Origin: Anaerolineae bacterium
GTDB lineage: Bacteria > Chloroflexota > Anaerolineae > B4-G1 > DUEL01
Assembly: GCA_034435875.1 (NCBI GenBank)
Contig: DAOTWL010000023.1
Span: forward strand, 1-57,402
Reading direction: 5' to 3'
Length of the DNA: 57,402 nt
Shown here piece after piece: positions 1 through 57,402 of this stretch. Position numbers and translations under genes: made by a program. A model generated the notes under the pieces. It saw only the letters and a list, made by a program, of their open reading frames with translations. It was not told the origin of the DNA and ran no database searches. Position 1 is the first letter of the stretch. Each line of letters begins with the position of its first letter.

Positions 1-196
1 CACGGAGCGCAGCGGAGTGCCGTCCAACGCGACTCCGCTTCGCTGCGTCGCTGACTACGAACGCCTGGATGTTCGTAGTCAGGCACGGAGCGCAGCGGAG
101 TGCCGTGACGCGACTCCGCTTCGCTGCGTCGCTGACTACGAACGCCTGGATGTTCGTAGTCAGGCACGGAGCGCAGCGGAGTGCCACCGGAAAGCG
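1..196. repeat. REP/BIME-like array: ~35-nt hairpin units in alternating orientation, 81-bp period
   Basis: Units GTTCGTAGTCAG-GCAC-N13-GTGC-CG at 71-105 and 152-186, plus a partial unit at 1-22. They alternate with inverted GCGAC..GTCGC variants at 28-63 and 109-144. Same family as 6002-6035, 13417-13452, 22607-22641, 22771-22968 and 25618-25790. Confidence 0.85.
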
Positions 197-276
197 CGTC
201 TCCAACCAGGGTGGTACCGCGGAGCGTGCCCCTTCGTCCCTGGACGAAGGGGCATTTTCATTCCAGGAGGAGGAGA

Positions 277-1206
277 ATGGGCATCCAGCCAACACCGTAT
301 ATCTGGCACAACGGGAAGTTGGTCCCGTGGGAGGAAGCGCGCGTGCATGTGCTGACCCATGCCCTTCATTACGGCTCCAGCATCTTTGAGGGCATCCGGG
401 CCTACGGGACCCCACGCGGTCCGGCCGTCCTGGGCCTGGAGCCGCACGTACGCCGCCTCTTTGCGTCCTGTAAAATCTACCGCCTCGCCGTCCCCTACTC
501 GCCGGAGGAAATCGCTCAGGCCATCCTGGATACCGTTCGGGCCAACGGCCTCCGGGATTGCTACATCCGCCCCCTGGTCTTCCGGGGGATGGGAACGCTG
601 GCCCTGGACGGCCGCGAGTGCCCCACTGAGGTCATTATCGCCACCATAGAAATGGGGAAGTACCTGGGAGAAGAAGGCCTGCGCCGGGGCATTGATGTGG
701 TCATCACCTCCTGGCAGCGGATGGCCCCCAACACCTTCCCGGCGATGGCCAAGATCGGGGGGCAGTACATCAACTCCCAACTGATCGCAATGGAGGCCCA
801 CGACCGGGGGGCCGCCGAGGGGCTGGCCCTCAGCGTGGACGGGTACGTCAGCGAGGGGAGTGGGGAGAACATCTTTGTGGTCCGGGACGGCGTGCTCTAC
901 ACCCCCCCTCTCTACGCCTCCATCCTGCCCGGCATCACGCGCGGGTTCGTCTTCCAACTGGCCCGCGACCTGGGATACGAGGTGCGGGAGGAGCCCATCG
1001 CCCGCGAGATGCTCTATCTGGCCGACGAGATGTTCCTGACCGGGACCGCCGCCGAGCTCACCCCCGTCCGGAGCGTGGACGGGATTCTGGTCGGAAATGG
1101 GGAGCGGGGGCCCATTACGGCCCGTCTGCAGGAAGAGTTCTTCGCCATCGTGACCGGCCGGAAAGCGGACCGCTTCGGCTGGCTGACCTTCGTGGAGGGC
1201 AGATGA
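277..1206 (+). CDS. ilvE: branched-chain amino acid aminotransferase (class IV)
   Basis: ORF 181..1206 trimmed to ATG 277, which follows AGGAGG (265-273). Motifs HYGSSIFEGIRAY, ENIFVVRDGVLYTPP and ILPGITR. Confidence 0.9.
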   Translation: MGIQPTPYIWHNGKLVPWEEARVHVLTHALHYGSSIFEGIRAYGTPRGPAVLGLEPHVRRLFASCKIYRLAVPYSPEEIAQAILDTVRANGLRDCYIRPLVFRGMGTLALDGRECPTEVIIATIEMGKYLGEEGLRRGIDVVITSWQRMAPNTFPAMAKIGGQYINSQLIAMEAHDRGAAEGLALSVDGYVSEGSGENIFVVRDGVLYTPPLYASILPGITRGFVFQLARDLGYEVREEPIAREMLYLADEMFLTGTAAELTPVRSVDGILVGNGERGPITARLQEEFFAIVTGRKADRFGWLTFVEGR

Positions 1207-2105
1207 ACGTCGTAGAACTGGCCCCGGGCATTTTCCACCTCCAGGGCGGCTCCAATATGGGGCTGGTCGTCCGGGAGGGGAGGGGATTGCTGATAGACGC
1301 CGGTCTGGACGAGGATGCGGCCCGGCGGGCCCTCCGCTTCGCCGAAGGGGAGGGGGTCCAACTGGAGGCCGTCTTCCTCACCCACGCCCATGCCGACCAC
1401 CACGGCGGCGCCCACTTCCTCCAGCGGCGGCTGGGGGTCCCCCTCTACGCGCCGGCCCTGGAAGCCGCCATGATGGAGAACCCCGTCATGGAGCCGCTGT
1501 TTCTCTTCGGCGGCGCGGCGCCCATCCGGGAACTGCGCCAGAAGTTCACCATGGCCCCGCCCTGCCAGATTGCCCGCGTCGTGGACGCGGGGCCGCTGGA
1601 GGTGGGGCCGTTCCGGGTGGAGGTGGTGCCGCTGCCGGGCCATGCCCTCAACCAGGTGGGCGTCGCCGTGGGGGATGTCCTCTTCTGCGCCGACGCCGTC
1701 TTCCCGGCGGAGACGCTGGAGAAGCACCGGGTCATCTTCTGCGCCGATATGGATGCCGCGCTGGAGACGCTGGCGCGCCTGCCGGAGATGCCCTATGCCC
1801 GCTTCGCCCCGGGCCACGGCCCCGCCACCGCCACCGGGGACGAAATCCGGGGAATCTGCGCGGCCAACCGGGCCCGCCTGGAGGAAATCCGGGCGCGGGT
1901 TCGGGAGGCCCTGGCCGAACCCGCCGACACCGACGCGCTGGTCCGGCACGTCGCCGACGCCTACGGCCTGCGCCTGACCACCGCCACCGCCTTCTTCCTG
2001 GCCCGCGCCACCGTCCTGGCCGCCCTCTCCTCGCTGGAGCGCGCCGGGGAGGTGAGGGCCGGGGTAGAGGAGAACCGGCTGGTGTGGCGCAGAAGCGTAT
2101 GGTAA
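1203..2105 (+). CDS. MBL-fold metallo-hydrolase
   Basis: HAHADHHGG metal-binding motif. ATGA start/stop overlap with ilvE. Confidence 0.8.
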   Translation: MNVVELAPGIFHLQGGSNMGLVVREGRGLLIDAGLDEDAARRALRFAEGEGVQLEAVFLTHAHADHHGGAHFLQRRLGVPLYAPALEAAMMENPVMEPLFLFGGAAPIRELRQKFTMAPPCQIARVVDAGPLEVGPFRVEVVPLPGHALNQVGVAVGDVLFCADAVFPAETLEKHRVIFCADMDAALETLARLPEMPYARFAPGHGPATATGDEIRGICAANRARLEEIRARVREALAEPADTDALVRHVADAYGLRLTTATAFFLARATVLAALSSLERAGEVRAGVEENRLVWRRSVW

Positions 2106-2203
2106 AATTAAGCCACCGGAGCGGTTATCTGGGGATGTCCGGAGAGAGCGGTCTTTGCGATCAGACAAACCGCACCATTGCAGAGGGATGGAGGAGAGAC
2201 GAT

Positions 2204-2533
2204 ATGGCGGATTCCCTCTCCCTTGCCGAAATCCAGCGGGTGGCCCAGGAAATCGCGGAGAAATTCCGGCCCCGAAGGGTCATCCTTTTCGGCTCTCATG
2301 CCTACGGGACGCCGGACCCGGATAGCGACGTGGACCTGCTGATTGAAATGGAAACCCCTCTGCGCAGCGTAGAGCAGGCCGTTGCCATCCGGCAGGCGGT
2401 AGACTTTCCTTTTCCCACCGACCTGCTGGTGCGTACCCCTCAGCAGATCGCCGAACGAATCCGTATCGGAGACCCCTTCTTTATGGAAATCCTGTCCCGA
2501 GGCAAGGTCCTTTATGAAGCCGATCACGAGTGA
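2204..2533 (+). CDS. MNT-type nucleotidyltransferase (antitoxin of a HEPN-MNT pair)
   Basis: ATG 2204 follows GGAGGAG. Motif GSHAYGTPDPDSDVDLL (GS..DxD). Overlaps the downstream HEPN gene by 20 nt. Confidence 0.8.
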   Translation: MADSLSLAEIQRVAQEIAEKFRPRRVILFGSHAYGTPDPDSDVDLLIEMETPLRSVEQAVAIRQAVDFPFPTDLLVRTPQQIAERIRIGDPFFMEILSRGKVLYEADHE

Positions 2534-2888
2534 ATGGGTGGATAAAGCCGAACAGGATTACCGAGTGGCCGTTTTCCTGAAAGAATCCGGGCTCCCGGTC
2601 TACGACGCTGTTTGCTTTCACGCTCAGCAATCCGCCGAGAAGTTTCTTAAGGCCTGGTTGATAGAACAGGGGGTGGATTTCCCTCGTACTCATGACCTGG
2701 AAGTGCTGGCGAAACTGGCCCTGCCCTCTTTGCCGGACCTGCACCCTCTGCTGGACGCTCTGAGATTCTTGACCAGTTTTGTGGTGGAAGTCCGTTATCC
2801 GGGCTTTGCGGCCGAAGAGAATGATGCCAAGAAGTGCCAGGGGATCGCCGAACGGCTGCGAGACCTGGTGCTTCGAGCCCTATTCTGA
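2514..2888 (+). CDS. HEPN domain protein (toxin of a HEPN-MNT pair)
   Basis: 124-aa helical protein (QSAEKFLKAWL, RTHDLEVL) translationally coupled to the MNT gene. This is the typical HEPN/MNT arrangement. Confidence 0.75.
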   Translation: MKPITSEWVDKAEQDYRVAVFLKESGLPVYDAVCFHAQQSAEKFLKAWLIEQGVDFPRTHDLEVLAKLALPSLPDLHPLLDALRFLTSFVVEVRYPGFAAEENDAKKCQGIAERLRDLVLRALF

Positions 2889-3200
2889 GAGGGCAACAAG
2901 TTGGGGAGGAGAACACCCAATGGGAGTCATCAAACTGAGCGTTTATCTGGATGACCCTTTTATTCGCGAAAAGGCCCGCATCGCCGCTGCGCGGCGCGGC
3001 ATCTCCATCAGTACGTATGTGCTCCAGGCCCTTCGTGACCGGCTGGTCCGGGAGGGGCTGCTCCCGGAGGAGACAAACCCCCAAGAAGCGGCGCGGGCCT
3101 TAGATGCTCTGAGAACCCACATCGGACCCATCGGTATTCCGGTGTGCGCGCTCATTGAAGAGGGGCGTACCGAATACGCAGTACGCAATAGGAGGAGCCC

Positions 3201-5996
<2,796 letters not shown>

Positions 5997-6001
5997 ACCC
6001 G

Positions 6002-6035
6002 CTGGTAGTCAGCCACGAAGCGAAGCGGAGTGGCG
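6002..6035 (+). repeat. single REP unit (GCCAC..GTGGC stem variant)
   Basis: CTGGTAGTCAGCCACGAAGCGAAGCGGAGTGGCG directly after the leuS stop. Confidence 0.75.
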
Positions 6036-6070
6036 TCCAGGTGACGCCCAAGCGGAACAACAAGTGATAA

Positions 6071-6101
6071 CGTGCCAGGCACTTCCGAGGTGCCTGGCAC
6101 G
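6071..6101. terminator. bidirectional GC-rich hairpin between convergent genes
   Basis: CGTGCCAGGCAC-ttccgag-GTGCCTGGCACG, a perfect 12-bp stem followed by tcttcattt. Lies between the leuS end (5996) and the minus-strand gene end (6109). Confidence 0.6.
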
Positions 6102-6108
6102 TCTTCAT

Positions 6109-7056
6109 TTACTCCATCGTCCCGAAGCGGGTGAGGGCCACCGCGCCCAGCCCCGCGCAGGTGACCAGGAAGCCTCCCACCCAGCCCACACAGGGGATCA
6201 GCCCCAGCAGGTCGCTGAGCAGCGTCAGGAGTCCTGCGCCCAGCGCGGCGGTCCAGAACGGCGAGACAGCCCGGGAGGTGAGGTTCGGCATCAGCCGCTC
6301 GCCGATGACGATGCCGATCGCCAGCCAGCCGAAGAGGACAGCGACCACCAGGGCGATGGCGACCGCGACCCCCACCGGGGAGAGGCAGAGGGTGATGACG
6401 AGCCCGAGGGTGAGCAGGATGCCGACGACCAGCGTCAGCAGGCCCATGCCGAAGGTGGGAAGGGGCCGCTCCAGCGCGCTCCGGCCCACCCGCGCCGCCG
6501 CCCGGGGCCACAGCAGGGCCACCAGCCCGGCCAGTCCGGCCATCACCACCGCCCGCAGGAGAATCTCCACCCCCCGCAGAGCGACCTGGAACATCAGTGC
6601 GGGCAGTCCGTCCGAAGGGAAGTACGGGTAGGTGGGAATTCTCACCCACCACCAGTGCCACCAGGAGGGAGGGTTCACCAGTTGCTGGCCGCGCACGACG
6701 GCACCCGTTTCCCGCTCCAGCGTTCCCCCCAGGGTCACTACACTGCCCTCCACCCGAGCCGTCCTTCTCAAGAGCAGGTCGCCGCCGAAGGCCACGACGT
6801 CCCGCTCCACAGTGCCAGCGATTTCCACGTCGCCGCCCCAGGCCACCACACTGCCCTCTACCCGGCTATCCGCCTCAATCCGCACGTCGCCGCCGAAGAC
6901 AATGAGGTCTCCCGCCAGCGTCTGGCCGCTCTGAAGGGTGAAATCTCCCCAGACAATCTGGCCCGGCGGCTGTCCGTCCGAGGCAAAGGCCGGTGTGGCT
7001 ATCACCAGCATCGTCACAGCAATCAGAAGAGTTTGCAGAACGCGTGGGAATCGCAT
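6109..7056 (-). CDS. bactofilin-like beta-helical repeat domain fused to a polytopic membrane domain
   Basis: ORF 6109..7653 trimmed to ATG 7056, which follows GGAGGT. Signal/TM segment MRFPRVLQTLLIAVTMLVIATPAFA. Repeats GGDVRIEADSRVEGSVVAWGGDVEIAG..FGGDLLL, then 4-5 hydrophobic helices. Confidence 0.7.
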   Translation of the reverse strand: MRFPRVLQTLLIAVTMLVIATPAFASDGQPPGQIVWGDFTLQSGQTLAGDLIVFGGDVRIEADSRVEGSVVAWGGDVEIAGTVERDVVAFGGDLLLRRTARVEGSVVTLGGTLERETGAVVRGQQLVNPPSWWHWWWVRIPTYPYFPSDGLPALMFQVALRGVEILLRAVVMAGLAGLVALLWPRAAARVGRSALERPLPTFGMGLLTLVVGILLTLGLVITLCLSPVGVAVAIALVVAVLFGWLAIGIVIGERLMPNLTSRAVSPFWTAALGAGLLTLLSDLLGLIPCVGWVGGFLVTCAGLGAVALTRFGTME

Positions 7057-7127
7057 GGGAATACCTCCGTTATTCTCCTCACCCCTCCCCCGGCGGCGAA
7101 GGCGGCGGGGGTGGGGTGAGGAAATGC

Positions 7128-8006
7128 TTACTCCAACTCCAGCGTCACATTGCCGATCCCGGCGGTCAAGGTCACCTCCAGGGTTGCCCCGGCCTGCCCG
7201 TAGGCCGGATTGCGGTACACGCCCCCGGAGAGTTGCCAGTCGCCACGGGTCTGCACATTGCTCAGCCCGCCTTCCACCACCACCCGTACCCCCACATCCC
7301 GGGGGAAGCGGAGCGTCAGAGACCCAACGCCGGCCGTCACCTGGATCCGGGCAGAATCGGCCCAGGGACCGGTGAAATCCAGCATCAGGTTGCCGATCCC
7401 GCCCTCCACCTGAACATCCCGGGGGCTGGCGTAGCCGATTCCCCGGACCTCCACGTTGGCCGCCCCGGCGCGGAGCCGGAGCCAGTCCATCGGGACGGTG
7501 ATCGGCGCATCCCAGCGCACGACCATATCCGAGGCGCCGGTCTCCAGGGAGAAATCGGTCAGCGCCAGGCCGCCCAGGTCCAGCCGCCCCTTTGCCGCAC
7601 CGACCTGGAGTTTCAGACTCATCGGCACGCGGGGGGCCAGGGCGAGGTCCCATTCATTCTCCGCTCCGGGGCCGGGCATGCCCCGGGTGTCCGGCTGGGC
7701 GACCTTCAGGACCCCGTCTTTCCAGGTCACTTCGGGCTTCCATGCCGGGACGTTGGTCCGGAAGAGGCCGGAGAAGAGCAGGTCCGGCTCTCCGGCGGTT
7801 AACGTCAGTTCCCCCACGCCCAGGGTGATTTTCACCTGGGCGGCCGTCGTGCCCTCCAGAGGAATCTCCTCCCGGTACTCCTGCATCGGCCCGACCTCCA
7901 GAGTGGGCACGCCGGGCAGGGAAATGCCGGGGACCGTAATGGTGCATGCCAGACTGCTCAGCACCAGCAGGAACAGTACAGACCAGACGATTCTTTTCCG
8001 CATCAT
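7128..8006 (-). CDS. lipoprotein with toastrack-like (DUF2154/DUF4097-like) beta-rich domain
   Basis: Lipobox LSSLAC. Repetitive beta segments (LGVGELTLTAG, QVGAAKGRLDLGG, VTAGVGSLTLRF, LTAGIGNVTLELE). Confidence 0.6.
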   Translation of the reverse strand: MMRKRIVWSVLFLLVLSSLACTITVPGISLPGVPTLEVGPMQEYREEIPLEGTTAAQVKITLGVGELTLTAGEPDLLFSGLFRTNVPAWKPEVTWKDGVLKVAQPDTRGMPGPGAENEWDLALAPRVPMSLKLQVGAAKGRLDLGGLALTDFSLETGASDMVVRWDAPITVPMDWLRLRAGAANVEVRGIGYASPRDVQVEGGIGNLMLDFTGPWADSARIQVTAGVGSLTLRFPRDVGVRVVVEGGLSNVQTRGDWQLSGGVYRNPAYGQAGATLEVTLTAGIGNVTLELE

Positions 8007-8020
8007 CCCTCCTTCTCACT

Positions 8021-8069
8021 CACGTTTCACGTTTCACGTTTCACGTTTCACGTTTCTCTCTTCACGTTT
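8021..8069. repeat. heptanucleotide tandem repeat (CACGTTT)x5 plus 2 degenerate units
   Basis: cacgttt at 8021, 8028, 8035, 8042, 8049 and 8063. Fills the gap between the anti-sigma stop and the toastrack start. Confidence 0.9.
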
Positions 8070-8605
8070 CAGGAAGCCACCGGCTGCCAGCGGCGCAGCA
8101 GGCCCCACCACAGGCCCCCCAGAAGCAGCGCCGTCGTCAGGATGCAGAGGGCCAGCGGCAGGGTCTGGACGACCAGCGCGCCGGCCAGCAGGCCCAGGGA
8201 GTTCAAAAGCAGGCGGGCCGCCCCGAGAAGGTGTTCCAGCAGGACGCCCCCACTGTGGGAGAGGGCCACCAGGAAGCCCGCCCAGCCGGGCAATGTCCAG
8301 AGAATCGGGAGGAACCCGACGAAAAGGACAAGAGCGGTCCCCGCGGCCAGCGCCAGGCCACCGAAAACGGCGCGCCGCCGGGCCCGGCGCCGGTCCATCT
8401 GCGCCATCACCCGCCCGACGAACCCCGGCGGTGGGGAAAGGATCGGCGCATGGCGCAGGACTTCCTCGGCGGCCTGCAATTGCTCCCACCGGACCCGGCA
8501 GCGATCACAGGCCACCAGGTGAGCCTGCAGGGCCTGCCACTCTTCGTCCGGCAGTTCGCCATCCAGTGCTTTCATCATTTTTTCCAGAGCCGTTTCACAC
8601 TCCAT
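8069..8605 (-). CDS. anti-sigma factor (zf-HC2 type, membrane-anchored)
   Basis: Trimmed to ATG 8605. MECETALEKMMKALDGEL..HLVACDRCRVRWEQL, followed by TM helices. Overlaps the sigma gene end by 11 nt. Confidence 0.75.
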   Translation of the reverse strand: MECETALEKMMKALDGELPDEEWQALQAHLVACDRCRVRWEQLQAAEEVLRHAPILSPPPGFVGRVMAQMDRRRARRRAVFGGLALAAGTALVLFVGFLPILWTLPGWAGFLVALSHSGGVLLEHLLGAARLLLNSLGLLAGALVVQTLPLALCILTTALLLGGLWWGLLRRWQPVAS

Positions 8606-9191
8606 TTTCCCTACTCCGTATTCCGTACTCCGTACTCCGCACTCCGCATTCCCTACTCCCGGCTTCCTCCCCCAGCATCTGGGCCAGCGCCAGACGGGCA
8701 CGGTGGAGCCGGGATTTCACCGCGCTGACCGTGCTGCCCAGAATCTGGGCCATCTCTTCGTAGGAGCAATCGTACCAGTACCGCAGAGTAACCGCCGCCC
8801 GGTCCTCGGCGGGGAGGCGCATCAGCAATCGCTGGATTCGCTCCCGGGTCTCCCAGGCGACAACCGCATCGTCGGGGTTGGCGCCGACTCCTCCGAGGAT
8901 GAGTTCGTCATCCAGTACCAGGACGGGCCGACGGCGGCGGATGCGGTCCACGCAGTAGTGGGCCGTGATGGAGAGCAACCAGTTCCGGAAAGGACGGGCG
9001 GGGTCGTACTGGCTCAGGTTGCGGAAGGCCCGCAGAAAGGTCTCCTGAGCCGCGTCCTCCGCCTCCATCCGTTCCCCCAGCATCCGGTAGGCCAGGTTGT
9101 ACACCGGCGTCTGGTAGAGGTGGACCAGATGGGCGAAGGCGTCTGCATCTCCCTTTTGGGCTTGCTGGATCCAGGTTGCTTCGTCTATCAT
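8595..9191 (-). CDS. ECF-type RNA polymerase sigma-70 factor
   Basis: Region 2 (FAHLVHLYQTPVYNLAYRMLG..AEDAAQETFLRAF) and region 4 (SYEEMAQILGSTVSAVKSRLHRAR). Confidence 0.9.
   Translation of the reverse strand: MIDEATWIQQAQKGDADAFAHLVHLYQTPVYNLAYRMLGERMEAEDAAQETFLRAFRNLSQYDPARPFRNWLLSITAHYCVDRIRRRRPVLVLDDELILGGVGANPDDAVVAWETRERIQRLLMRLPAEDRAAVTLRYWYDCSYEEMAQILGSTVSAVKSRLHRARLALAQMLGEEAGSRECGVRSTEYGIRSRENGV
8612..8660. repeat. heptanucleotide tandem repeat (TACTCCG-like) x7
   Basis: tactccg tattccg tactccg tactccg cactccg cattccc tactccc. Lies inside the last ~22 codons of the sigma ORF. Confidence 0.9.
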
Positions 9192-9318
9192 CGGCTTCTG
9201 CTAATTATACGTCAGATGGTGCGAAAAGTTGCGGGCAACATGGCCCTTGATTTTACTCACATCTCTTTGGGTAGGACTGCGGAAAACCATGGTCGGCGTT
9301 GGGGGTGGCTCTGAGGAG

Positions 9319-9629
9319 GCCCGGACGTATTGCAGTTTAACAAATTATTTGGGCAATCGCCTGAGGTGGACTTTGCTCCCTCATCCCCCCCTTGCCCCCC
9401 CTCCCCCAGAAGCGGGGGAGAAGGGGGGTTTGAGGGCGGCGGCTTCGCCACCCTCACCCCACCCCTATACCCCTCCCCTCTCCCGCAAGTAGGAGAGGGA
9501 AGGGGCCGGGGGAGGGGTGAGGTCCCCGCCGCCGAAGGCGAGCGGGAGAGGGGCCGGGGGTGAGGCGGGATGAGGGCGAGTCGCAGTTGATTGCCCAAAT
9601 AATTTTTCCAGTTGCAAAACGTCCGGGCT
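9319..9629. mobile_element. MITE-like element: ~45-bp terminal inverted repeats around G-rich palindromes
   Basis: Left arm GCCCGGACGTATTGCAG..AAATTATTTGGGCAATC (9319-9358). Right arm GATTGCCCAAATAATTT..GCAAAACGTCCGGGC (9589-9629). No ORF. Interior consists of GGGGAGGGGTGAGG-type hairpins. Confidence 0.6.
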
Positions 9630-9735
9630 CAGAAAACGAAGCCCTTTCAGGCTATGGAGACCCCCAACAAGCCGGATTTCAGCCCCCGAAGGGGGCTTCG
9701 CCACTGAGCCCGACGGTTTACCGTCGGGCCATCAA

Positions 9736-9795
9736 TTGACAAGACTTGACTTGACAAGACCCGGTTCTTGAGTACACTTTGAACACGTCAAGAAC
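9736..9795 (+). promoter_or_regulatory. direct repeats TTGACAAGAC x2 plus an 8-bp inverted repeat upstream of the Amt-like gene; candidate promoter/operator
   Basis: TTGACAAGAC at 9736 and 9751, with TTGAC at 9746. Possible -35 TTGACA (9751) and -10 TACACT (9773). GTTCTTGA(9764)-N16-TCAAGAAC(9795). Confidence 0.4.
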
Positions 9796-11080
9796 TATGA
9801 ACACTGAAATCGGATTCTCACTGATACTGGGTTATCTGCTCCCGGTCGGTTTCCTCCTGCTGGCGTGGGGCGGGATAGAGACGGAGCGGGCGCGACGGGC
9901 CGCCGTTCAGGGACTGCTGACCCTGGCGCTGGCGGCGGTCGGCTACTTCGCCACCGGTTTCGCCTTCCACCTGGGCGGCGCCGCCGTCTTCTCAGACCGG
10001 CCCGGGCTGGGCGGGCTGGATAGCATCTGGTCGCCTCTGGACCGAGCCCGGGGGCTGGGATGGGGCGTCATCGGGCTGAAGGGGTTCTTCCTGGGCCAGG
10101 GCGCGGATACCCCTCAGGCGCTGGCCCTCTTCGCTACGTATCTTCCTGTCGCTGCGACGGCCGTCCTGATCCCGGCGATGGCCCTCTTCGGGCGGGCGCG
10201 GGGCGGCTGGGTGGCCCTGCTGGGGCTGCTGACCGGGGCCCTCATCTTCCCGCTGGCCGCCTGTTGGGTCTGGGGCGGCGGGTGGCTGGCGAGCATGGGC
10301 CAGACCCTGGCGCGCGGCCACGGGGCGGTGGACTACGCCGGCAGCGGGGTCGTCTACCTGCTGGGCGGGATGGTCGCCTGGGGCGCGCTGGCGGCCCTGG
10401 GGCGTGAACCGCCGAAGGAGGGCCCTGCCGAGATGCCCCCGGCTCACTTCCCCCTGCTGGCCAACCTGGGGGCCTTTCTGATGGCAGTGGGCTGGCTGGG
10501 ATGGTCGCTGGGCATCCCCTTCCACGCTGACGGGGCGCGCCTGGACGCCGGACGGGTCGCCGTCAACGGCCTGCTGGCCCTCGCTGGGGCCACACTGACT
10601 TCTCTTCTCTACTGCTGGCTCGCTCTGGGACATGACGACCCTCTGATGGTGGCGCGCGGCGCGGTGGGAGGACTGGTCGCCATATCGGCGGGCGCGCCGT
10701 TTCTCCCTCCCTGGGCCGCGTTGGGGGTCGGCGCTGGGGCCGGACTGCTGGTCCCGCCGGGCGTCTATCTGGTGGACCGGGTTCTGCGGTGGGCCGATGG
10801 GCCGGCGTCGGTGGCGACGGCGGCCCTCCCCGGGCTCTGGGGGCTGGTGGCAGTGGCCCTCTTTGCGGATGGGCGCTGGGGGCAGGGCTGGAACGGCGTC
10901 GGGGCGGAAATGTACCGCACCGTGATCGGGCAGGGGGTCAGCGGCTTCTTTGTGGTCCCGGGATTCCTCGGCGACGGCCCGGGCCAGGCAGTGGCCCAGG
11001 TGGTGGCGGCCGTGGCCCTGAGCCTGTGGGGTTTCCTGGGGGGATGGCTGACGATGACCGTTGCCCGTCGGCGAAGGTAG
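9779..11080 (+). CDS. Amt/Rh-family ammonium-transporter-like membrane protein (divergent)
   Basis: AVDYAGSGVVYLLGGMVAW matches the Amt signature D-[FYW]-AG-[GS]. About 11 TM segments. Start is TTG 9779 or ATG 9797. Confidence 0.7.
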   Translation: MNTSRTMNTEIGFSLILGYLLPVGFLLLAWGGIETERARRAAVQGLLTLALAAVGYFATGFAFHLGGAAVFSDRPGLGGLDSIWSPLDRARGLGWGVIGLKGFFLGQGADTPQALALFATYLPVAATAVLIPAMALFGRARGGWVALLGLLTGALIFPLAACWVWGGGWLASMGQTLARGHGAVDYAGSGVVYLLGGMVAWGALAALGREPPKEGPAEMPPAHFPLLANLGAFLMAVGWLGWSLGIPFHADGARLDAGRVAVNGLLALAGATLTSLLYCWLALGHDDPLMVARGAVGGLVAISAGAPFLPPWAALGVGAGAGLLVPPGVYLVDRVLRWADGPASVATAALPGLWGLVAVALFADGRWGQGWNGVGAEMYRTVIGQGVSGFFVVPGFLGDGPGQAVAQVVAAVALSLWGFLGGWLTMTVARRRR

Positions 11081-11175
11081 CGGTTCCCGCCGGAAGTCGC
11101 GGTGGTGCGGCGGCGGCCCGAAGGGCCGCCGCCGCACCGTTTCTCATCGCACCCAATCTCTGCAGGCCCCCACCG

Positions 11176-13089
11176 CTACGGCGTCGGCGTCGGGGTCGGG
11201 GTGTCGGTCGGCGTCGGAGAAGGGGTCGGCGTGGGCGTCGGCGTGGCGGTGGGAGTGGGCGTCGGCGTGGCGGTAGGAGTGGGCGTCGGTGTCGGCGAGG
11301 GTGTCGGCGTGGGCGTCGGGGTCGGCGTACGGGTAGCGGTGGGAGTGCTGGTTGGTGTTGGTGTGGGCCAATCCCCAATCCGCTGCCACCAGACCTTCAG
11401 CAGGGCCCTTCCGGTCGCCTCGTAATACTCCACCATCAGCCGACGGGCCCCGTTCAACAGCAGGTCCACCGTGTAGACCCTGCTGGCATCGCTGGGGTGC
11501 CATTCATCCAGTACCGGCGTATTGTCCACGAATATCCGCACTCCATCGTCGGCCTGGGCGAAGAGGCGATAGCGGGCCGGTTCAAAGGTCACCTGACGGG
11601 TCCAGCGGGCGGAGAAGTTATCCGCCGGAAGGCCCCAGGCCGGCGAGCCCGTGCCCCAATCAAAATCCAGGGCCCGGTCGTTGCGCACCAGGACGGGATT
11701 CCCGCTCAGGTTGGGGTTGGACCAGTACTCCCCTTTCCAGTCGGGGTAGGACGGGGAGGCGATTTTCTCCCACCATACCTGAATGCGCGCCTCGCCGGTG
11801 TTCTCATAGTACTCCACCCGCAGACTGTGGGTCCCCTGCACCAGGGCGTAGTCCACCGTGATTTCGCGAGCACTCCCATCGTGCCAGGAGTCCAGGATCA
11901 ACCGGTCGTCCACCCATAGGCGCGCGCCGTCGTCCACAATCACGTGGAAGCGGTAGGTGGCTCCTTCAAAGAGGTACGTACGCGTCCAGCGGGCAGAGAA
12001 GCCGTTGGCCGGGACGGCGGGCGCGGGGGAGCCGGCCCCCCAGTTAAAGGAGATATTCTCGTCGTTCCGCACCAGCACCGGGTTGCCGCTCAGGGTCCGG
12101 TTGGGCCAGTACTCCCCTTTCCAGTCCGGGTATGCCGTCAGTTTCTCCCACCAGACCTGGATGATGGCGCCGCCCACGTGTTCGTAGTATTCTACGCGCA
12201 GGGTATGGGAGCCCGCCGCGATTTTGTAATCGGCCGTCACCTCTCGCTGAGCCCCGTCCTGCCAGGCATCCAGAACCAGGGTGGTGTCCACGTAGATGCG
12301 CACCCCGTCGTCTACAATGGCGTGGAAGCGATACAGGCCGGCCTCAAACGCCAGTGTGCGGGTCCAGCGGACGGAGAAGTTATCGGCGGGGAGGCCGGAA
12401 GCCGGCGCGCCGGCGCCCCAGTTGAACCGGATTTCGGCGTCGTTCCGGACCAGCGCCGGAGGGCCGGCCAGTGAGATGTTGGCGAAGTACTCCCCGCGCC
12501 AGGCGGCGGGCGGGGTGGTGGGCCGGGGAGTCGGCCTTGGGGTAGGGGTCGGGGTTGGAGGGGGCGGGGTGGCCGTTGCCGTCGCGGTGGGCGCAGGGGG
12601 AGGCGACGGAGTGGCGGTGTCGGTGGGAACGGGGGTGGGGGTTTCCGTCACGACGATGTGGAGAGAGGCCCTCACTGCCGTTCCGGTCGTGGCGGACCAC
12701 ACGGCAAGAGGGAAGGCTCCTGGCTCCACTCCGGCATCCAGAGGTACTACGAAGGCCGCCGTGAACCGACCGTCCACCCCCACTGCGGCGGAGGCCAGGG
12801 CGGTGCGCCGACCGTCCGGCCCCTCCCGGCCGACGAAGACGGTGTCCCCCGGCTTCCAGCCCTCGCCGTTTACGGTGACCGGGGAGCCAGGGGCGGCGGT
12901 ATCTACGGCCAGCCGGATAGATGGGGTGGCCTGGGGCGGTGGGGGGGTGGGGAAGAGTCCCTGGCGGCTGGTCAGAATGGCTGCGCCGAGGATGCACAGC
13001 GCCAGGAGAATGAGAGAGATGCCCAAAAGTGCGACGATCACCGAGCGGGATTGTGGACTGTTGCCCAACATTTTGTTCACGTCTTTCAT
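11176..13089 (-). CDS. membrane-anchored protein with three tandem PA14 domains and Pro/Thr-rich linkers
   Basis: [33 protein letters not shown]...L..W..EYYE..G...Q.WW occurs three times. N-terminal TM segment and C-terminal (PT)n tail. Confidence 0.8.
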
Positions 13090-13117
13090 CGCGTTTACCC
13101 CCTGACAAAACCCTGAT

Positions 13118-13240
13118 AATTTCAGGACTTACGCAGTTCACCCGTAGGACCGGCTTTTCAGCCCGTCCGGACCACTTCTCAGCCCGTCTGGACGGCCTGG
13201 AAAGGCCATCCTACAGGGCAAGTGCGTAACTCCTGAATTT
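13118..13240. repeat. ~31-bp imperfect inverted repeats enclosing GC hairpins (MITE-like or structured leader)
   Basis: AATTTCAGGACTTACGCAGTTCACCCGTAGG ... CCTACAGGGCAAGTGCGTAACTCCTGAATTT. Interior contains GGCTTTTCAGCC and CCTGGAAAGG hairpins. Confidence 0.6.
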
Positions 13241-13345
13241 GTTGGCTTAACCGCATGACGTCCAGAAAGGGCAAAGGGTTCCCTGTCGGATCGTTACGGG
13301 TCCTGACTGGATAAAGGTGATGAAGGGATACTCAATGGCATCTCC

Positions 13346-13392
13346 AGTGTACCCCACCCTGTGCCCGCCGTCTACTGTAAATTCTTACAGGT
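13346..13392 (-). promoter_or_regulatory. copy 3 of the lux-box-like dyad plus promoter cassette
   Basis: Minus strand reads ACCTGTAAGAATTTACAGTA (13392-13373), overlapping TAGACG (13374-13369), 17 nt, then TACACT (13351-13346). About 90% identical to 52648-52710. Confidence 0.5.
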
Positions 13393-13416
13393 ATATGCCG
13401 TTTGGGCCCTTCTAAA

Positions 13417-13452
13417 CGCCACTCCGCTGCGCTCCGTGGCTGACTATGAGCG
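13417..13452 (-). repeat. single REP unit (GCCAC..GTGGC variant, inverted)
   Basis: Reverse complement reads CGCTCATAGTCAGCCACGGAGCGCAGCGGAGTGGCG. Confidence 0.75.
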
Positions 13453-13520
13453 CTTTGACTCCACTTGTGGCATTTTTCGTAACTACCTACGCCAGGGGCT
13501 AAAAGCCCAATGCTAACATT

Positions 13521-13612
13521 TGCCCCCACCCCCTTTATCCCCCCTCCCCCATTGCTGCGCTTGGGGGAGGGGGTTGGGGAGAGGGGAGGGGCCGGGGGAG
13601 GGGTGAGGCCAG
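13521..13612. repeat. G-rich palindromic repeat block (GGGGAGGGGTGAGG family)
   Basis: CCCCCACCCCCTTTATCCCCCCTCCCCC..GGGGGAGGGGGTTGGGGAGAGGGGAGGGGCCGGGGGAGGGGTGAGG. Same family at 9375-9575, 19915-20240, 21021-21088 and 47156-47200. Confidence 0.7.
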
Positions 13613-13778
13613 CGCGCCGAAAAAGTGGGCATCCCAGCCACCGGGGGGAGGTAGTTACCATTTTTCAGACATGCTCTAAGGCAAGGGTTTCGTCATCCGT
13701 TGATGCCTGCCGTCCACTGGTTGCCTCAATTATAGGCAAAACCCCTTGCCTTATCCACACTGAATTCACAGCCCGCGT

Positions 13779-13806
13779 TTGCAATTCCGGCCGAACGCGG
13801 TAAAAT
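13779..13806 (+). promoter_or_regulatory. candidate sigma70-type promoter of folC
   Basis: TTGCAA, 16 nt, TAAAAT. The RBS CAGGAGA and ATG 13829 follow. Confidence 0.45.
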
Positions 13807-13828
13807 GTTTTCTTTGACAGGAGAACCC

Positions 13829-15187
13829 ATGACCTACCGGGAAGCGATAGAATACCTTCACAGCCTGACCGATTACGAGAAACGGCGGATTGAACGCTAT
13901 TCGCCCCAGACGCTGGACCTTTCCCGCGTGGAGCGGCTGCTGGATATGGTGGGGAACCCCCACCGCCTCTACCCGTCCGTCCACGTCGCCGGGACGAAGG
14001 GGAAGGGCTCCACTTCGGCGATGATAGAGTCGGTCCTGCGCGCGGCCGGGTACCGCACCGGCTTCTACACCTCCCCCCACCTCCACACCTTCCGCGAGCG
14101 CATCCGCATCGGCGCCGACCTGATTTCCCGCGAAGAGGTCGTCTCGCTGGTGGAGGAATTCCGCCCGCTCATCGCCCGCATCCCCGGCATCACCACCTTT
14201 GAGGCCATTACCGCCATCGCCTTCACCTACTTCGCCCGCCAGAAGATAGCCGTCCTGGTGGCCGAGGTCGGCCTGGGCGGACGGCTGGACGCCACCAACG
14301 TCCTCCGTCCGGAAGTGGCGGTCATCACTTCTCTCAGCCTGGACCACACCTATCTGCTGGGCAACACCCTGCCGGAGATTGCGGCGGAGAAGGCCGGGAT
14401 TATCAAGGACGGTGTCCCCGTCGTCACCGCGCCGCAGCGCCCGGAGGCGCTGGCCGTGATAGAGGAGACGGCGCGCGCCCGCCATGCCCCCCTCACCGTG
14501 GTGGGACGGGACTGGGTCTGGGAGCCCGGCCCCTTTGACCTGAAGGGGCAGTCCTTCACTTTTCGCCGGGGCGCAAGCTTCATCTTGCGCTCCGATTTAG
14601 AGGGGGATTACTGGATACCGCTATTGGGCCGTCACCAACTGGAAAACGGGGCCACGGCCCTGGCCGCGCTCCAGATTCTCCTGGAACGGGGCTTCCGCCT
14701 CTCCCGCGCGGCGGCTCAGGAGGGGTTGAAAAACGTGCAGTGGCCGGGGCGGCTGGAAATCCTCAGCACCGACCCGCTGGTGGTGGTGGACTGTGCCCAT
14801 AACCCGTACTCCACCGAAGTCCTGCGGGAATCGCTCCGGGAGTGGTTTCCGGGCCGCCGCTGGGTGCTCATCTTCGGTGCGTCGGCGGATAAGGACATCC
14901 CCGGGATGCTGCGGGCGCTTCTGCCGATGACCGACTACCTCATCGTCACCCGCTCCGACCACCCCCGCTCCGCCACCCCGGTGGAACTGGCGGACATGGC
15001 CGCGTCGGTCGGCGGCGGGGCGGAGATTGCCGTCAACATCCGGCGCGCGCTCCAGCGGGCCCTGACGCTCCTGAAGCCGGATACCGGCATCCTGGTCACC
15101 GGCTCCATCTTCCTGGTCGCCGAGGCCCGGGAGGAATGGGCCGAACACAACGGCCAACCCGTCCCCGAAAACGACCGGACGGATTAG
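13829..15187 (+). CDS. folC: folylpolyglutamate synthase / dihydrofolate synthase
   Basis: [12 protein letters not shown]-loop and Mur-ligase-family layout. ATG 13829 follows CAGGAGA. Confidence 0.9.
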
Positions 15188-15193
15188 ACGGAT

Positions 15194-15221
15194 CACGGAG
15201 TACGCAGTACGGAGTATGAAG
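15194..15221. repeat. heptanucleotide tandem repeat (TACGGAG-like) x4
   Basis: cacggag tacgcag tacggag tatgaag, between the folC stop and lon. Confidence 0.8.
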
Positions 15222-15335
15222 ATGAACCGCGATTGGGGGGAATGGTGGACACAAATGGGCTGGTCGCCGCCCGGGTTTTTCCCGTATTTTGACCAGGAAG
15301 AAGAGGAATACCCCGAGGAGCAGACGGAGGAAATC

Positions 15336-17807
15336 ATGGAGGGGCCGCTCCTGCCCCTGCGGGACATGGTCTTTTTCCCGCGCATGGTCGCCCCACTGGT
15401 GGTGGCGCGGCCGGAGTCTATGGAAGCGGTGGAGACGGCGCTGGAACTGGATGAGCCCCTCATCGCCGTCGCCCAGCGGGACCCTCAGGTGGAAGATGTC
15501 GGGCCGGAAGACCTCTACAACTTCGGCACCGACATCATCATCGGGCGCATGCTCCGCATGCCCGATGGCACCCTCAGCATCCTGGCCCAGGGCCATCAGC
15601 GGGTGCAGATTCTGGAATACGTCCACCTGGAGCCGTATATCCGCGTCCGCGCCATGCCCATCGTGGAGCCCACCGAGCGCTCCCGGATGACCGAAGCGCT
15701 GATGCGGGCCGTCCTCAACCTCTTTGAGCGCGTCGTCCAGTTGAGCCACAACCTGCCCGAAGACCTCTACGTCTTCGCGCTGAACATCCGGGAGCCGGGC
15801 TGGCTGGCGGACCTCATCGCCCAGAGCCTCAACCTGGATACCGCGCAGCGGCAGGAAGTCCTGGAGACGCTGGACCCCACCGCCCGTCTGCAACGGGTCA
15901 ACTTCCTGCTGGCGAAAGAACTGGACGTGCTGGAACTGGAAGACAAAATCCACTCCCAGGTTCAGCAGGAGATGGACCGCTCTCAGCGGGAGTACTTCCT
16001 GCGGGAGCAGATGAAGGCCATCCAGACGGAACTGGGGGAGACGGATACCTTCACCCGGGAGATTAACGGGTTACGGGAGCGGATAGAACAGGCCCCGTTC
16101 CCGCCGGAGGTGCGCGCCCAGGCGGAGCGGGAACTGGCCCGCCTGGCCGCAATGCCCCCCATGGCCCCCGACGTCGGCATCATCCGCACCTACCTGGACT
16201 GGCTACTGGAACTGCCCTGGGCCGAGGAGACGGAGGACAACCTGGACCTGAACCATGTCGCCGAGGTGCTGGAGTCGTCCCACTACGGCCTGCCGAAGGC
16301 CAAAGAGCGCATCCTGGAATACATCGCGGTCAAGAAACTGGCCCCGGAGAAGATGCGCAGCCCGATTCTCTGCTTCGTGGGCCCTCCGGGGACGGGTAAG
16401 ACCAGCCTGGGGCAGGCCATCGCCAAAGCCCTGGGGCGGAACTTCGTCCGGGTGAGCCTGGGTGGGGTGCGGGACGAGGCGGAGATTCGGGGGCACCGCC
16501 GGACATACATCGGCGCCCTTCCGGGCCGCATCATCCAGACCATGCGGCGCGCCAAAACGATTAACCCCGTCTTTATGCTGGACGAGGTGGACAAACTGGG
16601 GCTGGACTTCCGGGGTGACCCGGCGGCGGCGCTCCTGGAGGTGTTGGACCCGGAGCAGAACCACGCCTTCTCCGACCACTACCTGGAGGTGCCGTACAAC
16701 CTCTCCAAGGTCTTTTTCATCACCACAGCCAACACGCTGGACCCAATTCCTCCGGCGCTGCGGGACCGGATGGAGGTGATAGAGTTTCCGTCCTACGTGG
16801 AGGAGGAGAAACTGGAGATCGCCCGTCGGTTTCTCATCCCCCGGCAGATAGAGGAGAACGGGTTGAACGGGCACCCTGTCACCTTCACCGACGGGGCGCT
16901 GCGGCGCATCATCCGGGAGTACACCTACGAGGGCGGGGTGCGCAACCTGGAGCGGGAGATTGCCAACATTTGCCGCAAGGCGGCGCGGCGGCTGGCGGAG
17001 GGGAAGAAGCCGCTGACCCGGGTGACGCCCGCCGACCTGCCCCGCTACCTGGGCCCGCCCCGCTACCCGCGCGACGAGGCGGAGGAGAAGGACGAGGTCG
17101 GGCTGGCCATGGGGCTGGCCTGGACGGAGGCGGGCGGCGACCTGATGCCGGTGGAGGTCGCCCTGATGCCCGGCAAGGGCAACCTGACCCTCACCGGCCA
17201 ACTGGGCGAGGTGATGCAGGAATCAGCCCAGGCGGCGCTCAGTTACGCCCGTTCCCGCGCCAAAGACCTGGGCGTGGCGCCGGACGTCTTTGAGAAGACG
17301 GACATCCACATCCACCTGCCGGAGGGGGCCATCCCGAAGGACGGCCCGTCGGCGGGCATCACCATGGCGACGGCCCTCATCTCCGCCCTCACCCACCGCC
17401 CCGTCCGGCGGAAGGTCGCGATGACGGGCGAAATCACCCTGCGGGGGCGGGTCCTGCCCGTCGGCGGCATCAAGGAGAAACTGCTGGCGGCCCACCGGGC
17501 CGGGATGAAAGAGGTGGTCATCCCCAAACGGAATCAGCCGGACCTGGTGGAGATTCCCCGCAAGGTGACGCGGGAACTGAAGGTGCGGATGGTGGAGCGG
17601 ATGGACGAGGTGCTGGAGGTGGCGCTGCTGCCGCCGCAACCGCAGGAGGCGCAGACTTCGGCCCAGCCGAAGGCCCACCGGCCCCGCCGGTCGCGGGCCC
17701 GCAAAGGCGAGCGGGTGTCGCCGGAGGCCGGGCCGCCTCCGGCGCCCGGCCCCGCCGGCGCAAACCCGCCAGGTAGCGCAAGATTTCATCTTGCGCCACG
17801 ACAATGA
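15336..17807 (+). CDS. lon: ATP-dependent Lon protease
   Basis: [11 protein letters not shown]-terminal domain, GPPGTGKTS Walker A, and [15 protein letters not shown] catalytic Ser motif. ATG 15336 follows GGAGGA; the alternative start is 15216. Confidence 0.92.
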
Positions 17808-18630
17808 CCGCCGGCACCGGCACCCCGGAATCTATCTCCACCACCGTTCCGTCCGCCCGGAAGTACATGCCAGTGGATTGCCCCCCGTCCAGATTGAGCG
17901 CCACATCCACGTCCAGGTCTGATCCCAGCAGCCAGCGGGCCAGGGCGTGGAGCGAGAAAAAGCCGTCCCGCGCGACGATGAACAGAATCCGTCCGTGGCG
18001 GTCCTGCGCCACCACCGTCCGGCGGGCCGTGCGGCCATCGTCGGCATCGGGGGGAAACCCCAGGACTCCCCCTGGCCGGACCAGCACCGGGAAGGACTGT
18101 ACGGCCTCCACCAGAACCTCTGTGGGGTCGTAGGGACGGGCCACCAGCCAGCGGACCTCCACCCTCCCGCCGGGGAGAACGGCGAACATCCCCCCGAAGC
18201 CCGAATAGGAAGTCCCGTAGACCCGCCCGCCGCTGACCAGGAGGCCGGTGGCGAGATACTCCGGCGTGAAGTACCCCCCGTTGACCACCAGCAGCGGCGA
18301 CTCCCCGGCCGCCCTCAGCGCGGAAGCCCACTCCGACACCCGTCGCCCCTCCCCGGGGGTATAAAGGACGCGGAAGCGGACCCGCTCCGGGTCCAGCCGT
18401 ACCAGCGTCACCCGTTCGGTGCTTCCCCCTTCCGGCGTCACCCGCATCCGGCGGATTTCGGCCCCGTCTCCTACCTCCAGCCAGCCCGTATCGGGCGGCT
18501 CCGGGGTGGGAGTGGGCAGCAGGGTCGGGGTCGCCGTCGGGGTGGGTGTGGGCGTCGGGGCGGGGAGAAGCCCACAGGCCAGAGAGAACACCAGCAAGAA
18601 CGTCGCTACAGCGACCAGGCGATACGGCAT
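17518..18630 (-). CDS. phosphodiester glycosidase (DUF2233-like) lipoprotein with a long low-complexity C-terminal tail
   Basis: Lipobox LVFSLAC, then a PT linker. [22 protein letters not shown] pattern. The stop only comes at 17518, inside lon. Confidence 0.65.
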
Positions 18631-18650
18631 TGGGGCACCCTCTTCAGGAT

Positions 18651-18707
18651 GGGACGCGGATGAAACATCCGCGTTCATCTGCGTTTATCTGCGTTTATCC
18701 GCGTCCC
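18651..18707. repeat. decanucleotide tandem repeat x4 bracketed by a 10-bp inverted repeat
   Basis: GGGACGCGGA-tgaaaca-TCCGCGTTCA TCTGCGTTTA TCTGCGTTTA TCCGCGTCCC. Confidence 0.85.
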
Positions 18708-18796
18708 GCCAAAAAGTATGCCCCTAAAACGGGTTTTGGTCAAGGGGGGATTGCCGATTGGGGATTCTGGGTTATAATTTTCAGGGAGGAGCGAAT

Positions 18797-19432
18797 ATGG
18801 AAATCGTCTGGTACGGACTGAACTGCTTCCGGTTGACGGAGCGGGGAATGGCGACCGTCGTCACCGACCCCTACGGGCCGGAGGTCGGGCTGACCCTCCC
18901 CCGCCCCAAGGCCGACATTGTCACCGTCAGCCGGGACGTCCCGGAGTGTAACCACACCCGCGCGGTGCGGGGGCCGTTCCGGGTGCTGGATACCCCCGGT
19001 GAGTACGAAATCGGCGGCGTCTTCATCACTGCCATCCCCGCCTACGCCGATAAGAAGAAAAGCACCCTGAGCACTATCTTCCACTTTGATTACGACGGCC
19101 TGACCGTCTGCCACCTGGGCCACCTGGGGCAGGTGCCGACCCAACCGCAGGTAGAGGCGCTGGGGACGGTGGACCTTCTGCTCATCCCGGTCGGCGGGGA
19201 CGGCGGATTGACCCCTGCCGAGGCGTCGGAGGTCATCAGCCTGCTGGAGCCGGCCATCGTGGTGCCAATGTGGTACAAAATCCCCGGCCTGACCCTCTCG
19301 CTGGGGACGCTTAACCGGTTCCTCAAGCAGATGGGGGTGGAAAAAGCGGAGGCCCGGGATTCCCTCAAGGTCAACAAGGGGAACCTACCCCAGGAGACGG
19401 AGGTCATCGTCCTGGCACCGAAGCGGGAGTGA
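18797..19432 (+). CDS. MBL-fold metallo-hydrolase (UPF0173-like)
   Basis: ATG 18797 follows GGGAGGA. MEIVWYGLNCFRL..DIVTVS. Candidate promoter TTGCCG-16-TATAAT at 18751-18778. Confidence 0.75.
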   Translation: MEIVWYGLNCFRLTERGMATVVTDPYGPEVGLTLPRPKADIVTVSRDVPECNHTRAVRGPFRVLDTPGEYEIGGVFITAIPAYADKKKSTLSTIFHFDYDGLTVCHLGHLGQVPTQPQVEALGTVDLLLIPVGGDGGLTPAEASEVISLLEPAIVVPMWYKIPGLTLSLGTLNRFLKQMGVEKAEARDSLKVNKGNLPQETEVIVLAPKRE

Positions 19433-19461
19433 GCACTTCTCTCTGAAGGAGAAGCGGCCAG

Positions 19462-19855
19462 ATGAGTACGGTGTTGATAGAGAAAGTAGCGGAGTATCTG
19501 AAAGATTTGCCCTACGAATTGCAATGGCGGTAGCACTGCATTGAATCGTGGTAAGGCGTAGGGCGGGCTTTCAGCCCGCCATATTTGGGGACAGCCTGGA
19601 AAGGCTGTCCCACATCGGGGGGTTCTCGCACCGGTTAGAGCGCGGCCACGATTTCCTGCAGACCTACCGCAATGGCAAGTATTAGAGTTTACCCGTGCTC
19701 TTACGCTCTCGGTTCCCCGTGGTGTTCCTGGGAGGCAGTTGTTGCGCTTTGCGGGAGCAATCCCGCCTGACGATGTGGAGTTGATCCGTCAAGCCATAGA
19801 GCATGGTTGTGAGCGAGTGGATGGGGAGGGTTCATTTTTCAACCGAAATGGGTGA
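19462..19855 (+). pseudogene. small antitoxin-like gene interrupted by a ~120-bp hairpin block
   Basis: MSTVLIEKVAEYLKDLPYELQWR* (19462-19533). It resumes in another frame as ..DLPQWQVLEFTRAL..LLRFAGAIPPDDVELIRQAIEHGCERVD.. and ends at TGA 19855. Confidence 0.5.
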
Positions 19856-20255
19856 CACTTTTGGAGAGCGTTAAAAATTCGCACTAAAGAAAAAATCACT
19901 GCTGATACTGGCAGGAGGCCGATTTTGCCCTCACCCCCCTTATCTCCCCTCCCCCATCGCTGCGCTTGGGGGAGGGGGAGGCCGCAGGGAGGCCGATTTC
20001 CCATCGGCGCTTCGGGCGGCGGGAGGTGAAGAGCCCAATCCAGCCTTAAGTTAACGCTGATGGGGGGGAGGGGGTGGGGCGGGTTTTGCGGCGGCCTTCG
20101 GCCGCCGCAAAACCCCTTCCTACCTCCCCCTCCCCCTCTCCCCAACCTCGTTCGGGAGAGGGGGAGGGGCCAGGGGAGGGGGTGAGGCCTCTGCCGCCGA
20201 AAGCGAGCGGGAGAGGGGCCAGGGGTGAGATGGAGTGAGGGCAAAAAGTGTCACC
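19851..20255. mobile_element. MITE-like block bounded by inverted repeats GGTGACACTTTTGG / CAAAAAGTGTCACC
   Basis: Arms at 19851-19864 and 20242-20255. The interior is entirely G-rich palindromic repeats with no credible ORF. Confidence 0.5.
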
Positions 20256-20359
20256 AATTGTGAACCATCCCAGGATTCGGATTCATTATCCGCATGTTCA
20301 GCCGACGGCTTCTAACCCATGATGCGTACATCTCTGTGGAGCACCATCAGGAGGGAGCG

Positions 20360-21001
20360 ATGACACCGGAAGAACTGGTCCAGAAATTGCACTGGCTGGG
20401 GCACGATAGTTTCCGCCTGGACGGGCCCCCGGTGGTCTACTTTGACCCCTGGAAACTGAGCGGAAAGCCGCCGGTGGCGGATCTGGTCCTGGTGACCCAC
20501 GAACACTTTGACCATTGTTCGCCGGAGGACGTGGCGAGGGTGAGCGGGCCGAATACGGTCATCCTGGCGGGCGGCAACGCGGCCGGACAACTGCGGGGCG
20601 CCCGCGCCGTCCGCCCCGGCGACCGGGTAACAGTGGCGGGGGTGGAGGTGGAAGCGGTCCCGGCCTACAACGTCAACAAATTTCGCGCCCCGGGCCAGCC
20701 CTTCCACCCCAGAAACGCCGGGCATGTGGGCTACGTGGTCACCGTGGAGGGGGTGCGGCTCTACTTCGCCGGAGATACCGACGCCATCCCCGAGATGGCC
20801 CAAATCGCCTGCGACGTGGCCCTCCTGCCCGTGAGCGGGACCTACGTGATGACGGTGGAGGAGGCCGTGGAGGCGGCCCGGACGCTGAATCCGGCCATCG
20901 TCGTCCCCATGCACTACGGGGCCGGCATCGGCACGCCGCAAGACGGGGACCGGTTCGCCGCTCTCTACCCGGGCCGCACGGTGTTGTGGCGCGCAATGTA
21001 G
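20360..21001 (+). CDS. MBL-fold metallo-hydrolase
   Basis: ATG 20360 follows AGGAGGGA. LVLVTHEHFDH motif. Confidence 0.75.
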   Translation: MTPEELVQKLHWLGHDSFRLDGPPVVYFDPWKLSGKPPVADLVLVTHEHFDHCSPEDVARVSGPNTVILAGGNAAGQLRGARAVRPGDRVTVAGVEVEAVPAYNVNKFRAPGQPFHPRNAGHVGYVVTVEGVRLYFAGDTDAIPEMAQIACDVALLPVSGTYVMTVEEAVEAARTLNPAIVVPMHYGAGIGTPQDGDRFAALYPGRTVLWRAM

Positions 21002-21020
21002 GGCAAGGCTTTCCCCTACG

Positions 21021-21200
21021 GCCTCACCCCTCCCCCTCTCCCGAACCCCGTTCGGGAGAGGGGAGGGGGTCAGGGGGTGGGGTGAGGCCCAGGCAGGGCT
21101 TGCCCCTGCCCCATACCGGGCAACCGCAAGGGTCGCCCCGGCGCGCCCCTGCCCGTCGAGGGCAATCCCGAGGGGGCAACCGCAAGGATTACCCCTACGC
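21021..21200. repeat. nested palindromic repeats filling an intergenic region
   Basis: CCTCACCCCTCCCCCTCTCCCGAAC/GTTCGGGAGAGGGGAGGGGG..GGTGAGG (21021-21088), GGCAGGGCTTGCCCCTGCC, and GGGCAACCGCAAGGGTCGCCC. Confidence 0.75.
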
Positions 21201-21215
21201 TGTTACGGAGGTACA

Positions 21216-21491
21216 ATGAGCGATGCGGAAATGCCGGTGACGGCCGAGGCTGCCGTCCCTCCGGTGGAGCCTCGCCGGAAGCGACGCCGCCGGGGGCAGA
21301 TCACTGTTTTTCCCAACTGGTGTAAGGGGTGCGGCCTCTGCGTCGCCTTTTGTCCGATGAAAGTCCTGGAGCAGAACGAGGACGGGCGGGTCATCGTGGC
21401 CTACCCGGAGAAATGCACCGCCTGCCGCTGGTGCGAGTTGCACTGCCCGGACTTCGCCATCTTCGTCACCGAGGTGGAGGGGGAGGAATGA
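21216..21491 (+). CDS. korD: 2-oxoacid:ferredoxin oxidoreductase delta subunit (2x[4Fe-4S] ferredoxin domain)
   Basis: CKGCGLCVAFCP and CTACRWCELHCP cluster motifs. ATGA overlap with the next gene. Confidence 0.75.
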   Translation: MSDAEMPVTAEAAVPPVEPRRKRRRRGQITVFPNWCKGCGLCVAFCPMKVLEQNEDGRVIVAYPEKCTACRWCELHCPDFAIFVTEVEGEE

Positions 21492-22603
21492 GCGCCGTTC
21501 TGATGCAAGGAGACGAGGCCTGTGCGGAAGGTGCCATCGCCGCCGGATGCACCTTCTTCGCCGGATACCCCATTACCCCGGCCACCGAAATCGCCGAGCA
21601 CATGGCCCGCCGTCTGCCCCAGGTAGGCGGCGTCTTCATCCAGATGGAGGACGAGATTGCCTCCATCTCGGCGGTCATCGGCGCGGCGGTGGGCGGGGCC
21701 AAAGCGATGACCGCCACCTCCGGTCCCGGCTTCAGCCTGATGCAGGAGAACATCGGCTACGCGGCTATGGCCGAAATCCCCTGCGTCATCGTGGACGTCC
21801 AGCGGCTGGGCCCCTCCACCGGTCGCCCCACCAGCCCGGCCCAGGGAGACGTGATGCAGGCCCGCTGGGGCACCCACGGCGACCACCCCGTCATCGCCCT
21901 CTCCCCTTCGTCGGTGCGGGAGACCTTTGACCTCACCGTGGCGGCGTTCAACTTCGCCGAGAAGTACCGGACGCCGGTCATCCTGTTGATGGACGAGGTG
22001 ATCGGTCACATGCGGGAGGGGGTGGAACTCCCCGACCCCGCGACCATAGAGCGCGTGGACCGGGCGGAGACGCTGGTCCCGCCGGAGTGGTACAAGCCCT
22101 ACGAGAACCTTCCTTCGGACGTCCCGCCGCTGATCCCCTTCGGGCGGGGGTACCGCTACCACATCACCGGCCTGCACCACGACGAGCGGGGCTATCCGAC
22201 CGAGCGGCCCGATGAAATCGGCCCCTGGCTGGAACGGATTTTCCGCAAAATCCAGCGCAACCTTTCCGACATCCTGCTCTACGAAGAGGACGGGGCAGAG
22301 GACGCGCGGACGCTGGTGGTCGCCTACGGCGCGGCGGCCCGCTCGGCCCGCCACGCGGTGCGGATTGCCCGGCAGCGGGGCCGCAAGGTGGGCTTTCTGA
22401 AGTTGCAGACCATCTGGCCCTTCCCGGAGGAAGTCGTGGAACTGGCGGCTCGCCGCGCCCGTCGGGTCATCGTCCCCGAACTGAATCTGGGCCAACTGGC
22501 GCTGGAGGTGGAGCGGGTCGTCGGTCGGGACCGGGTGCGGCGGGTTAACCGGGCCGACGGCGAGATGATCAAGCCCTCCGACATTCTGGCGGCTATGGCG
22601 TGA
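21488..22603 (+). CDS. korA: 2-oxoacid:ferredoxin oxidoreductase alpha subunit
   Basis: MQGDEACAEGAIAAGCTFFAGYPITPATEI and MEDEIASISAVIGA. 371 aa. Confidence 0.85.
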   Translation: MSAVLMQGDEACAEGAIAAGCTFFAGYPITPATEIAEHMARRLPQVGGVFIQMEDEIASISAVIGAAVGGAKAMTATSGPGFSLMQENIGYAAMAEIPCVIVDVQRLGPSTGRPTSPAQGDVMQARWGTHGDHPVIALSPSSVRETFDLTVAAFNFAEKYRTPVILLMDEVIGHMREGVELPDPATIERVDRAETLVPPEWYKPYENLPSDVPPLIPFGRGYRYHITGLHHDERGYPTERPDEIGPWLERIFRKIQRNLSDILLYEEDGAEDARTLVVAYGAAARSARHAVRIARQRGRKVGFLKLQTIWPFPEEVVELAARRARRVIVPELNLGQLALEVERVVGRDRVRRVNRADGEMIKPSDILAAMA

Positions 22604-22606
22604 TCC

Positions 22607-22641
22607 GTTCGTAGTGAGGCACGGAGCGCAGCGGAGTGCCG
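22607..22641 (+). repeat. single REP unit
   Basis: GTTCGTAGTGAGGCACGGAGCGCAGCGGAGTGCCG, beginning 4 nt after the korA stop. Confidence 0.8.
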
Positions 22642-22674
22642 TATCCTGCTCCGTGCGACCTGCGACCCTGCGAC

Positions 22675-23937
22675 ATGCACATCGGCATTGACTACACCGC
22701 CGCCATCCAGCAGCGGGCGGGAATCGGGAGATATACCCGAGAACTGGTCGGCGCGCTGCTCCGGCTGACCGTTCGAAGTCGGGCACAAAGCGACAGCGGA
22801 GTGCCGGTTCGTAGCCAGGCACGAAGCGATAGCGGAGTGCCGGTTCGTAGTGAGGCACGAAGCGATAGCGGAGTGCCGTACCCGGAAGAGGACTACCGCT
22901 ATACCCTCTTCGCGGCCGCCGGCCGTCCGTTCGTTCGTAGTCAGGCACGAAGCGATAGCGGAGTGCCGTTCGTCCCATCCGTCCGCCTCCGCTTCCTGCC
23001 CATCAGCGACGAGTGGGCCGCCCGCCTCTGGCATCGGGCCCGCCTGCCCATCCCGGTGGAGGTCTTCACGGGCCCGGTGGACCTCTTCTACTCCCCGGAC
23101 TTCGTCCTTCCCCCCACCCGGCCGCGCACCCGGACCCTGCTCACGGTCCACGACCTCTCCTTCCTGCACTACCCGGACCACTTCGTCCCCAAACTGGTGC
23201 GGTATCTGGAGCGGGTGGTGCCGGCGTCGGTGGCCCGGGCCGACCGGGTGCTGGCGGATTCGGAGGCCACCCGCGCCGACCTGATCCGCCTGCTGGGGAC
23301 GCCGCCGGAGAAGGTGGAGGTGCTCTACAGCGGGGTGGACGCCCGCTTCCGCCCGGAGCCGGAACCCGGAGAACGGGAACGGTTGCGGGCCCGCTACGGC
23401 CTGGACCGGCCCTACGTCCTCTCCGTGGGCACGCTCCAGCCGCGCAAGAACTACGTCCGGCTCATCCGCGCCTTTGCCCGCCTCCCGGATACCGGACGGG
23501 TGCTGGTCATCGCCGGCGGCCGGGGCTGGCTCTACGCGTCGGTCCTGGAGGAGGCGGCCCGTCATCCCGACCGGGTGCGGGTCCTGGGGTTTGTGGAGGA
23601 TGAGGACCTGCCCGCCCTCTACCGGGAGGCGGACCTCTTCGTTTTCCCGTCGTTCTACGAGGGGTTCGGGTTGCCGGTTCTGGAGGCGATGGCCTGCGGG
23701 GTGCCAGTGGTCTGCTCGGGGGTTTCCAGTTTGCCGGAGGTGGCGGGGGACGCGGCGCTCCTGGTGGACCCGGAGGACGAAGAAGGGCTGAGTCGGGCCA
23801 TGCAGCGGGCGCTGGAGGATGAGGAACTGCGGGGGGAGATGACGGTGCGAGGGCTGGCGCGCGCCGCTCTGTTCACCTGGGAGCGGGCCGCGCGGCAGTT
23901 GCTGAGGGTCATAGGGGAACGGGCCGGGCGCTTCTGA
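22675..23937 (+). CDS. GT-B fold glycosyltransferase (family 1/4) carrying in-frame REP insertions
   Basis: MHIGIDYTAAIQQRAGIGRYTREL N-terminus. C-terminal domain FPSFYEGFGLPVLEAMACGVPVV (E-x7-E region). Confidence 0.85.
   Translation: MHIGIDYTAAIQQRAGIGRYTRELVGALLRLTVRSRAQSDSGVPVRSQARSDSGVPVRSEARSDSGVPYPEEDYRYTLFAAAGRPFVRSQARSDSGVPFVPSVRLRFLPISDEWAARLWHRARLPIPVEVFTGPVDLFYSPDFVLPPTRPRTRTLLTVHDLSFLHYPDHFVPKLVRYLERVVPASVARADRVLADSEATRADLIRLLGTPPEKVEVLYSGVDARFRPEPEPGERERLRARYGLDRPYVLSVGTLQPRKNYVRLIRAFARLPDTGRVLVIAGGRGWLYASVLEEAARHPDRVRVLGFVEDEDLPALYREADLFVFPSFYEGFGLPVLEAMACGVPVVCSGVSSLPEVAGDAALLVDPEDEEGLSRAMQRALEDEELRGEMTVRGLARAALFTWERAARQLLRVIGERAGRF
22771..22878 (+). repeat. three abutting 36-nt REP units inside the GT4 ORF
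   Basis: Units at 22771, 22807 and 22843 (GTTCG[AT]AG..GGCAC..GTGCCG), translated as VRSRAQSDSGVP/VRSQARSDSGVP/VRSEARSDSGVP. Confidence 0.9.
22933..22968 (+). repeat. fourth 36-nt REP unit inside the GT4 ORF
   Basis: GTTCGTAGTCAGGCACGAAGCGATAGCGGAGTGCCG, translated as VRSQARSDSGVP. Confidence 0.9.
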
Positions 23938-23950
23938 AAGTGCCCGGCCC
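23921..23950. terminator. hairpin between convergent genes; the GT4 stop codon lies in the loop
   Basis: GGGCCGGGC-gcttctgaaagt-GCCCGGCCC, followed by gttcttctc. Confidence 0.5.
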
Positions 23951-23957
23951 GTTCTTC

Positions 23958-24779
23958 TCACCCCAGCATCCGCCGGATGGTCTCCGCCAGACGCTCCACC
24001 TCAAAGGGTTTGCGGATGACCTCCGACACACCGGCCCGGCGGACGCGATCCACTTCCTGGTCCTCGCCGTAGCCGGTGAAGGCGATCACTTTCACGTCGG
24101 GGTTCTGCTGCCGCAGCGCCTCCACCAGCGCCGCACCGCCCATCCCCGGCATCACCACGTCGGTGAGGACCAGGTCCACCTGTTCGGCGGCGTACACTTC
24201 CAGTGCCTCCCGCCCGTCTGCCGCCTCCAGCACCCGGTAGCCCAACTGTTCCAGCACTTTCCGCCCCGCCGCCCGCAGCGCCGGATGGTCCTCCACCAGC
24301 AGAATCATCTCCCCGCGACCGGTGGGCAGGGGGACTTCAGCCGTCGGCCCCAGCGCGGGCGCCTCCTCCGCCACCGCGGGCAGGTAGACCCGGAAGGTCG
24401 TCCCTTTCCCCACCTCCGTCTCCACGCCGATGTGGCCGCCGTGCTGCTGGACGATGCCGTAAACCTGCGCCAGTCCCAGCCCCGTCCCCACGCCCCGGGG
24501 CTTGGTGGTGAAGAACGGCTCAAAGATGTGGGGCAGTACCTCCGGCGGGATGCCCGTACCCGTATCGGCGACCTCTATGCAGACCCACTCCCCGGGCCCC
24601 ATCCCCATCAGTGGCGGCCTCTTCTCCGGCCCCACCGTCAACCGGGAAAGGCCGAGACGAATCTCCCCACCCTCCGGCATCGCGTCCCGCGCGTTGAGGA
24701 CTATGTTGACCACCGCCTGCCGCAGGCGGGTCGGGTCGGCCTGAACGGTGAAGGGCCCCGCCCTGGCCACCAGGCGCAA
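23958..24779 (-). CDS. hybrid histidine-kinase fragment: HATPase_c plus receiver domain, with no HisKA or sensor
   Basis: VQADPTRLRQAVVNIVLNARDAM (N-box), DTGTGIP, GTGLGLA, then REC (ILLVEDHP..LVLTDVVMPGMGG). The frame is closed by TGA ~75 nt upstream. The only start is TTG. Confidence 0.6.
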   Translation of the reverse strand: MRLVARAGPFTVQADPTRLRQAVVNIVLNARDAMPEGGEIRLGLSRLTVGPEKRPPLMGMGPGEWVCIEVADTGTGIPPEVLPHIFEPFFTTKPRGVGTGLGLAQVYGIVQQHGGHIGVETEVGKGTTFRVYLPAVAEEAPALGPTAEVPLPTGRGEMILLVEDHPALRAAGRKVLEQLGYRVLEAADGREALEVYAAEQVDLVLTDVVMPGMGGAALVEALRQQNPDVKVIAFTGYGEDQEVDRVRRAGVSEVIRKPFEVERLAETIRRMLG

Positions 24780-25026
24780 CCGGATGGTCTCCGGAGTGGT
24801 AGAAGCCGCAGATGTGGGAGGCGGGAGGGAAGCGGGGGGTAAAGGATTCAGCCATCTGACTTCTGGTCATTACGCCCCTTTGTTTACGGACGGGATAAAG
24901 CCCGTCCGCCGGCCCCGGTTGGAGGGGCCGGGATTGAGAATAACTTTTTTTCATTATACCACTTTACAGATAAAAGCAAACGGTGCGGGGGTGTGGGGCG
25001 TCTTCTCCCACCGCAGAGGGCGCAGT

Positions 25027-26622
25027 TCACCTCGCCGCCTCCGCCTGTGGGCCGACACGGCCCGACCGCCCCCACACCCGGAGCGTATACCCCCACGGGA
25101 TGAGATACGTCGTCGCCACGGCCATCAGGGTGATGCCCAGGGCGTTCCCCCAGTTGGCCAGATGGGGAATCCAGAACCAGACGAAGCCGTAGACCACGTA
25201 GGAGAAGACCACCGTCAGGCTGAAGAGGCCGGCCTGGAGCGGGGCCTCCGGGCGGGGGAAGAGGGCCGCCAGCGCCACCGCCCAGGTGACGTACCAGGGC
25301 TGGAACCACGGGGTGGCGAAGAGCAGGAGGAAGAGCATCAGATCAAAGGCGTGGCGGAGGACGGCCCCAGGACGCGCCCAGGTCCGGGCCAGTTGGAGGA
25401 TGAAGGCGACGGCGAAGGCGCCCAGCGCGGCCGACTGGGCCATCCTCCCGGCGGCCATTTCGTTCAGCCCGACCAGTCGCAGGGTGAGAGAGAGAACGGC
25501 GGGGAGGGAGTGGGTGAGGAGGCCGGAGCGGGTGGAAAGGTTGGTCAGCGCGTCCAGCGGTCGCGGCAGAGAGAGGTACGCCAGCGCCACCAGCGCGAGG
25601 CTGAGCATTACGGTTGCCAGTAAGCGACGCAGCGAAGCGGAGTCGCGCTGGACCGTTCGTAGTAAGCGACGCAGCGAAGCGGAGTCGCGTTGGACGGCAC
25701 TCCGCTGCGCTTCGTGCCTGACTACGAACGTTGGTGGTAAGCGACGGGGAGAAGCGGAGTCGCGTTGACAGCACTCCCCCGCGCTTCGGGCCCAGGCCGG
25801 CAGGAACAGCGGCAGGAGGGGCACCATCGGGATTTTGACCAGAAAGGAGAGGGTGAGGGCCGCCGTCATCCCCAACGGGCGGCGCCGTTCCCAGAAATAG
25901 ATGCCCAGGAGAGCGAAGGCCATCATCGCCGCGTCGTTGTGGCCGTTGGCGGCGAATTCGTAGAGGACCAGCGGGTTCCAGGCGAAGAAGGCCAGTCCCG
26001 CCGGGGCCAGGTCGGGCTGGCGGCGGCGCAGGACGGCGTAAATCAGCAACGTCTGGGCCAGGTAGGCCGCAATAGCGACGCCCTTAAATCCCAGGAGGTT
26101 CAGCGCCAGGCTCTCCCGCCCCAACACGCCCACCACCAGGGCGCTGATCCAGGTCCATAGGGGGCCGTAGTTGGAAGGAGCCATAAGGTAGGCAGAGTAG
26201 CGGGCGAAGGCCGTATCCGGCAGATGCCCCGGCGGGACCACCAGCGGGTTCTCCCGGTAATAGAACAGTTCCTCCCCATGGGTGACGTAGTCCACCACAT
26301 CCCCCGCGCCGACGGGATAGGTGAGGCTCACCAGCAGTGCCAGCGTCAGGCCGCAGAGGAGAATCAGGGCCGGGGAGACCTGCCGGGGATGGCGGCGGCA
26401 GGTCCGGTAGACCAGAGCGTAGAGGCCGAAGAGGAGCAGGAAGGTCACCAGGAAAGCCAGGGCCGGTAAAGGCTCCCGCCGGGCAATCTCCGGGAAACTG
26501 ATGGGGGTGCGCGCGACGTGGGCGAACAGGGAATAGGGCAGGACCAGCCCGAAGAGGTAAAGGAGGAAAGAGGCCGCGAAGGCGGCGAATATCACCGCTG
26601 GCGGACGGAGACCGGATTTCAT
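25027..26622 (-). CDS. polytopic GT-C-like glycosyltransferase (DUF2029-like) carrying in-frame REP insertions
   Basis: More than 12 hydrophobic segments. YPVGAGDVVDY, NGHNDAAMMAF, and PWFQPWYVTW near the C-terminus. ATGA overlap with the polyprenyl synthase gene. Confidence 0.6.
   Translation of the reverse strand: MKSGLRPPAVIFAAFAASFLLYLFGLVLPYSLFAHVARTPISFPEIARREPLPALAFLVTFLLLFGLYALVYRTCRRHPRQVSPALILLCGLTLALLVSLTYPVGAGDVVDYVTHGEELFYYRENPLVVPPGHLPDTAFARYSAYLMAPSNYGPLWTWISALVVGVLGRESLALNLLGFKGVAIAAYLAQTLLIYAVLRRRQPDLAPAGLAFFAWNPLVLYEFAANGHNDAAMMAFALLGIYFWERRRPLGMTAALTLSFLVKIPMVPLLPLFLPAWARSAGECCQRDSASPRRLPPTFVVRHEAQRSAVQRDSASLRRLLRTVQRDSASLRRLLATVMLSLALVALAYLSLPRPLDALTNLSTRSGLLTHSLPAVLSLTLRLVGLNEMAAGRMAQSAALGAFAVAFILQLARTWARPGAVLRHAFDLMLFLLLFATPWFQPWYVTWAVALAALFPRPEAPLQAGLFSLTVVFSYVVYGFVWFWIPHLANWGNALGITLMAVATTYLIPWGYTLRVWGRSGRVGPQAEAAR
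25618..25790. repeat. 4-5 REP units (mixed orientation) inside the GT-C-like ORF
   Basis: AGTAAGCGACGCAGCGAAGCGGAGTCGCG twice, then CGGCACTCCGCTGCGCTTCGTGCCTGACTACGAACG, GGTAAGCGACGGGGAGAAGCGGAGTCGCG and a partial unit. Translated as QRDSASLRRLL.. / FVVRHEAQRSAV. Confidence 0.85.
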
Positions 26623-27644
26623 CGCTCCCGGAAAGCCAGTTGCCGGACCAGGTCAGCCAGGGCATCGGCGGCGGGACCGCTCAGGCCGGCCTCCCGCAGG
26701 GTCTGGAGCGCGCGGTCGGCCTCCTCCAGCACCCGGGCCTGAGCGGCCTCCCGCGCTCCGGAGCGGTTCAGGAGGAGCATCGCGGCCTGTAGATGGTCCG
26801 AAGAGCAGGCCACATCAGGGAGAAGATGCCGGAGATGGGGCTCGCGGCCCAGGGCGTAGAGGACGGGGAACGTCTTCTTGCCGCGCCGGAGGTCGGAGCC
26901 TACCGGCTTTCCGGTGACGGCGGGGTCACCCCAGATGCCCAGGATGTCGTCCTGAATCTGGAAGGCGATCCCGGCGTGGTAGCCAAAGGCCCGCAGGCGC
27001 CCGAGCACATCGGCGGGGGCGCCCGCGATCAGGGCTCCCAGTTCGCAGGCCGCCGAGAGCAACTCCGCCGTCTTGCGGGCGACCATGAACAGGTAGTCCT
27101 CAACAGAGACGCCGTCCTCCTCCTCAAAGCGCAGGTCCAGAAACTGCCCCTCGGTGAGGCGCAGGCAGGCCGTCAGGAGAATTTGGAGGGCGGAAAGGAC
27201 GGTTGCCGGGGGCACGGCCCGGTCTATCAGCCGGAAGAGGGCCAGCTGGGCCAGGGTGAAGAGAGTATCCCCAGCGTTCAGCGCCTGGGGCACTCCCCAG
27301 ACCGACCAGACGGTGGGCCGGCCGCGCCGGGTACTGTCGCCGTCCTCAATATCGTCGTGGATGAGGGAGAAGTTGTGGATCAGTTCCACGGCGGCGGCAG
27401 CGGGCAGGGCCTGCTCCCATTCCCCGCCGCAGGCTTCGCAGCAGAGGAGGCAGAGGACGGGGCGGATGCGCTTGCCGGTGGGCTGAGGGCCGAGGATGGG
27501 CCGGAATTCCCGGTCCTGCCAACCCAGGTGGTAGCGGAGCATGCCGTACAGGTCGCCGAGGCGGTGTTCCGGGGCCGCCACGACGGCCTGCATCTCCGCC
27601 TCCAGCGCGGGGAGGTAGCGGCGTAGGTGTTCCTGAAACGTCAT
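26619..27644 (-). CDS. polyprenyl diphosphate synthase (trans-isoprenyl type)
   Basis: First DDxxD region LIHDDIEDGDSTRRGRPT. Second region FQIQDDILG. Confidence 0.88.
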   Translation of the reverse strand: MTFQEHLRRYLPALEAEMQAVVAAPEHRLGDLYGMLRYHLGWQDREFRPILGPQPTGKRIRPVLCLLCCEACGGEWEQALPAAAAVELIHNFSLIHDDIEDGDSTRRGRPTVWSVWGVPQALNAGDTLFTLAQLALFRLIDRAVPPATVLSALQILLTACLRLTEGQFLDLRFEEEDGVSVEDYLFMVARKTAELLSAACELGALIAGAPADVLGRLRAFGYHAGIAFQIQDDILGIWGDPAVTGKPVGSDLRRGKKTFPVLYALGREPHLRHLLPDVACSSDHLQAAMLLLNRSGAREAAQARVLEEADRALQTLREAGLSGPAADALADLVRQLAFRER

Positions 27645-27663
27645 CCTTCGGGCCCCCGTCGCG

Positions 27664-28965
27664 CTAATAACTCAAAGAAGCAGGACGCAGGAAAGATGGG
27701 CATCCTGCTTCCTGCATCCCGCATCCACTCCCGAGGATGCGCCAGATTTCCCGCAGGGTCGGGCGTTTGCCGTAGATGAGCAACCCCATCCGGAAGAGTT
27801 TGGCCCCGAACCAGAGCGCGGCCGGAATGGAGAGGAGCAGGGCACCGATGCTCCCGGCGACATCCACCCAGGGCACCTCCCCCAGTGGGACGCGCAGCAT
27901 CATCATCGTCGGCGCGGTAAGGGGGAAGAAACTGAGGGCCCGGGCCAGCGGCGCGTTCGGGTTGATCATCACGAAACTGGCCAGCATATAGGGGATGACG
28001 GCGATGAAGGAGAAAATGCCCGCCAGTTGCTGGCTCTCCCGCATCGTCGTCCCCAGCGCGCCCACACCCGCCATCAGGACAGCGTAGAGCAGATAACCCA
28101 GGAGATAGTAGACCACACCCAGGACGAAGACCCGCGCGGGGATGCCAATACGGCCCACCATGGCCAGGAGGCTCGCCATGCCGCCGGTGAAGCCCCAGGC
28201 GCTCGCCAGCCAGATGAGCACCTGGGTCAGCCCCACCGCGCCCAGACCCAGCACTTTCCCGGCCATCAGTTCGGTGGGGCGGACCGAGGAGATGATAATT
28301 TCCATGATACGGTTCTCCTTCTCCTCGGCGACGCTCTGGAGGAGGTAGCCGGAGGAGGAGAAAATGGTCATAATCAGGAAGACGGCCAGGAGGTAGGGGA
28401 CCAGGAAATTAAAAAACGTCCCCCCGCCTCGCTCCTGGCCCGTGCCGGAGATGATGCGGGATTGGAGCCTCTCCAGCGGGTCGGCAGCGCGGCGCCCGAA
28501 GGCCGGGTCCACCCGGCCCGCCAGCAGGTGGGTGATCAGAAAGTTTCGCACCCGCTCCGAATCCGCCAGCGCGGCCTCGCCGAAACTCTCTCGCGTCAAC
28601 GCGGTGACCTCTCCCGTCTCCAGGTAATCCTCGCTGATGACCCGCACAGCCTGGAGTTCGTCAGTGCGCAGCGCGGCTTCCGCCGCTTCCTGGCTCTCGT
28701 AGAGGATAAAGGACTCCTGGTACTCCGGCAGGATGGGGGTAAAGTACCCGGAGCGGTCCACGACGCCGATGGGCTTGCGGCCCACGTCAAACTGCCGCTC
28801 CAGCCAGTCCGCCCCAGCGTCGCCCCGGGGCAGCAGGAGCGCGGTGAGCACCAGGCCGATCACTCCCAGCGCCGGGACGATGGCCGTCATAATGATGAAT
28901 CCGGTCCGGCGGACGTTGGTCAGGTACTCATGCCGGGCGATGGTCCAGATTTTGCGCCAGTTCAT
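27664..28965 (-). CDS. ABC-2 type transporter permease (NatB-like)
   Basis: MNWRKIWTIARHEYLTNVRRTGF, then a large extracytoplasmic loop and 5 C-terminal TM helices. AGGAGGA lies before the ATG. Confidence 0.8.
   Translation of the reverse strand: MNWRKIWTIARHEYLTNVRRTGFIIMTAIVPALGVIGLVLTALLLPRGDAGADWLERQFDVGRKPIGVVDRSGYFTPILPEYQESFILYESQEAAEAALRTDELQAVRVISEDYLETGEVTALTRESFGEAALADSERVRNFLITHLLAGRVDPAFGRRAADPLERLQSRIISGTGQERGGGTFFNFLVPYLLAVFLIMTIFSSSGYLLQSVAEEKENRIMEIIISSVRPTELMAGKVLGLGAVGLTQVLIWLASAWGFTGGMASLLAMVGRIGIPARVFVLGVVYYLLGYLLYAVLMAGVGALGTTMRESQQLAGIFSFIAVIPYMLASFVMINPNAPLARALSFFPLTAPTMMMLRVPLGEVPWVDVAGSIGALLLSIPAALWFGAKLFRMGLLIYGKRPTLREIWRILGSGCGMQEAGCPSFLRPASLSY
27679..27730. repeat. 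short GCAGGA/TCCTGC heptamer hairpin (mini version of 51848-51988)
   Basis: AGCAGGACGCAGGA-aagatgggca-TCCTGCTTCCTGC, followed by atcccgcatcc. Overlaps the last codons of the permease ORF. Confidence 0.7.
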
Positions 28966-29470
28966 AGAATCCTCCTGTAGCCCACGATGAATCTTGCGCT
29001 ACGGTAACCACCTGGATGAAAATCTCCTCCAGCGGCACCGGGGCAACCTCAAAGGCCTGGACGTCCACGCCCCGGTCCACCAGGGCCCGGAGAACGTCGC
29101 GCGGGGCGGTCCCTTCGGCCAGGGAGAGGTCGTAGGCACCGTCTTTGGGCTCTATGGCGACGACGCCAGGCAGGCCAGCGGGGAGTTCCGGCGCCCGCAC
29201 CCGGATCGTATGGGGGGCAAATTGCCGCTTGATGTCCGCCAGTGGGCCGTAGAGGACCGACCGTCCCCGGTTGACCAGCAGGATGCGGTCGCAGAGGACC
29301 TCCACCAGGTTCATCTGGTGGGTGCTGAGGACGACGGTCTTCCCCTCCCGGCGCAGGTCGGCGATGACCCCCCTTGACCCGTTCCCCGTTGACCGGGTCC
29401 AGCCCCTGGAATGGCTCATCCAGGAAGACCAGGTCGGGATTGTGGTGAGGTTTTGAACCTGAAGAATCAT
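28928..29470 (-). pseudogene. ABC transporter ATP-binding gene remnant (internal deletion plus homopolymer frameshift)
   Basis: MILQVQNLT joins directly to an out-of-frame HNPDLVFLDEPFQGLDPVNGERVKG. A C6/G6 run at 29368-29373 shifts back to VIADLRREGKTVVLSTHQM... Walker A, Q-loop and signature motif are absent. Confidence 0.75.
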
Positions 29471-29482
29471 AGGACCCCTTGG

Positions 29483-29514
29483 GGAATGACCGAATGACAG
29501 AATGAGCAATAACG
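29483..29514. repeat. octanucleotide tandem repeat (GAATGAC-like) x4
   Basis: gaatgacc gaatgaca gaatgagc aataacgg, upstream of the ATPase remnant. Confidence 0.7.
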
Positions 29515-29608
29515 GGTTTTCACCGCAGAGGCGCGAAGGACACAGAGAGTCGGAACCGTTTCCGGCGCGCTCATATGAGGGTCAACCGGCGCCAATGGGT
29601 TTATCTGC

Positions 29609-30355
29609 CTACGGCGTCGGCGTCAGCGGGACGATGGTCACGGGCACCGTGGGCGGAGGCGGAGCGGGCGTCGGGGTCGGAGTCGCGATGGCCGGAACAA
29701 AGACGACGGCCCGAAAGCCGAAACTTTTGATAAAACCCTCCAGAAAAGAGCGAGCGTTCCGGTCCGCCGTCTCCAGGATGCCGTCGGCCAGGGCGGCCCG
29801 GAGGATTTCCTGCTCCGCTGCCTGCCGCGCGGCCGTCTCCAGGTCCGGCTTCAGCCCGAAAACCCCTGTCTCCCGGTCGTAAACGAAGGTCTTCTCGTTG
29901 TCCAGCCGGACGACGAAGACTTCCGCCGGAGGTAGAGTCAGCACCACCTGGTCATCGGCTGTCACCTTCACGTCTCCCTCCTGGACTTTCTCCAGGTCCA
30001 CGCCGGCGATGACCTGCCCATGGGCGACCAGAAGAAGTTTATCGCCGAAGAGGAAGGCCAGCGCTCCCTGCCCGGATTCGGCGGTGATGACCTTCTCAAC
30101 GGTGTAGACGACGGTTTCCAGCCGGCGGAGGCTCCGCACCTCCCGTACGATGGTCGCCGGACTGGGACGGATGGTGGGGGTGGGGTGGAGAAGTTCCCCC
30201 ACTTCCCGTTCCAGCGTCTCCCGGGCTTCTCCCAGCGGGTTCAGGCGCGCCCGAATATCCGGCGCCAGCCAGATGACCAGCGCGATCAGGGCGATCAGGA
30301 GCAGAACAATCACGGCAGTTGCACATCCGGAGCGAGAAGTCATGGTGTCCTCCAT
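29609..30355 (-). CDS. DUF4230-like membrane-anchored protein
   Basis: N-terminal TM segment. LETVVYTVEKVI..LLLVAHGQVIAGVDLEKV pattern. PT-rich C-terminus. Confidence 0.65.
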   Translation of the reverse strand: MEDTMTSRSGCATAVIVLLLIALIALVIWLAPDIRARLNPLGEARETLEREVGELLHPTPTIRPSPATIVREVRSLRRLETVVYTVEKVITAESGQGALAFLFGDKLLLVAHGQVIAGVDLEKVQEGDVKVTADDQVVLTLPPAEVFVVRLDNEKTFVYDRETGVFGLKPDLETAARQAAEQEILRAALADGILETADRNARSFLEGFIKSFGFRAVVFVPAIATPTPTPAPPPPTVPVTIVPLTPTP

Positions 30356-30437
30356 TTGTTGTCAACAACCGGTTCCGCACATATCCGCAGGGTGGGTGAA
30401 TTGTAACACGATTTATGCCTTGTGCAACATGCTCCAT

Positions 30438-30466
30438 TTGCCAAATCCCCCAAGTTGTGCTATAAC
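30438..30466 (+). promoter_or_regulatory. candidate sigma70-type promoter of the BMP-family binding-protein gene
   Basis: TTGCCA, 17 nt, TATAAC. A ~110-nt leader precedes AAGGAGGA and ATG 30586. Confidence 0.45.
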
Positions 30467-30585
30467 AAAAACGCATCCATTTTCCGAAAGGAGGTGACCC
30501 CTGGCTCAATTCTGCCACCATCAGCCGTTCTCTTCCGATTTCCCTGTCGATTGACCCACCCATCTTACCGAAGGAGGAAAGTGCC

Positions 30586-31785
30586 ATGTCCAAGCGTCTC
30601 TGGACTTCCCTCGTGCTCACTATTGTCATCGCCATGCTGCTGGTTGCCTGCCAGCCCAAAGCGACCCCCACCCCTGAGGGCCCCCAGTTGGGGAAACTGA
30701 AGGCCTGCTTCATCTACGTCGGCCCCATCGGCGACATCGGCTGGACCCACGCCCACGACCAGGGGCGCAAGATCGTGGAGGAGGCATTCCCCTGGCTGGA
30801 GACCGCCTACGCCGAGTCGGTGCCGGAGGCGGACGTGGAGCGGTTCCTGGACCGCTTCATCGTGGAGGAGAAGTGCGACGTTGTCTTCACCACCAGTTTC
30901 GGCTTCATGGATGGGACCCTGGCGGCGGCCCAGAAGTACCCGGATAAAATCTTCTTCCACTGCTCCGGCTACAAGCGGGCCCCCAACATGGGCACCTACA
31001 TGGCCGACTTCTACCAGGTCTACTACCTGAACGGGCTGATGGCCGGCGCGCTGACCAAGAGCGGCAAGGTGGGCTACGTGGCCGCCCATCCCATCCCGGA
31101 GGTGGTCCGCCACATCAACGCCTTCACCCTGGGCGTCCGGGAGGTGAACCCCAACGCCACGGTGGACGTCCGCTGGCTCTTCTCCTGGTACGACCCGGCC
31201 AAGGCCCGTCAGGCGGCCGAGGCGCTCATCGCCGAAGGGGTGGACGTCCTGGCCTTCACCGAGGACTCCCCCACCGTGGTGCAGGTGGCAGAGGAGTACA
31301 TGGACAAAGGGCAGCCCGTCTACGCCTTCGGCCACTACAGCCCGATGGCCCAGTTCGGCCCCAATTCTCTGGTCAGCGGCCAGTTGGTCCACTGGGAGCG
31401 CATCTACGAGGACATCCTGATGAAGGTCTACCTGGGCATCTACAACAACAAGAACCTGGAGAATGTGGACTACTGGTACATTCTGGGCCAGAAGGGAGTG
31501 GAGCTGGGAGGCGACTTCGGGGTCCCCATCAGCCCCAAGTTTGAAGAACCGCTCAAGGCCGTGAAGGTCACGGACCCGCTTCTGGGCGAGATCAGCGTCT
31601 ACGACCTGGTCTTCAAGCGGCTGGAGCAGATGACCGACCCGGCCGTCCTCTTTGATCCCTTCACCGGCCCCATTAAGGACCAGGCGGGCCAGGAGCGGGT
31701 GAAGCCGGGCCAGCGGCTCAGCCTCTTTGAACTGACCACGATTGACTGGTTCGTGGAAGGCAATATCGGCGAGTTGCCTCGCTGA
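30586..31785 (+). CDS. BMP-family (PnrA/Med-like) ABC substrate-binding lipoprotein
   Basis: Lipobox LLVAC. ACFIYVGPIGDIGWTHAHD and GYVAAHPIPEVVRHINAFTLG. Confidence 0.8.
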   Translation: MSKRLWTSLVLTIVIAMLLVACQPKATPTPEGPQLGKLKACFIYVGPIGDIGWTHAHDQGRKIVEEAFPWLETAYAESVPEADVERFLDRFIVEEKCDVVFTTSFGFMDGTLAAAQKYPDKIFFHCSGYKRAPNMGTYMADFYQVYYLNGLMAGALTKSGKVGYVAAHPIPEVVRHINAFTLGVREVNPNATVDVRWLFSWYDPAKARQAAEALIAEGVDVLAFTEDSPTVVQVAEEYMDKGQPVYAFGHYSPMAQFGPNSLVSGQLVHWERIYEDILMKVYLGIYNNKNLENVDYWYILGQKGVELGGDFGVPISPKFEEPLKAVKVTDPLLGEISVYDLVFKRLEQMTDPAVLFDPFTGPIKDQAGQERVKPGQRLSLFELTTIDWFVEGNIGELPR

Positions 31786-31850
31786 TCCACCGGAGAATCC
31801 TCCCCCAGGCAAAAACCTGGGGGAGGATTCGCGAACGGCAGGAGTGAATC

Positions 31851-32513
31851 GTGGCGTTGCTCTTTCTGGATACGGCTGACATCAATGAGGTCCGTCAGGC
31901 GGCGGCCTGGGGGATTCTGGACGGCGTCACCACCAACCCGACGCTGATGATGCGGGCCGGCACCGCCGACCTGAAGGCCACCACGCTGGAGATTGTGGAC
32001 ATCGTCCGGGGACCGGTCAGCGCCGAGGTCATTTCCACGGATGCCCCAGGGATGGTCGCCGAGGCGCGGGAGATTCTGGACTGGTCGGAGCATGTCTTCG
32101 TCAAAATCCCGTGCACGGTGGAGGGGTTGAAGGCGATGCGGGAGATTTCCCGCTGGCCCAACGGGCGGATCAACGCGACGCTCATCTTCTCCCCCGTTCA
32201 GGCCTACCTGGCCGCCAAGGCCGGCGCGACGTATGCTTCCATCTTCGTCGGGCGGATGGACGATGCCGGCCTGGACGGGATGGGGGTGGTCCGCCAGACG
32301 CGGGCGATTTTTGACCGCTACGGGTTCCCCTGCCGGGTGCTGGCCGCCAGTATCCGGCATCCGGCCCACGTGGTGGAGGCCCTGCTGGCCGGCGCCGACA
32401 TCATCACTGTCCCCTTCGGCGTCCTCCAGCAGATGGTCCGCAGTCCGTTCACCGATGTCGGCCTGGAGCGCTTCCTGGCCGACTGGCGGAAGGTGGCGGG
32501 GTCGGCAAAATAG
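31851..32513 (+). CDS. tal: transaldolase / fructose-6-phosphate aldolase family (short type)
   Basis: GTG start. LFLDTADINEV, GVTTNPTL, and VKIPCTVEGLKA (Schiff-base Lys). Confidence 0.88.
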   Translation: MALLFLDTADINEVRQAAAWGILDGVTTNPTLMMRAGTADLKATTLEIVDIVRGPVSAEVISTDAPGMVAEAREILDWSEHVFVKIPCTVEGLKAMREISRWPNGRINATLIFSPVQAYLAAKAGATYASIFVGRMDDAGLDGMGVVRQTRAIFDRYGFPCRVLAASIRHPAHVVEALLAGADIITVPFGVLQQMVRSPFTDVGLERFLADWRKVAGSAK

Positions 32514-32544
32514 GGCCTGGAGGCCGTCCGTGCCCCTGCCCCAA

Positions 32545-33312
32545 ATGGTCTCCATCCGGGATGTGCAGGTGGAGAGCCGCCGGGTGCGCACCTTCGTCCT
32601 GGATATGGCGCTCCCGGAGGCCCGGCCGGGGCAGTTTGTCATGCTCTGGCTCCCCGGCGTGGATGAAAAGCCCATCTCCATTGCCCACCCTGCTCCGCTG
32701 ACGCTCACCGTCGCCCGCGTTGGCCCGTTCACTACCGCGCTCCACCGGGTCCGGGACGGGGATAAAGTGGGGGTGCGCGGGCCGTTCGGCCGGGGGTTCC
32801 ACCTCCATCCGGACCGCCCCGCCCTGCTGATCGGCGGCGGCTACGGCGTGGCTCCGCTCTATTTTCTGGCCTGCCATGCCGTCCGGCAGGAAATACCCAC
32901 AACGGTCGTCGTGGGCGCCCGACGGGCCAACGACCTTATCTACGTGGAGCGCTTCCAGGCCCTGGGGGTGGAACTGGTGGTCGCCACCGACGATGGCTCC
33001 GCCGGGGAGCGGGGGACGGCTGTAGCCGCGGCGCTGAAGGCGGCGCGGCGCAGCCCGCCCCCTGCCGTCTATGCCTGCGGACCAGAACCGATGCTGGTGG
33101 CCGTCCTGCGCCTCTGCCAGGAGTACTCCCTGCCCGGCCAGTTGAGCGTGGAGCGGTATATGAAGTGCGGCTTCGGCATCTGCGGACAGTGCGCGCTGGA
33201 TGGGATGCTGGTCTGCCTGGATGGTCCCGTCTTCCCGGTGGAGCAACTGGCCGCCCTGACGGAGTTCGGCCGTTTCCGCCGCAATCCCACTGGCCGCCGG
33301 ATGCCGGTGTGA
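32545..33312 (+). CDS. PyrK-like FAD/[2Fe-2S] electron-transfer subunit
   Basis: ATG 32545 (alternative GTG 32530). [21 protein letters not shown], and C-terminal [10 protein letters not shown] cluster motif. No pyrD is adjacent. Confidence 0.7.
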
Positions 33313-33348
33313 TTTTCTCACCCGGAGACACAAAGACACAAAAGACGG

Positions 33349-33387
33349 GGCCTGGAGGCGGCGGCCGAAGGCCGCCGCCTCCAGGCC
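33349..33387 (+). terminator. GC-rich hairpin after the PyrK-like gene
   Basis: GGCCTGGAGGCGGCGGCC-gaa-GGCCGCCGCCTCCAGGCC, a perfect 18-bp stem. Confidence 0.6.
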
Positions 33388-33420
33388 CTCCCTCCAGGCC
33401 CCTTTTCCCTCCGCGCATTT

Positions 33421-33449
33421 TTGCAACCTCGCCCGTGGTATGGTATAAT
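33421..33449 (+). promoter_or_regulatory. near-consensus sigma70 promoter with extended -10
   Basis: TTGCAA, 17 nt (ending TGG), TATAAT. About 40 nt upstream of ATG 33492. Confidence 0.6.
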
Positions 33450-33491
33450 TTCCCCAAATACCGGTCGGATTCGCCTGCGGAGGAAGCAAGC

Positions 33492-34649
33492 ATGAGAATC
33501 GGAGTTCTGACTGGAGGGGGCGACGTCCCTGGACTGAATCCCTGCATCAAGGCACTGGTCTATCGGGCCGTGGATGAAGGCCACGAGGTGGTCGGCATCC
33601 GCCGGGGATGGGCCGGACTCCTCTACTACAACCCCGACGACCCATCTCCCCAGCCGGAGAACGCGATCCCCCTGGATAAGGCCATTGTCCGGACCATTGA
33701 CCGGACCGGCGGCACGTTTCTCCACACGTCCCGCACCAATCCCAGCCGGGTGGCGCCGGATAAGGCCCCGGCGTTCCTGAATCCGGAGCAGTTCCCGGTG
33801 GATAAAAACGGGACCGTGGACTTCACCTCCCACGTCCTGCGGGTACTGGAACACCTCAAGATAGACGTCCTGGTGCCCATCGGCGGTGAGGACACCCTGG
33901 GGTATGCGGCCCGAATCCATCGTGAGGGCTTTCCTATCGTTAGCATCCCCAAGACGATGGATAACGACGTCTTCGGTACCGACTACTGCATCGGCTTCTC
34001 CACCGCCGTTACCCGCAGTGTCCGCTTTATCCACCAACTCCGCTCCACCGCCGGCTCCCATGAACGCATCTGCGTGGTGGAACTCTTCGGCCGTCACTCC
34101 GGCGAGACCTCTCTGATCGCCGCCTATCTGGCCGGAGCCGACCGGGCTATCATCTCGGAAGTCCCCTTTGACATTGAGAAACTGGCCCGTCTGCTGATCA
34201 AGGACAAGTACGAGAACCCCAGCCGCTATGCCATCCTGACTATCTCCGAAGGGGCGCGCGAGATCGGGAAAGACGTCATCCAGTCCGGCGTCCCCGATCC
34301 CTACGGCCACAAGAAACTGGGCGGCATCGGTGCCGTGACCGCCAAGCGGCTGGAGCAGATGACCGGCGAGGGGACAATGTGCCAGGAACTGGCCTACCTG
34401 ATGCGCTCCGGCGAGCCCGACGCGCTGGACATTATGGTCGCCGTCAACTTCGCCAATACCGCGATGGACCTGATCCAGGAGAAGAAGTTCGGCCGGATGG
34501 TGGCCCTGCGGGAAGGACGGTACACCGATGTAGGTGCCGAATCGCCGACGCTGGGAGTCAAGCATGTGGATGTCCGGGCGCTGTACGATGTGGACGAGTA
34601 TCGCCCCAAAGTGATGCACGTTCACGGGAAGCCGATGTTTTTGTACTGA
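33492..34649 (+). CDS. pfp: 6-phosphofructokinase, PPi-dependent-type signature
   Basis: [19 protein letters not shown] (Asp at the E. coli PfkA-104 equivalent) and PKTMDND (Lys at the 124 equivalent). Confidence 0.8.
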
Positions 34650-34686
34650 AGCGTGAAACGTGAAGCATGAAGCGTGACGTGAAACG
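34647..34686. repeat. heptanucleotide tandem repeat (GTGAAAC/GTGAAGC) x6
   Basis: tgaagcg tgaaacg tgaagca tgaagcg tgacg tgaaacg, between the two pfk genes. Reverse complement of the 8021-8069 unit. Confidence 0.85.
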
Positions 34687-34709
34687 GGAGCAGAGGCGGG
34701 GAGGTGGAG

Positions 34710-35681
34710 ATGAAGCGGGTCGCGGTGCTGACCAGCGGCGGTGATGGGCCGGGGCTGAACCCCTGCATCCGCGCAGTGACCCGGATGGCCATCCATCTGG
34801 GGGCGGAGGTGATCGGAGTCCGGCGGGGATACCTGGGCCTGATCAACGGCGAGGTGGTGGAACTGGACCGGCGGGCCGTCGGGGGGATTATGGGCTACGG
34901 CGGCACCTTCCTGGGCACCGCCCGCTGTCCGGAATTCCAGACGGAGAAGGGACGCCGGGAGGCGCTGCGCACCCTCAACCGGCTGGACATAGACGGCCTG
35001 GTGGTCATCGGCGGCAATGGCTCCCTCACCGGCGCGCTGGAACTGCACCGCATGGGCTTCCCCGTCGTCGGCGTCCCCGCGACCATTGACAACGATGTGA
35101 ACGGCACCGACATCGCCATCGGCGTGGACACCGCGCTGAATACCATCCTGGACGCCATAGACCGCATCAAAGATACGGCCTCCTCCCACAACCGGGCCTT
35201 TCTGATTGAGACAATGGGGCGCAACTGCGGCTATCTGGCCCTGGCCAGCGGGGTGGCCGGCGGCGCCGAACAGGTGCTCATTCCGGAAGTGGAGACCCCG
35301 ATGGAGGAGGTCGCGCGGGTCATCGGCGACACGTATGTGCGAGGGAAGGCGCATTGCATCATCATCGTCGCCGAGGGGTGGAAGCCGGGCACCCAGGCTC
35401 TGGTGGACTATCTGAACAGCCGTCGGGAGGAACTGGGGTTTGAGATCCGCCTGACGGTCCTGGGACACATCCAGCGGGGCGGGCGGCCATCGGCCTTTGA
35501 CCGGCTGCTGGCAACCCGCCTGGGGGCGGCTGCCGCCGAGGCGTTGATCCGGGGGGAGCGCGGCGTGATGGTGGGGTGGCGCCACGACCGGGCCGTCACC
35601 ACACCGCTGGAGGAAGCGGTCGCGTTCTGCAAAGAGATCAATCTGGAACTCTGGAAACTGGCGGCGGTGATGGAAGTGTGA
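34710..35681 (+). CDS. pfkA: ATP-dependent 6-phosphofructokinase
   Basis: AVLTSGGDGPGLNP, GGNGS (Gly104 type), PATIDND, MGRNCGYLAL, GHIQRGG. Confidence 0.9.
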   Translation: MKRVAVLTSGGDGPGLNPCIRAVTRMAIHLGAEVIGVRRGYLGLINGEVVELDRRAVGGIMGYGGTFLGTARCPEFQTEKGRREALRTLNRLDIDGLVVIGGNGSLTGALELHRMGFPVVGVPATIDNDVNGTDIAIGVDTALNTILDAIDRIKDTASSHNRAFLIETMGRNCGYLALASGVAGGAEQVLIPEVETPMEEVARVIGDTYVRGKAHCIIIVAEGWKPGTQALVDYLNSRREELGFEIRLTVLGHIQRGGRPSAFDRLLATRLGAAAAEALIRGERGVMVGWRHDRAVTTPLEEAVAFCKEINLELWKLAAVMEV

Positions 35682-35701
35682 CTGCCGCCTGCTTCGGCAT
35701 A

Positions 35702-35743
35702 AACGGGCCGGGCACCTTGAGAAGTGCCTGGCCCGTTTTTTTT
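35702..35743. terminator. bidirectional intrinsic terminator
   Basis: AACGGGCCGGGCAC-cttgagaa-GTGCCTGGCCCGTT followed by T8. Preceded by AAA, so it is usable from the convergent DUF58 gene too. Confidence 0.75.
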
Positions 35744-36989
35744 ATCCGCCGCTGCTCAGGGCCACCGTCAGGTCAGCGCCGCAGGCTACCCGCAGGACGG
35801 GCACCCGCAGCGCGCGCAGCGCCGCCGCCAGTTCCTCCGTCCCGGGCGGGCCGCCGAAGGTGGCCGCGTCCAGCAGGACCACCACCGGCCGCAGCCCCCG
35901 GCGGACCAGTTGGTCTGCGGCCACCGCGACCTCCCGTCGGGTGGAGGGGGTAATCAGGACAACCGTGCTCCCGCGCGGGAGGTGGCGGGCCTGGACGCCC
36001 AGGAGTGCCGAAAAGGAGAGGTCGCCGTCGGCCCGAACCAGGGCCAGCGCCTCCAGCATCTTCCGCAGTTGCCGCCCGCCCCGGTCCGGCGGAAGGACCG
36101 TGAGCCCGGCCCCCTGGCAGACCAGCCCCACCGCCCGTCCCCGCCGCAGGAAGTACCGCCCCACCGAGGCGGCAATCGTCACCGCGTATTCTTCTGTGGA
36201 AGGCGGCAGGGTGACGGGGCCGAAGGGCCGCCAGAGGAGTTCGTCCGCCGGAGCGGCCGGGATGGAGGGAAGGGCGTGGTGGACGGCGCGCTCGGCGTCC
36301 ACGAACATCCAGACCTCCGCCAGGGGGTCCAGTTCAAACTCTTTGACGATGAGCCGGTCCCGGCGGGCCGTGCTGGGCCAGTGGATGCGGTTCAGGGGGT
36401 CGCCGGGGGCGTACTCCCGCACGCCGGCGGCGTTGGGGGTGATCTGGTGGGTCCGGCGGCGCAGCGCCTCCCCGCCGGGCAGGAGCCCCGGCGGCGAGGG
36501 GAACGACCGTACCTCCACCGTCATCGGGTAGACGACCAGGGTGGCCGTGGGGGGGAACTCTCGCCGGACCGGGAAGAGGCCGAAGGGGTCGCCGGAGCGG
36601 ATTTCGGTGGGGCCCAGGGGGAAGACGCCCCGCTGAGTTAAACGGAGACGCGCCCAATAGGGGTAAGCACTTTGCCCGCGAAGCATTGTTAATACCCGCG
36701 AGCTCCTTGTAACAGCAAGGGGCGACCGATCACGCACTTCCACCCACCATCGCGTCATACGGCCGGTGTTTTTAACTTCAAATCGCTCCTCAAGAATCTG
36801 CCCAACTTGAGCCCGGAAAATACGCGTCCGGCGACACACTTCTATTCCGCGCAATGCTGTCGCCGACCAGATGCGGCTGACCAGCAGGACCAGCGCCCAG
36901 AGATAGGTCAGATGGGCGTAGAGGGGGTTGCCGGTGAGGCCCAGGGCGAGGGCGCTGGCGGCGAAGAGTCCCAGGATGAGCCAGAGCAT
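35742..36989 (-). CDS. DUF58 domain protein (MoxR-associated, vWA-like)
   Basis: Two N-terminal TM helices. REYAPGDPLNRIHWPSTARRDRLIVKEFE motif. Confidence 0.8.
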   Translation of the reverse strand: MLWLILGLFAASALALGLTGNPLYAHLTYLWALVLLVSRIWSATALRGIEVCRRTRIFRAQVGQILEERFEVKNTGRMTRWWVEVRDRSPLAVTRSSRVLTMLRGQSAYPYWARLRLTQRGVFPLGPTEIRSGDPFGLFPVRREFPPTATLVVYPMTVEVRSFPSPPGLLPGGEALRRRTHQITPNAAGVREYAPGDPLNRIHWPSTARRDRLIVKEFELDPLAEVWMFVDAERAVHHALPSIPAAPADELLWRPFGPVTLPPSTEEYAVTIAASVGRYFLRRGRAVGLVCQGAGLTVLPPDRGGRQLRKMLEALALVRADGDLSFSALLGVQARHLPRGSTVVLITPSTRREVAVAADQLVRRGLRPVVVLLDAATFGGPPGTEELAAALRALRVPVLRVACGADLTVALSSGG

Positions 36990-36990
36990 A

Positions 36991-37046
36991 GCCGGAAGCC
37001 GATAGCCGTTAGCCGGTAGCCGATAGTCGGGAGTCGGTTGTCGGGA
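36991..37046. repeat. heptanucleotide tandem repeat (GCCGATA-like) x8
   Basis: gccggaa gccgata gccgtta gccggta gccgata gtcggga gtcggtt gtcggga. Spans the moxR-DUF58 junction and the last ~12 codons of moxR. Confidence 0.9.
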
Positions 37047-37986
37047 GGACGTCGCCGCCGGGGACGGGAACCTGGCGGAGGATTTCTTCCACCATCTCCT
37101 CGGCGGTCACGTCCCGCATCCGGGCCGTGGGGCCGATAATGACCCGGTGGCCCAGGGCCGGGAGGGCCAGCGCCTTCACGTCGTCCGGGAGGACGAAGTC
37201 CCGCCCGTGGATAGCCGCGCGGGCCTGCCCGGCCCGGTAGAGGGTGAGGCTCCCGCGCGGGCTGGCCCCCAGGTAGATGTCGGGGTATTCTCGGGTACGG
37301 CGGGTCAGTTCCACGATGTACCGCTTCACCGCCGGCGCCACATAGACGGCCCGGATGGCCTCCTGGGCCTGCAGCAACTCCTCCACCGAGGCCACCGTCT
37401 CCAGTTCCTCTATCGGATGACGGTACTGCTGGCGCTCCAGGATGCGCACTTCGTCCTCCACCGCCGGGTAGCCCAGGCGGATACGCAGGAAGAAGCGGTC
37501 CAGTTGCGCCTCCGGCAGGGGGAAGGTGCCCTCGTACTCAATGGGGTTCTGGGTTGCCAGCACCATGAAGGGGCGGGGGAGGGGCCGGGTGACGCCGTCC
37601 ACGGTGACCTGGCGCTCCTCCATGGCCTCCAGGAGCGCCGCCTGGGTCTTGGGCGTGGCCCGGTTGATCTCGTCGGCCAGGACGATCTGGGCCATGATGG
37701 GGCCGGGGCGGAACTCAAACTGACGGGTGGCCTGGTTATAGATGGAGACGCCGGTGACGTCGCTGGGGAGCATGTCGGGGGTGAACTGAATGCGGCTGAA
37801 GGAGCAACCCAGCGAGCGGGCGATACTCCGGGCCAGCATAGTCTTGCCGGTGCCGGGGACGTCCTCAATGAGCAGGTGGCCCTGGCAGAGGAGGCCGATG
37901 ACCACCAGTTCCACCACCTCCCGCTTGCCGACGATCACCCGCTCCACGTTGGCGATGAGCCGTTCGGCGAAGGATTGGACGGACAT
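37009..37986 (-). CDS. MoxR-family AAA+ ATPase
   Basis: [12 protein letters not shown] Walker [10 protein letters not shown] Walker [23 protein letters not shown]. Confidence 0.92.
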
Positions 37987-37989
37987 AGA

Positions 37990-38028
37990 GAATCGGGGAA
38001 TCGGGGAATCGGAGAATCGGAGAATGAA
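37990..38028. repeat. octanucleotide tandem repeat (AATCGGGG/AATCGGAG) x4-5
   Basis: gaatcggg gaatcggg gaatcgga gaatcgga gaatgaaa, immediately upstream of moxR. Confidence 0.85.
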
Positions 38029-38087
38029 AAGGGGGACGGCCTGCCCGCAGACCGCCCCCCCTTTGTTGACAGCAGGATGACCTCCGA

Positions 38088-39116
38088 TCAGCGTTTGATG
38101 GTCCGCATTCGGGGATCCAGGGCATCCCGCAGAGCATCACCGACCAGATTCCAGGCGAGGACAAACAGTACCAGTGCTAAGCCAGGCCATACCACGATAT
38201 ACCAGTAATCCGCCAGACTGGTAATCCAGTTGCGGGCGAAACTCAGCAACTGCCCCCAGTCTGCATATCCGATTTCCACCCCGATTCCCAGAAAGGCCAA
38301 GGCAGCAAAGCTCAGTACGTAAGAACCGATGTCCATTGATGCCACCACGAGGGTGGGGAAAATCGCGTTCGGCACAATATGGCGGAACAGAATTCGGTAA
38401 TCTCGGGCTCCCACAGCGCGCGCTGCCAGTACGTATTCGCGCTCTTTAAGGGAAAGGATGTCCCCCCGGATTAACCGGGCATAGCCCATCCAGCCGAACC
38501 CGATGAGAGCGATCATTGCCGGATAGATGCTTTTGCCAAAACGGGGGACCAGGATAGTAGCCAGAATCAACGCGGCCATTAAGAATGGCAAGGTCAAGAA
38601 AACATCCACGATACGCATCAAGATATTATCCACCACCCCACCGTAATATGCGGCGATAGAGCCCAGCAGGACACCGATAATCAGAGTGGCCAGGGTAATC
38701 GTGATACCGACCCGGAAGGCCGTCCGGGTCCCCCAGATAACCCCATAGAAGATATCCCACTGACCGCTGGCCGTGCCTAAAAGGTGAACCCAATGGTCAG
38801 TTTTCATCACCCATTTCCACCAAAAAGGGAGAGGTGGTGGGTTCCGTTTCCATTCTGAGCCCATTGGGCGGGGATCCGGACTGAAGCCGTCTCTGGGAAT
38901 CCGATAGGGGTCTCTGGGGTTGACAGGCGGTGCAATCACAGGAGCGGCAATGGCTACGATAATGAATATTGCGAGCAGAATCAGACCCATAATCGCGGCG
39001 GGTGTGGTGATTAAGGCCCGCAAGGCGCGATAATTATCCGGGCCTAATAGCCGTTCCAGCCAACCAAGTTCCCGCAAAGGGGGGAATTCTGAAATCTGCA
39101 CTGACCGGTTTTCCAT
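38088..39116 (-). CDS. peptide/nickel ABC transporter permease (OppC/DppC-like)
   Basis: ATG 39116 follows GAGGAGG (the ORF-track start 39122 is TTG). EAA-loop region [23 protein letters not shown]. Confidence 0.88.
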
Positions 39117-39140
39117 TTGCAAGGAGCCTCCTCAGCAAAC

Positions 39141-40205
39141 TTATCCGAAACGTACGCGTGGGTCAATCACCGCATAGAGGATATCCACAACCAAATTTGC
39201 CAGAATCAGGATCGTCCCGTTAAACAGGGCGAACCCCAATACAGTCACAACGTCCAATTGAATAGCCGCTTGAGCCGCGGCGGAACCGATACCCGGATAA
39301 TTGAAAACCGTCTCAGTAATCACCACCCCGCCCAGCAGGCCGGCGACCATCAGTCCCGCAAGGGTAACGACCGGGATCAGGGCATTCGGGCGGGCATGGC
39401 GATTAATCACCAGTCGCTCGGGTAGCCCTTTGGCGCGAGCGGTCCGAACATAATCCTGTCCCAGAACTTCCAGCATAGAGGAGCGAGTGACTCGCAACAG
39501 AAGGGCCCAATTGAGGTAGGAAAGGGTCATCACCGGCAGGATGAGATGCTTTAATGCATCCCAGAAGATATCAAACCGTAGATTCAGCAGGGCGTCTATC
39601 GTGTACATATGAGTATACTGGCGGAACTGGTCTGAGTTGACGATGGCCGAGGCCCAATCCGATAAACGGCCAGGTGGGAACCATCGCAACTTGGCATAGA
39701 AAATCATCAAGACCAGCAGGCCGAAAACGAAGGTAGGGAAAGACCATCCAATGATGCTGAAGACACGCGCCACCTGATCAAAAAAACGGTTATGCCGCAC
39801 CGCCGACTGGACTCCCAGCCAGATGCCCACGCCTATGATCGGCACAACGGCCCAAAGGGCCAGTTCTGCCGTTGCGGGGAAGCGCTGTGCGATGAGTTTG
39901 GCCACTGGCTGAGAGCCCACGCGAGAATAACCCAAATCGCCCCGAAGGATACCCCCCACGCGCTGGCCTGTGACCGGGTCTATACGGCCTACCAGCCAGT
40001 ACCAGTACTGAACATAAATGGGCTTGTCCAGTCCATATCTTTTGATAATGCCTTCTACAGCCCCTTCGGTGTGGGGGATCTCCCGGACATAGAGAGCCGA
40101 CCGCTCCACCGGACTGAGAAACTGCAAGAGCCCAAAAATAATCACGGTCACACCAAACAGCAAAACCGGCAACAGCAGCAGCCGACGGACAATATAAGCA
40201 GTCAT
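39141..40205 (-). CDS. peptide/nickel ABC transporter permease (OppB/DppB-like)
   Basis: MTAYIVRRLLLLPVLLFGVTVIIF. DYVRTARAKGLPERLVINRHARPNALIPV. Confidence 0.9.
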   Translation of the reverse strand: MTAYIVRRLLLLPVLLFGVTVIIFGLLQFLSPVERSALYVREIPHTEGAVEGIIKRYGLDKPIYVQYWYWLVGRIDPVTGQRVGGILRGDLGYSRVGSQPVAKLIAQRFPATAELALWAVVPIIGVGIWLGVQSAVRHNRFFDQVARVFSIIGWSFPTFVFGLLVLMIFYAKLRWFPPGRLSDWASAIVNSDQFRQYTHMYTIDALLNLRFDIFWDALKHLILPVMTLSYLNWALLLRVTRSSMLEVLGQDYVRTARAKGLPERLVINRHARPNALIPVVTLAGLMVAGLLGGVVITETVFNYPGIGSAAAQAAIQLDVVTVLGFALFNGTILILANLVVDILYAVIDPRVRFG

Positions 40206-40280
40206 CAGATCTCCTCAACCTCAGTTCAGGAAAGTGAGGGGCAGGGGTGACAAGCACCCCTGCCCCAAAGGCAAGCCGTG

Positions 40281-42350
40281 CTATTTCTCGGAGAGAGCGT
40301 AGAAATACTGGCCCGGATAGATGGGGTTGTAGTACCACCCCTGGACCCAGCGCTGTTCGTAGCGGCGGCCCGTCGCCACGGCCAGGATGATGTGCGGAGT
40401 CAGGTCGTAAACTTTCTGGTTGAGTTCCTTGTAGATGGCATCCCGCTTGGCCGGATCCGTCTCCATCACGCCCTGGTTGATCAGCGCCTGGAACTCGGCG
40501 ACCGCATCCGCTGGCAGGCTCTGCCGGCGCCCATAGGTGCCGGTCAGATAAGGCACATACCAGTTATGCGGGTCGTGGATGTCCTCCAGCCAGCCGCTGA
40601 TAAACAGCGGCAGGGTCCGGGCCCGCTGGTTGCGCAGGAATGTCGGCCAGGGCAGACCCACGATCTCCACCTGGAACTTCTCGTTCACCTGGGAGAGGTT
40701 GGAGGCCAGAATTTCGGCAACGGTCTGCCGGACCACATTGCCCGTGTTGTAGGCCACCTGCATCCGGAAGCCGACGTTCCAGACGTCATCCTCGTCCTCA
40801 CCCGCCGGGATGCCATCTTTGTCCAGGTCGGCCAGTTTGAACTCCTCGGCGCACTTCTCCGGATCGTAGGAGTAGTGCGGGCCCTGGGGATCATAGCCGA
40901 TCATCCCTGGCAAAGCCAGCCCTGTGGACTGAACCCCTTCACCGACCAGAGCGTCCTGGATGTAGGTATCCCAGTCAAAGCAGTAGTTGAACGCGCGGCG
41001 GATGTGGAGATCGGAGAAGAAGTCCGGCGGGATACCGTTTCCATCCAGTTTGCCGCTCCCGACAAACGGGTTCCCGCCTTCGGGTACGTTGATGTGGAAG
41101 TTGAAGAAGACGTCAGTCCGGGAGATGGTCGGGAAGCCGATGTAGAGGCGGAAGGGACCCTCGCCCACGACTTCGCAGTCAAAGTCGCTTTTCTCGCTAT
41201 TCCATACGCATTTCTCCCCGACCATCGGGTCCACCTGGCTGACATCTTGCCGGTTCACAGCCACCCAGTCGGCATCGCCAGCCTGGAACATTGCGAAGCG
41301 GGTGCCCCACTCGTCCACCTTCTTGATGACCACCCGCTCCAGCTTGGCTGGACCGGTCGGGCCACCCTCCCAGGCCGGCTCGGTGCGCCAGTAGTTGTCA
41401 TTGCGCACCAGGACGATTTCCTGGCCCGGCGTCCAGTGGTCCAGTTTGAAGGGCCCGGTGCCGTTGGCGATGGGGGTGAAGGGGTCGTTCTCCGAAGCCA
41501 TCCCGTAGTAGTTGGCCCATGTATCGCAGGAACCATCCCAGCCACCCTTCTCTATCACCCATTCCTTGTCCATCACGGACCCCCAGGTCTGGGCAATGGT
41601 GGCGAGGAACGGACCCCACGGCTGGTTCAGCTGAAAGGTGACCGTACCGGCAGCATCATCGGCCACGATCCGCGCTTTCACTGCTTCGCAGACGCCCTGC
41701 AGGATGGCGGGATCCACGGCCTTCATCGCCTCGGTGTTGTCGTACAGTTCACCGGGGGCAGCGGCCAGTTCCTCCTCGGAGATACCATCCTGAATGGCCT
41801 CCAGGCCCAGTTGCTGCGCGACTTCCACCACCACGGCGATGTCGTCAACACCGACTCCGAAGAACGGCTCGGTCAGCAGCCACTGGGGGGAATGGGTACC
41901 ACCCTGCAGAAGCCCTCTCTGGAAGGAGTAAGCCACGTCCTCCGGGGTCAGATCACCCCCCTCGTGGAACTTGACCCCTTTGCGGATGGTGAAGGTGTAG
42001 GTCTTCCCATCCTCGGAGACCGTCCATTCGGTCGCCAGTTGGGGGATGAACTCGTTCACATTCCCCTTCTTGTAGAAGATGAGCGTCTCATAGATGTTCT
42101 GCAGGATTTCACCACCCGCCGTCTCGTAGGCCAGCGCCGGGTCCAGCGTCTCCGGTTCGCCGAAGGTCGCCACGACATAGGTGGTGGGGTCCTTGGACGT
42201 AAACTCTTTGGGCGGAAGCGGCGTCGGGGTCACCACCACTTCCTTTGGCACTTCCACCGTGACCGTCACAGTAGTTGGCTTGCAGGAGGTGACCAGCAGC
42301 GCGGCCAGCACGGCCAGGATGGCCAGTATAGACCACTTTCTAGCGATCAT
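40281..42350 (-). CDS. ABC substrate-binding lipoprotein, family 5 (peptide/nickel)
   Basis: ATG 42350 follows GGAGGAGG. Lipobox LLVTSC. LDPALAYETAGGEILQNIYETL. Confidence 0.88.
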   Translation of the reverse strand: MIARKWSILAILAVLAALLVTSCKPTTVTVTVEVPKEVVVTPTPLPPKEFTSKDPTTYVVATFGEPETLDPALAYETAGGEILQNIYETLIFYKKGNVNEFIPQLATEWTVSEDGKTYTFTIRKGVKFHEGGDLTPEDVAYSFQRGLLQGGTHSPQWLLTEPFFGVGVDDIAVVVEVAQQLGLEAIQDGISEEELAAAPGELYDNTEAMKAVDPAILQGVCEAVKARIVADDAAGTVTFQLNQPWGPFLATIAQTWGSVMDKEWVIEKGGWDGSCDTWANYYGMASENDPFTPIANGTGPFKLDHWTPGQEIVLVRNDNYWRTEPAWEGGPTGPAKLERVVIKKVDEWGTRFAMFQAGDADWVAVNRQDVSQVDPMVGEKCVWNSEKSDFDCEVVGEGPFRLYIGFPTISRTDVFFNFHINVPEGGNPFVGSGKLDGNGIPPDFFSDLHIRRAFNYCFDWDTYIQDALVGEGVQSTGLALPGMIGYDPQGPHYSYDPEKCAEEFKLADLDKDGIPAGEDEDDVWNVGFRMQVAYNTGNVVRQTVAEILASNLSQVNEKFQVEIVGLPWPTFLRNQRARTLPLFISGWLEDIHDPHNWYVPYLTGTYGRRQSLPADAVAEFQALINQGVMETDPAKRDAIYKELNQKVYDLTPHIILAVATGRRYEQRWVQGWYYNPIYPGQYFYALSEK

Positions 42351-42613
42351 CTTCCTCCTCCTTAAGAAATGGTATAAGGGTTGATGCATTGAAACACTGG
42401 AAAGGGACGGTTCATCCGTTCGTCAGCCTATAGGCATCACCTCCTTCCAAATGGAAAGCACTATGGTTTTGGGATATCAAAGCTCTCTACTCCGCCACTC
42501 ATCAAGCTCTTGAGGTCTGTATCGGCTAAAGGCACGGGTAAACGGATTCAACGCCAGACCCAGTTATCTCCAGGGTCGCCGTCTCCAGCAGAGCCCGATG
42601 GAAAAGCTCTCCA

Positions 42614-43600
42614 TCACACCCTGTAGCAGGCCACCCAGTGGCCTGGCTTCACCTCCCGGTACTCCGGTTCCGCCTCGTAGCAGACATCCATCGCCACCGG
42701 ACAGCGGGTGTTGAAGTTGCAGCCCTTCGGTGGATTGGCTGGGCTGGGGATTTCCCCTTTGAGGATAATCCGCTGCCGCTTCTCTTCCACCTCCGGGTCG
42801 GGCACCGGCACCGCGCTCATCAGTGCCTGGGTGTATGGATGGAGCGGGTTCAGATAAATCTCATCCCGGTCGGCCAGTTCCACAATCTTGCCCAGGTACA
42901 TCACCGCCATCCGGTCACTGATGTGGCGGACCATGCTCAGGTCGTGGGCGATGAAGAGATAGGTGAGCCCGAACTGCTCCTGGAGTTCCTCCAGCAGGTT
43001 GACCACCTGAGCCTGGATGGAAACATCCAGCGAGGAGATGGGCTCATCGCAGACGATCAGGTCGGGGTTGAGGGCGAGCGCGCGGGCGATGCCGATGCGC
43101 TGCCGCTGACCGCCGGAAAACTCGTGGGGGTAGCGGTTCACAAAGTACGGGTTCAGCCCGACCACCCGCAGCAATTCCTGCACCCGCTCTTCCTTCTCCT
43201 TGCCTCGGGCGACGCCGTGGACTTCCAGCGGCTCAGCGATGATGGCCCCCACGGTCATTCGGGGGTTCAGGGAGGCGTAGGGATCCTGGAAGATAATCTG
43301 CATCCGGCGGCGCATCCGGCGCAGTTCGTTTCCTTTCAGTTTCAGGATGTCCACCCCGTCAAAGATGATTTCGCCGGAGGTCGGTTCGTAGAGGCGCAGG
43401 ATGGTGCGCCCGACGGTGGTCTTGCCGCAGCCGGTCTCGCCCACCAGCCCCAGCGTCTCGCCCTTATAAATGTCAAAACTGACATCGTCCACCGCTTTGA
43501 CGTCACCAATATGCCGCTGGAAAATGACCCCACGGGTGATGGGGAAGTACTTCTTGAGGTGAATGACCCGAACCAGGGGAACACGTTCGGCGGCCATCAT
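42614..43600 (-). CDS. peptide ABC transporter ATP-binding protein (OppF/DppF-like)
   Basis: GETGCGKTT Walker [27 protein letters not shown] overlap with the upstream ATPase gene. Confidence 0.9.
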
Positions 43601-44589
43601 CGGCTTCTCCCTGCAAGTTCTTCCCAGCGCCAGCATGCGACCAGATGATTCGCTCCGTCCGCCTCTTTGAGAGACGGCCGCTCTTCCGCACACCGGTCCA
43701 CCGCATATGTGCAGCGGGGGACGAAGGGACAGCCCGGCGGCAGGTCAATCAGGTCGGGCGGGAGGCCGGGAATGGAGATCAGTTTGGTCCCCGGCGCCTC
43801 GTCCAGCCGGGGCAGCGACCCCAGGAGGCCTATCGTGTAGGGGTGGCGGGGCCGCTTGTAAATATCTTTAACATGGCCCCGTTCAATGATGAATCCCGCA
43901 TACATCACGTTAATCCGCTGGGCCAGGCGGGCGACCACACCCAGGTCGTGGGTGATCCACATCACGGCCATCCCCAGTTGCTCCTGAAGCCGCTTCACCA
44001 AGTCAATAATCTGCGCCTGGATGGTAACATCCAGCGCGGTGGTGGGCTCGTCGGCAATGAGGAGTTTGGGGTTGCAAGAGAGGGCCATTGCAATCATCGC
44101 TCGCTGGCGCATCCCTCCGGAGAACTGGTGGGGATAATCGTCCAGGCGGGTTTTCGCCTCCGGGATGCCCACCATCGTCAGCAGTTCCTCGGCCCGCTCC
44201 CGGGCCTGCTTATCGTCCATCCCCTGGTGGAGTTTCAGGGCTTCCATAATCTGGAAGCCGATGGTGAAGACGGGGTTGAAGGAGGTCATCGGGTCCTGGA
44301 AGACCATCGCAATCTCCGCCCCGCGCACGTGGTGCATCTCGGCCTCGCTCAGTTGCATCAGGTCGCGCCCGTCAAACCAGACCTCGCCGCCCTCAATCTT
44401 CCCCGGGGGGCTGGGGATGAGGCGCATGATGGAAAGGGCGTGGACGCTCTTGCCGCATCCGCTCTCGCCGACCACGCCCAGAATCTCTCCCTCCTCCATT
44501 GTGTAGGAGATTCCGTTGACGGCATGGACGACCCCGTCCTGGGTGTAGAAACGGGTGACCAGGTTTCTGACGTCCATCAAGATGGCCAT
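43597..44589 (-). CDS. peptide ABC transporter ATP-binding protein (OppD/DppD-like)
   Basis: GESGCGKS Walker [28 protein letters not shown]. Confidence 0.9.
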
Positions 44590-44619
44590 AAAGACTCCTT
44601 GTTTAGAAGTATAATCCGG

Positions 44620-44871
44620 TTATGCAACCCGCATCAACAGAAGGTCATACCGCCACAGCGGCAGGCTGCCCGAAGCGAAGAACGGGGCGGCAAAAATGGG
44701 TTCAAAGGAGTATCTGGGATGGGGGGTTGGGTGAGGGTGCCAGGCAGGAGAGATGGGAAAGGATAGGGCGGCAACGCGCCGGATCAGTCGCCGCCATACG
44801 CGCGGAAGCGGCCGTGCGTGGCCCCAGCGATCTTGCAGAGATTGAGCGATCAGAATATCCAGCGCGTCCAT
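44620..44871 (-). CDS. hypothetical small protein downstream of the ECF sigma gene (possible anti-sigma remnant)
   Basis: 83-aa ORF starting 16 nt after the sigma stop. No clear RBS and no recognisable motif. Confidence 0.2.
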   Translation of the reverse strand: MDALDILIAQSLQDRWGHARPLPRVWRRLIRRVAALSFPISPAWHPHPTPHPRYSFEPIFAAPFFASGSLPLWRYDLLLMRVA

Positions 44872-44887
44872 TTATCTCGGTACCGGC

Positions 44888-45481
44888 TTACGTCAACTCA
44901 TACACTACACCGCGCCGCGGATGCCACTCCAGCAGGTGTTCTTTCAACGCCTCCCGGCCGTAGTGGAGTCGGGACTTGACGGTCCCCTCCGGCACTTCCA
45001 GAATTTCGGCAATCTCTTTCAGGCTCAGGCCTTCCAGATAGTAGAGTACAATCACGACCTGCTGAGGGAGGGGAAGGGCGCGGATGGCCTGCCGGACCTT
45101 CTCCTGGATTTCCCGCTCCTCCACCGTCCCTTCCACTTGGAAAGGGGCGGTCCAGCGCTCTACCAGTTTGCCCAGCAGGGCGGACCAGCGGTGCTGGTGG
45201 TTCACCCAATCGCAGCTCAGGTTAATGGCCACCCGATAAAGCCAGGGGCCCACGGGAGCGTCTGTACGGAGACGGTCAGCGTGGGTAAGAAGCCGAATAA
45301 AGCTTTCCTGGAGGATGTCTTCAGCGGCCCCCTGGTCCCGGGTAATCGCCAGGGCGGTGCGGAAAATCGGGGTTTTGTACCTCTCGTATAACTCGGCCAG
45401 GGCCGCTGTTTCTCCCCGACGCAACCGGGCAACCAGCACACCGTCCGGGACAGCTGATTGATCGGAAGTTTGAGACTCCAT
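44888..45481 (-). CDS. ECF-type RNA polymerase sigma-70 factor
   Basis: Trimmed to ATG 45481. LAELYERYKTPIFRTALAITRDQGAAEDILQESFIRL and LSLKEIAEILEVPEGTVKSRLHYGR. Confidence 0.88.
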   Translation of the reverse strand: MESQTSDQSAVPDGVLVARLRRGETAALAELYERYKTPIFRTALAITRDQGAAEDILQESFIRLLTHADRLRTDAPVGPWLYRVAINLSCDWVNHQHRWSALLGKLVERWTAPFQVEGTVEEREIQEKVRQAIRALPLPQQVVIVLYYLEGLSLKEIAEILEVPEGTVKSRLHYGREALKEHLLEWHPRRGVVYELT

Positions 45482-45616
45482 AAATAATACCGCGTTGAGA
45501 GGCAAAAGGTTCAAATTAGCGGAGTCGTAGCAGTCCAAGTATACCACACCTTAATGAACGGCGCAAACGGCGAGCAGATGGCGAATCGTTACCATGTCTA
45601 AACCTCAATGCGAAAC

Positions 45617-45645
45617 TTGACAACCCGCCCCGGTAGGGGTATACT
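45617..45645 (+). promoter_or_regulatory. consensus-like sigma70 promoter of the sugar ABC operon
   Basis: TTGACA, 17 nt, TATACT. A ~150-nt leader with hairpins CCCTGG..CCAGGG and GGAGG..CCTCC follows. Confidence 0.6.
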
Positions 45646-45800
45646 ATTTCTGCCCCTGGATGTCCCAGCCCCAGGGTGTTCTCAGAGGCCTGGGTTCCCG
45701 AAAGGAGGTGGTGTCCATACACGGAGAAAGCCTCCCTGACTTCTACATTACTCCTATATTATCCTCAACGTCCCCAGTTGTTACTCAAAGAGGAGTAACC

Positions 45801-47069
45801 ATGTCCCGCAGAACTGTCTGGTCTATGCTGAGCATTGTTGTGGTGCTGGCGTTGCTCATGGTCGCCTGCAGGCCCACGCCCACCGCCACCCCCACGAAGA
45901 AACAACTGGAAATCTTCTCCTGGTGGACGACGGGCGGCGAGGCGGCCGGTCTCCTGAAACTCTTTGAACTCTACAACCAGAAGTTCCCGGATGTGGAGAT
46001 CATCAACGCCACTGTCGCCGGTGGGGCTGGCTTTGAGGCCAAGCCCGCGCTGAAGGCCCGCATGCTGGGCGGCGACCCGCCGGACTCCTTCCAGGTGCAT
46101 ATGGGCCACGAACTCATTGACACCTGGGTCACCACCGGCTATATGGAGCCGCTGGATGACCTCTACAAGCAAGAGGGCTGGGAGTCCGTCTTCCCCAAGG
46201 GCGTGCTGGAGATTGTCTCCTATGATGGCCACTACTGGTCGGTCCCCGTCAACATCCACCGCTCCAACGTCCTCTGGTACAACAAGAAGGTCTTTGAGGC
46301 CAACGGCTGGAAGCCCCCGGCGACCTTTGAAGAGTTCTTCGCCCTGGCGGAGCAGATGAAGGCCAAAGGCATCACCCCGCTGGCCCTGGGCGACGTGGGC
46401 ATCTGGGCCTCCACCCACCTCTTTGAGGTCATCCTGGCCGGCACCATGGGCCCGGAGAAGTACAAGGGACTCTGGACCGGCCAGACCGACTGGAACGGCC
46501 CGGAGGTCAAGCAGGCCCTGGAGACAATGGCGAAGATGCTGGAGTACGCCAACCCCGACCACTCCGCCCTCTCCTGGGATCAGGCCAACGACCTGGTGAT
46601 CCAGGGCAAAGCCGGAATGACCATTATGGGCGACTGGGTGGATGCTGACAACCTGGCGAAGGGCTTTGCCGATTCCGGCTGGGCCTCCCCGCCGGGGACA
46701 AAGGGCATTTTCATCGCCCTTTCCGACACCTTTGGTCTGCCCAAGGGCGCTCCGCACCGGGAGCAGGCGATTGAGTGGCTGCGGATTTGCGGCTCCAAGG
46801 CCGGTCAGGAGGCCTTCAACCCGCTCAAGGGCTCCATCTGCGCCCGCAACGACTGCGACCCGAACCTCTTCGGTCCCTACCTGAAGACGGCCATGCAGGA
46901 CTGGGCGAAGGATGCCATCGTGCCCAGCCTGGCCCATGGCGCAGCGGCCTCCGAGGCCTGGGTGACGAAGATCAACGACGTGATGACGGCCTTCGTCACC
47001 GACAAGGATGTGGCCAAGGCGCAGGCCGGTCTGGCTCAGGCCTGCAAGGATGCCGGGGTCTGCAAATAG
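45801..47069 (+). CDS. sugar ABC transporter substrate-binding lipoprotein (family 1)
   Basis: ATG 45801 follows AGGAG. Lipobox LMVAC. LEIFSWWTTGGEAAGL and WYNKKVFEANGW. Confidence 0.85.
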   Translation: MSRRTVWSMLSIVVVLALLMVACRPTPTATPTKKQLEIFSWWTTGGEAAGLLKLFELYNQKFPDVEIINATVAGGAGFEAKPALKARMLGGDPPDSFQVHMGHELIDTWVTTGYMEPLDDLYKQEGWESVFPKGVLEIVSYDGHYWSVPVNIHRSNVLWYNKKVFEANGWKPPATFEEFFALAEQMKAKGITPLALGDVGIWASTHLFEVILAGTMGPEKYKGLWTGQTDWNGPEVKQALETMAKMLEYANPDHSALSWDQANDLVIQGKAGMTIMGDWVDADNLAKGFADSGWASPPGTKGIFIALSDTFGLPKGAPHREQAIEWLRICGSKAGQEAFNPLKGSICARNDCDPNLFGPYLKTAMQDWAKDAIVPSLAHGAAASEAWVTKINDVMTAFVTDKDVAKAQAGLAQACKDAGVCK

Positions 47070-47086
47070 GCGCCCCGGGCCCCGAT

Positions 47087-47119
47087 GCGGCGGGGCGGCC
47101 CTCCGGGCCGCCCCGCCGC
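47087..47119 (+). terminator. GC-rich hairpin after the binding-protein gene (likely attenuator within the operon)
   Basis: GCGGCGGGGCGGCC-ctcc-GGGCCGCCCCGCCGC, followed by agactatttt. Confidence 0.55.
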
Positions 47120-47379
47120 AGACTATTTTGGCTACCCAGAAACTCGTTCGTCGGGCCTCACCCCTCCCTCGCCGCCTTCGCCGCTGGGGATGGGGTGAGG
47201 TTGACGCTCGGCGCAAAGCGCCCAGGCAGGCCGATTTCCAATCGGCGCGACTGAAAGTCAGCCTCTTTGGGCCTTCGGCCAGGTCCCTTCACTCCGTTCG
47301 CAACCAGGGCGGCCTGCGTTAGACGCCCATTTCTGCCCGCCGTGAACCCTTCTTCGCCGCAGGAGGTACATAAACAGGT

Positions 47380-48366
47380 ATGCGCCGCATATCGTGGGAC
47401 CGGATCATCTCCGTTCTGCTCATCCTCCCTTCCATCCTGGCGGTCGCCGTCTTCGTCTACGGCTTCATCGCCTGGAGCGGATGGGTCTCCCTCTCCAACT
47501 GGGACGGCCTGCGCCCCGACCTCTCCTGGGCCGGCTTCGTCAACTACGCCAAACTCTTCGCCACCCCTCGCTTCCAGATTGACCTGCGCAACACCATCGT
47601 GTTCACCGTCCTTTTCCTGGGCACCTGTATCGTCCTGGGACTGGGGGTGGCCATTCTGCTGGACCAGGGCATTCGCGGAGAGAACTTTTTCCGCAGTCTG
47701 TTTTTGTTCCCGATGGCCATCTCGTTCGTCGTCACCGGGGTCACCTGGCGCTGGCTCCTGGCCCCCGGCGACCCGGCGACGGGCCGTCTGACCGGCATCA
47801 ACGTCCTCTTGAACGCCGTCGGCCTCCCCCTCTCCCAGTGGTACACCGACCCCACCGTCATCCACATCCAGCCCACCAGCGCGGTCGGGCAGTTTCTGCA
47901 TCAGGTCGGGTTGGGCGTCCTGACGACTCCCAACTTCGGCCTGCCGGTGGCGATGATCTCCATTGTGATCGCCGCCACCTGGCAGATGTCCGGCTACGTG
48001 ATGGCGATGTATCTGGCCGGACTGCGGGGGATTCCGGAGGAACTGCGGGAAGCGGCCCGGGTGGACGGCGCCAGCGAGTGGGAGGTCTACCGGCACATCG
48101 TCTTCCCCCTCCTGCGTCCGGTCACGCTGAGCGTCGTCATCGTCCTGGGCCACATCTCGCTGAAGATTTTTGACCTGGTGGCCGCGATGAGCAAGAAGGG
48201 GCCCGGCTTCGCCACCGACGTGCCAGCCTACTTTATGTTTGAAACCACTTTCCAGGGTGACCACTATTCTCAGGGGGCCTCTATTGCCATATTCCTGCTG
48301 GTCACCGTCAGCCTCCTGGTGGTCCCCTACCTGGTTTACAGCATCCGTCGGGAGGCCGAACTATGA
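47380..48366 (+). CDS. sugar ABC transporter permease (MalF/UgpA-like)
   Basis: Six TM segments. EAA loop EELREAARVDGASEWEVYRHIVFPLLRP. Confidence 0.88.
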   Translation: MRRISWDRIISVLLILPSILAVAVFVYGFIAWSGWVSLSNWDGLRPDLSWAGFVNYAKLFATPRFQIDLRNTIVFTVLFLGTCIVLGLGVAILLDQGIRGENFFRSLFLFPMAISFVVTGVTWRWLLAPGDPATGRLTGINVLLNAVGLPLSQWYTDPTVIHIQPTSAVGQFLHQVGLGVLTTPNFGLPVAMISIVIAATWQMSGYVMAMYLAGLRGIPEELREAARVDGASEWEVYRHIVFPLLRPVTLSVVIVLGHISLKIFDLVAAMSKKGPGFATDVPAYFMFETTFQGDHYSQGASIAIFLLVTVSLLVVPYLVYSIRREAEL

Positions 48367-49259
48367 AGGCGGCGTGGCGGAACTGGCTCATCCGACACGG
48401 CGGCCGGGCGGGTATCTACCTGGCCCTGCTGGCCGTCAGCGCGTTCTACCTCCTCCCCGTCTACGTGCTGGTAGTGACCAGCCTGAAGCCCTATGCCGAG
48501 GCCAATCTGGCCGGGATGTGGCATCTCCCCTCCGCCCCCAGCCTGGAGAGTTTCCTGCGCGCTTTTGAGCAATTACGGCCCCACTTTCGCAACAGTTTTT
48601 ACCTGACTATCCCGGCGACGCTGCTCTCGTCGCTCCTGGGTTCGGTCAACGGGTACGTTCTCTCCAAGTGGCGCTTCCGGGGGTCGGAAGTCCTCTTCCC
48701 CATCATGCTGTTCGGGATGTTCATCCCGTACCAGAGCATCCTCATCCCTCTGGTACAGGTCCTGCAGAGGGTCAACGCGGCCGCGGACGCGCTGCACATC
48801 CCGACCGCGCTGCGGTGGCTGGTGCCGGGGTACGGTTCCATCACCGGCCTGGCCTTCGTCCACATCGTCTACGGTATCCCCATCACCACGCTGATTTTCC
48901 GCAACTATTACGCGACGGTCCCCAACGAACTGGTGGAAGCCGCCAAAATTGACGGCGCCAACATCTTCAAAGTCTATCGCTGGGTCCTCTTCCCTCTCTC
49001 CATGCCGGCCTTCGCGGTGGTGATGATCTGGCAGTTCACCTCCATCTGGAACGAGTTTCTCTTCGCCGTCATCCTCACCCAGAACCCGGCCATCCGCCCG
49101 GTGACGGTGGCCCTCTACAACCTGGCGGGAAGTTACATCGTGGAGTGGAACGTCCAGATGGCCGGGGCACTCCTGGCCGCGCTGCCGACCCTGCTGGTCT
49201 ACATTTTCCTGGGGCGCTTCTTTATGCGGGGGCTCCTGGCCGGGGCGCTGAAGGGGTGA
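48363..49259 (+). CDS. sugar ABC transporter permease (MalG/UgpE-like)
   Basis: ATGA overlap with the preceding gene. ELVEAAKIDGANIFKVYRWVLFPLSMP. Confidence 0.88.
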   Translation: MKAAWRNWLIRHGGRAGIYLALLAVSAFYLLPVYVLVVTSLKPYAEANLAGMWHLPSAPSLESFLRAFEQLRPHFRNSFYLTIPATLLSSLLGSVNGYVLSKWRFRGSEVLFPIMLFGMFIPYQSILIPLVQVLQRVNAAADALHIPTALRWLVPGYGSITGLAFVHIVYGIPITTLIFRNYYATVPNELVEAAKIDGANIFKVYRWVLFPLSMPAFAVVMIWQFTSIWNEFLFAVILTQNPAIRPVTVALYNLAGSYIVEWNVQMAGALLAALPTLLVYIFLGRFFMRGLLAGALKG

Positions 49260-49266
49260 TCTCTGC

Positions 49267-50391
49267 ATGCTGGTCCTTCCACTCCGCTGGCTCCTCTTCG
49301 GTCTGTTTCTGACCGTTGCCGCAGCCATCCTCCTGGCCCTCTGGCTGGACCGCCGCCGCGCCGGGCGGCGCGCGGCGGAGACCTTCGCCGACGCCACCCT
49401 CCACGCCGTCCTGGAGCACGCCCCCTTCGGCTGGGTCGTCCTGGAGAGCGCAGAACGGTACGTCTACGCCAACGAGTACGCCCGCCATCTGCTGGACCTG
49501 AAGGCCCCCGCCGGCCCCGTCCCGGCCGTGGAATGGGGATTCCACCTGGACGACGACCGCGCCGACGTCCGGCGGGGCCGGGCTCCTGAGGGCCGCTACC
49601 GCGTCCTCCGCCTCCCCTCCGGCCGGGCCGTCCGCTGGTGGCTGATGTCCGGCCGACGGTGGGACTATCTCTTCCTGCTGGACGTCACTTCCCAGTACGA
49701 GGCCGAAGAGGCCCGTACCCAACTCTTCGCCGGCCTCTCCCACGAACTGCGCACCCCGGTGGGCGCCATCCTCACCCATCTGGAAGTCCTCCGCCTGCCC
49801 GACATCCCCGAAGCGACCAAAGCCCAATCCCTGCAACTGCTGCGGGCGGAGACCCGGCGGCTGGCCCGCATGGTCCATCTGATGCTGGAACTGGGCCGCC
49901 TGGAGACCTCCCCGGAGATAGACCGACGCCCGATAGACCTGGTGGACCTGGTGGAGCGGGCCATATCCACCCTGGCCTCCCCGTCAGAAGAACGGGGCAT
50001 CCGCTTCTCCCTGGAAGCCGATTCTCCTCTCCCCACCGTCTGGGGGGACCCAGACCGGCTGATGCAGGTCTTCCTGAACCTGCTGGATAACGTCCTCAAA
50101 CACTGCCGTCCGGGCGACCGCGCCACCGTCCTCCTCCGGCGGACGGGGGACGGCGTCCTCTGTGTGATTCGGGACACCGGACCGGGCATTCCGGCGGAAC
50201 ATTTGCCGCACCTCACCCGTCGTTTCTATCGGGCGGCGAAGCAGGAGGTAGAAGGGAGCGGGCTGGGCCTGGCGCTGGTGGAGGAGATTCTCCGCCGCCA
50301 CGGGAGCCGCCTGGAGATTTCCAGCCAAACCGAGGGAGAGACCGGGACATGCGTACAATTCGTCCTGCCGACCATGCCTTCCAGATTGTGA
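49267..50391 (+). CDS. sensor histidine kinase (HisKA plus HATPase_c)
   Basis: N-terminal TM segment. H-box FAGLSHELRTPVGAI. NLLDNVLKH, DTGPGIP, GSGLGLALV. Confidence 0.88.
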   Translation: MLVLPLRWLLFGLFLTVAAAILLALWLDRRRAGRRAAETFADATLHAVLEHAPFGWVVLESAERYVYANEYARHLLDLKAPAGPVPAVEWGFHLDDDRADVRRGRAPEGRYRVLRLPSGRAVRWWLMSGRRWDYLFLLDVTSQYEAEEARTQLFAGLSHELRTPVGAILTHLEVLRLPDIPEATKAQSLQLLRAETRRLARMVHLMLELGRLETSPEIDRRPIDLVDLVERAISTLASPSEERGIRFSLEADSPLPTVWGDPDRLMQVFLNLLDNVLKHCRPGDRATVLLRRTGDGVLCVIRDTGPGIPAEHLPHLTRRFYRAAKQEVEGSGLGLALVEEILRRHGSRLEISSQTEGETGTCVQFVLPTMPSRL

Positions 50392-51848
50392 CCCCCTTCC
50401 TTCGTCGCTGGGGGTGGCTTCTGGGGTTGCTGTTGGCGCTTCTGGCCTGCGCGCTGATTCCCGTCCCCGGCTACGTCATCATTGCGCCGGGAGGGAACAC
50501 CCCCCTCATCCCTGTCGCGCTGGGCCCGCAGATGCGGCTGGACCCGCCCTTCGCCCGCCCCGGCGACGAAGTCCGCCTCCACGTCACCGACCGTACCCCC
50601 TGGACCCACGTCCTTCTGGCCGTGAACGGCGTCGCCCTCCACCCGGAGTCCTGGGAATCCGGCCCGGGCGGACAGTGGACCTGGACGTTCCACCTGGCCC
50701 TCCCCACCGGCCCGTCGGAAATCGTCTTCTACCACAGTTGCGACACCGGCTGTCGGGAGCGGGGACGGATGATGCTGGGCGAGCCGCCGTCTCCCTCCTC
50801 CGCCCCGCTGCCCACCAAACTGGGGCTGGTCTTCCCCCACCCGGACCGGGACTGGCACGGGCGCAGCGGCTGGGCGGTGGAGGTCACCTACGTCCGGCGG
50901 GCCCAGGAGCCCGGCTGGGGGGTAGACGACCTGGCCGCGAAGGTGTACCGGCATCGGGCGAAGGGGTTGCGGGTGCTGGTGCGGGTGGACTACGACTACA
51001 ACCAGTCCATCCCGCCGACCGGCGACTATCTGGCCCTGGCGGAGTATCTGGACTACCTGGCGCGCCTGGCCCGGGACGACCGTCTCCGGGAAGTCTACGG
51101 CTACGTCCTGGGGAGCAGTTACAACGGCCTGGACCAGAACGCGCTGGCCCCCGACCGTCCGGTGACCCCGGAGTGGTATGCCCGGGTCTTCAACGGCTAC
51201 GGCGAACCCGTCCACCACACCGACAACGCCGTCCAGGTGATGCGGGCCGAAAATCCCCACGTCCGGGTGCTGGTGGGACCGGTCCGGCCCTGGAACACCG
51301 ACCAGGACGGCCTCCACAAGTACCGCGTGGATGCGCCCTGGCTCAACTACATGAACACCCTGGTGCGCGAGGTGGACGAATCGGCCCGGGCGAAGGCCGC
51401 CGCTGGGATCCCCCTGGCCGCCCCGGACGGCTTTGCCGTCCAGGCTCCAGGCCGCCCGGATGCCCCTGAACTGGGCGGGTCCGGCTCCGCAGAGCCTCAG
51501 ACCGACCTCCGGCGGCCGGAATGGAAGGGCGCCCAGGCCGGCTTCCGCGTCTATCGGGAGTGGCTGGACATCATCAACGCCTACCCGTCCACGCGGGGGC
51601 TCCCCGTCTACATCACCTCGGCCAACACCTTCATTCCGGCGGTGGGCGTCCCTCCGGCCCAGAATTATCCCCGGGGCTGGCTCCGTTCGGCCTTGGCGGT
51701 GGTGAACGGCGAGCCTCAGATTCAGGCCCTCTGCTGGTTTCTGGACGACCTGCCCGGGGACACCCAGTGGGAGAACTTCAGCCTGACCCGCCGTCGGGGC
51801 CGCCTGGTGGACGCGGCGGAGGAGTTTGAGGAACTGCTGAAAAGATAG
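50349..51848 (+). CDS. membrane-anchored hypothetical protein, possibly with a glycoside-hydrolase-like TIM-barrel domain
   Basis: TM segment WGWLLGLLLALLACALI, an Ig-like segment, then alternating beta/alpha pattern (GLRVLVRVDYDYNQ, YVLGSSYNG, RVLVGPVRPWN, PVYITSANTF). An in-frame GTG at 50388 gives a GTGA overlap with the kinase stop. Confidence 0.5.
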   Translation: MRTIRPADHAFQIVTPFLRRWGWLLGLLLALLACALIPVPGYVIIAPGGNTPLIPVALGPQMRLDPPFARPGDEVRLHVTDRTPWTHVLLAVNGVALHPESWESGPGGQWTWTFHLALPTGPSEIVFYHSCDTGCRERGRMMLGEPPSPSSAPLPTKLGLVFPHPDRDWHGRSGWAVEVTYVRRAQEPGWGVDDLAAKVYRHRAKGLRVLVRVDYDYNQSIPPTGDYLALAEYLDYLARLARDDRLREVYGYVLGSSYNGLDQNALAPDRPVTPEWYARVFNGYGEPVHHTDNAVQVMRAENPHVRVLVGPVRPWNTDQDGLHKYRVDAPWLNYMNTLVREVDESARAKAAAGIPLAAPDGFAVQAPGRPDAPELGGSGSAEPQTDLRRPEWKGAQAGFRVYREWLDIINAYPSTRGLPVYITSANTFIPAVGVPPAQNYPRGWLRSALAVVNGEPQIQALCWFLDDLPGDTQWENFSLTRRRGRLVDAAEEFEELLKR

Positions 51849-51988
51849 CAGGAAGCAGGAAGTAGGGAGCAGGAAGTAGGAAGTAGGAAGGAAAGATGCA
51901 AGACCTTTTTCCCATCCTGCGTCCTGCATCCTCCGTCCTGCATCCTGCGTCCTGCATCCTGCGTCCTGCATCCATCCCGCATCTTGCG
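51848..51988. repeat. two opposed heptamer-repeat blocks forming a long imperfect hairpin
   Basis: (GCAGGAA/GTAGGAA)x6 at 51848-51889 and (CATCCTG/CGTCCTG)x8-10 at 51912-51988. Each arm unit pairs with its opposite unit at 6 of 7 positions. Confidence 0.9.
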
Positions 51989-51990
51989 CC

Positions 51991-52614
51991 ATGAAGATCC
52001 GGGTTCTGCTGGCCGATGACCATCCCACCCTGCGGCTGGGGCTGCGGGTCCTGCTGGACCGGGAGCCGGATATAGAAGTGGTGGCCGAGGCCGAAAGTGG
52101 GGAGGAGGCCCTGGCGAAGATTCTGGCCCTTCAGCCCGAGGTGGCGGTGCTGGATTGCCAGTTGCCGGGCCTTTCGGGGCCGGCGGTGGCCCGGGAGCTC
52201 CAACGGCGGGGCCTGCCGGTACGGATACTGGCCCTCAGCGCGTACCGGTATGAACACTACATCTGGGGGATGCTGGAGGCCGGGGCGGTGGGCTACCTCC
52301 TAAAGGAGGAGGCACCGGAGGCCATAGTGGCCACCATCCGGTCGGCCGTGCAGGGCGGGATGTACTTCAGCCCCGGTGTAGCGGACCTGGTAAAGGCCCT
52401 GCTGGAAGGCAGAGGCCCGGTGCAGCTGACGAAGCGGGAGCGGGAGGTGTTACGGCTGATGGCGGAGGGGCTGAGCAACAAAGAGATTGCCGTCCGGCTG
52501 GGGGTTTCCGAGCGCACGGCGGCCTTCCACGTGAGCAACGTCCTCCAGAAACTGGGTGCGGCCTCCCGGACCGAGGCGGTGGTGAGGGCGAAGGAGCGGG
52601 GGATGATCGGGTGA
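51991..52614 (+). CDS. NarL/FixJ-family response regulator (REC plus LuxR-type HTH)
   Basis: [20 protein letters not shown] receiver domain. [44 protein letters not shown]. Confidence 0.92.
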
Positions 52615-52623
52615 GGGGGCCAT

Positions 52624-52694
52624 ACCTGTCAATTCTTACAGGTCGCGACCTGTAAGAATTTACAGTAGACAGCGGGCACAGGATGGGTTATACT
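52624..52694 (+). promoter_or_regulatory. copy 1 of the lux-box-like dyads plus conserved promoter cassette
   Basis: ACCTGTCAATTCTTACAGGT (52624-43) and ACCTGTAAGAATTTACAGTA (52648-67). TAGACA (52666-71), 17 nt, TATACT (52689-94). AGGAGG at 52729 and ATG at 52741. Confidence 0.6.
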
Positions 52695-52740
52695 GGAGAT
52701 GCCACCGGTGGAAGGCTGGTGAATAAGCAGGAGGTGCACA

Positions 52741-54303
52741 ATGCACAGGATCAGGCTTCCCTTGGCATTCACTTTGGCCATCACGGCCATGTGGCTCATG
52801 GCTATGATTGCCTACGCAGTGGATCACGGCAGCTGGCCGCAGCGATCGGTGTCTATGCTGACGGCCCAAAGCCCGAAAACGCCGCGTCCCCTCACGTTGA
52901 AGGAAGCCTATCAGTTGCTGCAGGCTCATGTTAGAAAGCTTCCCGAGGAGGCCGTCATCACCGCGCTTCAGAGCGTTGATGTGCCCGGAGACACGGCCGA
53001 TGCCGGCCAGGACGGCCGCCGTAGGGGATGGTTGGGAACGCTTCGGATCCCTGAAGCACAGATCATTGTCCGGGTGGTCGACGGAAGCCTGGTAGACTCG
53101 GTGACGCAACTCCTATCTATAGCATCCCCCGCCCTCCCCGCACCCCTCGTGGATTCACCCGAGGCGCTGCATCGGGTTCGATCTACCGATCCAAACTTCG
53201 GCCCTGCGGAGGACGCGAAAGGCCGGGGCTTCCACTTTCTCCTGAGCGCAGATGAGTCAGGATCGGCTCGCATAGAAGTTGTAGGAGCGATCGGAACACG
53301 GCGAAGCAAAGTCCTGGTGGATGCTCAATCCGGCCGCATCCTCGCCACTCAATCTTACACATGGGGCAAGGAGGGAGGCATCCTGTACTCTGCGGATGGG
53401 GGACGAACCTGGCATACCAGCACCCTGCGTGGGCGGATGGTCAAGGCCATCGCCACGGACCCCCTGGATGACCACGTGGGTTACGCCGTCGCTCCGGATA
53501 CAGCGGGTATCCTTCTTTTCCGTACCCAAGACAGCGGCAGGAGTTGGGAGGAATGGGGCCATTTGCCCTTGGATGCCGGGGATTGGCCTTTTGACATCGT
53601 GGTGATCCGAAACGGCGAAGGACACCGAACCTGGTTTCTTGGAACCTGGACCGGCGTTTGGCAATCCCCGGATGGGCGATCCTGGACCCATATGGCCAGT
53701 GGGCCGACCGGACCAATCCAGTGGCTCGCCCGGCTGAAATCGGGAAGCGGGGATCGGGTGCTGGCCAGCATGACGGCCGGTCCGAATCGCGGGCTCTATA
53801 TCTGGGACGGCCGGCAGTGGAGATGGGCCGCCCGTGGTCGTTATCGGCTCTCCCCTTCATCCGACGAAAGCAGCGTGCTGGCCCTCAATGAGGAGTCCCC
53901 CCGCCAGGCACTGCTTATATCTATAGGAGCAGAACTGCCGATGCACGTACCTGCTCCCATCCTGGATGCCGCCGGAAACTTCCAGCAGGAGAATCGGTGG
54001 CTCGTTCGCTCTCCGATGGGCGGCGTCGGGCTATATCAGAAGGACAAAGGGACTATCAAATGGACATTACCCGGGCCCATCGCCAGCCTTTCCCTCTCCC
54101 CTGCCTTCCCAACCGATGGAGTAGTGCTGGCCGGCGGGTTTCGCAGCGGGATCTTCCGCAGCACGGATGGTGGTCAGCATTGGGAACAGGTGTTGGCGCA
54201 GCCCTCCACCGTGATCCCTGGAAGCGACGAAATCTACGAGATTGTCTTCCTTTCCCCAACTAATGTGCTGGCTATTCAAGGAGGGAGGACAACATGGCAA
54301 TGA
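52741..54303 (+). CDS. secreted or membrane-anchored BNR/sialidase-like beta-propeller protein
   Basis: N-terminal hydrophobic segment. BNR-type repeats SADGGRTW, TQDSGRSW, SPDGRSW and STDGGQHW. Confidence 0.7.
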   Translation: MHRIRLPLAFTLAITAMWLMAMIAYAVDHGSWPQRSVSMLTAQSPKTPRPLTLKEAYQLLQAHVRKLPEEAVITALQSVDVPGDTADAGQDGRRRGWLGTLRIPEAQIIVRVVDGSLVDSVTQLLSIASPALPAPLVDSPEALHRVRSTDPNFGPAEDAKGRGFHFLLSADESGSARIEVVGAIGTRRSKVLVDAQSGRILATQSYTWGKEGGILYSADGGRTWHTSTLRGRMVKAIATDPLDDHVGYAVAPDTAGILLFRTQDSGRSWEEWGHLPLDAGDWPFDIVVIRNGEGHRTWFLGTWTGVWQSPDGRSWTHMASGPTGPIQWLARLKSGSGDRVLASMTAGPNRGLYIWDGRQWRWAARGRYRLSPSSDESSVLALNEESPRQALLISIGAELPMHVPAPILDAAGNFQQENRWLVRSPMGGVGLYQKDKGTIKWTLPGPIASLSLSPAFPTDGVVLAGGFRSGIFRSTDGGQHWEQVLAQPSTVIPGSDEIYEIVFLSPTNVLAIQGGRTTWQ

Positions 54304-54821
54304 TCTGGAAGAACCCAGTGAGGCGCATCCTTCTGATCCTCGGCACGGCAGCGGCTTTCGGAGTGCTGAGCTCCATCGCCATCCCGGTCTGGGCTGGACA
54401 TTATGCGGGATGGTTTACCGGCTACGCCATGGGCAATCGCTATGGAGGAGCCGGGGTGGAGCTCCGACAAGGCCATTTCGCCAATCACTATTATCGCTGG
54501 TGTCCGAACGATCCGGCAGCCTGGTGGACCTGGGGGACTCGCATTGACACGGATAGCCCCATTCGTCAGAGCACTCAATCCGGGGGGAGCATTTACTATA
54601 GCACCTTCTACCTGGAGGACGTGGGGGATCCCAGCTGTTCCATGGGAAATTACTGGGTGGACATCTACTTTGGACGCTGGGAGAACAGACCGCCTTCGGA
54701 TCCGAATTACTGCTACTGCTCCGGAGTGCCCAGCCCCGGATTCTGCTATGCTGCAAGCGCAAATTCCTGTTCTGACGCCATAAACTTTGGCCGGCAGTAC
54801 CGGGGATATACAGGGCCGTAG
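54294..54821 (+). CDS. secreted Cys-rich protein, 3D/DPBB-like domain
   Basis: Signal peptide ILLILGTAAAFGVLSSIAIPVWA. YLEDVGDPSCSMGNYWVDIYFG resembles the 3D-domain Asp motif. The alternative ATG 54300 gives an ATGA overlap. Confidence 0.5.
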   Translation: MAMIWKNPVRRILLILGTAAAFGVLSSIAIPVWAGHYAGWFTGYAMGNRYGGAGVELRQGHFANHYYRWCPNDPAAWWTWGTRIDTDSPIRQSTQSGGSIYYSTFYLEDVGDPSCSMGNYWVDIYFGRWENRPPSDPNYCYCSGVPSPGFCYAASANSCSDAINFGRQYRGYTGP

Positions 54822-54897
54822 GGGCTAGAGGTAGCGGCCGGACGCTGCAGAAGCGTCTGGCCGCTACGTCCCAGGCTCGTTAAACCGATCGTCTGTT

Positions 54898-55689
54898 ATG
54901 AGGGAAAGCACGATGTACCGCTCACTGCGGATATTCGTCAACGTCCTGCTTAGTTTATGGCTTTTTGCCTGTACGTTGCAGGCTACTCAGGTGCCCTCTC
55001 CGACCCAGACGTCCTTACCCCCTTCACCGACGGTAGGACTTCCCCAACCTTCTCCTACTTTGGCCAAGACATCCTTAACTCCCTCTCCCGCTGTGGGAAC
55101 ACCCGATTGGTATTCGCTGTTGCCGCCCATCCCGGAACCTGCTCCAACCCCTGAGCAACTTTGGCCCTCCATTCCCCCACCCACCCCGGAGCCTCGGCAA
55201 ATCCTGGGCGGTGGAACCATCGACGATGGGCCCTTCACCTTCACCCTTTGGGTAATCCGAGACCCAGCCTTCAGCCACAACCCTGCGACCCCCTCGTTAT
55301 ACAGCGACATCGAGGGCATGGGAATCCACGGGATGTGGGTGTACAACGCAAAAGAGACCCTCATTGGGCCTGTTGATGAATACTGGGGGCTTCCCTTTCC
55401 CAAAGACCTGTCCTTGGTCCTCCCTGGCGGATATGCTCGCCCGCTCCCCACGATGGAACACCCACTGCTGGAGCCGGGTTGGGGCGGCGGGGGAGAGCGC
55501 GGAATTTTTATATCCCCTCGGAGTCGTTCCACGGGTTTAGTGAAAGTGGGCTTTTTCCTGATCACCCCGAAAGGCCCCTATGGGGCCTGTATTCAATTCA
55601 AGCTCACGCCGGACCTCAAAAGTATCGATCCTGCGACCATCACTCTGGATCATCTGCCGTGCGGCGAATTCGCTGCTTCAGCCCCTTAA
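54898..55689 (+). CDS. hypothetical lipoprotein with a Pro/Ser/Thr-rich linker
   Basis: Lipobox LWLFAC and low-complexity PSPT linker. No recognisable domain. Confidence 0.55.
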   Translation: MRESTMYRSLRIFVNVLLSLWLFACTLQATQVPSPTQTSLPPSPTVGLPQPSPTLAKTSLTPSPAVGTPDWYSLLPPIPEPAPTPEQLWPSIPPPTPEPRQILGGGTIDDGPFTFTLWVIRDPAFSHNPATPSLYSDIEGMGIHGMWVYNAKETLIGPVDEYWGLPFPKDLSLVLPGGYARPLPTMEHPLLEPGWGGGGERGIFISPRSRSTGLVKVGFFLITPKGPYGACIQFKLTPDLKSIDPATITLDHLPCGEFAASAP

Positions 55690-55700
55690 TACCGCGCCGG

Positions 55701-55910
55701 GAGCTCACAGCCCGCTGGAGCCAGTGGACGGAGCGGGAACGGGAGATGTTGCGGTGGATGGCCCAGGGGTTGAGCAACCAGGAGACCGCCCGGGAGCTCG
55801 GCCTGGCCGTCCGGACGGTGGATTTTCACGTGGGGAACGTCCTGCAGAAGTGGGGAGTGATCTCGCGGCTGGAAGCGGTGCTCTGGGCAAAGGCGCACGG
55901 GTTCCTGTGA
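55701..55910 (+). pseudogene. LuxR-type HTH remnant (no receiver or ligand domain)
   Basis: ELTARWSQWTEREREMLRWMAQGLSNQETARELGLAVRTVDFHVGNVLQKWGVISRLEAVLWAKAHGFL aligns with the C-terminus of the 51991-52614 protein. Its upstream part overlaps the lipoprotein gene in another frame. Confidence 0.55.
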
Positions 55911-55980
55911 CCTGTAGGTTCCTACAGGTCCGAACCCGGTAATTTTCACAGTAGACAGCGGCCACAGGATGGGTTATACT
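55910..55980 (+). promoter_or_regulatory. copy 2 of the lux-box-like dyad plus conserved promoter cassette
   Basis: ACCTGTAGGTTCCTACAGGT (55910-29, 9-bp perfect arms). TAGACA (55952-57), 17 nt, TATACT (55975-80). 55948-56006 differs from 52662-52720 at only 2 positions. Confidence 0.6.
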
Positions 55981-56029
55981 GGAGATGCCACCGGCGGAAG
56001 GCTGGGGGGAGTATCACAAGCCATAGGAG

Positions 56030-56420
56030 GTAAGGAACTGTCTTCCACCAGCGGGCAAGCCAAATAGAAATCCAGCAGGCCACCGCCACCAGGGGCGTCC
56101 AGGTATCCCCGGCCTCTGCCCGCTGGAAACGAGGCCAGCCTAATTCCTCCTTGCGGAAACGGAGGGGTGGCTCTACCGGCCCGCGGTGGACGTAAGCCTC
56201 CCAGATGGTTTGGGCTGTTACCGTGATCCCAGAGGGCCCGATGGCCGGGGGCAACCAGGCCAGCCAGAGTGGCTCAGGAGGCTGGGAACGCTCCTGATGA
56301 ATGCCGGCGCGAACCACGTCGTGGGCCAGATCACCGGCTCGGCGCTCAAGCAGGCCCTTCTAGCGTTCCAGGCGCACCCGACCATAGGCTTCGTCTTCTT
56401 TCCGGAACAATGACGAAGGG
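56030..56420 (-). pseudogene. DDE transposase C-terminal remnant (IS701/IS4-like)
   Basis: ..VRLER*KGLLERRAGDLAHDVVRAGIHQ..TIWEAYVHRGPVEPPLRFRKEELGWPRFQRAEAGDTWTPLVAVACWISIWLARW. In-frame TAG at 56360-56362. The N-terminal two-thirds is missing. Confidence 0.45.
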
Positions 56421-56459
56421 GCGTTAACGCTGACGACCACGGTGACCCCAGAGTGTACC

Positions 56460-56491
56460 GGCCCGGAGACAAAATCTCCGGGCCGTTTTTT
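56460..56491 (+). terminator. intrinsic-terminator-like hairpin with T-run
   Basis: GGCCCGGAGA-caaaa-TCTCCGGGCC-g-TTTTTT, adjacent to the 3' end of the DedA gene. Confidence 0.55.
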
Positions 56492-57143
56492 ACCGCCCCA
56501 GCAGGCGCAGGATAGCCTCTATGCTGTAGTACCCGGCCAGGGCAAAGGCGATGTTTTTGATGATTTTCCCGGCCGCACAACTGGTCAGAAACTTCCACAC
56601 CGGGAAGCGAAGCGCGCCCGCAATCATCCCGCCCACGTCAAAGACGGGATTGGGGATGACCGCCAGGACGAAGATAACCCAGACCCCCCAGCGGCGCATC
56701 CAGCCCTGGATGCGGCCATAGATGGGGCGGTCGGAGACCAGGGTCTGGCCGCTGTAGCCCAGCAGGTAGCCCGAAAGTTCCCCCAGCGCCTGCCCGATGC
56801 CGGCCACAATCCCCACCAGCCAGGGGTTGAAGACGCCCCCCAGCACCGAACTGACCGCCAGGCCGGGGATAGGCAGGATGATGGTGGCGTTGCTGAGCAG
56901 CCCGACCAGAAAGACCGCCGCGTAGCCGTAGGCCGCCAGTTCCTGGAGCCGGTCCCGGAAGTAGACCGCCGCCGCCAGCGCGCCAACGATGATGACACCG
57001 GTCAGCACCTGCACCGCGCGCAGGTGAGCCGGAGAGGGAGTTTTGGTTTCTAACCGCAAAGGACGCAACGGGCGCGAAAAGTTTTCCCCCTTTGCGTCCT
57101 CTACGTCCTCTGCGGTGAAAAATACAGCCTTCATCGGATTCAC
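56490..57143 (-). CDS. DedA/VTT-family membrane protein
   Basis: LLSNATIILPIPGLAVSSVLGG and GELSGYLLGY. GTG start at 57143 overlaps the upstream stop (GTGA); the alternative is ATG 57134. Confidence 0.75.
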   Translation of the reverse strand: MNPMKAVFFTAEDVEDAKGENFSRPLRPLRLETKTPSPAHLRAVQVLTGVIIVGALAAAVYFRDRLQELAAYGYAAVFLVGLLSNATIILPIPGLAVSSVLGGVFNPWLVGIVAGIGQALGELSGYLLGYSGQTLVSDRPIYGRIQGWMRRWGVWVIFVLAVIPNPVFDVGGMIAGALRFPVWKFLTSCAAGKIIKNIAFALAGYYSIEAILRLLGR

Positions 57144-57402
57144 CGGGGGATGGGGGCGCCGAGACGAACGACGCGTCGCTCCGGCGGCGCGCCCCGGGTA
57201 GCGTTGCAGCAGTCCACCACCCGCCGCGCCGTCCGGACCACCCGCGCGTAATCCACCGACCGGTGCCCGGTCACGATGACGACACAGTCGGCGGATGCCA
57301 GTGCCTCATCGGTCAGGGGCACCGATTCCAGCGTACAGTTGAGCCGGTAGAAGACGTCCCCGCCGACGGTGAAGCGGGGGATGTAGGGGTCGTGATAGCG
57401 GA
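57140..57402 (-). CDS. nucleotide-sugar (UDP-glucose/GDP-mannose family) dehydrogenase, C-terminal part; 5' end lies outside the window
   Basis: ..RYHDPYIPRFTVGGDVFYRLNCTLESVPLTDEALASADCVVIVTGHRSVDY.., the typical C-terminal domain. The ORF is open to the window edge. Confidence 0.7.
   Translation of the reverse strand, partial: RYHDPYIPRFTVGGDVFYRLNCTLESVPLTDEALASADCVVIVTGHRSVDYARVVRTARRVVDCCNATRGAPPERRVVRLGAPIPR

Follow-up and report, generated by a model that had tools for sequence, protein, structure and literature searches.

NarL of Escherichia coli recognizes 7-2-7 inverted-repeat sites near −43.5 that abut the −35 element. The LuxR-dependent luxI promoter of Vibrio fischeri has a 20-bp dyad centred at −42.5 (PMC3376562, PMC4444344), and the lux box reads ACCTGTAGGATCGTACAGGT (PMC4444344). 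Described systems that bear on the displacement of gene ends include the sequential displacement of T6SS effector–immunity modules (PMC5361080), orphan cdiA-CT/cdiI modules (PMC9086364), insertion with long target duplication (PMC2853133) and homology-facilitated illegitimate recombination (PMC3240628).

We analyzed a window of 57,402 nucleotides, the whole stretch of DNA considered here, in which the first-pass annotation had reported a second copy of a regulatory cassette. This copy, referred to in the following as copy 2, is real and belongs to a cassette family. Copy 2 and the DNA directly downstream of it comprise the following features (G and C numbers denote related genomes and contigs):

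55701-55907, plus strand: 3′ remnant of a response regulator (RR) gene, consisting of a linker and a LuxR/GerE helix-turn-helix (HTH) domain of b-type (Pfam GerE)
55910-55929, unstranded: dyad A′, ACCTGTAGGTTCCTACAGGT, a perfect 9+9 palindrome as read from the sequence
55934-55953, unstranded: dyad B′, ACCCGGTAATTTTCACAGTA, the putative b-type promoter-proximal operator, centred at −43.5 and overlapping the −35
55952-55980, plus strand: predicted sigma-70-type promoter TAGACA-17-TATACT, 10/12 matches, with a predicted start near 55987
55948-56005, plus strand: promoter core and 5′ leader common to copy 1, 56/58 identical
56010-56040, plus strand: b-type leader tail, GAGTATC...GCCATAGGAGG, from a by-eye alignment with G058:C284 and G002
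56048-56419, minus strand: internal fragment of an NF041680-family transposase, with both ends missing and one in-frame TAG
56459-56491, plus strand: intrinsic terminator with an 11-bp stem and T6

We read 55701-56040 as the middle part, now stranded, of a second unit that is paralogous and of b-type, and give this reading a probability of about 0.7.

Dyad A′ resembles the lux box closely. The palindrome has the perfect 9-bp arms that the first-pass annotation had described, and it overlaps the stop codon of the HTH remnant as claimed: the TGA at 55908-55910 (plus strand) shares base 55910, its A being, from the sequence read, the first base of the dyad. Of its 20 positions, 18 are shared with the lux box of V. 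fischeri and two (10 and 13) differ, in agreement with the earlier count; both are 20-bp inverted repeats with identical ACCTGT...ACAGGT arms, and the CTG-N10-CAG core of ACCTGTAGGATCGTACAGGT is present at 55910-55929. The two systems further share a promoter-proximal site over the −35 in class II activator geometry (here dyad B′, at −43.5) and a regulator with a LuxR/GerE-type HTH. However, LuxR of V. fischeri is an AHL receptor, whereas the regulator here is a REC-HTH response regulator, presumably under phosphorylation control; the Autoind_bind domain is missing from the genome, and the host is an uncultured bacterium of the Thermoflexales (Chloroflexota). With the start predicted from the −10, the dyad that matches at 18/20 positions lies distally, at −67.5, and the degenerate dyad B′ lies at −43.5, compared to −42.5 for the lux box. 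Judged from the sequences, the agreement at 6/8 central positions is not significant, because other cassette members have unrelated centres, and the true likeness sits in the arms. LuxI-type synthase (PF00765) had 0 matches in the genome, which is uninformative, since the control genomes likewise had 0.

As an operator, dyad A′ falls in the class ACCTGT-N8-ACAGGT. Exact copies of this pattern were seen 3 times in the 3.19-Mb genome, compared to 0.11 expected, and all 3 stand directly after the coding end of a LuxR-type HTH. A homologous dyad, ACCTGTAGGAATCCACAGGT, occupies the matching position in G058:C284. A metagenome scan with the exact 20-mer of the dyad matched one contig, which was unrelated, and Pseudomonas sites sharing a 23-nt pattern did not have a LuxR gene adjacent to them.

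With NarL/FixJ promoters the locus shares the regulator family (the closest solved domains to the HTH remnant are those of LiaR, VraR and NarL), a dimer site at about −43.5, and a regulon of several promoters with a common site. As in class II promoters of this type, a REC + GerE regulator is encoded nearby, and a dyad lies at the −35 of several genes; the regulator at 51991-52614 contains REC and GerE domains by Pfam and has NarL-type matches in NCBIfam. Unlike the 7-2-7 heptamers of E. coli NarL, the half-sites here are lux-type in sequence and spacing, spanning 20 bp, and the box comes joined to an invariant TAGAC −35 and to a leader that is conserved. That the response regulator binds the dyads is suggested by their position, symmetry and co-occurrence with it.

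The cassette family as a whole has an operator of the ACCTGT-N8-ACAGGT class, which is centred at −43.5 and fused to TAGAC(−35)-17-TATACT, and a leader after it. Its members are spread across Thermoflexales/Anaerolineae, where they usually separate an RR gene from the signal-peptide genes that follow, and often lie just past the RR stop, ~45-60 nt ahead of a Shine-Dalgarno sequence, an ATG and a signal peptide. The box with TAGAC(−35)-17-(−10) occurs 6 times in this genome and >20 times in relatives, and the cassette is found in at least 10 related genomes from three families of the order. In this genome, copies beyond those of the first-pass annotation lie at 13392-13336 on the minus strand of the window and on contig C27, and two diverged sites were found on C168 and C29. 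Conserved arms around variable centres (CAATTCTT, AAGAATTT, GGAAATCC, AGGTTCCT) are the pattern expected of a presumptive HTH-dimer operator.

Within this family, copy 2 is, by its sequence, a distinct b-type cassette, and intact b-type units are found in two related genomes. In the G002 unit, an RR gene whose linker and HTH are similar precedes ACCTGGTAATTTCCACAGT, a promoter, a leader and a signal-peptide gene, while the G058:C284 unit comprises an RR gene, a terminator and ACCTGTAGGAATCCACAGGT-CGAA-ACTGGTAATTTTCACAGTAGAC, followed by GAGTATCGTTGCCATAGGAG-8 nt-ATG and a product starting with MRKFKFLSVF. Between copy 2 and copy 1, dyad A matches at 14/20 positions; the non-coding core is ~97% identical and the HTH coding regions ~69% identical at the nucleotide level, so the claim that the core is better kept than the flanking HTH genes holds. 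The near-identical core was recovered at 55948-56005 versus 52662-52719 (56/58), and for the promoter core of 59 nt the match to a-type copies within the same genome is 58/60. The promoter at 55952-55980 is present as described, with hexamers and spacing identical to those of copy 1, and the centre of dyad A′ is the same distance (−67.5) from the predicted start at 55987 as that of dyad A in copy 1.

Copy 2 thus looks like a mosaic, in which the flanks (HTH, both dyads and leader tail) are b-type and the core is like a-type. Orthologous a-type cassettes (G006, G001) and the b-type cassette of G058 have a quite different core, and the copy 2 core is unlike the b-type cassette of another family. 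We infer that the core identity was caused by short-tract gene conversion between cassette copies; in principle it could stem from selection instead. The G002 core is also similar to that of copy 2. Dyad B′ reads CCG where the remaining b-type sites read CTG (compare ACCTGGTAATTTCCACAGT in G002 and ACTGGTAATTTTCACAGT in G058), and copy 2 scored 42.8 bits by nhmmer, compared to 57-59 bits for the a-type copies.

The leader contains a small hairpin, in which 55989-55994 pairs with 56002-56007 with one pair broken. RNAalifold analysis of 11 leaders gave a 5-bp consensus stem with nearly no compensatory change (covariation −0.25 kcal/mol); as this covariation is weak, we do not claim a structured RNA element. 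A scan of 51500-57402 against Rfam at E ≤ 1 yielded no family at the cassette. The scan gave only spurious miRNA matches, on heptamer repeats near 51850-51970. Further downstream, the leader tail includes a Shine-Dalgarno sequence, GGAGG, at 56026-56030, and a CTG at 56038-56040 occupies the ATG position of the b-type cargo genes; the counterpart in G058:C284 is GAGTATCGTTGCCATAGGAG-8 nt-ATG.

At the upstream end, the HTH remnant matched Pfam GerE (PF00196) with 67.4 bits (E 8e-19; gathering cut-off 23.5), and Pfam found no receiver domain in 55701-55907. The first-pass description of a decapitated HTH is therefore accurate: a GerE domain stands alone, without REC and without a usable start. 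Its relationship to the 51991-52614 protein also stood up, with the qualification that "about 50%" identity was slightly low, the measured values being 56-60%. No in-frame ATG, GTG or TTG with a Shine-Dalgarno sequence yields the whole four-helix domain. The first ATG, at 55746, takes off half of helix 1, and a GTG at 55659 has no Shine-Dalgarno sequence and falls within the preceding gene. When 145 genomes of the order were searched in six frames, the best relatives of the remnant had 61-64% identity; no orthologue above 64% was found, and the ancestral full-length b-type gene was not seen. Short-frame HTH matches in G007, G094, G110, G030 and G058 were cut by contig ends. Away from a contig end, G041:C101 has an RR gene with an in-frame TAG between receiver and HTH. 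A b-like RR adjoining the DedA-family gene in G008 was considered as an orthologue of the remnant and rejected, with ~50% identity in the overlap. The remnant at 55701-55907 is probably a pseudogene of a NarL/FixJ-family response-regulator gene. Since its frame is open over 72 codons with a strong GerE score, either the decapitation is recent or the remnant is still used somehow.

Downstream of copy 2, the transposase remnant proposed in the first-pass annotation was confirmed by a match to positions 243-370 of the 439 in NCBIfam NF041680 (E 2.4e-10), at a score of 40 bits versus the curated cut-off of 440 bits for full-length members. It shares 62-63% amino acid and 68-69% nucleotide identity with intact copies at G003:C307 and G029:C46. 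The fragment ends at profile position 370, leaving ~70 C-terminal codons missing, and the true IS end must therefore have been deleted. Beyond it, DNA homology with G005 begins at 56460. The terminator in G005 follows the stop of a gene for a 492-aa-type secreted protein, which is on the plus strand and converges on a DedA-family gene; G008 has the same gene order with a different terminator. By this comparison, the terminator at 56459-56491 is the last relic of a lost plus-strand operon converging on the DedA-family gene. Loss of the target gene, one of two alternatives offered earlier, is favoured both by this secreted-protein gene in front of the terminator homologue in G005 and by the intact b-type cassettes in G002 and G058, which precede signal-peptide genes.

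We propose the following history. A live b-type unit would have the order NarL/FixJ-type RR gene, operator and promoter, secreted-protein operon. Dimers of the LuxR/GerE HTH of the response regulator would bind 20-bp dyads with ACCTGT/ACAGGT arms, one at −43.5 over the −35 TAGACA in class II activator geometry and an optional second one 24 bp upstream, at −67.5, and binding would turn on the sigma-70-type promoter. The transcript would start with a short hairpin leader, followed by a strong Shine-Dalgarno sequence. In copy 2, as sequence comparison shows, the RR gene is severed just upstream of the linker, at a junction (55690-55700) that abuts the stop of the last gene in a lower-G+C three-gene islet, with no usable start codon left for the HTH. 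The cargo is gone from the start-codon position on, with a junction at ~56037-56048 and the transposase fragment, whose homology stops at 56048, now in its place; of the old operon, the terminator at 56459-56491 is the sole survivor. The resident response regulator could probably still bind dyad A′, and the promoter may fire a ~500-nt orphan transcript, antisense through the transposase fragment to the terminator. No function would be expected of copy 2 beyond, at most, that of a decoy site. On this reading it is ordinary genome decay, although similar scars recur at this locus in related genomes.

A different origin of the same relic, taken as a whole, is possible but doubtful. One-sided homologous recombination, or an insertion with long target duplication, would have brought the islet and an a-type RR 3′ end with its cassette into the b-type RR gene, so that the b-type 3′ end and promoter already present there came to lie further downstream; alternatively, two paralogous units in tandem would have suffered a deletion. 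The islet, at 52741-55689, has a G+C content of 58-61% compared to 67-69% in its neighbours, and has a direct repeat on either side, each made up of the HTH end and the cassette (52405-52719 and 55692-56005). Clear instances of such a scar were found at G035:C56 (268 nt at 88% and 286 nt at 74%), at G035:C4 and G013:C53 (single remnants), on contig C27 of the same genome (a cycle of 2,308 bp, in which an RR fragment begins at ~residue 65), in G002 (an RR chimeric after residue 85, with an a-like remnant downstream) and at G005:C209 (two mid-REC fragments), and other cargo is known to show the phenomenon (PMC2853133, PMC3240628, PMC5361080). As in the displaced 3′-end modules of T6SS and cdiA-CT, a 5′-truncated gene 3′ end lies downstream of newer, lower-G+C cargo, the insert has no recombinase, and relatives have several remnants piled up at a single locus. 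Unlike a displaced toxin tip with its immunity gene, however, the relic here is a regulator DNA-binding domain with its own operator and promoter, and the repeats in the window are old or heterologous (69%). Deviating G+C, the lack of mobility genes and direct repeats of >30 bp match insertion with long target duplication (PMC2853133), but near-identical repeats and an empty site do not appear, the two HTH copies being only 69% identical. No empty or pre-insertion b-type site was found among the relatives examined, the a-type RR is a conserved orthologue at the locus in 7/8 genus members, and the G008 b-like RR adjoining the DedA-family gene suggests two tandem units.

We also considered the window RR as a chimera whose original C-terminus is the remnant, and rejected this: the a-type RR has its orthologue in 7/8 members, and it is the G002 RR that is chimeric. 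Exact-protein look-ups with the 263-aa protein, the RR and the DedA-family protein returned nothing on record.

Instead of being a decayed unit, copy 2 might be a functional orphan, its operator and promoter under selection for a non-coding or antisense RNA, spanning ~55987 to the terminator at 56485, or for a decoy site that titrates the response regulator. Dyad A′, the −35, the −10 and the leader have all been left intact, the core has 97% identity with live copies, and a plus-strand terminator lies ~500 nt downstream. However, the transcribed stretch is a decayed transposase fragment without a homologue at the same position in relatives, the conserved CTG is altered in dyad B′, the nhmmer score is below that of live copies, and there were 0 Rfam family matches; gene conversion would account for the core identity without selection. 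We regard such a function as unlikely. Less likely still is that the HTH-only frame encodes a small, working regulator like GerE/PedR, which would act as a DNA-binding domain that is constitutively active on its own adjacent operator. Stand-alone LuxR-type HTHs do exist, and the open frame, with 67 bits for GerE, also matches the NCBIfam PedR model (74 aa) with E 9e-13; the G035:C56 remnant even starts with a GTG, with GGAG 4-5 nt upstream. In the window, however, no in-frame start with a ribosome-binding site gives a complete domain, and other remnants have decayed, with an H-to-P change in G002 and a frameshift in G035:C4.

The first-pass annotation had alternatively proposed that the ~60-nt cassette is the terminal part of the neighbouring IS, making copies 1 and 2 both IS-end relics. 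Only the adjacency to the transposase fragment speaks for this, and the comparison with intact relatives contradicts it: when 55880-56045 was compared with six intact NF041680 loci (G003, G029, G001, G028, G038 and G056; with flanks of up to ~1.5 kb on each side, as far as the contig extended), cassette-like sequence was absent, and a second transposase fragment, C71, likewise had no similarity to the cassette. The local fragment has lost both ends, including the true IS end, and all other cassette copies have an SD-ATG on one side and either an RR gene or intergenic DNA on the other, with transposase sequence never nearby. We give this proposal hardly any credence. Weakest of all is the notion that dyad A′ is a genuine lux box for AHL quorum sensing, to which a LuxR homologue with an autoinducer-binding domain would bind; we reject it in spite of the 18/20 match and CTG-N10-CAG core: Autoind_bind (PF03472) had no match in the whole genome while the E. 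coli control was positive, the neighbouring regulators are REC + GerE proteins with receiver domains, the 18/20 dyad is centred at −67.5 instead of the −42.5 of the lux box (PMC3376562), and the central match is within chance, cassette members being many.

Read as a stranded piece of a b-type unit, copy 2 alone is a decayed regulatory module that changes little. It does provide a natural dissection, in which an identical core, set in a-type or in b-type flanks, reveals the parts that travel together and those that are homogenised. It is also a warning to annotators that lux-box look-alikes exist outside AHL quorum sensing: as here in Chloroflexota, they can serve LuxR-family regulators with receiver domains as operators.

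Decapitated RR 3′ remnants beside low-G+C cargo occur in at least five other places, and their recurrence hints at homology-driven module displacement. Tentatively, there may be a hotspot at the histidine kinase/499-aa protein/RR locus of Thermoflexales, where genes are captured without a recombinase. The regulator 3′ end, along with its own operator and promoter, may serve as a portable homology arm, by which foreign low-G+C secreted-protein genes may be inserted directly under the control of the regulator; older modules may be shifted downstream, leaving decapitated remnants like 55701-55907, and short-tract gene conversion may then hold the promoter cores alike. If this is true, the regulon would grow by module stacking, as do rhs, cdiA and T6SS effector arrays. 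The scars in G002, G005, G013, G035 and C27 suggest that secreted-protein genes have been joined to a two-component system via recombination at the 3′ end of the regulator gene, and such scars may mark a general route of regulon growth.

Copy 2 of the cassette, an operator dyad, promoter and leader linked to a NarL/FixJ-type response regulator (RR), has the features below. They are given with the six box-promoters that BLAST and a profile search found in the genome; copy 1 lies near the window RR (51991–52614).

55701–55907: LuxR/GerE helix-turn-helix (HTH) remnant, frame ending at TGA 55908–55910 (Pfam GerE)
55910–55929: distal dyad of copy 2 (A'), ACCTGTAGGTTCCTACAGGT, palindrome with perfect 9-bp arms (read from the sequence)
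55910–56005: box-promoter copy 2
55952–55980: promoter of copy 2, TAGACA-17-TATACT (promoter scan)
56048–56419, minus strand: transposase fragment (NCBIfam NF041680 positions 243–370 of 439, E 2.4e-10, one in-frame TAG)
52624–52719: box-promoter copy 1
52666–52694: promoter of copy 1, TAGACA-17-TATACT, hexamers and spacing identical to copy 2 (promoter scan)
13392–13336, minus strand: box-promoter copy 3, PA14-domain protein gene downstream
Contig C27: box-promoter
Contig C168, 673–727, plus strand: diverged box-promoter ACCTGTCAATCTTTACAGTAGACA-17-TAGAAT
Contig C29, 4341–4277, minus strand: diverged box-promoter ACCTGTCAATTTCTACAGTAGACG-17-TATAAT, lipoprotein-like signal peptide downstream

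The first-pass annotation had described a palindrome overlapping the stop codon of a decapitated LuxR HTH and facing an inverted transposase remnant, and this layout was borne out. The palindrome lies exactly at 55910–55929, its first base being the final base of the TGA; the remnant has a GerE domain only (67.4 bits, E 8e-19), with receiver and ligand domains absent by Pfam; and the NF041680 match (56048–56419) is on the minus strand. RR-gene homology starts at ≈55701, 12 nt past the TAA (55687–55689) of a 263-aa gene. A start at the remnant's first in-frame ATG, 55746, would cut off half of helix 1, and no in-frame start with a ribosome-binding site was found for it. Paralogy with the HTH of the window RR was correctly recognized, but the identity is 56–60% rather than the ≈50% estimated by eye. 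With starts predicted 7 nt past the −10, at 55987 (copy 2) and 52701 (copy 1), the distal dyads of both copies are centered at −67.5, the equal distance that had been claimed, and the shared core (55948–56005 and 52662–52719) is likewise present, with 56 of 58 positions identical.

The invariant part of the cassette family is the dyad ACCTGT-N8-ACAGT overlapping by one base with the −35 TAGAC(A/G); 17 nt of spacer and the −10 hexamer come next. Since the final base of the dyad opens the −35, the dyad center falls at −43.5 from the predicted start, a class II activator geometry; for the V. fischeri lux box the center is at −42.5 (PMC3376562). Of 61 related genomes, at least 10, from three families of the order, have this arrangement, and a scan of named-species genomes gave 14 loci in MAGs that carry the label Anaerolineae, Anaerolineales, Thermoflexales or Chloroflexi. 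The box stands behind the stop codon of a LuxR-type-HTH RR gene roughly half of the time, sometimes with a terminator between, and in nearly all cases an SD–ATG and signal peptide follow within ≈60 nt. At the orthologous locus of two relatives, G001 (two dyads, ACCTGTGGAAATCCACAGGT) and G006, as in this genome, the order is histidine kinase, 499-aa protein, RR and then, past the RR stop, the cassette. The cassette would serve a two-component regulon of secreted-protein genes as operator and promoter, presumably bound by the RR, and the C168 and C29 sites are probably further regulon members of the same class. A small hairpin is conserved in the leader, with weak covariation, and no Rfam family matches the leader.

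Copy 3 consists of the proximal dyad and core only; the leader hairpin is missing (GATGCCA/TTGAGTATC), and the PA14-domain protein gene (13089–11176) lies ≈250 nt downstream. In the related genome G011, a PA14 gene directly follows an RR gene, with the box absent; the PA14 gene is thus tied to the regulator in two different ways. The 23-nt pattern ACCTGTNAGAANTNNCAGTAGAC is also intergenic in seven Pseudomonas species of the fluorescens group (loci L061, L063, L071, L073, L077, L078). At least two of these loci (L061, L063) have cassette-like geometry, with the box fused to TAGAC, a 17-nt spacer and TATAAA or TATAAC; several lie upstream of ≈150-aa proteins, and a LuxR-family gene is not adjacent.

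Copy 2 is a second cassette, as annotated, but not a duplicate of copy 1: it belongs to a distinct class of cassette and RR (b-type), with its own proximal dyad B' and HTH. Point changes alone do not account for the difference between dyad B', ACCCGGTAATTTTCACAGT, and the a-type ACCTGTAAGAATTKACAGT; B' matches the dyads of the related genome G002 (ACCTGGTAATTTCCACAGT) and of G058 contig C284 (ACTGGTAATTTTCACAGT). In G058, which represents a different family of the order, the whole layout is like that of copy 2: the RR end (...RTVDFHVSN...GIVP, stop) is followed by a terminator, ACCTGTAGGAATCCACAGGT, CGAA, the B' dyad, the promoter and a leader ending in GAGTATCGTTGCCATAGGAG, then by 8 nt and the ATG of a secreted protein (MRKFKFLSVF...). 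In copy 2, GAGTATCACAAGCCATAGGAGG is followed after 7 nt by a CTG (56038–56040) at the expected ATG position, with no cargo-like sequence after it; transposase homology begins at 56048. The remnant shares with the G002 regulator a W-rich linker, RTV-FHVGN and RLEAV-WAK--GFL, at an identity of only 61%. The dyad matches, the G058 layout and the subtype residues in common with G002 argue that copy 2 is the leftover of a paralogous b-type unit of RR, cassette and cargo.

Alignment of relatives to the window sets in only at the stop of the DedA-family gene (56491) and extends rightwards, except in the genus-mate G005, where homology starts at 56460 and takes in the plus-strand terminator at 56459–56485. 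A 492-aa secreted protein is encoded by the gene that converges on the DedA-family gene in both G005 and G008; in G008 it is preceded by a 228-aa protein and a b-like RR with a truncated HTH. The 492-aa gene at this place supports the earlier suggestion that the target gene was lost in the window, a deletion associated with an IS that is itself decayed. In G008, the closest relative (C219:1–3600, L049), the b-like RR adjoins the DedA-family gene and is cut inside the HTH, after ..AAGKSNKS, by lower-G+C DNA carrying the 228-aa and 492-aa secreted-protein genes; it is the mirror image of the window remnant, truncated at the 3' rather than the 5' end.

The non-coding core is better conserved than the adjoining genes, as had been noticed: copies 1 and 2 are 97% identical from −35 to +20, compared to ≈69% at the nucleotide level in the HTH coding part. 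Dyads A (copy 1) and A' agree at 14 of 20 positions, dyads B and B' are of different types, and the leader tails are unrelated. The orthologous a-type cassettes of G006 and G001, like the G058 b-type cassette, differ widely in spacer and leader, showing that the core is not universally constrained. Within this genome a single core recurs in copy 1, C27 (99%), copy 3 (93%) and copy 2 (97%), and the G002 b-type cassette also has it. Short-tract gene conversion between cassette copies would best explain b-type flanks around a genome-specific core.

Between copies 1 and 2 lies a three-gene islet (52741–55689) whose G+C is 58–61%, compared to 67–69% for the genes of kinase and RR; on each side it is flanked by a direct repeat made up of an HTH end and a cassette. 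With no empty site found and an identity of only 69% between the HTH parts of the repeats, the scar may stem either from displacement or from tandem paralogues followed by deletion. Similar 5'-truncated RR genes beside lower-G+C cargo recur in G002, G035 (contigs C56 and C4), G013 (C53), G005 (C209) and C27. The orthologous RR of G002 is chimeric (G002:C27:158000–176000, L023, reverse strand ≈7049–9600): over residues 1–85 it shares 90% identity with the window RR, and beyond that it is a divergent b-type protein whose W-rich linker is longer. Past the G002 cargo come an a-like HTH remnant that carries an H-to-P change, then a terminator and the decayed dyads ACCTGTAGAACTCTACGGGT / ACCTGTAGAAAGTGATTGT. 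In another family, at the locus of kinase, 499-aa-type protein and RR (G035:C56, L045, 1–9000, reverse strand), the 3' ends of two different RR genes are duplicated in a nested fashion, one over 268 nt (88%) and the other over 286 nt (74%). Secreted-protein genes lie between the duplicates, and each duplicate is followed by a promoter and such genes. One HTH-only frame there has a GTG start with GGAG 4–5 nt upstream and might be expressed. G035:C4 and G013:C53 each have one remnant before a promoter, and G005:C209 has two mid-receiver fragments between low-G+C genes.

The two ends of contig C27 of this genome (2417 bp, L013) overlap by 109 identical nt, giving a cycle of 2,308 bp. Around this cycle, an RR fragment that sets in at ≈residue 65 is followed by a cassette, of a-type and sharing 99% identity with copy 1, and then by genes for a 236-aa secreted protein (G+C 46%) and a WD40 protein (G+C 53%); the stop of the WD40 gene directly adjoins the RR fragment. 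This fragment is 97–100% identical to the window RR in the receiver part and 82–92% in the HTH. C27 may represent a second locus, a circular molecule or, in a sub-population, a tandem insertion into the RR gene. In another relative (G041:C101, L086, near 6196–6399), an RR gene has an in-frame TAG between receiver and HTH (..DKGARAQ, stop, LIEAIRAAAVG..), either a pseudogene or a sequencing error. The scar pattern resembles insertion with long target duplication (PMC2853133), homology-facilitated illegitimate recombination (PMC3240628) and sequential displacement of effector modules (PMC5361080).

The 18/20 match of dyad A' to the lux box was correct, since the published V. fischeri sequence is ACCTGTAGGATCGTACAGGT (PMC4444344). 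The dyad arms are meaningful: exact ACCTGT-N8-ACAGGT occurs at 3 sites against 0.11 expected from base composition in the 3.19-Mb genome, each of them (copy 1, copy 2 and C27) immediately past the coding end of a LuxR-type HTH. The center of A', AGGTTCCT, agrees with the lux-box center AGGATCGT at 6 of 8 positions, and centers of other family dyads are CAATTCTT, AAGAATTT, GGAAATCC and AAAGATTT; one good center among ≈20 dyads is the chance expectation, and the agreement carries no meaning. We rejected a quorum-sensing lux box, as the autoinducer-binding domain had no match in the genome (the control search was positive in E. coli) and the regulators beside the boxes have receiver domains. Among solved HTHs, LiaR, VraR and NarL are the closest. 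The exact 20-mer ACCTGTAGGTTCCTACAGGT also occurs once in an unrelated metagenome contig of 66% G+C (Ga0075418_10149472, 2275–2294, L090), intergenic and upstream of TATATCAAT, with otherwise no homology to the window.

That the cassette is an IS-end relic was likewise rejected: when 55880–56045 and copy 1 were compared with intact NF041680 loci (up to ≈1.5 kb of flank per side where the contig allowed) and a second fragment (contig C71), the sole similarity lay inside the transposase gene (56070–56398), with cassette-like sequence absent from loci and flanks; the local fragment, 62–63% (amino acid) and 68–69% (nucleotide) identical to the intact transposases of G003:C307 and G029:C46, lacks ≈240 N-terminal and ≈70 C-terminal codons, so neither IS end is present, and all other cassette copies abut ordinary genes.

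Judged from sequence, copy 2 is most likely an orphaned b-type copy of an RR-dependent promoter cassette, with a putative RR binding site, a decapitated regulator and a cargo lost beside a dead transposase fragment. As such it is unremarkable, a relic of a regulatory element of known kind from an order that has been little studied. More interesting, though advanced here only tentatively, is a reading of the recurring scars in which RR 3' ends, together with their promoters, serve as homology arms through which new cargo is stacked.
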